Shown here: positions 1 to 64,000 of the stretch, piece by piece | How positions within the stretch are numbered: the stretch's first letter is position 1 | Layout: every line of letters starts with the position of its first letter | Source of the DNA: a candidate division FCPU426 bacterium | GTDB taxonomy: Bacteria; Oederibacteriota; Muellerivitia; Muellerivitales; Muellerivitaceae | Assembly (NCBI GenBank): GCA_963771075.1 | Contig: CAVYSE010000003.1 | Coordinates: 1-64,000, forward strand | Length of the DNA stretch: 64,000 nucleotides | Direction: 5' to 3' | Position numbers and translations under genes: made by a program | Notes under the pieces: model-generated | The model's database searches: none | The model's input: the letters and a program-made list of their open reading frames with translations, nothing else | Told to the model about the DNA's origin: nothing

Positions 1-9
1 GAGCGGGCA

Positions 10-180
10 TTGAAAACTAAAAAAACCACCAAGGTTGTAGTGAAACACCAGGGAACCCGGTTGATTAAACCCGACCAGAAAACCCACGCCAAAATTGTTA
101 AAGCCGCCGCGAAGGCCGACCGGGAAGAAACTTGGATTCCCGATGAAAAAGTCCGGCCCGAAAGATACCGCCGTGGCTAA
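10..180 (+). CDS. small basic hypothetical protein (56 aa from TTG 10; frame is open from base 1, so the start may lie upstream); paralog of 173..337
   Basis: Hand translation of frame 1: LKTKKTTKVVVKHQGTRLIKPDQKTHAKIVKAAAKADREETWIPDEKVRPERYRRG*. Aligns over its length with the next ORF. Not in the ORF track. Confidence 0.6.
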   Translation: MKTKKTTKVVVKHQGTRLIKPDQKTHAKIVKAAAKADREETWIPDEKVRPERYRRG

Positions 181-337
181 AAAATCCAAGGTTGTAGTGG
201 AACACATGGGGTTAAGGTTAACCAGACCGGACGCAAAGACCGCCGCTAAAATCCAGAGGTCCGTTACAAAAGCGAAGAAAACCGGGCAGTGGGTTTCCGA
301 TAGGGATTTAAGGCCCCACGCCTACAATAAAACCTGA
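173..337 (+). CDS. small basic hypothetical protein (54 aa); paralog of 10..180
   Basis: GTG at 173 overlaps the upstream stop (GTGGCTAA). MAKKSKVVVEHMGLRLTRPDAKTAAKIQRSVTKAKKTGQWVSDRDLRPHAYNKT; followed by a terminator. Confidence 0.65.
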   Translation: MAKKSKVVVEHMGLRLTRPDAKTAAKIQRSVTKAKKTGQWVSDRDLRPHAYNKT

Positions 338-366
338 TAGGGAAGCCCTTTAATGAATCCATTTGG

Positions 367-398
367 AGGCTTCCCGGCCATGGGCCGGGGGGCCTTTT
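367..398 (+). terminator. rho-independent terminator
   Basis: aggcttcccggcc-atg-ggccggggggcct hairpin (with G-U pairs) followed by T-runs. Confidence 0.6.
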
Positions 399-510
399 GC
401 TTTTGGGGCGCAAATGTCCCGCCGGCAGACCGCGCCGGCATGACACCGGCCATTTTTTCGGGCCGCCTTTGGCTGCCCTCGGCTTGCTTCCTCTTTGAGC
501 CTGTGTATAC

Positions 511-539
511 TTGTAATGTACTTCCCTAAAAGGTATACT
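511..539 (+). promoter_or_regulatory. putative sigma70 promoter of the TA operon
   Basis: TTGTAA(511-516)-N17-TATACT(534-539), upstream of GGAG RBS at 574-577. Confidence 0.5.
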
Positions 540-567
540 ACCGTATACCTTTTAGGGAAGTACATTA
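514..567. repeat. perfect 25-bp inverted repeat (operator or hairpin)
   Basis: taatgtacttccctaaaaggtatac-tacc-gtataccttttagggaagtacatta; the arms are exact reverse complements. Confidence 0.95.
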
Positions 568-582
568 ACTAATGGAGTGGAT

Positions 583-1023
583 ATGCCAGTTAGCGTTTTC
601 GATGTAACAAAATATATTTTAGAAAAAAATGGCCCAACAACTGCCATGAAGTTGCAAAAGCTTGTTTACTATTGCCAGGCTTGGTCTTTGTGCTGGGATG
701 ATGCTCCATTGTTTTCTGAAGAAATCCAAGCTTGGGCGAACGGTCCAGTGGTAAGAGAATTATTTAAGAAGTTTCAAGGTCAATACTTCGTTTCGGATAC
801 TGATGAGGGGGATTCAAACAAATTAAGCCCTGAACAGAAAGAAACAGTCGACCGCGTTATAGATTTTTATGGGAAAAAATCTGCTCAATGGTTAATTGAT
901 TTAACTCATGCGGAAGATCCATGGCGGGATGCAAGAAAAGGCATACCAGATGGCGTTCCTAGTGATAGCCCAATTTCTCTTGCTTCCATGGGCGAGTACT
1001 ATAGTTCTCTCCCTAAAACATAA
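583..1023 (+). CDS. Panacea domain (DUF4065/SocA-like) antitoxin
   Basis: MKLQKLVYYCQAW...PLFSEEIQAWANGPVV...LIDLTH..DPW motifs; GGAG RBS before ATG 583. Confidence 0.9.
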   Translation: MPVSVFDVTKYILEKNGPTTAMKLQKLVYYCQAWSLCWDDAPLFSEEIQAWANGPVVRELFKKFQGQYFVSDTDEGDSNKLSPEQKETVDRVIDFYGKKSAQWLIDLTHAEDPWRDARKGIPDGVPSDSPISLASMGEYYSSLPKT

Positions 1024-1029
1024 TTTTTC

Positions 1030-1494
1030 ATGAACAAAAAACCTACTTTTAATCCCTCCTTTTCTTCATCTGAAAAAAGACCAAGAGTTGTTCAAGGTGT
1101 CTCCTCTCCTCAACCACGTTATCGTAATGAACTAGGAAACTATGATAAAGAACACCTGGTTTGGAAAGTTGGCAGTATTGATTATGATTTTGAATTTGGG
1201 TGGTTGCATATAGACTCAAAAACTCTTCGCCAGGAAGTAATTACAAAAATGAGAGATTTTGAAACCATGTCATGGGATGAGATAAAAAAAAGAGGAAGTC
1301 ATGATGTTGCCATTCATAAGTTGGTTAAACCCGCTCAGAAAAGATTAGAAGAATTAAAACAAATTGATATTGAAGATTTATTTTCACTTCGACTAACAGG
1401 CAAAAAAAGAATTTGGGGTATTCGAGATAGAACCGCCTTAAGGATTTTATGGTGGGATCCCGATCATAAAATTTGCCCATCCTTACTAGATTAA
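1030..1494 (+). CDS. putative toxin, RelE-like mRNase fold, partner of the Panacea antitoxin
   Basis: 6 bp after the antitoxin; C-terminal LFSLRLTGKKRIWGIRD...LRILWWDPDHKICP resembles RelE-like PanT partners; AT-rich. Confidence 0.7.
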   Translation: MNKKPTFNPSFSSSEKRPRVVQGVSSPQPRYRNELGNYDKEHLVWKVGSIDYDFEFGWLHIDSKTLRQEVITKMRDFETMSWDEIKKRGSHDVAIHKLVKPAQKRLEELKQIDIEDLFSLRLTGKKRIWGIRDRTALRILWWDPDHKICPSLLD

Positions 1495-1826
1495 TTTTTT
1501 CGAATAAAAGTTTCTTATAGATTTTTTCAATGGCCTTTTATCACCCGCATCAAATATTTTAGTTTGATAAACACATAACGTCAGTTGCACACCATCCTTT
1601 TTGCGAGGGCCATGTGCAGGAGCCTGTAATTATTGGATTTTTTCAATGTTCCGCCGAATTCGTTGAAATTTGGATAAGTTCAAATGCAGATTCAATGTCA
1701 ACATCATCTTTCACAGAACTTAGCATAGAAAAAAGGTGCCTGGCCACCTTTATCCGCATTACCTGTCCACGACGGGTCCCCATCGTAGACAACCTGATAA
1801 CGGCTATTTTACCCCCTTTGGTCATG

Positions 1827-1851
1827 TGGACTTCCCCGATTTAGTGGACAC
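1827..1851 (-). mobile_element. solo IS3-family-like terminal inverted repeat (remnant)
   Basis: Minus strand GTGTCCACTAAATCGGGGAAGTCCA resembles IS3-family right ends (TGTCCAC...GGGG..xxCA); no transposase in the window. Confidence 0.5.
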
Positions 1852-2019
1852 CCTAGTTTGGCCGCTAAAACAACCGCTTCCCTCACGGCGCGACCAGCCG
1901 TACCGCCCTGCAGGGCGGGTTGAAGGGGTCGTTTTCGGAGCCGCCGCCATGAGCAGGCAAGAGCATAAAAATTATTTCTTTGTAATTGGATCTTTTCTTG
2001 AAGTGCTTAAAGAATTGTT

Positions 2020-4334
2020 TTACGGGCTACCCTTTTTTCCCGGAAAAACCATTTCCCTCACGCCGGTCACCAGCCCCTTCGACTCGGGCTCACGGGAGAG
2101 GTCAATCACCAACCCCGCGGGTTTTTGGGTGGTGACGGGGTCCGTAATATCCATCTCACTCCGGGTGACCAAGGTGCCCTCCACTTGGAATTCCTCCGAT
2201 TGATCGTCCGACCTCAAAAGTTTCGCGTCGCCCGAGGGCTTGAAACTTTCAACCAGCTTATGTTCGCCGATTTCCTTGATCTTCAAAGCGATTGGAAAGG
2301 CTTTGAAAAAAGCGCTGGAATAGCCTGGGCTCAAATATTTGTTGAGTTTGGTTCTCCTGCCCAACAGGTCGTTGTAATCCGCCGTGTAAAAGGCCTGGGC
2401 GAAAGCCTGGGCGGTTTTTGATTCCGCGTTGATTTGGTTGAGAAGGTCCAACTGGGACTGGCCCGAAGGGTTAGTCGAAGGTCTATTATCGGTAGCCGAT
2501 GGGGCCGATTTAGTCAGCAGTCGACGGTTCGCAGCGAGAGCACCAATTCCCTTTTCCGGAATTGGCGCGCTCAAACCTTGTTCCTCGGTTTGAGACCTCG
2601 GAACAGAGGGCAGGGAAGCTTTAGGCGAAATATGAGTGGTGGAAGTTGTTGGGTTTTGGGTTTCACTGAAACCAACATTCGTGCCTTCCTTTGTGTCTTC
2701 GTGTCTTTGTGTTGGATTTGAAGTTCCCGGGGTTGGAATTGTCGTGGGTAGTGGTTGAGGAACAGCCTTACTATCGCTTTCCCAAGGGTTTACCCAAGAC
2801 CCCACCCAATGGATTACTCCAGAAGCGGTCCGGCTCACCAACCCCCTCAAACCCGCCGGGTGGAAGAAGAATAGATAGAGCCCATAAGCCAGGCCCACCA
2901 CCAAGGCGATACCCACCACGCCCTGGGTTATTTTCTTGGCGGGCTTGCCCACCACCTCCCCCAAGAACCTTAGAGTGCCGTTCAAGGCATTTTTTAGGTG
3001 TCGCCCAACCCAGCCGATGGACTTCTTGGCCGGGGGCCAGGTTGTATGCCAAGTCCAATGCAAGATCCGGCCAAAGAAGGCCGCTACCAGGAATAGCTTT
3101 TCCCAGAGGGCGAGGTCTTGCCCTGCCTTGATCTTGGCACGGATGGCCTTGATCCAGGGGATGCCGGCCATGGTGCCCCAAAACACCGACTGGTCGTCGC
3201 TCTCAAGGCGACGGCCATGACCTGTCTGTGCCGATACCATAGGGGTATCGGTGCGAGACTCACCAGGATCATTTTTAGATTCTAGATGGACTGTTTCTGG
3301 CGTATCGGTTGGGGCTGTTTCCCCCGTCAAGGGTTCGGACGGTTTGACCCCCTCGACCTTGGGAGAAGTACGCGGGGTGGGAGTGGGTCCTTCAGGATAG
3401 GCGGATGGGTGGGCCTTATTCTGAACTTTCATGGCTTTTATGTTTTCCGCCACTTTTTGGGAGGTGTATTCCTCAGGCCGATTCCCGGCCTTAATCCAGG
3501 CGACGTAGTCCTTGACCTGGGATTCAGTCATCTGTTCATCAATGGCCACCTGGAGGGCCCGGTAAACTTGGTCTTGGGTCTCGGGGGGGATGAGGGGGTA
3601 GGGGTATAGTTTTTGGGGTTCCCCCCCTCGGCCAAGTCTTTCTTGGGACGACCCGCTTTGAGGCCGGTACCAGGGCCCAAGGCGGCCAATTGGGAGACGG
3701 CCAACTCAGAAATACCCTGAATTCCCTTATTTAAAATGTTCGGGTCCCGAACAATTGCCTCCCTGGTTTTCGGGTTTAGTAACGGTAAAAGCTTAAGCGC
3801 ACGGTTAACCCTATCCAACTCGATCCCCAAATACCCCTTTATCTGCCTTTGGGTCACATAGGGGTTGGCCTTGATAACCCTTTCGACATCCTGGTAATCC
3901 ACCCACCAACCCCGCTGGTCAACAACGTTATCGATCCGGCCTTTGACGACCGTTTCCAACTCGCTAGGGTTGGTGATATAGCAAGGGGCCTTATCCTTTT
4001 GAAGCCGGTTTAAGGCGATCAAACGCCGGTTGCCGCTGAAGACCCAATAGTGGAAGTCCTCCACCCGCCAGGGGCGGCCTTCCAGGGTGATCCGGGGGTT
4101 CTCGGGATGGATCTGGACCCCTTCGGCCAGGGGTTGGGTGCGGTTGGGTTTGAGCTTGAGCGGGTTCTGGAGGTCGTTCTCCCGGATGCTTTCCATCAAC
4201 CCAAGGATGACTTCCTCGCTGGGGGTGCCGCCCGGGTTATCCGGAAGCTGGCTGATGTTCGCGAGCGGAACCTGTTGAATTCCTGGAAACAGCTCTGGCA
4301 GAAGTGCTAATACATCCTCAATCGTGACTGGCAT
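2020..4334 (-). CDS. ParB-like N-terminal domain + HTH + transmembrane helix + extracytoplasmic C-terminal domain; one frameshift at C7 run 3621-3627
   Basis: GGAGG RBS before ATG 4334. LMESIRENDLQNPL and SGNRRLIAL are ParB-like; TQRQIKGYLGIELDRVNRALKLL is HTH-like. One extra G joins ORF 3528..4397 to 2020..3549 (…EGGEPQKLYPYPLIPPETQDQVYRALQVAIDEQ). TM: GVVGIALVVGLAYGLYLFFF. Confidence 0.7.
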
Positions 4335-4802
4335 AGGGAGACCTCCAGCTTCATAATTTTTCTCTCCTAACCGCCAACCACATGTTGGCGGGTACACCGT
4401 AACAACTTAATTTTTATAATCCGAAATAGAACGCATGGTCAAATGGGAACTTCTTCGGGCGTGAATTTTTTCCAGGTTGGACGGTAAACCAGACAGCGAA
4501 TGTGCAAAAAATCGGATTTTGGCACCCAGTAGCCGGGCCGGGTCCTTCGGACAAGTAAGTGTTTTATGTTGGCCTGGCCCCGGTTAACAACGAGAATTGG
4601 CTTTCCAGAAGGTCAATTTCAGCTTTTTTGGGCACAGAAACCTTTTCCTGGGGCTTATTTCAGTGGCCCAGGACGGAAAATTCCGGATTCGGATGGAAGA
4701 AGCGGGGGGGGGCGATATAATGAGAAACAAATTACCCGGCAATGTTTTCAGAGAAGGTCATTCGGGAAATTCCGGTTTAATGTTTATCCGAAAGGCCAAA
4801 CC

Positions 4803-6918
4803 ATGAAGTGCCGCATCGCGGGGATTTTTTTACTCCTGGTTGGATTTACCTTTTTAAACATCGGCTGCCCCGGCAAAAAATCCATGCCTTCCTCGCCCTC
4901 CGGCGGGGGAGGGAACAATAACAACGGCGGCGGCCTGGCCACCAGCGTGGCCTGTCCCCTGACGGCGCCCTCGGCCTCTTTTCAGATCGGAACCAATGGA
5001 ATAGGGTTATCCGTCACCGTGGCGGGCGTTTATGCCGCCGAGGGCCTGGGATACGGAAACGACCTCGCCATCGACCCGGCCAATGGCTATCTTTACGTCT
5101 ATGATGCCGGCAAGGGCCCGCTCTCCTGCCTCGACAACCGGGTGCAGCAATTCAGCCTGTCCGGGCCCTACCAACGGGAATTTTATCCTTCCGGCAACTC
5201 CGTGAGCAACCTGGACTTAGGCGCCTGCGGAGGAATGGCCACCGACAGCTCCGGGAACCTTTATTACGCCTACAATAACATCACCAATGACGGCAGCTGC
5301 GGCGTCACCCTCACCACCTCCGAAATCATAAAATTTAATTCCTCGGGGGTTTCCATTGGGGCCTTCAATGACAGTTCCAATTCGGACGGTGCGATGCGCC
5401 AGATCTACTGCATGACCATCGATTCCCAGAACAACCTTTACGTGGTGGCCGGCGGCAATAGCTATGTCCTGATCCGCAAGTTGACCACCGCGGGCGTCGA
5501 TTTGGCCTCGGTTTCCAGCAACGGCTTCCTGGCTTACGCCAACGCGCTTTCCACCGATTCCAACAACAACCTTTACGTGCTGGACGGCCAGGGCCAGTCG
5601 GTGGCCATTTACAGCCCCAGCCTCCAGGCCCTCGGCGGCTGGGGCAACGGCGGGTCGGGCCAGGGGCAGCTTTACACGCCCATGGGCCTGGCCGTGGGGC
5701 CGGGCAACCTGGTTTACGTGGTGGACGATACCGCCACCAACGGCCGCATCGAGGTCTTCAAGACCGACGGCACCTTCTGCGACGAGCTGGACCTGGCGAG
5801 CAACGTCTTCACCTGGGACGTGAAGGTGGACGCCTCCGGAAACATCTATGTGGAAGAAGCCAATACCGGCGGTTACGAATACCCGGTCAAGTTCAGCCCC
5901 GGCGCCCCGGGCGGGCCGACCGCCACGGCCACTTCCACCCCGGTGAATACCTCCACCCCTGCCGTCCCTTACACACCGACCAACACGCCCACGGTGACTC
6001 CTACTTCAACCCCCGCTTTCACCCCGACGGCCACACCCACACCCATGCCATGGACGGCCGAAACCCTTCCCATTTCGCAGAACTGGACGTCCGTGACCTA
6101 CGGGAACGGGGTTTTTGTGGCGGTTGCCGCCGGACCCAGCACGGTGGCGGCGACTTCGCCCGACGGGATTAATTGGACGGCCCAAACCCTCCCCAGCTCA
6201 CAGGCCTGGGAGTCGGTGGCCTATGGGAATTCCGAGTTTGTGGCGGTCGCATCCGGCAGTAGTTTGAGCGGTACGACGGCGGAAGCGACATCACCGGACG
6301 GCGTCACTTGGACGGCCCACAACCTCCCCGCCGCGCAGAACTGGAAAGCGGCGGCCTACGGGAACGGGGTTTTTGTGGCGGTGGGCGCCCTCGCCAGTGG
6401 AATTCGGCAGTCCCGTGGGAGCCACCTCGCCGGACGGCGTCACTTGGACATCCCGCACCATGCCCAGTTCGGCGGGCTGGACCTCCGTGGCCTACGGGAA
6501 CGGGGTTTTTGTGGCGGTTACTCCTAATAACTCGGTGGCAGCGACATCACCGGACGGCATCACCTGGACGACCCGCACCATGCCCAGTTCGGCGGCTTGG
6601 TACGCCGTCACTTACGGGAATGGGGAGTTTGTGGTGGTTACTTATGGCGGCGCGGCGAAGGCGGCAACCTCACCCGACGGGATCACTTGGACGGCCCAAA
6701 CCCTCCCCAGCACACAGTCCTGGGATTCGGTGACCTACGGGAATGGGTTGTTTGTGGCGGTTATTTATGGCGGCGCGGTGGCGGCGACTTCGCCCGACGG
6801 GGTTACTTGGACCAATGAAACCCTCCCCAGCTCCCAGTACTGGTCCTCCGTGACCAACGGGAATGGGATCCTTGTGGCCGTCGCCGGTTCCAGCGCGGTG
6901 GCGGTGATTTCACCTTGA
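4803..6918 (+). CDS. lipoprotein: NHL-repeat propeller + Thr/Pro linker + 7 Asp-box/YGNG repeats; frameshift near 6400-6406
   Basis: Signal peptide MKCRIAGIFLLLVGFTFLNIGC; NHL motifs (GQLYTPMGLAVGPGNLVYVVD); repeats W..VxYGNGxFVAV…ATSPDGxTW continue across ORFs 4566..6527 and 6373..6918. Confidence 0.8.
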
Positions 6919-6942
6919 GGATTTAGATTTGTTTAACATGGT

Positions 6943-6973
6943 AGCCGGGCTCTCCTGAGCCCGGCTTTTTTTT
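6943..6973 (+). terminator. rho-independent terminator
   Basis: agccgggctc-tcct-gagcccggct followed by a T-run. Confidence 0.85.
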
Positions 6974-7167
6974 GTCCACGACGGAGACCCCGCATTGGAT
7001 GTCCTAGGCGCATTCCACCGCCGGGTTGGCCGGATTAACGGCCATAAAAAGTGCAGAACAACCTTCCTCCCGCCTAAAAATCAGCTCAAATCCATTTCGA
7101 AATTGACGGGCCCCAACTTCCCGGTTTATCTTTTTCCATTCACGGAAATTCATAATCAGGAGGCCCT

Positions 7168-7345
7168 ATGGAAACCGCCCAGAATCCCGCCCCGGAAGTT
7201 ACCCAACCCGTCATCCGGATGGTTCCCCGGAGCGATCTTTACGTGCCGGATTGGAACCCCCGCAAATACAAAAACGAATCCGAAATGCAGGACCTCATGG
7301 CCTTCATGAAGTCCGGTCGGAAGCCCCTTAGAATACACCTTTTTA
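7168..7345 (+). pseudogene. truncated ParB-like N-terminal fragment at the island edge
   Basis: AGGAGG RBS; VPRSDLYVPDWNPRKYKNESEMQDLMAFMKSGRKPLRI resembles a ParB N-terminus, then runs into AT-rich, non-coding-looking DNA with no GxRR motif. End approximate. Confidence 0.5.
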
Positions 7346-7447
7346 AGCTTTTAGCCTTGGAAACAAAACAGGGGTTTTGTGTAGGGCAAACAAGAGGACC
7401 TAAATTTTCGGTAGTGTCTCAGTTTAAAAGGGCTATTAATTTAAGTC

Positions 7448-7496
7448 GTCATTGCGAGGGTCAGCCCCGACCCTTCGAGAGCCACAGGGCAGGCCC
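7448..7496. repeat. degenerate REP/RPE-like palindromic element
   Basis: gtcattgcgagg and cccttcgagagccacagggcaggccc resemble common intergenic palindromic repeats (recognised from memory only). Confidence 0.3.
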
Positions 7497-7555
7497 ATTC
7501 GATCGACCCCAACCACAGGCCCAAAACGAGTCGATTCGTTTACGATCAGGAGTTC

Positions 7556-8464
7556 TTAGTCGAGCCTTTTCCGGGGGACGCGGCCCTTGGTCGGGCTGAA
7601 ACCCAGGATCGGGAGGGGATAGGGCGACAGCTTGACGACCAAGTGGTCCCCCAACACGAAGGGCAAGATCTTATTGGCCCCATCCAGGTAAATCCGGCCA
7701 TCCCGCATGTAGGAAACAACTTCCATCCTGTTTTTCGGCCCCAAGACGCCCTGGAGCAGGCTGCGGCGCCCGAATTTGGGCAGGTAAGCTTCCCGCACCA
7801 CATATTGGAAGGCCCGCCGCGTGGCCGGTAGGATCTTCCCTCCCGCCGAGAGGTTGGCGGCGGTGGAACCGGCGGCGGTGCTGATCCAAACCCCGCTGGA
7901 CATATGCTCCTCCACCTTTGCACCCACCCGGAGGGTATAGCGGGAAGTCCCGGCCGGGCTCACGGTAGTGACCAGCAAATCGTTCAATACGGGCCAGGGA
8001 TGGACCCGCCCATTCAGGGAAAATTGCAGACGCGGCACGGAGACCGGCTTGATCCGGCCCCGGAGATAACCTTCCAAAACCCTGGGGAAGTTGTCCAAAT
8101 CACACCCGCTGAAGCGGGCCACGCTGCGCAGGGGGTCCGAGTTCACCCCCAAAATCGGGACCTTCCTGGACATGTGGGAGGCGTCCAAAACGGTGCCATC
8201 CCCGCCCACGGTGATCACCAGGTCGTATCGCCCGTCCGCGAACCCCAGTTGGCCGATGTTTCGCCGCAACACGAAATCCACCCTCAGGGCCTTCTTTTTT
8301 AAATAGGTCCGCACGCCCTGGACCGTATCGTGATGCCTTTGGTGGCTTCCCTTCAGGACTTCCCAATATTCCCCCAATTTCACGCGGGGAGGGAGAGGCC
8401 GTATTTTCTCTATGCGCGTCAATGAGCTTTCTTTATAAGCCACGAGTATTTTGGGGGACTTCAT
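7556..8464 (-). CDS. nadK: NAD(+)/NADH kinase
   Basis: GGDGTVL, GVNSDP, LND and STAAGSTA..LSAGG motifs. Confidence 0.9.
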   Translation of the reverse strand: MKSPKILVAYKESSLTRIEKIRPLPPRVKLGEYWEVLKGSHQRHHDTVQGVRTYLKKKALRVDFVLRRNIGQLGFADGRYDLVITVGGDGTVLDASHMSRKVPILGVNSDPLRSVARFSGCDLDNFPRVLEGYLRGRIKPVSVPRLQFSLNGRVHPWPVLNDLLVTTVSPAGTSRYTLRVGAKVEEHMSSGVWISTAAGSTAANLSAGGKILPATRRAFQYVVREAYLPKFGRRSLLQGVLGPKNRMEVVSYMRDGRIYLDGANKILPFVLGDHLVVKLSPYPLPILGFSPTKGRVPRKRLD

Positions 8465-8507
8465 GTTGTAACCGCCTTTTCAGGGGATAATTTTAATTGG
8501 AACGCGA

Positions 8508-9089
8508 TCAATGGAACGATTGGATTCCCACCCGGACCATCATCACCGCGTAGGCCGCCAAAAGAAGGGACGCCAGCTTGGAAACTACCTGCGAACCCGT
8601 GTGGCCCATCCAGCGAAGAAGCGCCACCGATTGGCGGAAAACAATCCAGCTCAACAGGAGATTCGCCAACAGCGCCAACCCGATCGCCCATCCGTCAAAC
8701 CGCCCTTTTAAAAGGATGAGGGTCGCGAACACCGCGGGACCCACCAATAGGGGGATTCCAATGGGCACCACCCCGGCGGCCTGCCCTGCGCCCGGGTGGT
8801 ACATTTTTTTGTCAAAAACCAAATCCCGCAAGGCCAAAACCAGGACCAAAACGCCCCCCGCGACCTGAAAATCGCCCGGTTTCAAGCCCAAGGAGGCAAG
8901 GACCAGGGGACCCAAGGGAATGAAAAGCAAACCCACGCCCGCGGCGGTCAGGACGGAAAGGTCCACCAACCGGCTCCGGGCCTTTTCTTTCATGTTGGAG
9001 GTCATCTGGAGGAAAGCCGGCAGGACCCCCAAGGGGTCCACGGCCACGAACAGGGGGAGAAAAAGGCTTAAAACATCAGCCCAACTCAT
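8508..9089 (-). CDS. MarC family membrane protein
   Basis: LFVAVDPLG, FQVAGGVL, VPIGIPLLVGPA; 6 hydrophobic helices; start placed at MSWADV. Confidence 0.9.
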   Translation of the reverse strand: MSWADVLSLFLPLFVAVDPLGVLPAFLQMTSNMKEKARSRLVDLSVLTAAGVGLLFIPLGPLVLASLGLKPGDFQVAGGVLVLVLALRDLVFDKKMYHPGAGQAAGVVPIGIPLLVGPAVFATLILLKGRFDGWAIGLALLANLLLSWIVFRQSVALLRWMGHTGSQVVSKLASLLLAAYAVMMVRVGIQSFH

Positions 9090-9206
9090 AGGGCGCCTCG
9101 GAAAAGGAAATGGGACGGGCCCGCGCCTGCCGGTGACAGGGCCAAACCCGAACGGACAAGTTTGCATTTTCGGCGGTTAAAAAGGGCCTGTCAACCGGCG
9201 GTTCGA

Positions 9207-10376
9207 TTACAGGCTGATCTGGTAGTTGGTTCCGAGGGTCCAATAGTTGAAATCGACGTGGGTGGTGCTTTGGGAAACGCCCGTCGGATCGACCGGGACG
9301 TTGTTCTGCAGGACGAAATCATAGGCCCCGAAGAAATTCAGGCTCGAAGCGTCATCCAGGACCATCTTCCAGGAAGGCCCGGCCCCCAACAGCCATCCGC
9401 CGCCAAAATAAAGGGGGTTGGACCCGGTGGTGATGAACTGGGGATAGGCGTTCTGGAAAACGTATTTGACCTGGGCCGCGATCTTGATCTCCCCGACGGA
9501 AAAGGAAGGGGCGGCATAGAGCCGGGGGGCGTAATAATTGTCGGCCTCGGTGACCAGCTGGTTGTTCTCATCCAAACGCCGGCAGGGGAAAAAATACATC
9601 ACTCCCGTATCCAGCGAAAGGCCGTTGGGATTGAACCAGCTATAGGAAGCGTTCAGGTTGGTGCCCAATTGGAAATCATCCGTCCCGTCGATTTGGGTGG
9701 TCAAGGAATAGTACCCGGACAGCCTGGCGATTTCCTTGTAGCCGTTCATCCCGGGTTGGACGAAATTGAGGACGAGGAAGGCGGTGTCGCCCAACTGGAC
9801 GGATTCCAGGGGGGAGTCCGTGAAGGCGTTCGAATAGGTGAACCCGCCGCCCAGGCCCAAAGAATTTTTCCCGGCGGGAATGCTCAAGGCGTAAAGCATG
9901 TCGAACCCGAAGGCACGCCCCCGGTAGCGGTAATCCATGAATTCGGTGGGGATGATGGCGTTCGTCTGCTTGTTTTCCCAGGTCGAATCCCCGGTCGGCA
10001 GGTTGAAGCTGACGTTCAGGAGGGAGGCATAACCGAAACTGTTGAATTGAATCTCGGTTCCAATGACCGAATCGGCCAGGTTGGTCAGGTTGACATTGGC
10101 GTTCGTACCCGTATTGTCGGGGGGATAGGTGTAGGTTCCATTGCCAAAAAGCCCCTGCCCATAGGCCTGGACCCCCTTGGCCAGGTTCAGGTTCAGGGAG
10201 AGGGGAACCCACAATTCGGAACCATAGACCGTGTTCAAGCCCGAGGTCGTTTTGTAGTCGCTGTTCCATCCGTCATAGGCGAAGCCCAGGCTGATCTGGC
10301 CCGCCTTCGCGAGGGAAGCCGATAGCAGGAACAGGCTTATCAGGAGGACCTTTTTCACCGGTAGATCAACCCTCAT
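9207..10376 (-). CDS. putative outer-membrane beta-barrel protein
   Basis: Signal peptide; alternating aromatic beta-strands; NLPTG motif; C-terminal LGTNYQISL; ATG overlaps the FecR stop. Confidence 0.65.
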   Translation of the reverse strand: MRVDLPVKKVLLISLFLLSASLAKAGQISLGFAYDGWNSDYKTTSGLNTVYGSELWVPLSLNLNLAKGVQAYGQGLFGNGTYTYPPDNTGTNANVNLTNLADSVIGTEIQFNSFGYASLLNVSFNLPTGDSTWENKQTNAIIPTEFMDYRYRGRAFGFDMLYALSIPAGKNSLGLGGGFTYSNAFTDSPLESVQLGDTAFLVLNFVQPGMNGYKEIARLSGYYSLTTQIDGTDDFQLGTNLNASYSWFNPNGLSLDTGVMYFFPCRRLDENNQLVTEADNYYAPRLYAAPSFSVGEIKIAAQVKYVFQNAYPQFITTGSNPLYFGGGWLLGAGPSWKMVLDDASSLNFFGAYDFVLQNNVPVDPTGVSQSTTHVDFNYWTLGTNYQISL

Positions 10377-11272
10377 GGGACATTCTCCGACCCCGGCACC
10401 ACCACCGTAATATTGGCCCGCGTCGTTCCCCCGACCGAGGGATCGGTGAAGGTGTTCCCCTGCAGGGTGTGGTTGAACCCCAGGAATTGTCCGTTGATAT
10501 CCACCAGGGAGGCGGTGGAAGAATCCCCTCCCGGTCCCGGGGGATTATTCCCGCCGTTGTTATTGCCGTTTCCACCGGGGATGCCGTTGGCGCCCGCCCC
10601 CCCCGCTCCGGTGTTGTTCGGGCCATTGCCGTTTCCACCCGGCCCGTTTCCGCCGTTGCCGTTCCCGTTCGTCCCATTGCCATTGGCGCCGTTTCCGCCG
10701 GGCAACCCGTTGTTGGAGCCCCCGAAGGGCACGCCGTTATGGAAGACCGCGCTGCTTCCCGGGCCGTAATCCGTCGTTTGGCCGTTCGTGGATGTGAAGA
10801 CCGTGCCTTCCAAGACGCCCAGGTAAACCGTATTGGTGGTGGGATCGTATTTCACCTGGAACTGGGTGCCCCGGACGCCGCAGATCACCCCCCCGGCGTT
10901 GACCTCGAAGGAGGATTTGGCGGAAGCCAATTTCGTGACCTTCGCCAGCAACTGCCCCAGCATCAACTTGAATTGGATCACCTTGTCGTTCAGGCCGGGC
11001 TGTTGAAGCTTATCCAGCCAAACGTCGGTATTGGGGCTGAGGGTCAGTTGGGACCCGTCAAAGGTCTGCAGGACCGCCTGGGCATCGGGACCCGCGACGA
11101 GGCGTTCCCCCTCCACCACGGTGGAGTCCTTTTCAGCCAAACGGAGCATATGGCCCTTGTGGCCCCTGATTTCCACCTTGCCGGTGACCGAGGTAAAAAC
11201 GGCCTCGGTGACCGCCCAGAGGCGGCCCGTGGTGAACAGGGCCAACATGACCAGCCAAACCATTCGTTTCAT
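10373..11272 (-). CDS. secreted FecR-domain protein with Gly/Asn-rich tail
   Basis: Signal peptide; DGSQLTLSPNT, FEVNAGGVICGVRGTQF and VLEGTV FecR motifs; GNG repeats. Confidence 0.85.
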   Translation of the reverse strand: MKRMVWLVMLALFTTGRLWAVTEAVFTSVTGKVEIRGHKGHMLRLAEKDSTVVEGERLVAGPDAQAVLQTFDGSQLTLSPNTDVWLDKLQQPGLNDKVIQFKLMLGQLLAKVTKLASAKSSFEVNAGGVICGVRGTQFQVKYDPTTNTVYLGVLEGTVFTSTNGQTTDYGPGSSAVFHNGVPFGGSNNGLPGGNGANGNGTNGNGNGGNGPGGNGNGPNNTGAGGAGANGIPGGNGNNNGGNNPPGPGGDSSTASLVDINGQFLGFNHTLQGNTFTDPSVGGTTRANITVVVPGSENVP

Positions 11273-11306
11273 CGAAACCCCTTCAGTCGCTTTGCCGAAA
11301 ATTCAA

Positions 11307-11540
11307 TTACTTGGTTTTCTTCTTGCCCTTGAACGATACCTGCGGGGCCCCTTTTTGGGCGGTCCCGGAGACCGTGCGCGGGGGCTTGGCCAACTTGGCG
11401 TTCTTGCCCTTGCCGTGGTTCTTTTGGTGCTCCACGACCCAGGCGGGCGGATTTTTACCCGGCGCGGGGGGAGTATCCGCCAACAATAAACAAGGCGCCA
11501 CTAAGAACAGCAGGGCGATTCCCCATTGGATTTTTTTCAT
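11307..11540 (-). CDS. small secreted Lys-rich protein
   Basis: AGGAG RBS; signal peptide MKKIQWGIALLFLVAPCLLLA; fills the operon gap. Confidence 0.65.
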   Translation of the reverse strand: MKKIQWGIALLFLVAPCLLLADTPPAPGKNPPAWVVEHQKNHGKGKNAKLAKPPRTVSGTAQKGAPQVSFKGKKKTK

Positions 11541-11611
11541 GCTCTCTCTCCTTTACTCGCTTCTTACAACTTTTTACCGCAATACTTTATGAACGGATGC
11601 CGCCCATTTCA

Positions 11612-14600
11612 TCAATCGCAATTTCCAGCGGCGGTGTTGGAATCGTAACCCCAAACCGTCCAGCTATAATTGTTTTGAAGGTCATAAACCTCTCTATAGA
11701 CCGTACAGTCTTGCAAGCTGATCGGATTGCCCGTCACGTACAGGTTCACATAACTGGTCCCGGTCGTATCCGCCAGGTCCTCCAGGGAATACAAATCGGT
11801 GATCTGGTTGGCTTCCAAATAAAGGTTTTGCAGGCTGGGGACCAAGGATCTTTCGGAATCATTGTAAAGCGGGGAGGGGATGGAAGTGATCTGGTTCCCC
11901 GAAATCTCCAGTTCGATCAAACTCGGCAGGCCATAGGGCCCGCTCAGGAGGGACGTAAAGTCGGAGATGTAATTAAAATCGAGTCCCAGGTAGTTTAAAT
12001 TCGTCATATTGGCCAGGTGGCCCAGGTTGTTGGTGTCGCCACCATTCTGGATTTGGTTATAGCTGAGATCCAAGTCGTACAAATTCGTCAAGTTATCCAG
12101 GCCCGCTAAATTTGAAATCTGGTTATGGGCCAGGTTCAGGCTATACAAACCGGTGAGGTTGGATAAGGGCGTCAGGTCGCTGATCTGGTTCCACTCCAGA
12201 TCCAAGGTGTACAGGCCGGTGCAAAATTCAAGACCCTCCACACTGTTGATCGGATAATCGGAAACATCCAACGTGGCCAGGGTGGCCATATCGTTCGGGG
12301 TGATGGAGTAGTCGCAATCGCAGGGGGTAAGGATGTGGCTGTTCAATAAGACCGTTTGGATCGCGCTTTGCAGGCCGTTATCCCCGAATTGGACGTTGTA
12401 ATTCACGGTCCAATTGTCATACACAAGGGTCATCATCTCGGGGGCGATCGTGATCTGGTTATTTGTAAGGTAGGAGTTCCCGTTCAGGGAAACATAAACC
12501 GAGTTGTAGTAATTCGCGGCGTTCGTGTCCAGCGGAGTCAAATCCGTGATCGAATTCCAATCCAGGTCTATATAGGTAAGGTAGGGGAGGTTCTGCAAAG
12601 CCGTCAAATCGGAAACATTATTATTGTCCAGGTAGAGCGTTTGAAGATCGGTAGCGCCTTGTAATCCGGAAATATCCGATAGTGAACTTTCACCGTAATA
12701 ATTTTCGCTCAATTCCAAATAAGACAAGGAAACCATATTCGTGAGGTCCGGAATTGCCCCGATCGAGTTGTAGGAAAGGGAGAGGTATTGGAGATTGGAT
12801 AGGTTCGTGACCGGCGACATATCGCTCACCTGGTTGTAGTAAAGGTTCAGGGAGTTCAAGCCCGTGAGCCCGGCTATCGGGGTCAAATTTGAGATGTTGT
12901 TCCAGCTCAAATCGATCTGGGTCACCGCGGAACAGTATTCCAGCCCCTCCAGGTTGGAGATGCCATATTCCTCGGCGGAAATATTGGTAATCGTGGCCAT
13001 GTCATTGGGGGTAATGTTCGATTCCCCATAAATGATCCCGTTTGTGGTCAAAATATTATAGATCGCGGAGTAAAGCCCCTCGTCCGGTATGTTCACGGCA
13101 TAATTCACCGTCCAGTTATATCCGACCAGGGTCATCATCTCGGGGATCGTATCGGGTATGACAAGCGGATCGTTCAACAGGGAAACATAGACTCCATAAT
13201 GCCCTTCCCCGCCCTGCGCGTTGGCCACCAAGGGGGTCAAATCGGTGATTGCGTTGTAATCCAGCTCTATATCCGTGAGGCTTTCCAGGTTCTGCAGGGC
13301 GATCAGGTTCGAGACCGAGTCATAGTCCAGGTCGATATATTGGAGGTTGACGGCCCCCGCCAACCCGGTGATATCCGTGATCGAGCTGCTATCGTTGGGG
13401 TTGTAGTTGTTACCGAGGTCCAAGGAATACAAGTTGTTCATTCCCGCGAGGGACGGCACCGTATCGAGGGAACAGCCGTCCAAATACAGGTATTCAAGCT
13501 GGGTGAGGCTTAAAAGTGGCGACATATCAGTGATGGGATTGAAGTCGAGCCCCAGGTAGGTCAAATTCGTCAGGCTGGTCAAGTTGGAAATATTCGAAAT
13601 GAGGTTACTGCTCAATTCAAGGTTCATCAGGTTCGCCGTGAGCTGGGACATATTGGGGATAGAACTGATTTGGTTGCCGTAAAGGTAAAGGGAGTTCAAG
13701 TTCGTCAAGGCGGTCACAGGCGACATATCCACAACCTGGTTGTAAGACATGTCCAGGTAGGTCAAGCCATTCAGCCCCCCCAGGGGAGACAGGTCCGTGA
13801 CAGCGTTGCCCTCCATGATGATTTGGGTGACGCCGGTGCAGGTTTCCAACCCCACCAGGCTTGAGACCCCGGCGGAATTGACCGTCAAATTCATGATCGC
13901 CGCCATATCTTCCGGATAGATGGGGCTGGAAGTGGTGGGAATAATGCCGTTGCTGACCAACAGGGTTTGCACCGAGGTTAAAAGGTTCGGGTCGGGGATA
14001 TAGACCGTGGACTCGGGGGTCAAGGTGGCCGTTTCCGTGGAGGTGGGGGTGGTCGTCGAGGTCAAAGTGGCGCTGCTGGTCGCCGTTAATGTGGCCGTTG
14101 GGGTGGGGGTGAGCGTTATCGTCAAGGTTTCAAGCGGGGTGATGGTGGAGGTCAGGGTTAAAGTGGGCGTGCCGGTCCAGGTTTGGGTCGGGGTAAGGGT
14201 TAGGGTGGAGGTGGTGGTTTGGGTCCAGGTTCCCGTGGGAGTCGCGCTCGCGGCGAGGACCATTTGGTCGTTCCCGTTAATGGGTCCGCCCAAAAGTTGG
14301 GCGGGCGTGTGGCTGTTCGCACCCGAGGCGGTGATCGAAGAGGCGTTCAAGGTGGTCAAAAAGTCCCCTCCCCCTGCCGCGTTCAAGCTTAAAACCAGCA
14401 AAAAGGTCTCGGGCGCGTTGGGGCTCAAGGTCAAATTCGTCAGAGCGCCGAAGGCCACTTGGCCTCCCGAGAAGCTTCCCGAGGCGATGGGGGTGGGATT
14501 GGCGGCACCGTTATACAAACCGTTTCCGGACGGATCATTCCCCAAAGTGTCGGGGATCAGCTTGACGCTGCCCGCCACCACTTCCCCGGTGGTCAGGGAG

Positions 14601-15823
14601 CCTTCCAAGCCGAACCCGATCTGGCTGACCGATACCGGTTCCTGGCCCTGGGCCGTGAGGACAAACTGAAGACCCGAAACATTGGCCTGGCCGTTGGTGT
14701 CATTTTGGGTGGAGGGATTCCCGTTCCAGGACAAGACCAGCGCGGGTTGGGGCGTGGCCGTTATCGAGGGAGTCACGGTGATCGTGGAAGTCTGGGTGGG
14801 AGTTGAAGTCTCGGTGGGAGTCAAGCTGTCCGTCACCGTGAAGGATTGGGTGGAGGTGTAGGTGAACAAGGGGGTCTGGGTCAGGGTGGGGGTGGCGGTG
14901 ATCGTCGGGGTTTGGGTTTGGGTGGAAGTGCCCGTGGCGCTGGGGGTTGGAGTGTAGACGGGGGTGAGGCAAACACCCGTGGTATCCGCGGCGCTTCTTT
15001 CGTAAGCGTAATAAGGAAGGGTCGTGTTCACCCGGAACCGGAAGGAGGGACCCATCGTGGCCGTACCGGGGTTATTGATCTGCATCCAGGCGTGGCCCCC
15101 GCTGGAGAGCTGGACGCAATAAACATCCCCCGATTGCAGGGTCGTCACGGCCGCGCCGGAGGCCGCCTTGGAGGAAGCGGAAGAAACCGCCGTTTCAGTC
15201 GCGGGCGCGGAGGCGAAATTGACCAGGGGCCCATTTCCTAAATATTGGATCTTGTCCGAGTTGATGGCCGAGATCTGGTAACCGTTCCCGGCCGGTTGAA
15301 CATTGATATCCGTGCCCGTGGTATTGACCGTAAAGAGGGTGTCATTCCCGAATGAAAACCAGGACCCGGTTGTGTCCATCCAGGTGTCGGTCTGGTAACA
15401 GTTTCTCGACACCGAACCCAGGTTCAGGGTCACGCCGCCGGAAAGATTAGCGGTGTCGAATTGGGCCGCTCCCAAGGCCAGGGGCTGTTGGTTGGAAGCC
15501 GACAAGAGTTCCACCGCGAGAAGCCAAACCCCCGTACCCGGCAGGTCCACCGAGAAATTGATGGCGCCCGAGCCGGAGGAATCGTTGAAGGGTCCCGCCG
15601 AACCTGTCACCGCCCGGCCGGAAGTGGTGGCGGTGTAAAGAAGGATGTCGCTGGTGGAGCCCAAAAGGCTGGCTTGGATTTCCTGCGTATTGGGAATACT
15701 GACATTGAGGCCCGCGTTACGGGTGGGCGCGACGGGAGAAGTCGAATGGTTGCCGCAACCCATGAGGAGGGTGAACGGCAAAATCATTCCTAAAAATATA
15801 AATCGCCAATTCCTGAAATTCAT
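11612..15823 (-). CDS. large internalin-like leucine-rich-repeat lipoprotein with Thr-rich linkers
   Basis: Lipobox LLMGC; three LRR blocks (LxxLxLxxNxIxDLxPL), each with a V.IPD/FGD..L cap; start placed at MNFRNW. Confidence 0.85.
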   Translation of the reverse strand: MNFRNWRFIFLGMILPFTLLMGCGNHSTSPVAPTRNAGLNVSIPNTQEIQASLLGSTSDILLYTATTSGRAVTGSAGPFNDSSGSGAINFSVDLPGTGVWLLAVELLSASNQQPLALGAAQFDTANLSGGVTLNLGSVSRNCYQTDTWMDTTGSWFSFGNDTLFTVNTTGTDINVQPAGNGYQISAINSDKIQYLGNGPLVNFASAPATETAVSSASSKAASGAAVTTLQSGDVYCVQLSSGGHAWMQINNPGTATMGPSFRFRVNTTLPYYAYERSAADTTGVCLTPVYTPTPSATGTSTQTQTPTITATPTLTQTPLFTYTSTQSFTVTDSLTPTETSTPTQTSTITVTPSITATPQPALVLSWNGNPSTQNDTNGQANVSGLQFVLTAQGQEPVSVSQIGFGLEGSLTTGEVVAGSVKLIPDTLGNDPSGNGLYNGAANPTPIASGSFSGGQVAFGALTNLTLSPNAPETFLLVLSLNAAGGGDFLTTLNASSITASGANSHTPAQLLGGPINGNDQMVLAASATPTGTWTQTTTSTLTLTPTQTWTGTPTLTLTSTITPLETLTITLTPTPTATLTATSSATLTSTTTPTSTETATLTPESTVYIPDPNLLTSVQTLLVSNGIIPTTSSPIYPEDMAAIMNLTVNSAGVSSLVGLETCTGVTQIIMEGNAVTDLSPLGGLNGLTYLDMSYNQVVDMSPVTALTNLNSLYLYGNQISSIPNMSQLTANLMNLELSSNLISNISNLTSLTNLTYLGLDFNPITDMSPLLSLTQLEYLYLDGCSLDTVPSLAGMNNLYSLDLGNNYNPNDSSSITDITGLAGAVNLQYIDLDYDSVSNLIALQNLESLTDIELDYNAITDLTPLVANAQGGEGHYGVYVSLLNDPLVIPDTIPEMMTLVGYNWTVNYAVNIPDEGLYSAIYNILTTNGIIYGESNITPNDMATITNISAEEYGISNLEGLEYCSAVTQIDLSWNNISNLTPIAGLTGLNSLNLYYNQVSDMSPVTNLSNLQYLSLSYNSIGAIPDLTNMVSLSYLELSENYYGESSLSDISGLQGATDLQTLYLDNNNVSDLTALQNLPYLTYIDLDWNSITDLTPLDTNAANYYNSVYVSLNGNSYLTNNQITIAPEMMTLVYDNWTVNYNVQFGDNGLQSAIQTVLLNSHILTPCDCDYSITPNDMATLATLDVSDYPINSVEGLEFCTGLYTLDLEWNQISDLTPLSNLTGLYSLNLAHNQISNLAGLDNLTNLYDLDLSYNQIQNGGDTNNLGHLANMTNLNYLGLDFNYISDFTSLLSGPYGLPSLIELEISGNQITSIPSPLYNDSERSLVPSLQNLYLEANQITDLYSLEDLADTTGTSYVNLYVTGNPISLQDCTVYREVYDLQNNYSWTVWGYDSNTAAGNCD

Positions 15824-15948
15824 CCGGCTCCCTGATGAACCAACGCGTTTTGAGATTTGATTGAGCGAGAGGCGCATTGTACAAGACAATTGTTGACAAA
15901 GTCACAGCAAAATATTTTGTTTACACGTTTTTAAATTAACAAAAGCTG

Positions 15949-16080
15949 AGACCTCTGAAAAACCCCAATAAAGCGACAATCAGAGGTCTTGACCCCAATG
16001 ATTTCCGCAGGAAATCGTGGGGCTACTTATAAGACTTGCTGAAAAAGGCGGCGTAAGCTGACTTTTTCAGAGTTTATAAG
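15949..16080. repeat. three consecutive intergenic hairpins (MITE/REP-like or structured RNA)
   Basis: agacctctga..tcagaggtct (15949-15989); cccca-atgatttcc-gca-ggaaatcgt-gggg (15993-16022); ctgaaaaag..ctttttcag (16039-16070) extended by cttataa..ttataag. Confidence 0.6.
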
Positions 16081-16126
16081 CTATGTTTTATTGTGATTTC
16101 GGGGGGCAATACCGACAGGTTCAACC

Positions 16127-18370
16127 TTATTTCGTTTTCATGATAAAAACACCGTCCCAGTCGGCGGGGGGCGGTTCTTCCTTTAAGTTCTCGCAGCGGT
16201 CGATAAAGATCTTGGAGGGGCCATCCTCCGGGTCCAGTTCAAGGCAAACCCGGAACCGCTTGATGGCGTCATCCCAACGCTGCAACCGGTAATAACTCAA
16301 GCCCTCCTGGAATGCGTTCACCTTGAGTTCCTTGGCCCCTGCGGCTTTCAGCCGGTGGTCGATGACCTCATATATGCGGATGGGTTGGAGCTTGCCCTTG
16401 ACCCGGATCAGGTCCAATTCCCGGCAAAGCATATCCATGCGCACATGCTCATAGGTTTGCTCGCCGATGATGATCTCGACCTTGTATTCCTTGGTGGTTC
16501 CCTCCAGGCGGCTCCCCAAGTTCACCGCGTCCCCGATGAGGGTGTAATTTTTGATCGCCTGGGACCCGACGAAACCCACCACGATGGGGCCGGTATTGAT
16601 CCCGATTCCGATATGCAGTTTTTCCTTCCCCTCGCTCTCCCATTTCGTGTGCAGGGTATGGTGGAGCAGGTCCACCATTCCCAGGGCCGTGGAACAGGCC
16701 CGGTAGGCGTGGTCCTTCTGGCTGGTGGGCGCGCCCCAGAAGGCCATGATGGCGTCCCCGATATACTTGTCCAGGGTTCCCTCGGTCTGGAAGATCATAT
16801 TCGTCATCTGGGTCAGGTACTCGTTCAAGATGCCCACCACCTCATGGGGCGTGTGTTTCTCCGAATAGGTCGTGAACCCGCGGATATCGGAGAACATGAC
16901 CGTCAATTCTTTTTCCTCGCCTCCCAGCTCGATGCCGGCCGGCATTTTCAGGATCTCCTCGACCACCTTGGGCGTCACCATGCTTTGGAACATCTGTTTC
17001 ATGTAACGGCTGTGGCGCACTTCGGTGCGGAATTTGTAGGTCGTCAGGAAAAGGAACGTGAGCATCAAGGACAGGACGGGATAGGTCATGTTGATGATCA
17101 GGCCCGCGTATTGGAAGGCGAGGCAGGCCACCACGATATAAACCACCAACAAGGCGCCAAACCAGAGCGAACCTTGCGTGGGGGTCACCCGCGGCACCAT
17201 GTACCAAATGGCCAGGGAAAGGATCAACACCAGGATATACTTCAGGAAGTCGGGCGCCAGGGTCAGGACGTGATTGTCCAAAACGTTCTCGATGATGTTG
17301 GCGTTGATCTCCACGCCGGGCGAGACTTTCGTGAAAGGGGTGGGCCTCAAATCGTTGATGCCCTCGGCGGTGGCCCCGATCAGGACGATGGAACCCTTGA
17401 AGTCCTTCGGATCGGCCCGGTCGTTCAACAAATCGCTGGCCGAAAAGGTCGGAAAAATTCCCTTGCTGCCGCAATAATCCACCACGGCCGAACCGCCCTC
17501 ATCGAGGATCGGAATATTCCGGTTTCCCACTTCCACATGGTCCCCCACGAACACCTTGATGGGGTTCTTTTCGCCGAGGAAAACCCGAGCCACCTGCAGG
17601 GAAAGGTGGGGGATCATGAGCCCCGAATAGGCGATCACCGTTGGGTAAAAACGAACGATCCCATCCTTATTCGGGAAAAAACGGGTATGTCCCGAATCCT
17701 CCACCTTTTCCTGGAGATCCGGGATGGAAATGATCAGCGACTGGGAGGGAAAGAAGCTGTCGCTGAAACCGTGGAACAATTGGGCCCCGGTCAGGTGCAG
17801 GGATTCGGGGTTGGGGGTGCGGCCCTCCTTGCCGTTGATGAGGGGTTCGATGGGCAGGAAGACATTGCCGCAATCCTGGATCGCCTGGCCGAATTCCTTG
17901 TCGCCGTTTTGAGTCGATTGGAATTTTTGGACGTCGGCCAGAACGGATTTCCGGATCTTGGCCGCGGTGGGGCTGGAGCCCTGGATGGCCGAATTCATGA
18001 CCGACTCCAGCTGGTTGAGCATCTTTTCCTGGGTGCGCTCGGGCTCGGGGAAGAAAACGTCGAAAAACACGCATTTGACGCCCAAATCCTTCAGCTTGCG
18101 CACCAGCTTGGCGTGGATCGCGCGGGGCCAGGGCCACTGCCCGACTTCCCTCAGGCTTTTTTCGTCCACCGCCAGGATCCGGATGGGAGCTTCCGGTTTG
18201 CGTTCACCCCGGACCGAGAAGCGAAAATCGATGGTCTTGTACTCGAGCTCCTCGAAGAAATCGAGCTTGAGGAAATTACAAACGCATAAGAAAAGGGCGA
18301 TGACCGCCGTCATCCACAAGGCGGATTTTTTGCTGTAACTGACCTTTATTTCCCGGGGTGTCTCAGCCAT
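16127..18370 (-). CDS. CHASE2-domain class III adenylate/guanylate cyclase with C-terminal TPR
   Basis: GQWPWPR and PGVEINAN (CHASE2); 3 TMs; FSDIRGFT, DKYIGDAIMA, YTLIGDAVNLGSRLEG. Confidence 0.95.
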   Translation of the reverse strand: MAETPREIKVSYSKKSALWMTAVIALFLCVCNFLKLDFFEELEYKTIDFRFSVRGERKPEAPIRILAVDEKSLREVGQWPWPRAIHAKLVRKLKDLGVKCVFFDVFFPEPERTQEKMLNQLESVMNSAIQGSSPTAAKIRKSVLADVQKFQSTQNGDKEFGQAIQDCGNVFLPIEPLINGKEGRTPNPESLHLTGAQLFHGFSDSFFPSQSLIISIPDLQEKVEDSGHTRFFPNKDGIVRFYPTVIAYSGLMIPHLSLQVARVFLGEKNPIKVFVGDHVEVGNRNIPILDEGGSAVVDYCGSKGIFPTFSASDLLNDRADPKDFKGSIVLIGATAEGINDLRPTPFTKVSPGVEINANIIENVLDNHVLTLAPDFLKYILVLILSLAIWYMVPRVTPTQGSLWFGALLVVYIVVACLAFQYAGLIINMTYPVLSLMLTFLFLTTYKFRTEVRHSRYMKQMFQSMVTPKVVEEILKMPAGIELGGEEKELTVMFSDIRGFTTYSEKHTPHEVVGILNEYLTQMTNMIFQTEGTLDKYIGDAIMAFWGAPTSQKDHAYRACSTALGMVDLLHHTLHTKWESEGKEKLHIGIGINTGPIVVGFVGSQAIKNYTLIGDAVNLGSRLEGTTKEYKVEIIIGEQTYEHVRMDMLCRELDLIRVKGKLQPIRIYEVIDHRLKAAGAKELKVNAFQEGLSYYRLQRWDDAIKRFRVCLELDPEDGPSKIFIDRCENLKEEPPPADWDGVFIMKTK

Positions 18371-18431
18371 GGCCGTATTCTAGGCAGGAACTTTCCCGCG
18401 GGCAAAGGATTTCGACAAACGCGCGGACTTT

Positions 18432-19229
18432 TCAGGAAGAGGCGCTCCGGTACCTTTTTAATCCCTTTTTCCAGATCCACACCGTAAAGGCGAAAAAGGA
18501 GGCTCCCAGCGCAAAACCATAGAAGATCCACCCGCCTTCCAACTTGTTCACCAACACCCCCGCCGGAAAATTAGAGACGATCAACATGGGGATGATGGAT
18601 AACAGGACCCGGCGCAACAACCATGGGTAAATGTCCCCCGGATACCGGGAAAATTGCCCCAATTGCCAATAAAGTTCCAAAAGATTGCTGGAGCGGCCGA
18701 TCCAGAAGGTCCAGACCGAGAGGGTGAACAACATGGCGTAATAAATGAGGATGCTATTGAGCACCAAAGCCAGGAACAGGAGGATCGGGCCGGCCCCCAT
18801 TCCCAGGCCTAACCGGTGCATCCCGTAGCCGATCATGGCGAAACCCACCATGCTCGTCAGGATGGAGGAATAATCGGTGTAACGGAGGGATACGAGAAAC
18901 TGGCTGTTTATGGGTTTGATGAGGGTGAAATCCAAATCCCCCTGGCGGATTTGGTCGGTCAAACGCATGCAATTATCGTAAAAGAACGCCTCGAAAAGCT
19001 GGGTGATCACGTTATTGGTCCCGAGAAGGATCACCATATCCCACTTGTTCCACCCGCCGATATCCGACGCCTGCCCGTACATGACCTGGATATAAACCAA
19101 CTGCATCACGACCCAGAGGAACTCGGTCAGGAGCCGCACCAGGAAATTGACCTTGAACTGCATTTCCCGGATGAGGCAGTTTTTCATCATGAGCCAAGTG
19201 AGCTTGAGGTACCGGCGCAGGACGCTCAT
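18432..19229 (-). CDS. ABC-2 family permease (DUF990-like)
   Basis: IRQGDLDFTLIKPI, YPGDIYP, GLKRYRSASS. Confidence 0.9.
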   Translation of the reverse strand: MSVLRRYLKLTWLMMKNCLIREMQFKVNFLVRLLTEFLWVVMQLVYIQVMYGQASDIGGWNKWDMVILLGTNNVITQLFEAFFYDNCMRLTDQIRQGDLDFTLIKPINSQFLVSLRYTDYSSILTSMVGFAMIGYGMHRLGLGMGAGPILLFLALVLNSILIYYAMLFTLSVWTFWIGRSSNLLELYWQLGQFSRYPGDIYPWLLRRVLLSIIPMLIVSNFPAGVLVNKLEGGWIFYGFALGASFFAFTVWIWKKGLKRYRSASS

Positions 19230-20082
19230 CCGCCCACCGCCGAGTAGCGCTTCAAGCCTTGGTTCCAAAGGAACCGGCTTAACAGGTAAAAGACCCCGAC
19301 CCAGATGAGCCCGATCCCCAATAAAGGGGCCAGCTGGCTTTGCGGCACCTTGCCCATCAGGATCACGCAGGGCCAATATCCCTCATACCCGAAGGGGAGG
19401 AGGGTCACCCAGTTTTGGATGGAAAGGGGCAGGAGGTTCAAGGGGAACCAAGTGCCCCGAGAGGAAAAATTCGATGGTCATGACCACAAAAAGAAAGGTG
19501 GAAATTTCCAGGAACCAGAAAGCCAGGGATCCAATGATGAAGCAAAAGAGCATGCCGATCCAGAAGGCGATCAACAGCGAGGCCGCGAAAGCCGGCCCAT
19601 TCCCAAACCGTCGGGGAATGGGTGAAATAATGGCGCAAAAGGTACAGGCAGGGCGGGAAGGTAAAGAGGGCGATGTACCAGAACACCACCTTGTGGGCCA
19701 GCCGGTACATGACCTGGTACCAAAGGTAATCCATCGGGCGGGTCAGGTAACGGTTCAACAGGCCGTCCTTGATATCCACGCTGATATCCCTCATGGTGCC
19801 GGGCATGCTGGAAAATCCGCGCGCGATGTACATGAGGGCGTAATAGGCCACCATATCCTCATAACTCAATCCCCGGATCAGGGTGGGCGATCCGGCCGCC
19901 TGGCGGGTTTTGAAAATGGCGTACCAAAGGAAGATGGTGGTCACGAGGGGCAGGAAACGGAAGATCACGCCCACGACATAGTTGGACCGGTAGGCCATGT
20001 CCTCCTGGGTGCGGGTGGACAAAATGACCCAGTATTTGTGGAAGGGGGACCGCTTGGGGGGAGAAGCCGCCGGAACGCTCAC
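19226..20082 (-). CDS. ABC-2 family permease; two frameshifts (~19590, ~19443)
   Basis: IKDGLLNRYLTRPM, LSGHLVPL and GLKRYSAVGG are spread over three ORF pieces; GTG start overlaps the ATPase stop. Confidence 0.85.
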
Positions 20083-21065
20083 TTCGTCTCCCCGCTTTTG
20101 AACACCTTCTCGATCACCTCTTCGATCGCCACTTCCTCGATATTGATGTCGTCGACCTCGAAATGGTTCAAAAGCTCGTTGGAGACTTTCTTCACCGATT
20201 CCCGGGCCACCCGCAGGATGGCCTTGTGGCGGGAATGCTCCTGGACCTGGCCGAAACCCTCCAGTTTTTCCTTGGAAACTTCCCCGTCCTCGAACGTCAC
20301 GGTGATGAGCTTGAATTGGGAGAATTTCTCGACCACTTCCTCCAACCGGCCGTCGAAGATCTTCCGGCCCGAGTTGATCACCACCACCCGGTCGCAAAGG
20401 GCCTGGATGTCGTTCATGTAATGGCTGGTGAGAAGGATGGTGGTCTTCGTCTTGCGGTTATATTGCTTGATGAAATCCCGGATGTTTTTTTGCGCCACCA
20501 CGTCCAGGCCGATGGTGGGCTCATCCAACAGCAGGACCCGGGGGCGGTGCAAGAGCGAGGCGATCAGCTCGAACTTCATCCGCTCGCCCAGCGAAAGCTC
20601 CCTCACCATGATCCCCAAAAGCTTTTTAACCTGCAGCAATTCGGTCATTTCGTCCAAGACCTGCTGGTATTCCCTATCCCCGACCCCGTAGATTTCCTTG
20701 TTCAAATAAAGGGATTCCTGGGCGGGCAGGTCCCACCAAAGCTGGTTTTTTTGGCCCATCACCAGGGCGAATTGCCGGCGGTACTCGTTATTACGTTCCC
20801 AAGGGATAAAACCCATGACCTTCGCCGTTCCCGCGGTGGGAAACAGTATTCCGGAGAGCATCTTGAGGGTCGTGGTCTTGCCCGCCCCATTGGGGCCCAA
20901 AAAACCCACCAGTTCGCCTTCCCCGATCTTGAAAGAAACGCCGTCGACCGCCCGCACCTCGCTGTATTCCCGCTTAAACATCGCCTCCAACGCGCCGCCG
21001 ATACCGGGTTTTTTCTTCGTCGTACGGTAAATTTTGGAGAGATTCTCAATTTCGATGATGGACAT
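20079..21065 (-). CDS. ABC transporter ATP-binding protein
   Basis: GPNGAGKTT, LSLGERMK, LLLDEPT. Confidence 0.95.
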   Translation of the reverse strand: MSIIEIENLSKIYRTTKKKPGIGGALEAMFKREYSEVRAVDGVSFKIGEGELVGFLGPNGAGKTTTLKMLSGILFPTAGTAKVMGFIPWERNNEYRRQFALVMGQKNQLWWDLPAQESLYLNKEIYGVGDREYQQVLDEMTELLQVKKLLGIMVRELSLGERMKFELIASLLHRPRVLLLDEPTIGLDVVAQKNIRDFIKQYNRKTKTTILLTSHYMNDIQALCDRVVVINSGRKIFDGRLEEVVEKFSQFKLITVTFEDGEVSKEKLEGFGQVQEHSRHKAILRVARESVKKVSNELLNHFEVDDINIEEVAIEEVIEKVFKSGETK

Positions 21066-21172
21066 GGAGCAGGGGATTTCCTTATTGTGAGCAGGTTCGG
21101 GTGAGAGGGCGTCATTATAGGAACCGTCCAAAACCGTAACAAGACCACGGCTTAAATAGAAAAGGCTACTGC

Positions 21173-21851
21173 ATGACTTCAAAAACCAATCCTCGGAAGG
21201 TGATTCGAGGAACTCAAGCGCCTTTACCCGGATGTGCGTTGTTTTCTCCATTACAAAACGCCTTTTCAACTGCTTTGTTCCGTGATTCTTTCCGCCCAAT
21301 GCACCGACGAGAGGGTCAACCGGGTCGCGCCCGGGCTTTTCAAGGCCTTTCCCACCCCCCCTCTGCTGGCCGCGGCCAAACAAAGGGACGTGGAGAAGAT
21401 CATCCACTCCACGGGGTTTTACAAAAACAAGGCCAAAAATCTGATCGGCTGCGCCCAAGCGTTAGTCGCGAACCACGGCGGTAAGGTTCCAAAAACCATG
21501 GAGGAATTAATTCTGATACCCGGCGTAGGCCGCAAAACGGCCAATGTGGTTTTGGGGGAGGTCTTCGGAATATCGGTCGGCATCACGGTGGACACCCATG
21601 TGGCCCGTTTGAGCAATAGGCTTGGCTGGACCCGTCATCAAGACGCAGTAAAAATCGAGCGGGACCTGGTCCAAATGATTCCACGGGAAGAATGGCTGAC
21701 GATTTCACACCGGCTGATCCAGCACGGGCGCAAGGTTTGCGATGCCCGCAAACCGCTTTGCGAAGTTTGTTCCCTGTCCAAGGAATGCCCCTCATTCCAA
21801 AGCCGAAGCTCACGATCGGCGATCCCCCGGCCTCAAGCGGGAAAGGCCTAG
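21173..21851 (+). CDS. nth: endonuclease III; frameshift ~21205
   Basis: LSAQCTDERVN, PGVGRKTANV, VDTHV, CxARKPxCxxCxLxxxC; removing one base joins MTSKTNPRKVI to EELKRLYP. Confidence 0.95.
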
Positions 21852-21873
21852 TTATCCCAGGTTCTAAGATGAC

Positions 21874-22356
21874 TCAGGACTTCTTCTTTCCATCCTCTTT
21901 TTCCGGTGTCGTATAGAGGCCGTTCTCGTATTTGAGGATGGTTTTATTTTTCGGGACATTGTGATATTCGAGGTTGATATCCTCGTCCGTCAGGGACGCC
22001 TCAAAGTAGTAATCCAGCTTTTTATTGAATCCCAGGATGAGCTTGCGCATGAAGGTAAAATCGGCTTTGACCGCCCCCGTATCGTCCAGGCTTCCGACCA
22101 AAGTCACATCCAACGCCTCCTCATCCGGATTGTAAAGGATGGTGAACCGGATCGGCTCCTTGTCCAAATTGGGGTATTTGGTTTGGGGCTTCAAGGGCAG
22201 GGCCTGGAGGGTGGCCGTGACCATGATCTGCAAATAGTTCGCGACCCTTTCGCCCACGGGAACGCTGTCCCAGGCTCCCAGGCTGTCGTTCGCGCCATAG
22301 GCGAACCCGGAAAAGAGTAAAACGCAGATGAATAGGCTTAATTTCAAGATTTTCAC
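21874..22356 (-). CDS. secreted hypothetical protein, paralog of 22353..22883
   Basis: Signal peptide; shared VPxGERVAxYLQxM motif. Confidence 0.7.
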   Translation of the reverse strand: MKILKLSLFICVLLFSGFAYGANDSLGAWDSVPVGERVANYLQIMVTATLQALPLKPQTKYPNLDKEPIRFTILYNPDEEALDVTLVGSLDDTGAVKADFTFMRKLILGFNKKLDYYFEASLTDEDINLEYHNVPKNKTILKYENGLYTTPEKEDGKKKS

Positions 22357-22883
22357 GGTGAGTTGATCTGATAATTTTCGAGGATCGCGGTGGGTTTCAC
22401 AACCGGCGTCGGAGAGGCGGGAGCCGCTTCAACCAATTCACCGCCCCTTATTCGCAGGATAATCTTTCCGGTTTTAACATTGAGATAGGCCAACGACAAA
22501 TCCGCGATCGTTAAATCCAAATCGTAATCGCTTTTGATTTTTTTGGAAAAAGAAAGCATGGTTTTCTGAATTTTTTCCAGGAGCCTTTGGACATATTTGG
22601 GGTCGTCCTGAACACCAATCACGGACACTCCGATGAGCTTTTCAGTTTGCTCATAACTGATCGCCAAATGGATCTCTTCCCTGTAATCCAAATCCACGGG
22701 GTGATTTTGTTCCCAAATCGCGGTTTCAATCATCATCATGTTTTGAAGATAATGCGCCACCCTTTCCCCCAGGGGAACGGAACTGGGCTGGGCCAAGGCG
22801 TCGTTACCGGCATGCGCCATCGGGATGGCCAGGAAGAACAAAGCTGAAAGCATGAAATATTTCAATTTCCGTCCTTTACCCAT
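22353..22883 (-). CDS. secreted hypothetical protein, paralog of 21874..22356
   Basis: Signal peptide; ATG overlaps the ychF stop; shared motif. Confidence 0.7.
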   Translation of the reverse strand: MGKGRKLKYFMLSALFFLAIPMAHAGNDALAQPSSVPLGERVAHYLQNMMMIETAIWEQNHPVDLDYREEIHLAISYEQTEKLIGVSVIGVQDDPKYVQRLLEKIQKTMLSFSKKIKSDYDLDLTIADLSLAYLNVKTGKIILRIRGGELVEAAPASPTPVVKPTAILENYQINSP

Positions 22884-23977
22884 TAAACATTAAACCGGAA
22901 ATGGACCACGTCGCCGTCCCGCATGACATATTCCTTGCCTTCCGTCCGGAGTTTCCCGGCTTCCCGGGCCTTGACGGCGGAACCCGAGGCGATGAGGTCG
23001 TCGTAAGAATAAACCTCCGCCTTGATGAAACCCCTCTCGATATCCGAATGGATCTTGCCGGCAGCTTGCGGCGCCAGGGTGCCTCGGGTGATCGTCCAGG
23101 CCTTGGATTCCATGGGCCCGGCCGTAAAGAAGGAAATCAGCCCCAGCGTCTCATAGGATTTTCGGATGATGGCGTGGAGGCCTTTTTCCCGGATCCCCAA
23201 GTCCGCGAGAAAGGCGGCCGCCTCCTCTTCGGGCAATTCGGCGACCTCGGACTCGATCTTGGCTGAAATGGGAAGGCAGGAGGCTTGATGGCCGGCCGCG
23301 TATTTTTGCAGGGTACCGAAGGCCTTGTTTTGGGTCACCTCCGCCAGGTCGCCCTCCGAAACATTGCCCACATAGAGGAAAGGTTTGCGGGTCAGGAGGC
23401 TTAATTCCCTCAGTTTCCTTTCTTCCTCGGCGGTGGCCGCCAGGGAAATGGCCGGTTTCCCCTCCTGCAAAACCTTTTTTACCGAATGAAAAATTTCCCA
23501 CTCGGCGGTGGCTTCCTTATCCCCCGCCCTTTTGCCCTTGTCGGTTTTCAAGAGGCGTTTCTCGACCGTTTCCAGGTCGGCCAGGCAGAGTTCGGTCAGG
23601 ATGATTTCCACGTCGCGGATCGGATCGATCGTGCCTTCCACATGGACAATGTTGGCGTCCTCGAAACAGCGCACGACCATCGCGATGGCGTCCACTTCCC
23701 GGATATGGGAAAGAAATTTGTTCCCCAGCCCCTCGCCCTGGGCCGCGCCCTTGACCAAGCCCGCGATATCCACGAATTCCACGATGGCCGGGACCCGCTT
23801 GCCGCTTTGCTCCATTTCCGCCAACCGGTCGATGCGGCCGTCCGGTACGGTCACCACCCCCACGTTGGGTTCGATCGTGCAAAAGGGGTAATTTTCGGCG
23901 GGGGCTTTGGACTTGGTAATGGCGTTAAATAGGGTGGACTTGCCAACGTTGGGCAGTCCCACAATTCCGATTTTCAA
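22883..23977 (-). CDS. ychF: redox-regulated ATPase YchF
   Basis: [35 protein letters not shown]-terminal TGS domain. Confidence 0.97.
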
Positions 23978-24076
23978 AACAGTCTCCTTGAATGCCGATG
24001 AGGGATCAAACGGAATAACAACCGCGGCCGGGCACCGGGCTTTTCAACCCGTCCGTCCGACGTCGCGAAAATCCCA

Positions 24077-24943
24077 TCACTGGATTTTTTGCTGGAGTAA
24101 GGGTTCTTGCGGCGGTTTGGGAATCACCTGGAGCGTCCAGGGCCGGGAGTCCCCGCTCAAGGCGGTGGTTCCCGTGAGGGCCCACTCCTCGTAATAAACC
24201 ACCGTTTTATCCGAGTAATTTTCTAGCCTCTTGAACTTGACCCCGTCACCCGGCTTGGATTTCTCGCCCAAAATTCGTAGCGCCACCACGTTCCGGGTAA
24301 AGTCCACCTGGGGCAAGGGTAACTCGGGTTCCAACAAGGACCAATAAACTTGAAAATGCGCGTCATCCCGGATGATGTCGCCAAATTCAAAGGCGACGGG
24401 AGCATCCTCCCCATCCCAATGCGGCCCGGTCACGTCCATGACCAAATCCAAAGTGGACTTGGCGCCAAAGAGGGGCAATCCCTGTCGGGCCATCCACCTC
24501 TGAATGTTCCGGAGGCTTGGATATTGGTTCGCGTTCTGGACCAAATGGGTCAAGAGGAAAAGTCCGCCGAAGAGAATAATCAGCCCCAACAAGGGGCTGC
24601 GGAAAAGGGATGGTTTCTTGGCGGCCGTCATCGGCGCCGTTTCAGCCGGAACCGAAGGGGAAGGCTGGGGCCGCCGCTTCGGCGGCTTGTCGGCCGTGGG
24701 GGCGGAGGTTTTTGGTCCGGGCTTGGAGCGGTATACCCAATTTAAAATCTTTTGATCCCAGGGCACGTCCAAAGGCCGGTCCAAAACAGCCGGGAGTTTG
24801 GAACCTTGACGCAACCGGTCAAGCTCTTTGCGGGCATTGGCGCAAAGGTTCAAGTGCCTGGCCACCATTCGGCGGTCACGGGCGGTCAATTTATCGTCCA
24901 GGTAACCCCTCAAATGGGGGTGAAGTTGCTCACACTCGTTCAT
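24077..24943 (-). CDS. zf-HC2 anti-sigma-like domain + TM + PrcB-C-like domain
   Basis: CEQLHPHLRGYLDDKL...HLNLCANA; one TM; PQVDFTRNVVALRILGEKSKPGDGV. Confidence 0.7.
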   Translation of the reverse strand: MNECEQLHPHLRGYLDDKLTARDRRMVARHLNLCANARKELDRLRQGSKLPAVLDRPLDVPWDQKILNWVYRSKPGPKTSAPTADKPPKRRPQPSPSVPAETAPMTAAKKPSLFRSPLLGLIILFGGLFLLTHLVQNANQYPSLRNIQRWMARQGLPLFGAKSTLDLVMDVTGPHWDGEDAPVAFEFGDIIRDDAHFQVYWSLLEPELPLPQVDFTRNVVALRILGEKSKPGDGVKFKRLENYSDKTVVYYEEWALTGTTALSGDSRPWTLQVIPKPPQEPLLQQKIQ

Positions 24944-25134
24944 GTAGGCCTTTTCCTAAAATTCTTCGCGTTTTCCCCATCCTTTGGAAAGGACACGCCT
25001 TCATCATGCACAAAAGCACCCAAGGAATCAAAACGAAAAATAACCTTGGGTTTTCCGGCCATTTCTTGACAGGGGAGCCCAACCCCCCTTACCGTAGGAA
25101 AAGCTTTTCAAATGCCGAATCTATGGAGGCGTTT

Positions 25135-25731
25135 ATGGATATAGGAGCCGGTTATCTTGCCGAGATCGCCATTCGCTGGTTTCATGTGGTCTCCAGTATC
25201 ATTTGGGTGGGTCTTTTATACTTTTTCAATTTGGTCAACGGCCCCTTTAACAAGACCCTTACGCCCGAAACCCGGATCAAAGTCATTCCGGAATTGATGC
25301 CCCGTGCCCTTTTCTTCTTTCGTTGGTCGGCCATGTCCACGTTTCTCCTGGGCCTGGCACTTCTTTATTTGGTTTACCTAAAACCTGGCCATATCCGCGA
25401 ACTGAATAGCCCTCCGGGTTACTGGATCATGACCGGGATGACCTTTGGCGCCTTGATGTGGTTCAACGTTTGGTTCATCATCTGGCCCTGCCAGCGCAAA
25501 ATCATCCAAGGGGTCAAGACCGGAATGCCGGCGCCCCCTTTCTTGGGCCCTCGGGCCGTCAAAGCGTCGCGTCTGAACGCTTATTTGTCGTTCCCCTTGA
25601 TATTCTGCATGTTGGCCGGTCCCCATTTCCCGTTTTTTAACCTGTTGCTTTTGTTTATCGTTTTGATCTTAGGATTCGCCATGGCCTGGGGGCTATTAAC
25701 CCTGGCTGAAAGGATCAAACCCAGGAATTAA
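25135..25731 (+). CDS. urate hydroxylase PuuD N-terminal-like (DUF989) membrane protein
   Basis: RWFHVVSSIIWVGLLYFFN, FFRWSAMST, MWFNVWFIIWPCQRK, ASRLNAYLSFP; GGAGG RBS. Confidence 0.8.
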   Translation: MDIGAGYLAEIAIRWFHVVSSIIWVGLLYFFNLVNGPFNKTLTPETRIKVIPELMPRALFFFRWSAMSTFLLGLALLYLVYLKPGHIRELNSPPGYWIMTGMTFGALMWFNVWFIIWPCQRKIIQGVKTGMPAPPFLGPRAVKASRLNAYLSFPLIFCMLAGPHFPFFNLLLLFIVLILGFAMAWGLLTLAERIKPRN

Positions 25732-25895
25732 TCTGAATTTCACAAGGTTCATTTTTTAACGGGTGGAGTAAAGGATATTCAAAAAACCAGGCTTAAGAAG
25801 GATGGCACGGAGAGTATTGGGAATTTCAATTGGCGATAGGACGGACGTCGCCGTGGGCACCGCCGAGGATTTCGGGGCCGAATCCGATTTTCTCG

Positions 25896-26390
25896 TCAAA
25901 AAAACGCTTGAGATACGTCCTGACGAATAACCCTGAAGAACTTTTCCAGCTCAGGATCGGCTTCATTGTTCTCAAGATGGAGCAGGTTCAAAGCGATTGA
26001 AAAAGCCAGTTCAACATATTCGTGTCGGAAATCCAGGTTCTTGGTGGAGTACTCGTTATAACGGGCGATTCCCTTCTTGTAAATCGAGATGGCCTTGGAG
26101 TTATCCTGGCCTTGGTAGAATTTTCCCATCAAATAATAAACTTCCAAATCCATTACTTCGGAATGGTTAATATTCTCGAACTGGTTGACGGCCTCAATAC
26201 CGTGTTGTTTTGAATTTCCCTTGTGGGTGAAATACTGATTAAGGCAGAATTTCGCGAAGCGGACACGCAGCAGATGATCATTGGGATTACGTCTGACGGC
26301 TTCCTTGAATTTTTTAAACTCGATACCACTCACTAGCTTTTTCAGGTAGTTCAGGAAAGGGGATGCGATATTTAAAATGAGTAAACTCAT
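25896..26390 (-). CDS. hypothetical TPR-like helical protein; possible frameshift ~25920 extending the C-terminus
   Basis: EVYYLMGKFYQ…KAISIYKKGI is TPR-like; an alternative frame continues RTYLKRFFDEK. Confidence 0.55.
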   Translation of the reverse strand: MSLLILNIASPFLNYLKKLVSGIEFKKFKEAVRRNPNDHLLRVRFAKFCLNQYFTHKGNSKQHGIEAVNQFENINHSEVMDLEVYYLMGKFYQGQDNSKAISIYKKGIARYNEYSTKNLDFRHEYVELAFSIALNLLHLENNEADPELEKFFRVIRQDVSQAFF

Positions 26391-26545
26391 GTAATAAATT
26401 TAACTTCTAAACAAAAAATTGTCAAAGTTAAACGATCGAAATCCACGTTAAATGTATAAGTTGGCAAACTTATTTATTTGGAAAAATTTCATGCTTATTT
26501 TCAACGAGCCTTCCATGCCCTTTACCCAAAGTGTAACCCTTCGGT

Positions 26546-27061
26546 TCAGTTCTTCGGATTTACAGGGGATTCGGTCGTCAACAGCTTGGTTTGAAGTTCT
26601 TTCAGTTTCTCAACTTGGTCGGGGGTAAGAATTTTATGTTCCAACTCAATGTTCGACTTGGCCTTCAAGGCGATGCGTTGCCCGTACAGCACGCCGATTT
26701 CACCCGTGATCTGGTCCACTTTTAGGGGATCGGGCAAGGTTTTCTCCAGCTCGTTTTCCAGCTCCACCTGCTTGACCTGAAGCTTGCCATTCAGTTCGGC
26801 GTTCGTTTTGCGGTAATGGGCCCGGAGGGAATAGAGCTGATCCATTTGCTTGTTGTTGAGCTGTAGCTTCTTGAGAATTTGTATTCGTGGAAGCTGCCCC
26901 AACTCGCTCTCTGCCGGTTTGGGCTTGGGGTCTTGAGCGGACGCGGTGTTACCTTGAATCGCCAGCGCTGGTGTGGACAAGGCCATTCCTAAAACGAACG
27001 ATAAAGCCCCGCGAGCATATTTCATTTCCGAACCCCTTGTCACGGCATATTGACGGCTCAA
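26546..27061 (-). CDS. Spy/CpxP/ZraP-like periplasmic protein
   Basis: Signal peptide; LQLNNKQ and ILTPDQ (LTxxQ) motifs. Confidence 0.8.
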   Translation of the reverse strand: MSRQYAVTRGSEMKYARGALSFVLGMALSTPALAIQGNTASAQDPKPKPAESELGQLPRIQILKKLQLNNKQMDQLYSLRAHYRKTNAELNGKLQVKQVELENELEKTLPDPLKVDQITGEIGVLYGQRIALKAKSNIELEHKILTPDQVEKLKELQTKLLTTESPVNPKN

Positions 27062-27489
27062 AGCAGCAGGTCGGCCTCATTGGCTTGAGCGCCCGAATGT
27101 TCCTCATCCCCGATTAAAATCCCGGCCCCTGCCTGGCTGGGAGATTCCGAAATGACGGAGGAGACTTTCACGTAGCCCGGGTCTTTGGACAGGTTATCGG
27201 TCGGGTTGGAGATGTTGAGAAGATAGGCGTTCAGGTCGGCTTGTTCCCCCAACTGATGCTGATAAAAAACCCCTCCGAAAGCCACGAAAAGAAAACTGGC
27301 CGCAACGACCCAGCGGATCGGGTGCCCCAGCGGGCGCCAAACCGTATGGCCCAGCCAGGAAGAGGTCCTCTCGGCAAGATGGGACTCAATCCTGGCCCAA
27401 ACCCGATCCGAGACCTGGGAATCTTTATCTGTTTTATTCAGGTTTCTCAAAACCCTATCCAGGTCTTGATCTTTCCATTCGCTATTCAT
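27058..27489 (-). CDS. putative anti-sigma factor
   Basis: Single TM; DRVWARIE motif; directly after the ECF sigma gene. Confidence 0.7.
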   Translation of the reverse strand: MNSEWKDQDLDRVLRNLNKTDKDSQVSDRVWARIESHLAERTSSWLGHTVWRPLGHPIRWVVAASFLFVAFGGVFYQHQLGEQADLNAYLLNISNPTDNLSKDPGYVKVSSVISESPSQAGAGILIGDEEHSGAQANEADLLL

Positions 27490-27518
27490 GGCCCACCTCG
27501 CCTTCTATCCCCCCAAGC

Positions 27519-28067
27519 CTAAAAGTCATCGGGGGAAACCCCTTCTTTTTCCAGGCAGGACTTTAAGAAGCCCTTGGCCCGAAAGATATTTGATTTGACC
27601 GAGCCCAAGGAAAGCCCCAATGACTGGGCGATTTCCTCGTAGCTTAACTCTTCCATCTCCCTCATCAACAAACAGGCACGCTGTTTTTCGGGGAGTTTTT
27701 GAAGGGCTGATTCAATCACCGGGCTCAACCCCAGGTCCGCCTCCCGGCCGCTTTGTTTTTTATCTTCCACTTCCGGGGCATTCTCAAACCCCAAAAAAGA
27801 GAGTATCTTCCGCCGTCTAAGAATATCAAGGCAATGATTGGCGGTCATGCGATAAAGCCAAGTACTGAACGCCGAATCTCCCCGGTAATTCTTAACCCTG
27901 TCAAAAACCTTTATGAAGACTTCCTGCAGGGCGTCTTCCGCGTCATGCGGGCTTCCCAGCATTCTCCAAGAAAGGTTGTAAACCTTCTTCCGGTGTAATT
28001 CGTATAAAACATGAAGCCCGGCGATATCTCCCGCCCGGCACCGATCAATCGCCTCTAATTCGGTCAT
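27519..28067 (-). CDS. ECF RNA polymerase sigma factor
   Basis: DAEDALQEVF, FSTWLYRMTAN, SYEEIAQSLGLSLGSVKSNIFRA. Confidence 0.95.
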   Translation of the reverse strand: MTELEAIDRCRAGDIAGLHVLYELHRKKVYNLSWRMLGSPHDAEDALQEVFIKVFDRVKNYRGDSAFSTWLYRMTANHCLDILRRRKILSFLGFENAPEVEDKKQSGREADLGLSPVIESALQKLPEKQRACLLMREMEELSYEEIAQSLGLSLGSVKSNIFRAKGFLKSCLEKEGVSPDDF

Positions 28068-28093
28068 GTTCCACCTGGCTTACCTATTCTTAG

Positions 28094-28120
28094 GACGTTT
28101 AAAAAGACCTTACGGTTTCA
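28094..28120 (-). promoter_or_regulatory. ECF-type autoregulatory promoter
   Basis: Minus strand TGAAAC-N17-CGTC ending 26 bp before the sigma ATG; matches the AAC/CGT ECF consensus. Confidence 0.7.
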
Positions 28121-28239
28121 ATAAAACCCAAAAAAACTATGGAATTCCACACGGGATATTCGGTTGAGATAACCCCAAACAAGGGTTTCTTTCCATTCAG
28201 GCTGAAAGCAGCCGGAAATAAACCCATTTCAGGTGAAAA

Positions 28240-29710
28240 CTACTCGTTTTCGAGGAAATGGAGCAAGCTTCGCACCATTAAACCGGTACCTCCATAAGAA
28301 AGGTAGGGTATGGAAGGATATTCCCTTTCCAGGTATGCCGGGCCCGCGATATCTAAATGAACCCAGGGTGTTTCACCCACGAATTCCTGCAAAAAAAGAG
28401 CTGCGGTAATGGTTCCCGCTTCCCGTCCACTTCCGATATTTTTGATATCCGCCACCTTGCTCTTGATATCCTCCCTGTATTCCTTGACCAGTGGCAATTC
28501 CCAAATGGATTCTCCTTCCACCTCCGTCGCGGCCTTGACCCGGTTCAAGAGGGATTGGTCATTGGCCAAGGCTCCTGCCACCAAGGAACCCAGCGCCACC
28601 ACGCAAGCCCCCGTCAGGGTGGCCATATCGATAATGCCGTCCACTTTCTGCCGGTCTGCGTAACTTAGGCCGTCCGAAAGGATCAAACGACCTTCCGCGT
28701 CGGTATTCAATACTTCCATGGTCTTGCCATTGAGAGCCTTTAAAACATCCCCCGGCTTGTAAGCCCTTCCGCCTGGCATGTTTTCGGTGGTTGGAATGAT
28801 TCCATGGACCTCCACCGAGGGTTGAATCCTTTCGATTTGGCTGAAAACCCCTAAAACAGCAGCTGCCCCGGACATGTCCATTTTCATGGTTTCCATTCCG
28901 GATGCGGGTTTCAAGGATAAACCGCCGGAGTCAAAAGTGATCCCTTTACCCACGATGGCCAAGGATTTCTTGGCTTTCCCCTCGGGTTTGTAATGAAGGT
29001 GAATCAGATAAGGTTCCTGGGCGCTCCCCCGGTTCACGCCCAAGCAGGCCGCCCGCTCCCATTTTCGTTAGTTCTTTCTTTCCAAAAACTTTGAGCCGGA
29101 TATTCCCCTTGGCGATTTTGCGAGCGGTGTCAGCCAACACTTTCGGAGTCACATCACTGGGAGCCCCATTGATTAGATCCCTCGCCAGAATCGCACCCTT
29201 TCCATAGGCCTCGGCCTTGGACAAAGCTTTCTCCACCTTCCCTTTTCTTTCTTTTTTTATGACCACAAAAATCTGTTGAAGCCCCGGGGAAAGATCCTTG
29301 TTGGGAGTCTTATACCGGTTAAATTGGTAGGAACCCAACCAAACCCCCTCGGCGAAGGCAAATAATAGTTCTTCCGAAAAAAACTTGGGCCACTCCAGCG
29401 TTACATCCTCCATCCTCATTTCCCGGGCTTTACGGGCCAGACGCCCCCCGGCCCTCCGCATGGATTCCAAACCCAATCCTGATTTGGGCCCCAAACCCAG
29501 CGCGACCAGGCGCCTGGTCCTCCCATGAACGGTTGGATTGGCTAACCCCGCCGTGGATTCCTTACCGGTAAAGCCCTCTTGTTCCAAACCCGCCCTGATT
29601 GAATCGCTTTCCTTCCCAAGGGCGTTCGCAAAACCCTTCTCCTTCTCAAAAGCGAAATAAATAATATTTTTTTTATCCTTCGGGGCGACCAGGGTCGTTT
29701 TGAATTTCAT
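28240..29710 (-). CDS. pepA: leucyl aminopeptidase; frameshift ~29040
   Basis: GKGITFDSGG, MKMDMSGAA, NTDAEGRL; N-terminal half in ORF 28946..29755. Confidence 0.93.
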
Positions 29711-29816
29711 GGAGAATCTCCTTATGAGTAAAAATGGATGCGTCACCCTCATCACGGGGCCGGATTAAGCGTGTATTTTATCCAATGGATTTTGAAAGAT
29801 ACAACCCGCCCATTTT

Positions 29817-30482
29817 TCAATCGCTGGTGAACCGAGAATAAAGCTTTTGTTTTCGCAACCTGGCGCGGATGAGTTGAAAGGCTTTATCCAATTTTTCGCG
29901 GTTACCGGGAAGATAAGGCCATGGACTGGCTCCGGAAGGATGGGGAATGGGAATCACGTAGGCCTCCCCACCCGGAAGTTTCAACCGGTATTCCTTTCCG
30001 ATCGCCTCGGAAAAGGGTTGCGGCCCCATCACCTGTTCGATGGCCATGCCGCCGATGGGAACAACCACTGTCGGAGCCAACAGGGTTAAGGCTTCCCGAA
30101 GATAAGGGGAACAATTCTGAATCTCCCGCGGCGAGGGTTTTCGGTCGCCCTTTCCGTGGGACGCCTTTCCTGGATAGCATTTGGTAACCGCGGTGATATA
30201 AGCGTGGAGGCGTATTTTATCCTCAGTCATTCCGATGGCGGAAAACCATTGGAACAAACGCTTCCCCGCGGTCCAGGCGAAATTCTTTTGGGCGGCGGGT
30301 TCCTTGATTCCCGGGGCTTGGCCCAGTAAAAAAAGTCCTCCCTTCAAAGCCGAACCGGTGCCCGCAACGGGACAGTTACCCCCACTCGGGAAACAAAGGG
30401 AACAAGAGCGAATCCGTCCATGCAAGAGGTTTAATCGCCATGCTAGGGATTTCTTAGGTTTACTTGGGGTCTTTTCCTTCAT
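29817..30482 (-). CDS. uracil-DNA glycosylase superfamily protein
   Basis: CSLC, GQAPG, KCYPG, HPSG motifs. Confidence 0.88.
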   Translation of the reverse strand: MKEKTPSKPKKSLAWRLNLLHGRIRSCSLCFPSGGNCPVAGTGSALKGGLFLLGQAPGIKEPAAQKNFAWTAGKRLFQWFSAIGMTEDKIRLHAYITAVTKCYPGKASHGKGDRKPSPREIQNCSPYLREALTLLAPTVVVPIGGMAIEQVMGPQPFSEAIGKEYRLKLPGGEAYVIPIPHPSGASPWPYLPGNREKLDKAFQLIRARLRKQKLYSRFTSD

Positions 30483-31560
30483 CGTCCCCCTCCCCGTGAG
30501 GCGCTTGCGGCTCGGGCGAGGATGAGGAAAGGGTTGAGGCGGGCGCATTGGTCCCGTCTCCAGGTATTTCCTCGGGTTTTTCCGTCGATGTCGAATACTG
30601 TTTGGCCGCTTCCGGATCCAATTCTTTTAGTTCCCCCAAGGCCATGACTAGATTGTCTTTGTGAAAAGAGGGATCAATGGCATTCGACTTGTAAAAAGCG
30701 TCCACGGCTTTTTTCAGCGTTTCCTCGTCGCCTTTTCCCGAGTCATAAAACATCCAATACCCATAACCTAGGTTGTTCAGGTAAACCTTTTCATTGGGTT
30801 GATTTTTCACCGCTTCCTCGAAAAATGGAATGGATTCATGGGGACGCCTTGCGTCCAGTAGTACCAGACCCTGGAGATTAGCGGCGTTGCCTTTGGAGAC
30901 CGCCGAACGCGCCACGAGCCCTGCTTTTTTGAAAATCTTCAGCGCTAGGTCAAACTGACCCTGGACTTGGAACTTATTTCCCAGGGCCGCCAAGGACTTA
31001 TAGCTTAACCCCTCCAGCTTCGGTTCCGCCGAGGGTGTGACCTGCGCATAACTATCTTCCCGGGCTTGGGCCCCCTTGGCTAGCTCGACCAAATCCGTAT
31101 CCCCTCCCGTTTCCAGGTTGACAATCGCCATTTTGAGATCCGGCAGGCCTCCCAAGCCATACTCGTAAAGGCGGTAGCTTGCGACGCCCAAATTTTTTTC
31201 CGCTGTCTTATTCGTCCCGTCTACCTTGACGGCTTGGATTAAAACCGATTGAGCCGATCGCCACTTTTTCTGTTTTAAAAGCGCCCACCCCTGAGAGTTC
31301 AACGCCTGGCTTTTGGATTTATCATTTAATGCCAAAGATGCCGCTATCGAGTAACTCTCTGCCGCCGAGGCCCATTTCCGCTCCTTGATGTCCTGGTTCC
31401 CGGACTTGTAGGCCTCCTTGAAATTCCTAAAGTGAGCCGATCCGTTGGAAGGGGATGGGGCCTCCGCGCTTGTGGACGCATCGGGAGTCGAGGTTTGGGC
31501 CTCCGTCCAGCCAGCAATCATCAACAAAAAAGCCAAACCGATCCAACCCTTGTTATCCAT
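30460..31560 (-). CDS. secreted TPR protein
   Basis: Signal peptide; TPR motifs (ALNSQGWALL, YLNNLGYGY). Confidence 0.8.
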   Translation of the reverse strand: MDNKGWIGLAFLLMIAGWTEAQTSTPDASTSAEAPSPSNGSAHFRNFKEAYKSGNQDIKERKWASAAESYSIAASLALNDKSKSQALNSQGWALLKQKKWRSAQSVLIQAVKVDGTNKTAEKNLGVASYRLYEYGLGGLPDLKMAIVNLETGGDTDLVELAKGAQAREDSYAQVTPSAEPKLEGLSYKSLAALGNKFQVQGQFDLALKIFKKAGLVARSAVSKGNAANLQGLVLLDARRPHESIPFFEEAVKNQPNEKVYLNNLGYGYWMFYDSGKGDEETLKKAVDAFYKSNAIDPSFHKDNLVMALGELKELDPEAAKQYSTSTEKPEEIPGDGTNAPASTLSSSSPEPQAPHGEGDDEGKDPK

Positions 31561-31727
31561 AAAATCCTCCCAGGGTAAAAAAACAGGCTTATTCTACTTC
31601 CCCCTTGGATTACCCACCACCTTTTCGACTTCTTCCGAAAGCGTGGTTCGCTTAATCATCTATAATTATTTCAATTTCTCGGATAATTCGGCAAAATACC
31701 CGTTCATCAAACAAAAGAAAGGCCGTC

Positions 31728-32768
31728 ATGTTCTCCAAGAAATTGATCTGGTTTGGTTTTGGGTTTATGGCCGTGATGTTTTTTTTACTTTTGCGCCACA
31801 TCGATTGGCCTAAATTGGGAGAAGCATTCACCCAGTTTAATTTCCTCTGGCTCCTTCCCGCCCTTGGGATCTATCTCCTGGGTTATGTTATTCGCGGTTT
31901 TCGCTGGGTAATCCTTCTTTCACCCATAAAAAAGTGTACCTACCGGAACCTATTTCCCACCCTAATCATCGGTTTTATGGCAAACAACCTTCTCCCTGCG
32001 AGAGCGGGGGAATTTGTACGCGCCTATTTGAACGGCAGCAAGGAAAATATCAGCCGGAGCGCGTCCCTCGCCACTATCGTCGTGGAGCGTATCTTTGACG
32101 GGCTGACCATGCTGATCATCCTCTGGGCGGCACTCGCGTTCGGTCACTTGCCTATCCGCGCCGAAAACTTGGACCCCAACCTTCAATCGGCCATTCATAA
32201 ATGCCCCTATGTTTTCGGTTTTGCCTTTATCTTTTTATTCATTATGTTACTGCTCAAGGAAAAAGCGGTTTCGGTGGCGGGTTTTTTTACCCGTTTACTT
32301 CCAAGCAAAATCCAGGGGCCACTCGATAAGATATTCCAGACATTTTTTGACGGGCTAAAAATATTGAAAAACGCCAGGGAATCCCTCGCCGTCCTCGCCG
32401 CTTCCCTTGCCGCCTGGACCTGCGAATTCACGAGTTATTACCTGGTGGCCTTGGGCATGGGTCATTCCCTTTCCGCCCTTTCACTTGGATCCGCCGCTCT
32501 CCTTATGGCCATTGCCAATATTGCCATTCTTATTCCCAATGCCCCGGGCGGTTTCGGACTTTTCGAGTTTGTGGGGGTGGTGCTTCTCACTCCCTTTGGC
32601 ATTCCAAAGGAGCTTGCCCTGGGTTACATTCTCATCGTTCACATTCTGGTGGTTTGGATGCCCATTAATCTCCTGGGGTTTTATTACATGGGCCGAGAAC
32701 ACCTGAGCCTTCAAAAGCTTAAGAAAAGCCGGGAAGAAGAACTCTCTTTGCAAAGGACCCGTACATGA
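31728..32768 (+). CDS. lysylphosphatidylglycerol-synthase TM domain / flippase-like (UPF0104) protein
   Basis: RGFRW, NNLLPARAGEFVR, ERIFD, PGGFGLFE. Confidence 0.88.
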   Translation: MFSKKLIWFGFGFMAVMFFLLLRHIDWPKLGEAFTQFNFLWLLPALGIYLLGYVIRGFRWVILLSPIKKCTYRNLFPTLIIGFMANNLLPARAGEFVRAYLNGSKENISRSASLATIVVERIFDGLTMLIILWAALAFGHLPIRAENLDPNLQSAIHKCPYVFGFAFIFLFIMLLLKEKAVSVAGFFTRLLPSKIQGPLDKIFQTFFDGLKILKNARESLAVLAASLAAWTCEFTSYYLVALGMGHSLSALSLGSAALLMAIANIAILIPNAPGGFGLFEFVGVVLLTPFGIPKELALGYILIVHILVVWMPINLLGFYYMGREHLSLQKLKKSREEELSLQRTRT

Positions 32769-34081
32769 AAGTCGCCATCGTCGGGGCGGGGGTTGCGGGT
32801 CTTACCGCAGCCTACCGGCTAGCCCTAAAGGGCCATGAGGTTGAGGTTTTCGAGGCCTCGGATCACGTGGGAGGCTTGGCTGCGGGTTTCCCGATTGCGG
32901 GAACCACCTTGGAAAAGTATTACCATCATATATTCACGAGTGACACCCAGATCCGGGCGCTGGTGGATGAATTGGGCGTTCGGGAAAGCCTCCACTGGCT
33001 TCCCAGCCAGATGGGCCTTTCCTACCAGGGCAAACTCTATCAATTCGGGACCCCATCCCAAATTCTGAAACTGCCCCTTCTTCCTTATTGGGAGAGAATT
33101 TGGTTTGGTCTTCAGGGTCTTTATTTGGGGTTAAAAAATAATTGGAAACCATTGGAATCTATTACCGCCTATGAATGGCTCAAAAAACACACCGGCCCCG
33201 CCGTGATGAAGATCCTCTGGGAGCCCCTTTTAAGAAATAAATTCAATCGATACTACGACCAGGTGGCCATGGCTTGGTTCTGGGCCCGGGTTCATACCCG
33301 CTTCTCTTCCCGTAAGGGCGCCAAGGAAACCTTGGGTTATTTCAAGGGTGGTTTCGAGGTCTTTCACCAGGCCCTCGCCGAGGGTGCCCGGAAAGCCGGG
33401 GCAAAAATACACCTGATTACCCCCATCCAAAAAATTCTGGCCCAAAAGGGCGAATTCAAGGGACTCGTGACCGAAAAGGGGGAGAAATCCTTTGACCGGC
33501 TGATTTTCGCGGCCGCCACGCCCATCTTCCTGAAAACCTGTCCTGAACTTCCAAAAGATTACGTCCAACGCCTTACCCAACTGGATTTTCTGGGGGCACA
33601 ATGTCTGATCCTTGTTATGAAGGAAAAATTCAGCGATATGTACTGGATTAACAATGGGGATGCGGGAAACCCCATCCTGGCCCTGATCGAACACACCAAT
33701 TTCGCCCCCCTGGAATGGTACCAAGGCAAGCATCTGATGTACGTGGCCAACTACCTGCCCCAGGACCACAAGTATTTCAAAATGAAAAAAGAGGATATTT
33801 TCGCCGAATTGCTGCCCCATCTTCAAAGCATCAAGCCTGGATTCGATCCCTCCGTTATCGAGGAGATCCATTTGTTCCAGGATCTCTTTGCCCAACCCGT
33901 CGTCCCTCTCCATTACAGCGAATTAAAACCAGGTTACCAGACCCCCATCCAGAATTTATACCTAGCCAACATGGCCTTGGTTTACCCGGAGGACCGGGGC
34001 ACCAATTTTGCCGTGGATGTGGGAAACAAGGCCGCCCGGTTGGTGGATACCACCGTGGAAATACCGGCCTTTCGGGACTAA
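32765..34081 (+). CDS. FAD-dependent oxidoreductase (protoporphyrinogen/amine oxidase-like)
   Basis: GAGVAGL, LEKYYHHIF, YPEDRG. Confidence 0.88.
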   Translation: MKVAIVGAGVAGLTAAYRLALKGHEVEVFEASDHVGGLAAGFPIAGTTLEKYYHHIFTSDTQIRALVDELGVRESLHWLPSQMGLSYQGKLYQFGTPSQILKLPLLPYWERIWFGLQGLYLGLKNNWKPLESITAYEWLKKHTGPAVMKILWEPLLRNKFNRYYDQVAMAWFWARVHTRFSSRKGAKETLGYFKGGFEVFHQALAEGARKAGAKIHLITPIQKILAQKGEFKGLVTEKGEKSFDRLIFAAATPIFLKTCPELPKDYVQRLTQLDFLGAQCLILVMKEKFSDMYWINNGDAGNPILALIEHTNFAPLEWYQGKHLMYVANYLPQDHKYFKMKKEDIFAELLPHLQSIKPGFDPSVIEEIHLFQDLFAQPVVPLHYSELKPGYQTPIQNLYLANMALVYPEDRGTNFAVDVGNKAARLVDTTVEIPAFRD

Positions 34082-34151
34082 GGTCGGGTTTTGTTTCCTG
34101 CCCTTCCCCGCGCGTGGTAAACTTTCAAAGTTTCAAAACCAAGGAGTGATT

Positions 34152-34847
34152 ATGCCCAAGCTTTCTTCCCTTTCCATTTTTTTCCCTTGTTACAACGAGG
34201 AAGCCAATGTTGAGAGAATGATTCGACAGGCACAGGGAATCTTGCCGGAGGTTGCCGTCGAATGGGAAATCATTCCCGTCAACGACGGCAGCAAGGATAA
34301 GACCGGCGAAATTATCGACCGTCTCGCTAAAGAAGATCCCCACGTTCACCCGGTCCATCACGAAAAAAACAAGGGTTATGGAGGCGCGGTGATATCCGGT
34401 TACAACGCGTCTCGTTTTGATTACCTTTTTTTCACGGATGGGGATCTGCAATTCGACCTGAGGGAAATCACGCTTTTGATCGAAAAAATTGACGAAGGGG
34501 ATTTGATCCTGGGTTACCGAAAAAATCGCCAGGATCCGGCGCTCCGAAAGTTAAATGCCTTTATGTGGGGATCTTTGGTGAAATTGCTTTTTGGTTTTAA
34601 GGTGAGGGATGTGGACTGCGCCTTTAAACTGATGAAACGTCGGGTCAAGGACAAAGTGGAATTGACCGCGGGGGGGGCCATGGTTTCCACCGAACTTCTG
34701 GCCCGCTCTCATAAGGAAAAATTCAGGTTCGTGGAAGTCGGGGTGACGCACTATCCTCGCACCGCGGGAACCCAAACCGGAGCGAAATTATCGGTCATCC
34801 TGCGGGCTTTCAAGGAACTCTTCAAGCTTTACAATCGGTTGAAGTAA
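34152..34847 (+). CDS. glycosyltransferase family 2 (polyprenol-phosphate glycosyltransferase-like)
   Basis: PCYNEE, VNDGSKD, NKGYGGA, TDGDLQFD, DVDCAFK; AAGGAG RBS. Confidence 0.92.
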   Translation: MPKLSSLSIFFPCYNEEANVERMIRQAQGILPEVAVEWEIIPVNDGSKDKTGEIIDRLAKEDPHVHPVHHEKNKGYGGAVISGYNASRFDYLFFTDGDLQFDLREITLLIEKIDEGDLILGYRKNRQDPALRKLNAFMWGSLVKLLFGFKVRDVDCAFKLMKRRVKDKVELTAGGAMVSTELLARSHKEKFRFVEVGVTHYPRTAGTQTGAKLSVILRAFKELFKLYNRLK

Positions 34848-34869
34848 TCCACTTCTTCCACCCTAAAAT

Positions 34870-34908
34870 AAAAAAAAGCCACTCCCCGACCGGGGGCGGC
34901 TTTTTTTT
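34870..34908. terminator. bidirectional rho-independent terminator
   Basis: A8-gccactcccc-gac-cgggggcggc-T8 between convergent genes. Confidence 0.8.
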
Positions 34909-34917
34909 ATTCCCTGT

Positions 34918-35907
34918 TTAACTTTGCGCCTGTAGGAAAGATAAGTGCTGTTTGGCTTGTTGGATATAATCGGGCTGACCGGAATATTGCAGCACTTTGT
35001 GCCAGGCGTCTTCCGCGTCCTGTTTCCGTCCCAAGCGCTCGCAAGTGAGGGCAAGATCCGTGTAGATGTCCGCGTTTTGAGGGTTCAAGGTGGATGCCTT
35101 TTGGAAGGCCTGCAAGGCATCATCATTCTGGTTTTTATCAAGATAAAGATCCCCAAGGTTAAATTGGAAGTCGGCGTTGGAAGGATCCAGGCTGACCGCT
35201 TGCTGGTAAAGACTCAATGCGTCGTCATAGTTTCCCGCGTCTTGGAACATTTTTGCCAGATTATTGATGGAGTCCACATGGTTCGGATTAAATCGAAGGG
35301 ACATCTCGTACATCCGAACGGCGGCGTCATCCATGGAAAAATGGTGGTAAAGATACCCCATCGCGAAATAGGCCATCGAATAGGTGGGATCCACCTTAAG
35401 GGCCTGCTTCAGGAAGTTATAGGAAGCGCGGTAATTTTTCTGATCGAATTGGGCTTTTCCCTTGTGGTAAAAGGTCTCAGCGTCTCCCAATTGGACTTCC
35501 GAGTTTTCCTCAGCGGATTTTTCTTTCACGATAGGCGCGGAAGGTGCGGGAGTCTTGACATGGTGCGCGTGATGGCCAGTTGCGGGCGCAGGCGTCGGTT
35601 GTCCTAAAATCGGGTTTAAAACAATCTTTGCCTCTTCCGTCTCGGTAAATCGGGGAGGCCAACTCAAACGCCAATGGTCCGCTTCTTCCACGAAATAAAA
35701 ACCAATTAAAGCGATAATCGCTAGAAGGAAAAGAACATCCACGAAATCCCGGCCTAAGTCCCCAAGGCGAAAGGACCCAGCCTTGGCAGCCTCGGCGGGG
35801 GCTGTTTTTTTCTTTTCTTTATCGGACTTGGGAAGTTCAGTCCCACACTTAACGCATATTTTCGTGCCTTCGGGATTTTCCGCTCCGCAGGCCGGACACT
35901 TGATCAT
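34918..35907 (-). CDS. zinc-ribbon + TM + TPR protein
   Basis: CPACGAEN…CVKCG; one TM; about 5 TPRs. Confidence 0.85.
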   Translation of the reverse strand: MIKCPACGAENPEGTKICVKCGTELPKSDKEKKKTAPAEAAKAGSFRLGDLGRDFVDVLFLLAIIALIGFYFVEEADHWRLSWPPRFTETEEAKIVLNPILGQPTPAPATGHHAHHVKTPAPSAPIVKEKSAEENSEVQLGDAETFYHKGKAQFDQKNYRASYNFLKQALKVDPTYSMAYFAMGYLYHHFSMDDAAVRMYEMSLRFNPNHVDSINNLAKMFQDAGNYDDALSLYQQAVSLDPSNADFQFNLGDLYLDKNQNDDALQAFQKASTLNPQNADIYTDLALTCERLGRKQDAEDAWHKVLQYSGQPDYIQQAKQHLSFLQAQS

Positions 35908-36022
35908 GAACAAACCTCTTGAGGATGGAATAATAGCCATGACAGGGCTGACAACGTTTTACGACGGCCTAAAACCTTTTTACTTTAACTCCCGACGTTT
36001 GGGCCTGTCAACTTAATCCCGG

Positions 36023-37219
36023 TCAGGATGTTGAACCTTCGCGGGCTTCCGTGATTTGAGCACGTATTTTTTGGGACAATTTCTGCACTTGGTCTAAACC
36101 CTGCTGGGCCATATCAAACTTTTCGCGCACCTGCCCACCCGCACTATTGATTTTTTCCAGGAGTTGCACGAGTAACTCGTTGTCATTCCTTTGGTCGTCC
36201 AACGCCTTGGAAATTTCTCCTAACAAACCACCCGCCTTGCGGATGGATTTGACGATGTTCATGAAAACATCCCCCGCGCTGTAGACCACGTTTACATTTT
36301 CCTCAATTTTACCAGTGGTGTTGATAAGGGAAATGGCGTTTGTGGTCTTGCTTCGGATATCATCCACCAGATGTTTCACATCACCTGCCGCCTTTGCAGA
36401 GGCCTCCGCCAAAATCTTAATTTCGCCAGCCACTACCGCGAATCCCGTCCCTTGTTCCCCGGCCCGCGCCGCCTCGATCCCAGCGTTCAGGGCCAATAGG
36501 TTCGTTTTTCGTGCGATAGTCGTGATGGTCGCAAGAAAATCCCCGATTTGTTCCGAAGAAAGGTTGAGTTGTTGGATCACTTCGGCGGAGGAACCGATGG
36601 TCGCCTTGATCTCTGTCATGGCCTTGATTTCCTTGCCCACGGTTTTGATACCCTCTGTCGCTGATCGGGCCGCGGAATCCGTGTCCAAAGCAACCTTATG
36701 GCTGTCATTCACGATGATTTCGTTTAATTGAAGGAGGGACTTATTAATTCGGCCCGCTTTTTCAATGGTTGTGGACCAGTCGTGTATGACATCTTTGAAA
36801 GCATAAAACGCTTGGATGGTTTGTTCTTGTTCCCGAACCAACCGTTCTAAGGTCTCAAGAATTTCCAAGCTGGGGATGGTTTCACCCTCCGGTCGAGCAA
36901 TCGAAGACGCGTCCGACTGGTTCTTTCCCATTTCGACAATGCCCCGGGCAAAGGCCTCCATGGGGCGGGAATCCGCCGCGGATACCTCTAGAAGGCTATT
37001 CAGGCTGGGCGAGGGGTCTTGAGCACGGATACGTTCTTGCAGAAAGTTGTAAGCTTTCTCCTGGCCACGAAAAAAAGTCCAAGCTCCCAATGCCCAGAGT
37101 GCCAGCCCCGCCAGGGGGGCTGTCAACCATGGGCTAAAATAATCTTGTAACGTTCCCAATATCCCGCCCAATAAAAGCCAGAGAAACCAAAGGGGGAAAA
37201 ACAAGGAGCGTCCAATCAT
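36023..37219 (-). CDS. methyl-accepting chemotaxis protein
   Basis: IARKTNLLALNAGIEAARAGEQGTGFAVVAGEIK; two N-terminal TMs. Confidence 0.92.
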   Translation of the reverse strand: MIGRSLFFPLWFLWLLLGGILGTLQDYFSPWLTAPLAGLALWALGAWTFFRGQEKAYNFLQERIRAQDPSPSLNSLLEVSAADSRPMEAFARGIVEMGKNQSDASSIARPEGETIPSLEILETLERLVREQEQTIQAFYAFKDVIHDWSTTIEKAGRINKSLLQLNEIIVNDSHKVALDTDSAARSATEGIKTVGKEIKAMTEIKATIGSSAEVIQQLNLSSEQIGDFLATITTIARKTNLLALNAGIEAARAGEQGTGFAVVAGEIKILAEASAKAAGDVKHLVDDIRSKTTNAISLINTTGKIEENVNVVYSAGDVFMNIVKSIRKAGGLLGEISKALDDQRNDNELLVQLLEKINSAGGQVREKFDMAQQGLDQVQKLSQKIRAQITEAREGSTS

Positions 37220-37227
37220 AGATTTAT

Positions 37228-37599
37228 TTATTTTCCGTTTTGGGATTGAGTAAGATAGTTTTTTAGGGCGTCCACATCCTCTTCTTTCATGGCCAAAAAG
37301 TGGAGTCCCCCTCCGGTCTCATTGGACCAAACAACCTCCGCAAAAGCTGATACCATTTTGGCATTTTCGGGAATCGATATATCTAGTCGAAGGATGCTTC
37401 CCACATTGAGGACCTGTTCGGTAACCAGGTATAGCCCACCCAAACTCATATCCATGGTTTGGCTGGTCTGTTCGCGCTTTTTACGCTCGAAAACCGTTTC
37501 GATTTCCTTTTGATCTTCAATGACCCTGTACTTCACTGGAATCTTGACCGAAACGCGGGGATGAACCCTTTTTTCAAGAAACATATTGGCGTCAGGCAT
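37228..37599 (-). CDS. PilZ domain protein
   Basis: EKRVHPR (RxxxR) and DMSLGG (DxSxxG). Confidence 0.9.
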   Translation of the reverse strand: MPDANMFLEKRVHPRVSVKIPVKYRVIEDQKEIETVFERKKREQTSQTMDMSLGGLYLVTEQVLNVGSILRLDISIPENAKMVSAFAEVVWSNETGGGLHFLAMKEEDVDALKNYLTQSQNGK

Positions 37600-37623
37600 T
37601 ATCAAACTCCTTCGCTACAAGGC

Positions 37624-38658
37624 TCAAAAAGGCTTGAAATCCAGGCCCAAACTAAACATCAAACCCTGGGCGGGGCTTAATCCCCCGATTGCCCAGGGGA
37701 TATAAATTAGTTGGCCATCCACCGAAAATGTTTTGTCCACTTGAACTTCCATTCCATAGGTCGCAAAAGAAAGCTGGTTCGTTGTATCAAGATACCCAAG
37801 TAGGTTGGGTTGATTTCCATAACTCAAAACCTGGCCATTAAACGCCATTAATCCACTCATCCGGGTCCTAAGCTGGAAGTAAAAAGTAACCTGCCTTTGG
37901 GCTCGCTTATAAATCAAATAGCTTATCTTCCCAGAAAAAAACCAATTGTCGGGCCATTGGAATGTCCCCGCCCCAAAATAAGAAGAACTGTTGAGTGGAA
38001 CGGGGTTCGTATTTTCATAGTGTATACTTTGAAAAAAAGAAAATCCATACGCATCTTCTTCCATGACAAGCCCCAGCGCCTTACGGGCCGCGCCTTTCCC
38101 AGTCGCCAAAAGCGGGTAAACTTCATAAAAAGGGTTGGATCCAGTGGGCAAGCGGTACCAACCATCCAAACCGATATAATTTCCTTTTTCCCATTTGCCC
38201 GAAATGAGATAAGTCGCTGCAATTTCAATATCCCCGAACTTTTCCTCACTGTGGGTCCCGTTAGAGGTAACCCCCGCGCTGGTGACGGTTCCCGCGTCTT
38301 CTAAAGCGTTTCCCTCAAAAGGAACGGTGACCTTTAGGTTAACTTGATCCGTCACCCAATCATGAACTCGAAAACCGTACTCAATATCCCGCACGGAATA
38401 GGCCCTAGGAACATTCGACACCTCGCTAACCGGGTTAAAAAAACTGTCCGGAACTCCCGCATTGACCCAGTAAAAACTTGGCTTTTCTTCCCGGAAAAAA
38501 GAGATGGATGTTTCTTCGCGTGAAACCTCCGTGAGAGGAAAAAGATCAAGCTCAACCGCTTCTGCCCGGAGGGAAAGGATGGATTGAAGGAAAATTAAAA
38601 GACAAAGACGAAGAAATGCAAAAGGTTTAAAGACCAAACGGGATCTAAAGGTCTTCAC
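37624..38658 (-). CDS. putative outer-membrane beta-barrel protein (start uncertain)
   Basis: Signal-like N-terminus; FGDIE and RLPTG motifs; C-terminal LGLDFKPF. Confidence 0.6.
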   Translation of the reverse strand: MKTFRSRLVFKPFAFLRLCLLIFLQSILSLRAEAVELDLFPLTEVSREETSISFFREEKPSFYWVNAGVPDSFFNPVSEVSNVPRAYSVRDIEYGFRVHDWVTDQVNLKVTVPFEGNALEDAGTVTSAGVTSNGTHSEEKFGDIEIAATYLISGKWEKGNYIGLDGWYRLPTGSNPFYEVYPLLATGKGAARKALGLVMEEDAYGFSFFQSIHYENTNPVPLNSSSYFGAGTFQWPDNWFFSGKISYLIYKRAQRQVTFYFQLRTRMSGLMAFNGQVLSYGNQPNLLGYLDTTNQLSFATYGMEVQVDKTFSVDGQLIYIPWAIGGLSPAQGLMFSLGLDFKPF

Positions 38659-38665
38659 GTGTAAA

Positions 38666-39283
38666 TCAGAAACGCAGGGCCAGTTGAGCGCCACTCCTAG
38701 GTTTGACCTCAAATGTCAGGGAAAGATTGTTGCGGTGGTTGTAATTATTGGCCCCATTAGCGGCATCCTGAATGCCAAACCCATAAACCGCAAGGGTGGC
38801 TAAACCAATTAATTCGCCCGCATCCTCATTTTTCACTACAGCATTACCGTTATGAGATACGTCATTTGGATTGGCTCCAGCGCCATTCGCGGCGCCATTG
38901 TTGCCATTGACAAGCGACAAATTGTCGATCGTCTGCCAAAGCCCGACCCCAAAAAGACCGGCAAAAATCAATCCTCTTAAAGGGTCCTCATCATAAACCT
39001 GTCCAACGCCGGGAATCACCGTGGAAAAAATCGCCGCCGTCGTGGGGTCCTTGGGTTTAATCCCAGGAAGAGGTGTGGCAGTGGGAGACGGCATAGCTAA
39101 TGGCCTTACCTCCTGGGGTTTTGGAGTCGCCGCTTGGGGCTCATCGGACTGCTCCGTTTGTTCCACGAACGGAGGCGGGACGGGAGTAGGCGTTGAGTTG
39201 CCCCAAAAAGTAGGAGAGGCCCAAAGGAGGGTTCCAGGAAGAAAAGTTAAAAAGAATAGCCCTACCCGAAAATTTGATCTCAT
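38666..39283 (-). CDS. DUF5683/TM2-like membrane protein
   Basis: KDPTTAAIFSTVIPGVGQVY; DA…A..YN; terminal LALRF. Confidence 0.7.
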   Translation of the reverse strand: MRSNFRVGLFFLTFLPGTLLWASPTFWGNSTPTPVPPPFVEQTEQSDEPQAATPKPQEVRPLAMPSPTATPLPGIKPKDPTTAAIFSTVIPGVGQVYDEDPLRGLIFAGLFGVGLWQTIDNLSLVNGNNGAANGAGANPNDVSHNGNAVVKNEDAGELIGLATLAVYGFGIQDAANGANNYNHRNNLSLTFEVKPRSGAQLALRF

Positions 39284-39332
39284 GCGTCTAAGGTATCTTC
39301 CCTCCCTGCCCCTGTCAAGAAATCGGCAAGGA

Positions 39333-40916
39333 TTATAGGCTCACAAAACGCAAATCCTGAATTTGTGGAATACCCTTTAATTCAGCCAATACCTTCTCGG
39401 GGACCTCATTGTCCACGTTCACCATGGCAACAGCCTTACCGCCTACTTCCTGCCGCCCCACATGCAATCCCGCGATGTTTACCCCATTGTTTCCGAGGAT
39501 GGTTCCCAATTTTCCAACGATCCCCGGCTTATCTTGGTGTGCCATCCAGATCATGGGGCCCGAAGGGGTAAAATCCGTATTACTTCCGTCCAAATTAACG
39601 ATCCTCATCTCGGTCTTGCCGAAAACTGTTCCCGAAATGGAATGGCTTCCCTTTTCGTTCTTAATGGCTACGGTTAATAACGAAGAATAATCTTTCACGG
39701 TGTTATTGATGGTTTCCGTGATTTGAAATCCCTTTTCCTTGGCGATCACAAGCGCGTTGACGTAATTGACACCGCCTTTCATCCCTTTATCCAGGATACC
39801 CTTGACTAGGCTTAAGGTTAAGGGTTTCAGGTCAAATTTGGCGATTTCACCGTTATATTCCACATGGATATCACGGATATAGGATTCAGCCAGCTGGGAA
39901 TGAAAGGAACCGATTTTTTCCATCAGGTCCAGATAAGGTTTCAATTCCTCAAGAATTTTTGGATCCATGGAAGGCATGTTGATGGCGTTTCGGACCCGCC
40001 CTCCCTTAAGGGCTTCCACCATTTGTTCCGCCACCACGACCGCCACATTGACTTGGGCTTCCTGGGTGGCCGCACCCAAATGCGGCACAAATACCACGTT
40101 ATTTAGGTTCAGGAGGGGACTGTCAAAGGGCGGTTCCTTCTCGAACACATCCAAGGCGGCTCCCGCCACCTGGCCACTCACCAAAGCGTCATGGAGGGCT
40201 TTTTCATCAATGATTCCCCCCCTTGCGCAATTGATGAGGCGCACGCCCTTCCTCATCTTGGCGATTTGGGCGGTCCCCAAAAGGCCCTTGGTTTCTTTCG
40301 TTAAAGGCGTGTGCACCGTGATGAAATCGGATCTTACGATCAGGTTGTCCAGCGTCACGATCTCAAACTCATGTCCCTGGGCCCGCGCCGGGTCGAGAAA
40401 GGGGTCGTAACCGATGACATTCATTCCCAAGCCCCGGGCTTTCCGCGCCACGTTGGTGCCAATCCGGCCCATCCCCACCACACCCAAGGTCTTCTCATTT
40501 AATTCACATCCGGTGAAATTGGTCCTTTCCCACCTTTTCTCCCGAAGGGATTGCATGGCTTGCGGGATCATCCGGGCCATCGACATCAACATGGCCACGG
40601 TATGTTCCGCGGTGGAAATGGTGTTTCCGTCCGGGGTATTCATAACGATGATCCCCCGTTTCGTGGCGGCCTCGATATCGACATTATCGACCCCGACCCC
40701 TGCCCGTCCGATGACCTTTAAATCCGGCGCGGCCTGGATCAAGTCTGCGGTCACCGTAGTACCGCTTCGGATGACCCAAGCATGAAATCCCGGGAGGATG
40801 GCTTTCAATTGTTCGGGAGTTTTTTTTAGGTGTTCTTCCACCTGAAAATCTTTCTCCCTTGTGAAAACTTCCATACCCTGCTCGGACAAAGCGTCAGTGA
40901 CAAGGACCTTAATCAT
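39333..40916 (-). CDS. serA: D-3-phosphoglycerate dehydrogenase
   Basis: GRAGVGVDNVD, GMGRIG, NCARGG, PHLGAAT, C-terminal ACT domain. Confidence 0.96.
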   Translation of the reverse strand: MIKVLVTDALSEQGMEVFTREKDFQVEEHLKKTPEQLKAILPGFHAWVIRSGTTVTADLIQAAPDLKVIGRAGVGVDNVDIEAATKRGIIVMNTPDGNTISTAEHTVAMLMSMARMIPQAMQSLREKRWERTNFTGCELNEKTLGVVGMGRIGTNVARKARGLGMNVIGYDPFLDPARAQGHEFEIVTLDNLIVRSDFITVHTPLTKETKGLLGTAQIAKMRKGVRLINCARGGIIDEKALHDALVSGQVAGAALDVFEKEPPFDSPLLNLNNVVFVPHLGAATQEAQVNVAVVVAEQMVEALKGGRVRNAINMPSMDPKILEELKPYLDLMEKIGSFHSQLAESYIRDIHVEYNGEIAKFDLKPLTLSLVKGILDKGMKGGVNYVNALVIAKEKGFQITETINNTVKDYSSLLTVAIKNEKGSHSISGTVFGKTEMRIVNLDGSNTDFTPSGPMIWMAHQDKPGIVGKLGTILGNNGVNIAGLHVGRQEVGGKAVAMVNVDNEVPEKVLAELKGIPQIQDLRFVSL

Positions 40917-40936
40917 TTTCTCCCCTTATTTAGGTT

Positions 40937-42091
40937 TTATAGATTTTCTTCGAGCAGTACCTGCAGGGATGCCTTGACTCCCGTTCCCAGGGCGACCTTT
41001 ATTCCCAGCTTCGTGAGAATCATTTCCAAACGGGCTATCGCGAGGATCGTGTCAGACCCATCCACATATCCCAGATGGCCGATCCGGAAGATCTTTCCCT
41101 TGGCCGGTCCCTGACCCCCGGCAATGCTGATTCCGTAATTATCCCGGTAGGCCTTGTTGATGAGGCCGCTGTCCACCCCATCGGGAGAGATCACGGAGGT
41201 CACGGCGGGAGAAGGGGCCGTGGGGGCATAAAGCTTGAGTCCCAAGGCCTCCACTCCGGCGCGGGTGGCGCGGGCCAGCCCAGCGTGACGTTTCCATATG
41301 TTTTCCATCCCCTCCTGGTGAATCAACTCCAAGGCTTTTTTCAGCTGGATGATCAGCGAGATGGCCGGGGTAAAGGGGGTATCGGGCATCTTTTCCTCGG
41401 TCAATTTTTTCAGGGCTTTTTCGTAGCTGAAATAAAATTTCGGATTTTTCGAGCTTTTACTTTTCTCGATTGCGGCCGGGTTTATCGAAGTGAAGCTCAA
41501 GCCGGGGGGAATCATGAAGCCTTTTTGAGATCCCGAAACAACTACGTCCAGTCCCCAGGCATCCGTTTCACAGGGAGCGGCGCCCAAACCGGAAACCGCA
41601 TCCACCACGATCAAAGCCCCCGCCGCATGAGCGATCTTTGCCAAAGACTGCACGTCATTTATATTTCCGGTGGCTGTTTCATTGAGGGTGGTGAATACCA
41701 TCTTGATTTCAGGGCTGGCTTTGAGTCTCTTTTCAACCTCCGAAGGATCCACAGCCTTTCCCCACTCACACTCGTAGTAATCAGTTTGAACGCCATAAAC
41801 CTTACAAATGTCATTCCAGCGTTTCCCGAACCAGCCAGACGAGGCGACCAGAACCTTCTCTCCGGGCGATGTCAAGTTGGCGACCGCCGCTTCCATGGCT
41901 CCAGTCCCGACTGAGGAGAAGGTTATGACAGGATTCTTGGTACGATAGAATGCTTGGAGCCCTTCGGAAGCAACCTTGAAGAGGGCCTGAAAACCGGGTG
42001 TGCGGTGATGAGGAATAGGCATACTGGCTTCTGCTAACACTTCAGGAGGAATCGCGGTGGGTCCTGGGGCCATAATGAACTTTTTCTTCAT
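40937..42091 (-). CDS. class V PLP aminotransferase (serine-pyruvate/alanine-glyoxylate type)
   Basis: PGPT, GTGAME, DAVSG, SGSQKGFMIPPG, RIGHLG. Confidence 0.93.
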   Translation of the reverse strand: MKKKFIMAPGPTAIPPEVLAEASMPIPHHRTPGFQALFKVASEGLQAFYRTKNPVITFSSVGTGAMEAAVANLTSPGEKVLVASSGWFGKRWNDICKVYGVQTDYYECEWGKAVDPSEVEKRLKASPEIKMVFTTLNETATGNINDVQSLAKIAHAAGALIVVDAVSGLGAAPCETDAWGLDVVVSGSQKGFMIPPGLSFTSINPAAIEKSKSSKNPKFYFSYEKALKKLTEEKMPDTPFTPAISLIIQLKKALELIHQEGMENIWKRHAGLARATRAGVEALGLKLYAPTAPSPAVTSVISPDGVDSGLINKAYRDNYGISIAGGQGPAKGKIFRIGHLGYVDGSDTILAIARLEMILTKLGIKVALGTGVKASLQVLLEENL

Positions 42092-42239
42092 GGGAAACCT
42101 CTTTTCTTCCCTTGCGGGCCTCAAATTAAATGACAGTTCAGATCAAACACCCAGTTGGGCACTCCCCAATTTTTCAAGAATCTCGTTAGTTTAGCTATCG
42201 ACCTAGGGGAGTCAAGTGAGTTTCAACAATATTTGAATT

Positions 42240-43079
42240 TTATGAAATAAGCGAGGATGTCTTTAAAAATATGTTAATTCGTTTGCCCACTTCTTCCGGT
42301 CTTTCATGAGCCAGAAGATGTCCCGCCCCTGCAAGACACTCAATCTTGGCGTTAGGGCAGTTTTTACGAAATGCCTCCTGGCTGTTTTTCGAAAAAACGT
42401 TGGAATGTTCGCCCCATAAAACAAGTGTCGGAACCCTCAAATGACGAACTGAGCGCCAAACATTCGTCGGGATGGTTTGGTAAATTCGGGCCTCCCATTC
42501 AGGCGGATAGGCCAATTCCACTCCCCCTCCAGGGGAGGGACAGGTGATACTTTGGGCGTAAGAGCGAACTGTTTCCCGGGGCCAGAGTTTAAACAAGGGC
42601 TTTTCCTTGAAATAGAGAAAGGCCTCCCGACGTGTCTTCCAATGCCGATGTCTTCGCAAGGCACCCTCAACCAATCCCTTGCGATATTCCCACCCAAATA
42701 TCCGCGCTATCCTTATGCGGAGCAACCGGGCCGGATCCAAAAGTGTCGGGTCCAATAGGATTAATCGGCTAAACAAGTCGGGTCTTTTCACCGCCGCATA
42801 AAGGGTCACGACGCCCCCCAAGCTATGGCCAACCGCGGGAATATTTCGGGCGCGAATGGAGTCTAATCCTCTTATTAAATCGTCCGCGAAAAGACCCCAA
42901 TGTTTTAACTGGGCAGGATCCGCCCGAGGCCAAAGCGGGCGGACTCTCAACGACACTACTTGATATTCTCCCCGAAGTGGCCGGAAAACCTTTTTATAAG
43001 TGGGTGGAAGAAAACCATTGGCGTGCGAAAGGTGCAATATCGGTTTAGAGGATTTGCGGCAGAAGTGGTAAAAGTCCAA
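42240..43079 (-). CDS. alpha/beta hydrolase
   Basis: HANGF, GHSLGG, AGHLL. Confidence 0.88.
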   Translation of the reverse strand: MDFYHFCRKSSKPILHLSHANGFLPPTYKKVFRPLRGEYQVVSLRVRPLWPRADPAQLKHWGLFADDLIRGLDSIRARNIPAVGHSLGGVVTLYAAVKRPDLFSRLILLDPTLLDPARLLRIRIARIFGWEYRKGLVEGALRRHRHWKTRREAFLYFKEKPLFKLWPRETVRSYAQSITCPSPGGGVELAYPPEWEARIYQTIPTNVWRSVRHLRVPTLVLWGEHSNVFSKNSQEAFRKNCPNAKIECLAGAGHLLAHERPEEVGKRINIFLKTSSLIS

Positions 43080-43091
43080 TGGATTCAGCCG

Positions 43092-44359
43092 TCAGGCTGT
43101 GTTCTCGCCCCGGCCCTTCTGATAGACCAGGATGGGTTCTTCTTTTTTTAGGATAACACCTTCGGTAATGACGGTTTCCTTGATGTCTTTACGGGAAGGA
43201 ATCTCATACATCAAATCCATCATGACGTCTTCCAGGATCGCTCTTAAACCCCTGGCACCTGATTGGCGTTTAATGGCTTCCCGGGCGACCGCCTGCAAGG
43301 CCTCGGGGGTGAATTTCAGTTTCACATTCTCCATCTCGAAATAACGGTGATACTGCTTGGTCAAGGCATTCTTAGGTTCGGTCAAAACGCGTACCAAAGA
43401 ATTCTCGTCCAATTCGTTCAAAGCCGCCATAACCGGGAGACGGCCAATAAACTCTGGGATCAACCCGAATTTGATGAGGTCCTCGGGCTGGGTCAAATCA
43501 AACAGCTCGCCCAACTTTTTTTCCTGACGGCTGAGGGTTTCTCCTTTGAATCCGATGGAACGCCGGCCCAAACGATTCTCGATGATTTTTTCCAGCCCCA
43601 CAAATGCGCCGCCACAGATGAATAGGATATTCGAGGAATCAACCTTGATGTATTCCTGGTGGGGGTGCTTACGACCACCTTGGGGGGGACATTGACCTCG
43701 GTCCCCTCGATGATTTTAAGTAGTGCCTGTTGAACGCCCTCCCCCGAAACATCACGGGTGATACTGGGATTTTCGGATTTGCGGCTAATCTTATCAATTT
43801 CATCAATATAAATAATGCCCCGTTGGGCTTTTTGGACATCGAACTCGGCGTTCTGGAGAAGCTTCAAAATAATATTTTCCACATCTTCGCCAACATAACC
43901 CGCCTCGGTGAGGGTGGTGGCGTCGGCCACGGCAAAGGGTACATCCAAAATGCGGGCCAGGGTTTGCGCTAGTAAAGTCTTTCCCACCCCCGTTGGGCCG
44001 ATCAAAAGCACATTGCTTTTCTGCAGTTCCACCTCTTGAGGCCCGGTCTTGACGGTTAAACGCTTGTAGTGGTTATGGACCGCAACCGAAAGGATGCGCT
44101 TAGCCTTTTCCTGGCCGATCACGTACTGATCCAGGACATCCTTGATTTCAACCGGACGCGGAATGGTCAAACGGGGCTTGGGAGCACCCGACTTGGGTTC
44201 CTCGGTCTTTTCCTCTTCCCTGAGAATGTCGTTACATAAGGCGACACACTCATTGCAGATGTAAACAGTGGGACCGGCAACGAGCTTTTTGACCTCTTCC
44301 TGGCTTTTACCGCAAAAAGAACATCTTAAAAGGTTTGTCTTGTCCCGGTCGCCAGGCAT
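43092..44359 (-). CDS. clpX: ATP-dependent Clp protease ATP-binding subunit; frameshift ~43680-43688
   Basis: CSFCGK zinc finger, [13 protein letters not shown]; +1 base restores NVPPxGGRKHP…ILFICGGAF. Confidence 0.96.
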
Positions 44360-44369
44360 ATCGTTCCTT

Positions 44370-44970
44370 TTATTTTTTCTTGGATTCGGGTCGTTTGACC
44401 AGAATATCGTCGATGACCCCGTAGGTTTTCGCCTCTTCCGAGGACATGAAATAATCCCTTTCTACGTCCAATGCGATTTTATCCAGTGGTTTGACCGGTA
44501 TGGTGCGACAAAAGCTTGTTTAAACGTTCTCGGGTTTTAATAATTTCCTTTGCCTGAATCTCGATATCCGTGGCTTGTCCCTGGGCGCCGCCCGAGGGTT
44601 GATGTATCATGATCTGGGCGTTAGGCAGGGCGAATCTTTTTCCTTTCGCGCCAGAGGCCAGGAGCACCGCCCCCATAGAAGCGGCCTGCCCCACGCAAAT
44701 GGTGGAAACCGGGGCCTTCATGAACTGGATAGTATCGTAAATCGCCAGACCTGAAGTGACCACGCCCCCCGGGCTATTGATATAGAGATTAATATCCTTG
44801 TCCGGATCCTCCGATTCCAAAAACAACAGCTGGGCGATGATGGTATTGGCCACATCGTCATTAATGGGAGTTCCCAGCATGACGATGCGATCTTTTAACA
44901 GGCGGGAATAGATGTCATAGGACCTTTCCCCACGGTTAGTTTGTTCAACCACTATCGGTATGAGCGCCAT
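44370..44970 (-). CDS. clpP: Clp protease proteolytic subunit; frameshift ~44490
   Basis: [24 protein letters not shown]; -1 base gives [18 protein letters not shown]…KK*. Confidence 0.96.
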
Positions 44971-44992
44971 CCTATCCTCCGTTCTACTTGGG

Positions 44993-46276
44993 TTAAGCGG
45001 CTTCGATTGTGGCCGAGGAAATTAAAAAATCCAAGGTCTTTTCATATTGGATCCATTCCTTGACCGATTCGACGCGGTTTTGTTGTTGAAGATACTGTTT
45101 TACCGATTCGGGCGTTTGCTGAGAACCGGCGGCAATCCTGACCAAATAGGCGTCGTAATCCTTCGATTCGCAAACAATTTTTTCCGCATCGGATATTTTT
45201 TCTACTAAAAGGGCCATGTGAACGTTTTTCTGGGCCACAGGCCGAAGGGATTCCACGAATTCCTTCTTTTGGGCTTCAGTCCATTTGCCCGCATCCACGC
45301 CTTGGTTTTTCAGTTTTTCCACACCCTGTTGGATTAATCGCTGCTGTTCCAAAATCACCAGGGAGAGGGGTACCTCGATTGGATGGTCCGCCATCAGCTT
45401 TTCGGCGATTTGTTCTATCATCTTAGTTCGTTGTTCCACTTCCTTATGAGTCTTCAAGTCAATCGCTACCCTTTCTTTCATCTCCTTAAGCGTTGCGAAC
45501 TTGCCTACTTTCATGGCGAAAGAGTCATCGAGGTCGGCCAATTTCTTTTCTTTGATATCTTTAATGGTCACAGTGAATTCGGCCTCTTTGCCCTGGATCT
45601 TTTCGTTCCCGTAACCCTGAGGAAAGGTGATCTTGAAGACCTTTGTCTCTCCCTTCTTCAAACCAATAAGATTCGTCTCAAAATCTTTCAATAGGCTCGC
45701 GCTCCCAAGGAGGACCGGATACCGATTGGCTTTCCCCCCCTCAAAAACATTTCCGTCAATCCGGCCTTCAAAATCAATCACCACCAAATCGTCATTTTGG
45801 GCCGATCGAGCCTCAACGGGGATAAAATCCGCCTGCTGTTGGCGGATAGTTTCGATGGTTTTGTCCACTTCCTCCGCATCCACGCTGGTTTTTTCTTTTT
45901 TGACCTTCAAACCCTTATATTCTTTCAAAATGAAAACCGGCTTCACTTCCACGGAAGCCATTATTTTCATTGAAGAGCCTTCTTCAAATTGATAGTGCGT
46001 GATGCGAGGCTGGGCCACAGGATCAATCTTCTTTTCAATTAATGCTTCCCTAAGAAACTCGGGCAATTGATGTTGAACCATTTCGTCGCGAACATTTGTT
46101 TTATATTCTTTTTTTACGACATTCAATGGCACCTTCCCCTTGCGGAATCCCGGCAATTTGGCTTCCCGGGTTATTTTCGAGTAAATTTCATCCACTCTTT
46201 TTTGGACTTCCTCCGTCGGGATTTCGACCTCGATTTCCCTGGCACAACTGGAAACTTCGTTCACGTTGACTTTCAC
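44993..46276 (-). CDS. tig: trigger factor
   Basis: [13 protein letters not shown] domain; GTG start after AGGAG. Confidence 0.95.
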
Positions 46277-46308
46277 AAGATCTCCTTGAGTGTTTTCTAA
46301 AGAATAAA

Positions 46309-46393
46309 TGGTGCGAGGGGGGGGAGTCGAACCCCCATGGGTTACCCCGCCAGATCCTAAGTCTGGTGCGTCTGCCAGTTTCGCCACCCTCGC
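46309..46393 (-). tRNA. tRNA-Leu (TAG)
   Basis: GCGAGGG acceptor stem, CCAGA-CTTAGGA-TCTGG anticodon arm, long variable arm, GGTTCGACTCC, encoded CCA; usual position before tig. Confidence 0.96.
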
Positions 46394-46824
46394 TTAAAAA
46401 ATTTAATTAAAGGAAAGTGGCACGTTCCAAAATCCTTTATTAATTTATTATGTCCTTTATGGGACGCCACCCGCGCCCTGATCCACAGCAAAATTTCGTT
46501 TGCTCCTTAAATTTAAGGAGGGTGGCATAAAACCAATCCCCTAAACTTTAATCCCAAATGGGGTGTAAAACCCCCGCAAATCGTTTGGCAAAATACATTA
46601 TCGCCAAAATCAGGAATTAGAAGGGCAGCATCACCTTAACATGCTTATTTGAAGCTTTTAAGCCTCTCAAAGAATGAATTTCCAACATTTCAATCGGGAA
46701 TATCTTAAACGAGCCCAAAGCTGCACGCAAATGAAGAGGCGACATTTTGGCTAAAATTAGCTGGCTTTCAAGTGTATAAAGGTCTAAGAATATTTATAAA
46801 GAATCGGTTTCAAGAGGTTGGCCC

Positions 46825-48423
46825 ATGAGCGAAACATCCCAAGTCGATTTGGTGATCCTAGGCGGTGGCATCAACGGCGCGGGAACGGCTTATCAGGCCG
46901 CCCAGGCGGGTCTTTCGGTCGTCCTTTTCGAGAAGGGTGATTTCGGTTCTGGGACCTCCAGTAAATCCACTAAACTGATTCACGGTGGCATCCGATACCT
47001 GGAACAATTCCGCTTTTCGCTTGTTTTCGAGTCTTTGAGGGAACGTTACCGGCTCCTCCAAACCGCACCCCACCTAGTCCAACCTCTTTCCTTCTTGTTG
47101 CCCTGCTATGAGGGTGACCGCAATCCTCCATGGATGCTCAAAATCGGTCTTTGGCTTTATGATGTCTTAGCGGGGTCTCACCGGATTGCTTTTCACCAGT
47201 GGTTTTCCAAAAAAAAATCCCTTCAGATCGCCCCTTTTTTAAAACCGGAAGGTCTGAAGGGTTGCGGCCTTTATTTTGACGCTCAGGTCAATGACGCCCG
47301 CTTGGTTCTGGAAAATATACTCGGAGCCGAAGAAAACGGAGCTATTTGTTGGAACTATCGGCCAGTCACACAACTAGACAAGACAGACGATGGTTATCAC
47401 GTCTTTTATAAGGATAAAAAAACTGGAAAGACGGGGGTTGTTAAGGCCAGGTGTTTGCTTAACGCAACCGGTCCATGGGCCAACCAGACATCCAAAATTT
47501 TGGGAGAGGATGGGGTCGTGCTGGTTAGGCCCACCCGGGGAAGCCATATCGTGGTACCACAGGTGATTCCAAATCACGCGGTTCTCATTACTACCCCGAA
47601 GGAAAACCGGATTATTTTCATTATTCCTTGGCAGGGTTTCAGCCTTGTGGGAACTACCGACTTGGATGACACGGTTGATCCGGATCAAGTCAAACCCGCC
47701 GAGGAGGAAATCCAATACCTTCTGGACCAGGCCAGCCGTGTTTTCCCGGGTCAAACCTGGGAAAGGAGCCAGGTCATTTCCGCCTTCGCAGGGCTCCGCC
47801 CCCTCGCCTTTTCAACGGGAAACAGCACTTCCTCCGTTTCCCGGGAAGACCGCATCCTTTCGGAAGGCCGTTTGGTGACCATTATTGGTGGAAAATTGAC
47901 GACTTACCGTTCCATGGCCCTAAAAGCCCTCCATAAAATCATCACGATACTTGGAACCAAGACTATTCTCCCCCTTTCCATTCGCCTTCCCGGAACACCT
48001 ATGATGCCCTGGGCCGAGTTTTTGATCCATCAAACCAACCAGGCCCGTGAGAAATATTCCCTGACTCCAGAAACAGCGGAACATTTAGTCAGGTTATATG
48101 GCCAAAGGGTTGAAAAGATTTTTGAACTTTTGGATGAAAATCCCAACTGGACCGAAAGACTTCACCCCAATCGCCCCGAAATACTGGCCCAGGTCGTCCT
48201 CGCGGTTCGCTATGAGAAGGCCCACCATTTGGAAGATGTCCTTTTAAGGCGCCTGGAGATCGGTTATAGCTCGGAACGCTGGGGAGAAGCCTCCCAAAAA
48301 ACCGCTCTTTGCATGGGTGCCCTATTAGGATGGCCGGAAATCCAGGTGAAAGAAGAATTATCCCGTTATCGCCATAAGCTATTCCCTTCACCTGCTGATG
48401 ATCCCTCGGATAATCATGTCTAA
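46825..48423 (+). CDS. glpD: FAD-dependent glycerol-3-phosphate dehydrogenase
   Basis: GGGINGAG, GTSSKSTKLIHGGIRYL, GGKLTTYR. Confidence 0.93.
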   Translation: MSETSQVDLVILGGGINGAGTAYQAAQAGLSVVLFEKGDFGSGTSSKSTKLIHGGIRYLEQFRFSLVFESLRERYRLLQTAPHLVQPLSFLLPCYEGDRNPPWMLKIGLWLYDVLAGSHRIAFHQWFSKKKSLQIAPFLKPEGLKGCGLYFDAQVNDARLVLENILGAEENGAICWNYRPVTQLDKTDDGYHVFYKDKKTGKTGVVKARCLLNATGPWANQTSKILGEDGVVLVRPTRGSHIVVPQVIPNHAVLITTPKENRIIFIIPWQGFSLVGTTDLDDTVDPDQVKPAEEEIQYLLDQASRVFPGQTWERSQVISAFAGLRPLAFSTGNSTSSVSREDRILSEGRLVTIIGGKLTTYRSMALKALHKIITILGTKTILPLSIRLPGTPMMPWAEFLIHQTNQAREKYSLTPETAEHLVRLYGQRVEKIFELLDENPNWTERLHPNRPEILAQVVLAVRYEKAHHLEDVLLRRLEIGYSSERWGEASQKTALCMGALLGWPEIQVKEELSRYRHKLFPSPADDPSDNHV

Positions 48424-48554
48424 TGGGTATTGGTCACCGTTATTACCTTGATATTTCCCCCGTTCTTATTGACTTATTTACCTGTGAAAACTTAAGTTAA
48501 CTTCTCTTCTCGAACGAATCCGTCAACATCGCATTTTATTTTTGGAGGAATCCC

Positions 48555-49481
48555 ATGGAAAAAGTCGTCATCATCGGATCAGGCCCTGCTGGCTATACGG
48601 CGGCCCTTTACACATCCCGGGCCAACTTGAACCCTTTATTGATTGACGGCCCTCAACCGGGCGGCCAATTGACAACCACCACCGAGATCGAGAATTTCCC
48701 AGGTTTCCCGGAGGGCATTCAAGGTCCGCAACTAATGGAAAATATGAAACAGCAAGCGGCTCGATTCGGCACCCGCTATAAAACCGGCCTGGTTACTAAA
48801 ACCGATCTATCCAACCGTCCTTTCAAAATATGGGTGGATGAAACCGAAATGATTGAAACTGAGGCCCTCATCATCGCCACCGGAGCTTCCGCTAAATACG
48901 GTGGGGTACCCCGTGAGACCGAATTGATCGGCCGGGGCGTTTCCGCCTGCGCGACCTGTGACGGCTTTTTCTTCAAGAACCACGATATCGCGGTGGTGGG
49001 GGGAGGAGATTCAGCCATGGAAGAGGCCGGTTTTCTCACCAAATTTGCCAATTCAGTCACGCTCATCCATCGGCGTGAAGAATTCCGGGCTTCCAAGATC
49101 ATGTTGGAGCGGGCAAAGGCCAATCCCAAGATCAAGTGGATGATGAACACGGTCATTACCGAATTGTTGGGAGACCAGGAGCTTACCGGAATGAAGGTGA
49201 AAAATGTCAAAACCAATGAGAAAAATACCCTGTCCCTAACGGGTCTCTTTTTCGCCATCGGGCACAAACCCAATACTGATATATTCAAGGGTCAATTGGA
49301 TATGGACGAGGTGGGATACTTGAAACTTCCCAAACCACCCTACACGATGACGAACATCCAGGGTGTTTTTGCGGCAGGTGACGTGGCGGACCACTACTAC
49401 CGCCAGGCGATCTCAGCGGCGGGTATGGGGTGCATGGCTGCGATTGAGGCCGAGCGCTGGTTATCCGCCCAGGAAAAGTAA
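48555..49481 (+). CDS. trxB: thioredoxin reductase
   Basis: GSGPAG, CATCDG, GGGDSA, AAGDV. Confidence 0.97.
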   Translation: MEKVVIIGSGPAGYTAALYTSRANLNPLLIDGPQPGGQLTTTTEIENFPGFPEGIQGPQLMENMKQQAARFGTRYKTGLVTKTDLSNRPFKIWVDETEMIETEALIIATGASAKYGGVPRETELIGRGVSACATCDGFFFKNHDIAVVGGGDSAMEEAGFLTKFANSVTLIHRREEFRASKIMLERAKANPKIKWMMNTVITELLGDQELTGMKVKNVKTNEKNTLSLTGLFFAIGHKPNTDIFKGQLDMDEVGYLKLPKPPYTMTNIQGVFAAGDVADHYYRQAISAAGMGCMAAIEAERWLSAQEK

Positions 49482-49528
49482 AATTACAAAGTTTGAACCC
49501 ACCCGTTGAGCTTTTCGCTTCTCCCGCC

Positions 49529-50179
49529 TTATTTTGGGGGAAGCTGTAATTTGGGCGGAAGATGCAATTCCGTCTTTTGAACGATCGGCGGGGTATCCTT
49601 GAGTTCCCTATCCGTTTCCGCTTCGGGCAGGCTTAACCGCATCGAATCCAATTCATCCAGATTGGTCTTGAGAGCCCGACAAAGGGTTTCGTTGGATTTG
49701 GAAATCTCAAACTCACGGTAGGCTTTTTCAAGCGGATCCTGGCTTTCCATTTTATGGTAAAAATTTTCGGAAGCTTGATGTCCTAACCCGATTCCAATCC
49801 CCTCAATCGCCATTCGCTGCCATCTTTTGATACGGTAATAAAAGTCGTGTTCATGTGAGTGTTCAAAAATTTTTTGCCCTTCCTGGATCAAAAAACCGAG
49901 GTAGGCTTTGAAAAAGTTGACCGAAGTCTTGTCAAAACTTTCTTTTTGTCTTAAGGAATGCTCGATAAAACCCGCCCCCATTAGGGCCAGCCAAGCGATG
50001 ACCCATGCATACCAGGGAACCCAGGCGGCCCATTTGGAATCAAAATCGGGATTGGCGGAGGGTTGAGCCATGGACAGGATGATCCAACCGATCTGTAAAA
50101 GCCCGAGGGCGATAACGTAAAAGGGGCGTGGTAGGGCCGCTAAGATGATTCCCAAACGCACTTTGATCCATTTAGGCAT
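49529..50179 (-). CDS. hypothetical membrane protein
   Basis: 216-aa ORF with two N-terminal TMs, filling the gap. Confidence 0.6.
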   Translation of the reverse strand: MPKWIKVRLGIILAALPRPFYVIALGLLQIGWIILSMAQPSANPDFDSKWAAWVPWYAWVIAWLALMGAGFIEHSLRQKESFDKTSVNFFKAYLGFLIQEGQKIFEHSHEHDFYYRIKRWQRMAIEGIGIGLGHQASENFYHKMESQDPLEKAYREFEISKSNETLCRALKTNLDELDSMRLSLPEAETDRELKDTPPIVQKTELHLPPKLQLPPK

Positions 50180-50230
50180 AACGGGATTGTAGCGAACGGC
50201 CCTCCAATAGGAAACAGGGCAACACCCGGA

Positions 50231-51352
50231 TTAAAAGAACCTGGCGGATGCGAAAATGCCGGGCCCCGAAAAATCCAAACTCGTATTAGGACTATCAGCG
50301 ATTTGATTGGGGATGGGCGCGCTGGAGGTGCCATTCGTACTAGAGGTATAGGTCACCGACGCGAAAGACAAATATTGATAATAGACCCCAAAATCCAATG
50401 CCCACGTTTTTTGGGCGTCCATCATGAATTCAAGGCCCAAGGATGCCTGGACTCCCGGGGCGGAACCTCCCAGGTTTCCTGTTGCGGAGTACAAACCTGA
50501 AGCCCTGGCATACCCCATGAGTGCGTAATACCCGCCCTCAACAGAACCTATTAAATTAACCCCATCATCAACCGGCAGAATCCCTTCCGCCCTAACCGCT
50601 CCACCGATCGCGTTCTCTACGAAGCTTTGATCCAGGACATCCGCGAAATTAAGGACCTCGGTCATTTTATAAAGATATTCAAAGCGGACTCCGAGTTGAA
50701 AATTCTGGGACAAAGCGTAAGCCACTCCCAGGTTGAGGTTCGTACCGAATGGGACATCATAGTTTGAAAGGTCAACGTTGTATAAATTGGACAGATCGTC
50801 CCAACTCGCTAGCCAAAGGGTCCCCCCACACTCAAGATTTAGCTCTCCCTGCTTGCGCAGGTTAATGTTAATTCCTGCCGGAATGGGCGTGGGAGTTCCG
50901 CTGACAACGACCCGGGCATTGGGGTTGATCTCGGTTGCAATCGGGGTTGCGGTTGCGATGGGGGCTGCCGCTACTGGTGCGGTGCCTGGAACCGGTGTCG
51001 TCGATGGAACTACCCCCCTAATTTTTTGATCGTATTGGGCCAAAGTAGGGTTGTTTGGATTGATCCGCAGGCTTTGGTCGAGGGCTTGCAAGGCCTGGGA
51101 GTAGTTTTTCTCACGACAATAGCAATAACCCATCAATTGGTAAGCTTGCCAAAAATCGGGGTTTAACATAAGCGCGTATTTGCACTGTTGGATTGATTGA
51201 TCAAATTGCCCCAGTTGGTAATACTGGGCCGCCGGTTTGTAATAGTCCTCCGCAGTGTAGGCAAGCAGTGTGATGGGAAGAGTTAAAAAAAACCCGAAAA
51301 GAAACAAGACTCGAATCGATATGCGTCCGTTATTACCTTGGCGGTTTCTCAT
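50231..51352 (-). CDS. TPR + Pro/Thr linker + outer-membrane beta-barrel protein
   Basis: Signal peptide; TPR (AYQLMGYCY…ALDQSLRINP); beta-strand domain ending ASARFF. Confidence 0.75.
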   Translation of the reverse strand: MRNRQGNNGRISIRVLFLFGFFLTLPITLLAYTAEDYYKPAAQYYQLGQFDQSIQQCKYALMLNPDFWQAYQLMGYCYCREKNYSQALQALDQSLRINPNNPTLAQYDQKIRGVVPSTTPVPGTAPVAAAPIATATPIATEINPNARVVVSGTPTPIPAGININLRKQGELNLECGGTLWLASWDDLSNLYNVDLSNYDVPFGTNLNLGVAYALSQNFQLGVRFEYLYKMTEVLNFADVLDQSFVENAIGGAVRAEGILPVDDGVNLIGSVEGGYYALMGYARASGLYSATGNLGGSAPGVQASLGLEFMMDAQKTWALDFGVYYQYLSFASVTYTSSTNGTSSAPIPNQIADSPNTSLDFSGPGIFASARFF

Positions 51353-51443
51353 AAACACTCCCTGGTTAATTTAGGTGTTATTCCCATTAGCTCAAAATCC
51401 AAACGCACTCATTTTTTCATAAAAGGTCCTGCCTGAAAACCCT

Positions 51444-52028
51444 TTAATTTCCCAAGGTCACCCATTGGCTATTGGCCAAGTCCACCCCTATCACCATGGT
51501 GTTGTTGCTCGATTCGGTGAATTCCTTGGGATTCAAACCTTTTAAGATGATCTTGTATATGCCGTATTTGATGGGTTTGGCGGAAGCTGAAAAAATCTCC
51601 GCCCAACCCGGGTCAAAGAGGTAATAGGCATTATTAGGTTTTTTCGCGTCGATCAGGTAAGCCTTACCGCTTAAACACCAAAATGAAAGTGTTGTTCCGT
51701 TCAAAGTCTTGAAATAACCGGAAAAATTGGTATCCGGATTATAAAGTTGAAGGTTATTGAACCTTTTCAACAAAGGCTTATTTCCAGTATAGACCGTCCG
51801 TTCCTCGATGGGTTTCCCTTCCGAAAAAATACCAGAATCCTTCATTTCCAACAGGAGCGCGGGCAAATTCTCATTAAACGTAATAATCTTGATCGGGTGA
51901 GCTTGGATGATCGTCCCCGTGGCGGGAGTCGGCTTTGCAGGTTGAGAAGGTATATTTTGTGAATAGTTTTTTTCAGGAATCGCCAAGGCCACCAACTGCA
52001 ACAGGAATAAAAATATAAAACGCTTCAT
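51444..52028 (-). CDS. secreted hypothetical protein
   Basis: Signal peptide MKRFIFLFLLQLVALA. Confidence 0.6.
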   Translation of the reverse strand: MKRFIFLFLLQLVALAIPEKNYSQNIPSQPAKPTPATGTIIQAHPIKIITFNENLPALLLEMKDSGIFSEGKPIEERTVYTGNKPLLKRFNNLQLYNPDTNFSGYFKTLNGTTLSFWCLSGKAYLIDAKKPNNAYYLFDPGWAEIFSASAKPIKYGIYKIILKGLNPKEFTESSNNTMVIGVDLANSQWVTLGN

Positions 52029-52100
52029 GACCACGCCTTTCTTAAAACTACCTGCCCTTCCCCATACATCTATCCTTTGATTTTAGCAAAAAGTAAATAT

Positions 52101-53222
52101 TTATTGATCGAACAATCTGTCCTGATTGGCCAAATCAGTGAAAAATCTCGCTTTCAACTTCCCCTCCTTCCATTCCCCCTCAGGGGTGGAATCCCAAATA
52201 ATACCTCCGCCGATGCCCAGCTCGCCCCGTCCGCCTTCCAACAAGAGGGTCCGGATGGGGATATTGAAATACATGTCTTTATTCGGTGTGATGTAACCGA
52301 TCGCGCCGGTGTAAATATTTCGCTTTTCCACTTCTATTTCCCGAATGATCTCCATGGCCCTGATTTTGGGTGCCCCAGTCACGGATCCAGATGGAAAAAG
52401 GGCTTTAAAGAGATCGTAAACCCTTATGTTCGCGTTAATTTCAGCGCCAATGGTCGATGTCATCTGAAAAAGGGTCTTATAGGAAGCCACCTCGAAGAGC
52501 CGGGGGACACGGACTCCCTTTCCGATCCTCCCCAGGTCATTTCTCAAAAGGTCGGTGATCATGACGTTCTCCGCCCTGTTCTTTTCATCCCGTTCGAAGT
52601 TTCGCCTGGCCCACAGGTCACGGAAGAAACCTTTCTCCCTGGGCCAAGTGCCCTTCATGGGTTTGGTGGTGATGTAAGTTCCCCTCTTTCTCAAGAACAT
52701 CTCCGGAGAAAGGGAGAGGATGATCCGCTCCTTAGTTTCCAAATAAGCGGCGTAAGGCACTGGTTGCTGGTGCAGCAGGGTTTGGTAAAGTGAAAAGGGG
52801 TCGCCTTCAAAACCAAAATGGATCTTGAGGCAATAGGTGATCTGATAGACATCCCCGGCGGCGATGTAATCCCGAACGCGGTTGATGTTCCGGTCATAAT
52901 CCTTGCGGGTCATATTCAACCTCAGGCGGGTGATGTTCGTGGAAACAGGAATGGATAGAACCGGATTGGGTTTCTGATTTGGCGCTTCAAAAATGCCAAA
53001 GTAAAACAGGGGAAATGGATTCTTACGTTTGAAGGAGAATTTACCCTCGAAAGCGTAACCCGCCTCATAAGACAGGAAACCGGCGGCATAGAGGCCTTGA
53101 CTTAAGGCCCTTTCAAGCTCATTGAAGGCGTCAGGAATTCCATTGGGCTCATGGCAGGAGATGACGCGGATGGGATTGACGAATGCAAGGCGTGCTTGTT
53201 TGAAGTGAAATAGAATCCTCAA
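52101..53222 (-). CDS. pabB: aminodeoxychorismate synthase component I
   Basis: GDVYQ, SLSPEMF, PMKGT, ENVMITDLLRND, FPSGSVTGAPK. Confidence 0.88.
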   Translation of the reverse strand: MRILFHFKQARLAFVNPIRVISCHEPNGIPDAFNELERALSQGLYAAGFLSYEAGYAFEGKFSFKRKNPFPLFYFGIFEAPNQKPNPVLSIPVSTNITRLRLNMTRKDYDRNINRVRDYIAAGDVYQITYCLKIHFGFEGDPFSLYQTLLHQQPVPYAAYLETKERIILSLSPEMFLRKRGTYITTKPMKGTWPREKGFFRDLWARRNFERDEKNRAENVMITDLLRNDLGRIGKGVRVPRLFEVASYKTLFQMTSTIGAEINANIRVYDLFKALFPSGSVTGAPKIRAMEIIREIEVEKRNIYTGAIGYITPNKDMYFNIPIRTLLLEGGRGELGIGGGIIWDSTPEGEWKEGKLKARFFTDLANQDRLFDQ

Positions 53223-53243
53223 TAAGGTTCCCTGATTTTCAAC

Positions 53244-53771
53244 TTATGCCACCGGCTTCGCCATAACGATGCTCCGGTAATTGGTCACGGCCCATTGGGT
53301 CGTGGAAACCGGGGTATAACCGTGCCGACGATACATGGCGATAAGTTCCACCGCTTGTTCCGCCGTATCCATGGCTATCTCCAATGACTTTTTTTCCATT
53401 GCCCGGTCCTCCACTCGAATTATCAGTTCCCGGGCGATGCCCCGGTTCTGTAGCGACCGTTTTACGGCGTATTGAGCGAAATGAACTAATCCGGGTTTTC
53501 GATAATACTCGCAGGGGCTGTCGGGTTTCGAGGGGTAGAGAGAAATGGTCCCGGCCAATTGGCCTTCCCAAAAAGCCAGGTAAGCATCACCCCGGGTCAG
53601 TCGTTCCAAGGTCTTTTCGGGGGACTGGTGGGAAGCTAGGTAACGCAAGCCCCTTTGGGCAAGAGGGGCGTAAGCCTCATGAAGTAGATCCGTCAGGGGT
53701 TCCACGAGGGACTGGTGTTGGACCCAGTCAAAAAATTCGATTTCCAAGGATCCCAAAGGAATTGCCCCCAT
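53244..53771 (-). CDS. GNAT family N-acetyltransferase
   Basis: QYAVKRSLQNRGIA, DTAEQA…MYRRHGY. Confidence 0.88.
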   Translation of the reverse strand: MGAIPLGSLEIEFFDWVQHQSLVEPLTDLLHEAYAPLAQRGLRYLASHQSPEKTLERLTRGDAYLAFWEGQLAGTISLYPSKPDSPCEYYRKPGLVHFAQYAVKRSLQNRGIARELIIRVEDRAMEKKSLEIAMDTAEQAVELIAMYRRHGYTPVSTTQWAVTNYRSIVMAKPVA

Positions 53772-53784
53772 ATTCCCTATCGGG

Positions 53785-55437
53785 CTAAATCTCCATTACT
53801 ACCGGCAGAATCATGGGGCGCCGGTTGGATTGGGCGGAAAAAAATTTTTGCAGGGACTTGCGCATGGTTTCCTTCACCGAGCCCCAATCGTTGACCCTCT
53901 CGTGGACTTCACCCTCCAAGGCTTTTTTTAATGTTTCCTTGGCATCGCGCATGAGTTGGTCCGATAGGCTCTCGGAAAATCCACGGGTAACCAGGTCGGG
54001 GCCTCCCACGATGGCGCCTTTTTGGACATCCACACTTAACATGGCCACGACCACTCCATCCTGAGAAAGATGCAACCGGTCCCGTAAAACTACGGTGCCC
54101 ACATCGGACAGGCTCTTTCCATCCACCAGGATGGTGCCTCCCTCGGATTCCTTCTCGATTCGGACATCCTCTTCTTCAACCACCAGTTTTTCCCCATTCT
54201 CAAGAACGAAGGTATTGTTGGGCGAAACCCCGACTTCCTCGGCCAAACGGGCGTGAAGGACCAGGTGGCGGTACTCTCCATGGACGGGAACGAAATATTG
54301 GGGTTTCACCAATGCCAGCATGATCTTTTGTTCTTCCCGGCAAGCGTGCCCCGAGACATGGATTTCGGAAACGGCCTCGTAAAGAACCTCGGCGCCTTTG
54401 CGATAAAGCAGGTTGATGATGTTGGAAATGGCCCGTTCGTTGCCGGGAATAGTGCGCGCCGAAAGAAGGACCATGTCGTCGGACTGGACCGAAATTTGTT
54501 TGTGGTCCCCCATGGCCATGCGGGTAACGCTGGACATGGGCTCTCCCTGGCTTCCGGTAGTGACGATGACCACTTCCTTCGGGTCCATTCCCTTCAGGTT
54601 ATCCGGTGAGATCAAAAGGTTGGAGGCCACGTGCATGAAGCCCAGGTCGCGGGCCACCTGAGTGTTGCGGATCATGCTGCGCCCCATGATGCAGACCTTG
54701 CGGTTGACTTTCTTAGCGGACTCGATGACCTGCTGGACTCGATGGATATTACTAGCGAAACAAGCCACGATGATGCGACGCTTAGCCTTTGGAAAAATAC
54801 GGTCGAATTCTTCACCCACAACCTTTTCCGAAAGGGTATATCCCTCCCTTTCCACGTTGGTGGAATCGGAAAGGAGTAATAGTACTCCCTTGGAGCCGTA
54901 ATCGGCAAAGCGGTTCAGGTCGATCGGAACGCCGTCAATAGGGGTGGGGTCGATCTTGAAATCGCCCGTGTGAATAACGACTCCCTGCGGGGTGGTGATC
55001 GCCAGCCCGCAGCCATCCACGATACTGTGGGTGACTCGGATGAACTCGATCTTGAAATCACCCAAGGTGAATGGAATCTTGGGGTCGGCCTCGATCAACT
55101 GGGGCTTTTCAGGCAGGGTGAACTCCTCCAGCTTGGCCTTAACAAAGCCCAGGGTCAGTTTGGTGCCGTAAATGGGGACATTTAGCTTTTGCAATAAATA
55201 AGGCACGGCACCGATATGGTCTTCATGCCCGTGGGTCAATAGAACAGCCTGAAGATAACCGGGTTTTTCCGCAAGAAAATTAAAGTCCGGGATGATGTAA
55301 TCCACTCCCGGGTGCCGGTCATCAGGGAACATCAACCCCGCGTCGATCATGACGGCATGGTCGCCATATTCGAGCAAAGCCATGTTTTTGCCGATTTCGC
55401 CCAATCCACCTAAGGGAATAAAGGATAGTTTTTCCAA
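53785..55437 (-). CDS. rnj: ribonuclease J
   Basis: PLGGLGEIGKN, THGHEDHIG, HTGDFK, HVSGH, PVHGE. Confidence 0.96.
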   Translation of the reverse strand: MEKLSFIPLGGLGEIGKNMALLEYGDHAVMIDAGLMFPDDRHPGVDYIIPDFNFLAEKPGYLQAVLLTHGHEDHIGAVPYLLQKLNVPIYGTKLTLGFVKAKLEEFTLPEKPQLIEADPKIPFTLGDFKIEFIRVTHSIVDGCGLAITTPQGVVIHTGDFKIDPTPIDGVPIDLNRFADYGSKGVLLLLSDSTNVEREGYTLSEKVVGEEFDRIFPKAKRRIIVACFASNIHRVQQVIESAKKVNRKVCIMGRSMIRNTQVARDLGFMHVASNLLISPDNLKGMDPKEVVIVTTGSQGEPMSSVTRMAMGDHKQISVQSDDMVLLSARTIPGNERAISNIINLLYRKGAEVLYEAVSEIHVSGHACREEQKIMLALVKPQYFVPVHGEYRHLVLHARLAEEVGVSPNNTFVLENGEKLVVEEEDVRIEKESEGGTILVDGKSLSDVGTVVLRDRLHLSQDGVVVAMLSVDVQKGAIVGGPDLVTRGFSESLSDQLMRDAKETLKKALEGEVHERVNDWGSVKETMRKSLQKFFSAQSNRRPMILPVVMEI

Positions 55438-55570
55438 TGGAAATTTTCTCCTAATACAGATAAAGGTTCAAATTCAGGCCCAGGAGGGTCGGTTAAAAAA
55501 ACCATAATGACTAAGGGGCTTTAAAGGTTTAGAAACGATCTGACAAGTTCAAAGCCAATTTTGGAGGAAT

Positions 55571-56278
55571 CTATCGGTTCCCGAAGTTGTCGTCCATGGG
55601 TGGGCGGTTTCCACCACCTTGTCCCTGGCCCTGTCGACGGGAATCACGATCCCCCCAGCTTTTTCGACGGCCTGCGTCTCGACGGACACCCATTCCGTTA
55701 TCACCCCGGCTGGTAAATCCCCCGTTATCGTTTCGCCCAGTGTATCCACCTGCAATGCCGGGGCGGTTGAACCCACCGGTATCCCGGTAACCGCCTTGGT
55801 AACCACCGTTCTTGTTTGAGTCCCGATATCCCCCGCCGTTGTTGCGATTTGGATTATAGGACCCACGCGAATCGCCTTGCCCATTACCCGACCGTTGACC
55901 GCCACCTCCCCAGCTATTGGGTCGGGACTGATTAAACCCGTTATTTCGGGGGCCGGAAAAACCGTTGCCGCCCGATCCGCCGGAAGAGCGGCGACCGTTT
56001 CCATTTGAGGGCGCGTTCGATTTGCGGTCTTCCATGGGCCTGGCTTCATTGACCACGATTTTACGGTCGCCAATGGCAAAACCATTCATTTTTTCCTTAG
56101 CAACGTCCGCCTCGGCGTCCGTGCCCATTTCCACAAAACCAAAACCTTTGGATCGGCCCGTTAATTTATCCGCGATAATTTTCGCACTCGCCACGGTTCC
56201 ACAAGCGGAGAACATTTCCGCCAATTGCGGCTCGGTGGTCTGAAATGGCAGGCTCCCAACATAGAGGCGTTTTCCCAT
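55571..56278 (-). CDS. RRM RNA-binding protein with long Gly/Arg/Asn-rich tail
   Basis: RNP2 LYVGSL, RNP1 KGFGFVEM, VNEARP. Confidence 0.93.
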   Translation of the reverse strand: MGKRLYVGSLPFQTTEPQLAEMFSACGTVASAKIIADKLTGRSKGFGFVEMGTDAEADVAKEKMNGFAIGDRKIVVNEARPMEDRKSNAPSNGNGRRSSGGSGGNGFSGPRNNGFNQSRPNSWGGGGQRSGNGQGDSRGSYNPNRNNGGGYRDSNKNGGYQGGYRDTGGFNRPGIAGGYTGRNDNGGFTSRGDNGMGVRRDAGRRKSWGDRDSRRQGQGQGGGNRPPMDDNFGNR

Positions 56279-56305
56279 AAGCTTCCCTTTCCTTGTTATG
56301 AGGCC

Positions 56306-57142
56306 CTAAACAGCGGCCCTATCCCCTAAAAAACCGACTGACAAATCACTGGTCAAAAACTTTAGTTTAAACTCATCCATTTCGGCCATCTTTGCGTAAG
56401 TCTTCTGGAGGATATATTCCGGATCCATGCCAACTTGGTCGCCGTATGGTTTGAGACTGCGGACCTCTCCAACCGCCAATCGTGCGAAAAAGTTCCACCA
56501 CACCCTCAGGATTATGGTTTTAAATGGTCCCGAATGGTCCATAAGTGTTTGAACGCCCAATCGGGTGCCCGCGATATGACGAGACTCGTCCTTAAGCATA
56601 AGCTTGATCATTTCCTTCCCGGTGGGATCGATAGCCTCTAACTCCAGTGACCTCTGAAAGATGGCGCCAGCCAAGGTCTCGGTGAAATAGGTGGCCAAAA
56701 TCCAGCGTTCCACTGCCATGGGACCATTCGTGGAAAGGGCTACCAGAAAGTCGAAAGCTTTTTGCTTGGCAGGTGGCGAATTCAACTTGTAGAGATATTT
56801 ACGGAATACGAACAAATGTTTGGACTCATCGTAGCATTGGGTCGAGTAGTAGGTCACCATGTCGTTGAGCTTGTACTGGTGGGCAGCCTTGTTCATCAGG
56901 CGCTGGATGATTTCTAAACCCTGCCATTCCCCCTCGTAGAAATAATGGAGGATGTTGATCCAGCCTTCCTTGATGGAGCCCAGTTCGATCGGGTGGTTCC
57001 AATCAATCGCTGATTCGGGATTCCAATCGGCTGCAAAAGCCATACGGGAAAGTCCATCCCAGGTTTTCGCATTTGGTTTTTGAAGCACATCGGATTGAGA
57101 CTCAACCTTGATTCCATCCTGAACGGCGGGTAAATTCCCCAT
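56306..57142 (-). CDS. ferritin-like diiron protein (AurF/desaturase-like)
   Basis: IDW, EGE, DESKH, E, DESRH ligand pattern. Confidence 0.8.
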   Translation of the reverse strand: MGNLPAVQDGIKVESQSDVLQKPNAKTWDGLSRMAFAADWNPESAIDWNHPIELGSIKEGWINILHYFYEGEWQGLEIIQRLMNKAAHQYKLNDMVTYYSTQCYDESKHLFVFRKYLYKLNSPPAKQKAFDFLVALSTNGPMAVERWILATYFTETLAGAIFQRSLELEAIDPTGKEMIKLMLKDESRHIAGTRLGVQTLMDHSGPFKTIILRVWWNFFARLAVGEVRSLKPYGDQVGMDPEYILQKTYAKMAEMDEFKLKFLTSDLSVGFLGDRAAV

Positions 57143-57734
57143 GAATGTTCCTTCTTAAGATTGGCATCCTTGAATGCCATGTTATGTAAACCTGGTTAGT
57201 TACTAATCAATTCGCCAGCTTCTTTTATCAAATCCCAAAAGGCAGAGAGATTTTGATCCCCATCGGGCAATAGGAATGGGATATACCCCTTCCAGATTTA
57301 ATCTCAGGAACTCCTGGAATTAGTTGTCTCAATAGACGAGCCTGGAACAAAGCTTCTGGAAAAAAACATCATCCCGAAAGGACTTCTTCAAACCCAAGAT
57401 CCGAAAACGACCTAATCCCACAAATCAACCCAAATCCCAATACTCTGTCCCAAATTGGGTTGAGCCGATAAAATTTGTTTCGGTTGTCTCGAGAAAATCA
57501 AAACCAAGGAGTTTTCCTGAATGTTCTCGCCATTTGAACTCAAAACCTTCGAGCGGGCCCCATTTTCATTACTTATTTTCTGATGTTGAAAAAAGTTGGG
57601 GGAATCTCATTCCATCCAAACCAAGACTAACGGGACATTTCTGGTTTCAAACATTATCTTTTAATGAACGCGGGTATCAATATCCCGCTTTTAGCTCCTT
57701 CTTTCAACCTTTTCTTGATGGAAATCAGCTTGTT

Positions 57735-58736
57735 TTATGGGTTTTTATCAGAACCGGGACCAGGAGAGCTGAAATTTAACAAATCTTTTTCATCTTTTGG
57801 TCCTTGAGGAAGGACAGCCTCTTGGCCAAGTGCGAATCGGTTATATCTCTGAACTGCGTTGAATTTGGCCGATTCCGCCCCCTTCAGAAAAAGTTCCCCA
57901 AGCATACCCACAACGGCACTGAAAGCAAAACCCCAGACACAGGCTGTTTTATCATTAGAATCGGCTGTGGAAAAATAGCCTACCGCGCTCCCCAAACAAC
58001 CCGCCCCCCCAATTACTGCCAGAACACTTCCCGTGGTACCATTCGCCTCACATTCACTGAACTGGTGTTGAACTTCAAAATCATTTGACTTAACAAAAAG
58101 AGTCTTAAAATCGCTATCCGACCCTAATTTTTTACCCGCACACTCATACTCAAAACCGTTCAAGGTGGAAAAGCAACTATGAATGGGTAACAAACCGCTT
58201 ATTGGTTTCGAGCCATGGGTGTCCGCCATTTGCTTCCAATAAATCCGGTTCGATTTTTCTACGGCATTAAACATGGATGTATCGGCTTGATCTAAAGAAA
58301 AGGACCCTGCGATCCTCAAACCCACCCCTCCCAAAAAGAGGCCCCAACCCGTCGTCTGGTCGGCATTAGAGCTTGCGACGATAAGGCCCGCTCCAATAAG
58401 TCCCAAACCCGAACCCAAACCGTTGAACCAACCGGCGCTGTCCTTGGAGGATTGGCTGGTTTTCAATAACCTGGAAATTTCATCGTTTTGGAGGGCACCC
58501 AAACCTTTTACCAAATCCGGCGTATCGATTGTTTCCTGGTGCTTGGAATAAAGTTGGAAATCGAGAACTCCCAAGAAGGAAATACGCTGTATATCCACGG
58601 GTGGAACGAGAGTCACAGACTCATCTGTTACTTTCAGAGGCTCTCCTGCCCAAATCAAATTAGGAACCATTCCCCAAAAAGTCATGAACCAAAGGGCACC
58701 CAATACCCTCAAACAATACAAGGGGTTACCTCTCAA
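57735..58736 (-). CDS. hypothetical envelope protein with an internal duplication
   Basis: Signal-like N-terminus; two Gly-rich hairpin units, each ending FNAV..xNR. Confidence 0.65.
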   Translation of the reverse strand: MRGNPLYCLRVLGALWFMTFWGMVPNLIWAGEPLKVTDESVTLVPPVDIQRISFLGVLDFQLYSKHQETIDTPDLVKGLGALQNDEISRLLKTSQSSKDSAGWFNGLGSGLGLIGAGLIVASSNADQTTGWGLFLGGVGLRIAGSFSLDQADTSMFNAVEKSNRIYWKQMADTHGSKPISGLLPIHSCFSTLNGFEYECAGKKLGSDSDFKTLFVKSNDFEVQHQFSECEANGTTGSVLAVIGGAGCLGSAVGYFSTADSNDKTACVWGFAFSAVVGMLGELFLKGAESAKFNAVQRYNRFALGQEAVLPQGPKDEKDLLNFSSPGPGSDKNP

Positions 58737-58785
58737 ATAAAAGTTGTTGAATTATAACGAAAAGAAAGGAAAAGAGGTAATTCGC

Positions 58786-61700
58786 TTACCGAACCACGAC
58801 GATCTTGAGGGCCTTGTGGCCCACCAGGCCGCCTTGGACGTTGTAGGCGTCCACCGCCATGAAATAAACCCCGCTCGCCAGTCCCGCCGCGTCGCAAGTG
58901 GCCATGTTGGAACCTGCCGGACCCGTGACCTCCCTCCTCACCAGTTCCCCAGCCGCATCATAGACCCGGAAGGCCAGGGTCAGGCTTTCCCCTGAATCCG
59001 ACACCACCTGGACACTGTATCCCGTCCCCGCGTTCAACAGGTTCGGCCTCGCCGTCAGGTTCCCCATCCCCGCGTTCGCGTTATCCGACATCACCAGCAC
59101 ATGCCCTGTCATCACCGTCTCCCCGCCCTGGCCATCCTGTGCCGATACCGAGATGAAATACTGACCCGACGCCACCACCGCCCCATTGTCCCCCGTACCA
59201 TCCCACACGATCGTCGTCCCGTTGTTGAGCGTGATCGTTACATTCGTCGGAATCGTCCCCGCCGGCGTCCCGCTCGTCGGCTCGAACCCTGTCGTCGACA
59301 GTCCCAACTGCGTCGCGTTGTTCGACACCGGGTTGCTCGTATAGGAATAGAGGTTCTTCACCACCTCTCCCGCCTCGTTGTAGATCTTCACCGCCACCTT
59401 GTACACCGCCCGGTTCACCACCACCGGTTCCGTCACGCTCGTGTCCGCTCCCATCCCACTGATGCTGTCCACCTTCACGTAATACTGCCCGTTCACCGCC
59501 GGGTTCCCCGTCGAGTCCATCCCGTTCCACGTCCCGATCGGCACCCCATCGAAATAGATCGTCGTCGAGCTTCCCGTCCCGCTTACTGCCGTGATCGCAC
59601 TGGAACTCAGGCTCACACCGCTGATCACCTGCGAATACTGGCTCACCGGCATCGACTGGATCAGTTCCCCCGCCTCGTTATACACGTCGATCTTCACCGT
59701 GTATTGCCCCGTCGTTTGTACACTCGCGCAAGATGACGCCGCGGCCCCTCCCGTATAGCTCATTACCGCACAGTTTTGGATCGTCAATCCTCCCGGAACC
59801 AGGGGGTTCACCATTACCTGGTAGGTCATCTGGTACTGACCCGGGCCCAAGGGCGAGGGCATCTGCCAGCTCATCACCGAGGTCGCCTGGTTGTAGGACG
59901 CGGTCACTCCCGCGGGCGTATAGCTAAACGATTCGAAGATCACATTGGCCGGCAAGGGGTCGGTCACCACCACGTTCGTCACGCTGTTCCCCACCACGTT
60001 CAACGTGAGGGTATAAATCACCGCCCCTCCCCCGCCCGTGCTGGAGGAGGAAGCCTGTTTGCTCAAGGACGCCAATCCCGTCGGGGTCGGGGTTGCCGTA
60101 GCCGTGGGGGTTGCTGTCACCGTCATGCTCGGGGTCGGAGTGGAGGTACGCGTGGGAGTGGAGGTATGGGTTGAGGTCGGGGTTGGGCTGGGTGTTCCAC
60201 TGGGGGTAGCCGTCGGGCTATTCGTGGGGGTGCGGGTATTCGTCGGGGTGCCGGTGCTGGTCGCCGTGTGGGTCGGGGTGCCGCTATTGGTCGAGGTCGG
60301 GGTGAACGTAGGCGTCGCGGTCACGGTAAAGGTGCGGGTGTCCGTCGGAGTCAACGACCAGGTGGGGGTATTCGTGGCCGTAAAGGTATTGCTCGGCGTA
60401 TAGCTGTTCGTCGGTGTCATCGTGGGGGAATAAGTACGTGTCATGGGCGCGGTATTGGTTGGCGTAAAGGAATTCGTAACCGTCGGTGTGTTCGTCGGTG
60501 TGAAACTATTCGTTGGAGTAAAGGTGGGCGTAACCGTATTGGTATACGTGGGAGTCTGAGAATGGGTGGGCGTATAGGTGGCCGTATAGGTATTCGTGGA
60601 AGTGGGGGTGAAAGTAATGGTGAAGGTGGAGGTGGGGGTGGGGGTATCCGTAATGGTCGGGCTGTATTGGAAGGTGTGGGTCCAAGTCGGGGACAAGGTG
60701 ATGGTATAGGTCGAGGTAATGGTAGCAGTGTTGGTCGGGGTGTGGGTGAAGGTAGGAGTGGCGGTAATGGTCGGGGTGTTCGTTTGGGTAAGTGTGTTGG
60801 TTGAGGTGGAGGTGTTCGTGATCGTGACTGTGGGCGTAATGGACAAGGTGTTGGTTGACGTCATGGTTAGGGTCAAGGTGGCAGTCACCGTGGGGGTATT
60901 GGTAAGGGTCAGGGTGTTAGTTTGGGTGGGGGTGACGGTCAGGGTACGAGTCGAGGTCGCGGTGGGGGTGGGTGTCACCGTCAAAGTATTCGTGGGGGTC
61001 GCCGTCAGCGTAAAGGTATTCGTCAGGGTCAAGGTCGGGGTCACGGTGGGCGTATTGGTGGGGGTGCGAGTAGAGGTGTTAGTTGGGGTTAAGGTCGGAG
61101 TAGGCGTATTCGTGGAGGTCGGAGTCAGTGTGGGCGTGGGCGTCAAGGTTGGAGTGGGTGTATTGGTGGGAGTATTGGTTGGGGTAGGAGTATTCGTGGG
61201 AGTGGGAGTAGGCGTATTGGTAGGAGTTAACGTGGGTGTGGGTGTGTTGGTGTAAGTTCGGGTGGGTGTCACGGTAGGTGTCATTGTGGGTGTGGGAGTG
61301 TTGGTAGGCGTCAGGGTGGGCGTAGGTGTATTGGTAGGGGTAAAAGTCGGAGTAACCGTGGGTGTGTTGGTGGGAGTCGGGGTCGGGGTATTCGTCGGTG
61401 TTAATGTGGGCGTATTCGTTGGAGTCGGGGTCGGGGTATTGGTTGGCGTCATGGTCGAGGTGGGTGTATTGGTGGGTGTCCGGGTATTCGTTTGAGTCGG
61501 AGTTGGGGTCACGGTGGGTGTATTGGTTGGGGTAAAGGTTGGAGTCGGAGTATTGGTTGGTGTTGGAGTTGGAGTATTGGTAGGTGTCATTGTAGGGGTT
61601 GGAGTATTGGTTGGTGTTGGGGTGGGAGTTTGAGTAGGTGTCAAAGTTGGCGTAGGGGTGTTGGTCGGAGTCGGGGTCGGGGTAGGCGTATTGGTGGGGG

Positions 61701-64000
61701 TAGGTGTCGGTGTCGGTGTTGGTGTATTAGTGGGCGTGGGAGTTGGGGTCACCGTAGGCGTATTCGTGGGGGTACGTGTAGGCGTTGGTGTCGGCGTATT
61801 GGTGGGAGTGGGCGTTGGGGTAGGTGTATTGGTGTTAGTTGGGGTAGGAGTCGGAGTGGGGGTATTCGTGGGTGTGGGTGTTGGCGTTGGAGTCGGAGTA
61901 TTAGTCGGGGTATGAGTGGGGGTAACAGTGGGTGTAACCGTTGGGGTAGGTGTAGGAGTGGGGGTATTAGTCGGAGTAGGTGTCGGCGTATTGGTCGGGG
62001 TCGGGGTGGGGGTCGGCGTATTGGTCGGGGTCGGGGTAGGAGTGGGCGTATTAGTGGGAGTGGGAGTAGGAGTGTTAGTGGGGGTAGGCGTGGGAGTAGG
62101 AGTTTTAGTAGGTGTCGGGGTAGGAGTCGGTGTATTAGTCGGGGTTGGAGTCGGAGTGGGCGTGTTTGTAGGGGTGGGGGTCGGCGTATTGGTTGGAGTC
62201 GGTGTTGGAGTCGGGGTGTAGGTTGGTGTTGGGGTGGGGGTATTCGTAGGAGTTGGGGTAGGTGTGGGTGTATTCGTAGGCGTTGGAGTCGGGGTGGGAG
62301 TGCGGGTGGGTGTAGGCGTCGGTGTAGGTGTATTCGTGGGTGTCGGAGTAGGGGTAAAGGTGGGATTACAAACACCATGCCAAGCAAAAGATTTGAAAAG
62401 ATTATTATTATTCCCGTAATCGCTTAAACCTACGAGACCGCTTGAATAGGTAGAATCGGTAAAAGTTACACCGTAGGTATAGTTCGTGGCCGATGATCCA
62501 ATGGAAACGATGAAGCTGTTTCCCACAACAATTAATTGAAGCCATGTGTTCGTGGGGCAAGTCGCGCATAAGGGGCTGTTGGCTGGAAGATCAACGGTTT
62601 TGGTGGAAATCTTGTTACCCGTTCCCGTGCCTGCGGCCCCATAAACGTTGAATACCAATTCGCTATCCGCGTTTGCGCAATTATCTCCGTCCCACTGCAA
62701 TTCATAACCCGCGCCAGTGTTCTGGTTCACGTCCCACATGATGCCGTTCATATTAGGCTCTTGATGCACGCCGATTTGACAAAAATTCACCACCATGGTC
62801 CCGGGACCGCTGGCGACCTGGGTATTCAGCAACTGGTTGTTCAATTGGTTCGTACAATAGGGGGCGCATTGGAAGGAAACGCCGCCCGTGCCTTCGCCCC
62901 AAGTACCCTGGTTGGGGGGAGCCGACCCCACCAGCCATCCCGCCGGGGTTCCATTGATCGCTTGGTTGAAAGTCTGACTCACCGAACATTGGGTAACCGG
63001 ATTGCAAATGTATTGGGATATGAGGGCCTGCTGCCAATAGGTACTCTTCGTCGGAAAAATGGGTGGCGCTGGATCAAAACCCCACTCGAAACTTTGTCCA
63101 TTATTCAGGAAGGCGCTGGTGGGAGGATAGTAATCCCTTTGAATCTCATCCGGCCCGCTTCCGACCTTGCAGTCGAGCGCCCCTGGGGGGCCGCTCCAGA
63201 TGGCTGGCGAACCCTGATCGCCTCCATATTGGGTTCCATTTCCCGCCGGTTCGTGAGTGGGGCTTGAGCCCCAAGTCTCGATTTGATCCATGAACCCGTC
63301 CGTATTACCCGTGCATTCATCAGCGCCCCCAAGTACTGAAAATCGGGTCTGATAAGTTCCACAACTCATACCCAGACATGTCCAATCCATTTGAGTGTCA
63401 TAAGGGGGATAACCATAGGCCACCTGGCCGTTCTCCTCGAAATGCCAGGCAAATTCCCCGTCCGCAATGTCCACCACATTGTTTGTGGTTTCCGCAGGAT
63501 TTTTGTAAAGGAGCATTATCCCCAACCCTTTGCAGGTGTCGGGATTGGCCGTGGTCACGACGGTATTAGCACCGATCATCAGGGAAGCGGGGCTGATTCC
63601 ATACCGAATGCTGTACCAGGTTTGAATCCAACTTTGATAGGTAACCGCCCCCTCCGCGGTTCCCGCACCCGTTCCGTTTCCGTTAATCGTAATTTGGGTT
63701 GTGTTGGGAGCTGCCGCAGACCCGTTTTGATATTCCACGTAGAGGAAAGCCGTGACGGGGGTGGCACCCGCTGGAAGGTTGATATCCAGGGGTTGGCCAC
63801 ACTGGGCCGAAGCCATGACATAATCCAACCCAGTTCCTTGGGCTAACAATCGCTGTTGCTGGGACCATTGAGTGGGCTGGGCCACATTGCAATCCGTAAA
63901 AGATATTCCACCGACAACCTGGGTGGGCATGGGTGCGGGTGTGCTAGTAATCGTGGGTGTGGCGGTCGGGGGTCCCGGCGTATAAGTGGGGCCGCAAGGC
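58786..64000 (-). CDS. giant surface protein, 5'-partial: beta-sandwich domains + ~760-aa Pro/Thr repeat + DUF11-like + two FlgD-Ig-like + C-terminal sorting-like domain
   Basis: Frame is open to the window end; YTLTL…[15 protein letters not shown] and WxGxx..G..VxxGxY motifs; terminal GLASGVYF…KIVVVR. Confidence 0.85.
60075..62365 (-). repeat. coding low-complexity (PT)n/TNTPT repeat
   Basis: Degenerate hexamer repeats encoding TPTPTNTP; bounds approximate. Confidence 0.95.

Follow-up and report, generated by a model that had tools for sequence, protein, structure and literature searches.

The window, i.e. the whole 64,000-nt stretch of DNA analysed, is G000:C3:1-64000 of a 4.39 Mb genome (G000, in 28 contigs) of an uncultured soil/bog bacterium, and carries two minus-strand open reading frames (4334-3528 and 3549-2020) that overlap at a C7 run (3621-3627). 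The original prediction was that one base added to this homopolymer would join the two frames into a protein of about 770 aa. A paralogue on contig C13, 98.7% identical to the window gene over 2,563 nt, is open in frame throughout, and the sole gap between the two is an extra C in the C7 run. We also compared contigs of four runs (X1-X4; the place is without cover in X2). The extra C is present in X1 (a contig of 1,356 nt covering 3213-4567, with three other differing letters and one gap, from a run that may be the source sample) and in X4, which comes from a different study; in X3, whose contig is more divergent, the added letter is a T at the edge of the run. The frame break is an assembly error and the locus holds a single gene of 771 codons, as predicted; two separate genes or a true pseudogene are ruled out by the C13 paralogue and the X1 and X4 contigs. 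Elsewhere in the window, pepA (28240-29755) and clpX (43092-44359), both named from their translations, and a lipoprotein gene (4804-6918) are apparently also split by single-base errors, implying that the assembly is indel-prone. The domain order of the fused product likewise agreed with the prediction (ParB fold, HTH, Pro/Thr/Glu linker, amphipathic helices, transmembrane (TM) helix, stalk, alpha-then-beta domain), and the features of the locus are as follows.

2020..4334, minus strand: whole gene, 771 aa, with ParB CTPase fold, HTH domain, linker, membrane module, stalk and VirB8-like domain (open reading frames, C13 paralogue, run contigs)
4335..4579, minus strand: upstream region, common to copy C11 (99%) and partly to C27 by DNA comparison; ribosome-binding site at 4342-4346
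3927..4334, minus strand: ParB/Srx NTPase fold (Pfam ParB_N and model of the C11 paralogue)
4244-4230, minus strand: Box I-like NPG, Arg replaced by Gly (sequence)
4037-4023, minus strand: Box II GNRR (sequence)
near 3930, minus strand: Box III DN (sequence)
3465..3926, minus strand: ParB-type DNA-binding domain (aligns with those of Noc, ParB and KorB)
3854-3828, minus strand: HTH helix 2 (coordinates on the window gene)
3821-3795, minus strand: recognition helix (coordinates on the window gene)
3735..3755, no strand: odd-centred in-gene palindrome, candidate own binding site (centre 3745, 8 contiguous pairs)
3621..3627, no strand: homopolymer, one base short in the assembly (C13 paralogue and run contigs)
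3200..3464, minus strand: Pro/Thr/Glu-rich linker, differing among copies (sequence)
2920..3199, minus strand: Trp/Lys-rich amphipathic helices, predicted on the cytoplasmic face (hydrophobic moments)
2863..2919, minus strand: predicted TM helix after a lysine cluster (Kyte-Doolittle 2.35)
2450..2862, minus strand: amphipathic helix and low-complexity stalk, predicted periplasmic (sequence, and the single TM helix)
2044..2448, minus strand: VirB8/DotI-like NTF2-fold domain (type A), 135 aa (model, structure and profile searches)
1878..1945, minus strand: stub of the 3' end of a type-B C-domain, after the stop codon (84-91% DNA match to type-B copy ends; translation by eye)
1735..1748, no strand: second copy of a junction motif, downstream of the gene (motif search)

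Pfam ParB_N scores above its cut-off in several paralogues and reaches only E 0.015, below the cut-off, in the window copy. The N-terminal part was therefore assessed from a model of the intact C11 paralogue (pLDDT 91.9), whose ParB-part DNA is 99% identical to that of the window gene. The best Foldseek match of this model was Noc (E 5e-9), and VIA returned KorB (Z 13.1), Noc (12.9) and ParB (12.7), with matches spanning both the CTPase and HTH domains, which bears out the earlier reading of a ParB-like N-terminal domain. The Gly and Arg of Box II (G-x-x-R) and the Asn of Box III are invariant (32/32 rows), whereas the Arg of Box I (C motif) is present in 16 of the 32 and is Gly in the window's subfamily. 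CTP-driven clamping by the family proteins is somewhat favoured. Membership of Noc itself was not indicated by TIGR04285 (scores of 16 and 44 against a cut-off of 315), and the anchor is an internal TM helix, not Noc's N-terminal amphipathic membrane helix.

The palindrome lies within the coding sequence, 13 codons behind the recognition helix, and its core on the coding strand is TGTTCGGG-A-CCCGAACA, then AATAAGGG. In the subfamily of the window gene, a palindrome with 7-9 of 9 pairs stands at the same codon position in 34 of 35 rows, the exception being misaligned. The left arms take 29 different forms, and of background centres 0.0003 reach at least 8 pairs. Family-wide, at least 8 of 10 pairs were found in 55 of the 63 first-HTH rows, all in one codon phase, and a palindrome in none of eight second HTHs, which belong to tandem proteins and have an acidic helix. 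Residues fitting mirror-image codons were also present in 22 of 24 new protein-only rows (21% when shuffled). Even with two mismatches allowed, the window's site is confined to C3 and C13, the copies with the same helix. Among open reading frames with domain A, the palindrome was found in 4/6 that bear ParB and 0/11 that do not, some of which may be fragments.

A mutual-information scan made without a tree mixed true and lineage signals and was replaced by a tree-based test, in which independent pairs were counted on a tree of 65 rows (25 of them soluble tandem ParB-ParB proteins) built by a quick method with helix and site left out. The test covered 1,482 residue/base combinations, with row L014 dropped as misaligned; recombination can blur the tree, yet the residue/base rules hold across mixed backgrounds. 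The best five of the 1,482 pairs all fell at HTH contact positions. Helix-2 Arg covaried with G1, and within the recognition helix Arg at residue 2 covaried with G2 (12/13 rows; 7.6/8 pairs, sign test p 0.008), Asn at residue 6 with T3, Glu at residue 3 with C4 and Lys at residue 4 with G5; Pro at residue 3 accompanied A4 in 11/11 rows. Columns between helix and site, where linkage is tighter, reached a net of 5.0 once and otherwise at most 3.3. In Caulobacter ParB, R173 bonds G1 of parS (PMC7383237, in part), which the residue 2 Arg/G pair appears to mirror, the equivalence being by helix count; in this respect the family resembles the ParB, Noc and KorB clamps. Each protein is thus very probably a sequence-specific binder of its own gene's palindrome, as predicted from these covarying positions.

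The palindromes might instead be single-strand hairpins for REP-associated transposases, or leftovers of template switching, that the HTH does not read. The genome has 22 tblastn matches to a REP-associated tyrosine transposase, a short GC-rich junction motif lies near an end of 7/20 copies (0.9 expected), and many small inverted repeats occur in the family genes, all of which would fit. Position-by-position covariation with HTH contact residues across different backgrounds would not, nor would the 10.5-bp phasing of the arrays described below, which points to protein on double-stranded DNA, and we regard this reading as highly improbable. The junction motif is nevertheless a lead to how copies move: at C5 it follows a REP-associated transposase gene, and upstream of the window gene the homology with C11 and C27 stops at a short GGGGCCAGGCC copy of it (4569-4579). 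The family copies have no common ends. Contigs joined across the gene were found in none of eight runs; the flanks are without cover in four runs, to which no weight is given, and a 4581-to-2019 joint in X3, considered as a circle, is probably the short junction motif instead. Odd-centred in-gene palindromes with a varying core were also seen in ORF6N genes (L152:2749-2788, and downstream of copies C1b and C27), possibly reflecting the same self-site principle; a search of the literature on ORF6N or DUF1016 with palindromes gave nothing relevant.

We assessed the distribution and fold of the C-terminal domain (type A, hereafter domain A). Its profile retrieved 113 proteins among 1.84 billion, 59 of which have at least 200 residues N-terminal to the domain; a hydrophobic segment occurs in 56 of these 59, and 33 include a ParB domain. 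By hydropathy only, the 33 long ParB-bearing proteins contain one such segment in 25 cases, none in two and two to four in six. An N-in/C-out membrane tether is the probable topology, although the two to four hydrophobic helices of some relatives leave it weakly fixed and count against the explanation favoured below. The domain-A model (pLDDT 89.2) matched an IcmL-like protein, DotI, TraM, CagV and PrgL (E from 2e-6, TM 0.6-0.7). In an unbiased VIA search of 48,161 chains, the best 11 rows were all VirB8-type proteins of type IV secretion systems (T4SS; Z 15.8-12.0), the next other chain scoring 11.4, and the list also holds a non-T4SS NTF2 fold, that of RsgI9 (Z 11.1). Leads from the ESM Atlas were all below 0.9 (ARC6-like IMS 0.84), and there was no match to domain A in Pfam, the PDB sequence search or NCBIfam.

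Pfam models of VirB8, TrbI and CagE/TrbE had zero matches in the genome, and the TraG P-loop model identified two VirB4-like genes. Searched against the 44,017 six-frame open reading frames of the genome, the domain-A profile (99 sequences) had just two matches outside the family, at E 6e-11 and 6e-6, both of them small TM proteins whose genes follow those of VirB4-like ATPases; the next match was at E 1. Of 22 VirB8-like proteins from 22 clusters of relatives, 20 scored E <1e-4 against it, and the comparison between the domain-A profile and that of the ICE VirB8-like proteins gave a probability of 98.6 (E 1.2e-15). Therefore, as judged from sequence profiles, domain A is a homologue of the VirB8-like subunit in the lineage's own ICE-like T4SS clusters, likely captured from an ICE rather than the reverse. 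The VirB8/NTF2-like assignment, originally tentative, thus gains both a fold match to DotI/VirB8 and profile homology, the latter favouring the idea of a tether to a transfer pore.

The type-A gene is outside the T4SS clusters, of which the genome has two (C3:383-398 kb and C8:61-81 kb). These compact ICE-like clusters (G000:C3:383216-398110 and C8:61000-81000), both far from family copies, combine genes for a VirB4-like ATPase and a VirB8-like protein with those for a TPR-GGDEF protein and for an integrase or serine recombinase; relatives have clusters of a similar kind, and most of the genes are without a Pfam match. By eye, the ICE loci held no evident odd palindrome of the family type. Two further loci (G000:C12:7678-13672 and C27:55313-59731) encode a T4SS coupling protein with a 266/298-aa neighbour, to which C12 adds parA-parB and C27 an integrase. 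Relatives have genes for LpxB and porins, which suggests a diderm envelope.

About 20 loci of the genome carry the gene or pieces of it, six ending in type A and nine in the unrelated type B. Type B, which we tentatively read from its motifs as a PH plus a PDZ domain, had no useful match in the ESM Atlas and none to the ICE loci. Modules of the family are mixed and matched among copies: copy C11 shares with the window gene the ParB part (99%), and neither the recognition region (84%) nor the C-domain, two C28 copies share the C-domain (96%) and have a different N-part, and C9 and C21 share the stalk and C-domain, joined to a third kind of N-part. The type-B stub past the stop codon of the window gene appears, from its sequence, to be a trace of a C-terminal module swap. 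A fragment of another family ParB N-terminus was also detected at window 7168-7599, 2.8 kb from the gene. Beyond these forms, soluble tandem ParB-HTH-ParB-HTH proteins of about 570 aa are encoded at G000:C23:109058-110701 and at many metagenome loci, and L042, L043, L174-L181, L188, P0007 and relatives have a helical N-part, a TM helix and a VirB8-like domain, and lack the ParB NTPase and palindrome.

A search of 99 genomes from the phylum located domain A in 12, all members of a single bacterial family. The 30 loci compared, from eight genomes, had no neighbour in common, and around 30 copies the two closest genes on either side, 111 in all, were housekeeping, toxin-antitoxin (TA), IS and ORF6N genes. 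By Pfam, none of these 111 was a parA, relaxase, coupling protein, integrase or T4SS gene; the sole CbiA/AAA_26 match adjoins a class-III aminotransferase gene and is best taken for a biotin enzyme. The absence of an adjacent parA, already remarked for the window, therefore extends to all 30 copies, and the other parB genes of the genome are on C25 and C12. The suggested setting in a mobile element did not hold for a conjugative one: the gene stands alone, at unrelated loci, with no T4SS or relaxase neighbours, and a place within a local ICE, plasmid or prophage was rejected for lack of such neighbours.

Besides the in-gene sites, a search with the palindrome-flank pattern gave matches in 11/31 family genomes (reversed control, 0). 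Many of these matches are non-coding arrays beside unrelated genes, with a different core in each unit. In the genome of the window the arrays are as follows.

C22:24176-24648
C24:42287-42464
C20:36152-36311
C24:143208-143461

Centre spacings in the C22 array are 42, 63, 63, 52, 63, 64, 52 and 73 bp, and like arrays occur in six other genomes (G001, G002, G008, G018, G021 and G044). Over 10 arrays from seven genomes, the 38 centre spacings had a mean cos(2*pi*x/10.5) of 0.88, and the 19 distinct spacings a mean cosine of 0.795, equalled by 0/20,000 random sets. Phasing at 10.5 bp argues for proteins on one face of double-stranded DNA. Moreover, 9 of 37 distinct array units equal an in-gene half-site of another genome or metagenome (null 2.6, p 0.0008), where the null draws one arm although two were compared and the list of in-gene sites is incomplete. 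The arrays would be passengers or decoys with sites for many family members. They have also to be weighed as part of a domesticated network in which the nucleoid would be held at the envelope, in a Noc-like manner, by about 20 membrane-bound clamps and the phased arrays. Noc is among the top structural matches and in-phase sites suit membrane-bound readers; however, domain A is patchy (12/31 family genomes), synteny is lacking and many copies are broken, array sites mostly match genes of other genomes, and a host system needs no orthogonal codes. We consider such a network decidedly unlikely.

Taken as a whole, the best explanation (probability roughly 0.45) is a solo multi-copy gene whose clamp loads on its own palindrome, ties its locus to the inner membrane and possibly docks on the conjugation machine of an ICE. 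The ParB-type clamp would load on the palindrome inside its own coding sequence and, through its membrane anchor, hold that locus at the envelope; the VirB8-like domain, outside, could dock in the channel of a co-resident ICE, and the docked clamp might then bring its locus along, so that the gene hitchhikes. Rapid divergence of helix and site would let many such genes coexist orthogonally in a cell, and the arrays may play the part of oriT mimics. Docking of the VirB8-like domain on a T4SS has slightly less than an even chance, and a gain in DNA transfer through docking is doubtful. It is equally doubtful that the gene is a minimal selfish element, serving at once as its own centromere, clamp and pore adaptor and sending its locus via a helper ICE, with the phased arrays as second-level hitchhikers or decoys. 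As there are no relaxase, coupling protein, integrase or T4SS neighbours, cutting and re-insertion of the tethered DNA is unexplained. The nine type-B copies and the soluble tandem proteins (25/65 rows) use the self-site as well, which implies that neither membrane nor VirB8-like domain is needed for it. Several results count against the explanation as a whole: the Box I Arg is absent from the window's own subfamily (and half of all rows), NTF2 folds also serve as sensors (RsgI9) and in division (ARC6), and domain A does not co-occur with VirB4-like genes above chance (12 and 14 of the 31 family genomes, respectively; both in 7).

This distribution includes a 90% complete genome (G002) with nine copies and zero VirB4 match. 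In another reading the gene inhibits conjugation: its VirB8-like domain would poison or plug ICE machines, as fertility inhibition or entry exclusion, and the ParB/site pair would do no more than set the dose. Homology to the native VirB8, the persistence of copies in genomes without a VirB4 match, the versions that retain TM helix and domain A without ParB and site, and the frequency of TA and IS genes among neighbours are all consistent with such an inhibitor. It would not account for the type-B and soluble forms, nor for the clamp kept in 33/59 long domain-A proteins, and PADLOC (2023 library) matched 0/7 family proteins or pieces. We therefore hold conjugation inhibition to be quite unlikely.

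A transmembrane one-component regulator has also to be considered, in which a KorB-like clamp would repress or activate its own gene at an in-gene operator under an exchangeable periplasmic sensor, either type B or a captured VirB8-like domain that senses mating or envelope contact. The best structural match by VIA is the repressor KorB, C-domains are freely swapped, soluble variants exist, RsgI9 has an extracellular NTF2 domain, and orthogonal helix/site pairs fit independent autoregulation. Yet each site is almost unique to its own gene, so that a regulon is lacking; the genes next to arrays are unrelated; and controlling nothing but itself offers no clear benefit. Regulation of this kind, including the proposed sensor, is an unlikely account, if one with several points in its favour. 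ToxR/CadC-like regulators have a cytoplasmic DNA-binding domain, a TM helix and a periplasmic domain, the former being a winged helix with a regulon. The family has the same layout by prediction and differs by its ParB CTPase and self-site.

Compared with known clamps (ParB/Spo0J-parS, Noc-NBS and KorB-OB), the family shares the CTPase fold, the HTH domain and a palindromic site (here by covariation and phasing). A site within the gene itself has a parallel in B. subtilis, where parS-359 is within parB (PMC4442127, in part). Unlike these clamps, the family is without ParA, and a predicted integral membrane anchor and periplasmic domain replace the soluble dimerisation domain. Site preferences of ParB and Noc are conserved across species (PMC7383237, in part), whereas in this family a genome holds many paralogues whose sites differ from copy to copy (29 arms in 35 rows). 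Noc binds membranes and KorB regulates genes (PMC12704722, in part). With VirB8, DotI(IcmL), TraM and TcpC, the family has in common the NTF2-like fold (Z up to 15.8), a predicted bitopic layout and homology to the ICE-like VirB8; unlike these subunits, domain A follows on 630 aa of DNA clamp, anchor and stalk in one protein, and its gene is outside a T4SS cluster.

Two mobilisation strategies offer further comparison. The element SGI1 supplies its own T4SS channel subunits, and its TraG-S reshapes the helper's pilus (PMC11389934, in part). As in SGI1-type mobilisable elements, so far as that source goes, the hitcher here would encode a look-alike of the helper's channel protein; unlike them, it is one gene without integrase, relaxase or known oriT, its subunit fused to a DNA reader. 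In the staphylococcal system of oriT mimics and SmpO, reader/site pairs are diversified, one residue switches specificity and passengers carry site mimics (PMC8136818, in part). SmpO, as described there, is a soluble relaxosome factor, whereas the reader here is of ParB type and predicted to be membrane-bound, and its site is in its own coding sequence.

A literature search, mostly outside subscription journals, did not find a ParB-VirB8 fusion; nor, within the same scope (few subscription papers), a TM-fused ParB, a per-copy self-site code or phased mixed-site arrays. In a 2025 survey of ParB folds, the words VirB8 and NTF2 are absent from the main text and supplement text, large tables perhaps excepted (PMC12704722, in part). 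The family offers dozens of matched HTH/site pairs, a natural library in which one gene reveals both partners of a pair; even without the transfer step, it should yield the recognition code of ParB-type domains position by position. It makes the diversification of ParB/parS specificity directly testable, and could supply orthogonal parS/ParB pairs for locus labelling. If domain A docks on a conjugation channel, this would be ICE hitchhiking by physical tethering, without a relaxase supplied by the hitchhiker, and the first membrane-integral clamp.

Other features of the window lie close to the gene. A Panacea/SocA antitoxin (E 8e-21) and a MAG6450-like partner, likely a toxin-antitoxin pair, occupy 577-1494, with an inverted repeat upstream (514-567). 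A 38-bp repeat at 1583-1620 has about 20 copies, several of them at intervals of about 800 bp (C3:410874-414235, and C8), and could represent attC-like cassette ends. At 1764-1850 is a short element common to C5, C9, C13 and C21, with inverted ends that resemble an IS3-family end. Finally, a repeated 200-bp promoter-like block at 4587-4786 is also present on C7, C8 and C12, and the same 30-nt foreign flank is found ahead of it in 7/8 runs.
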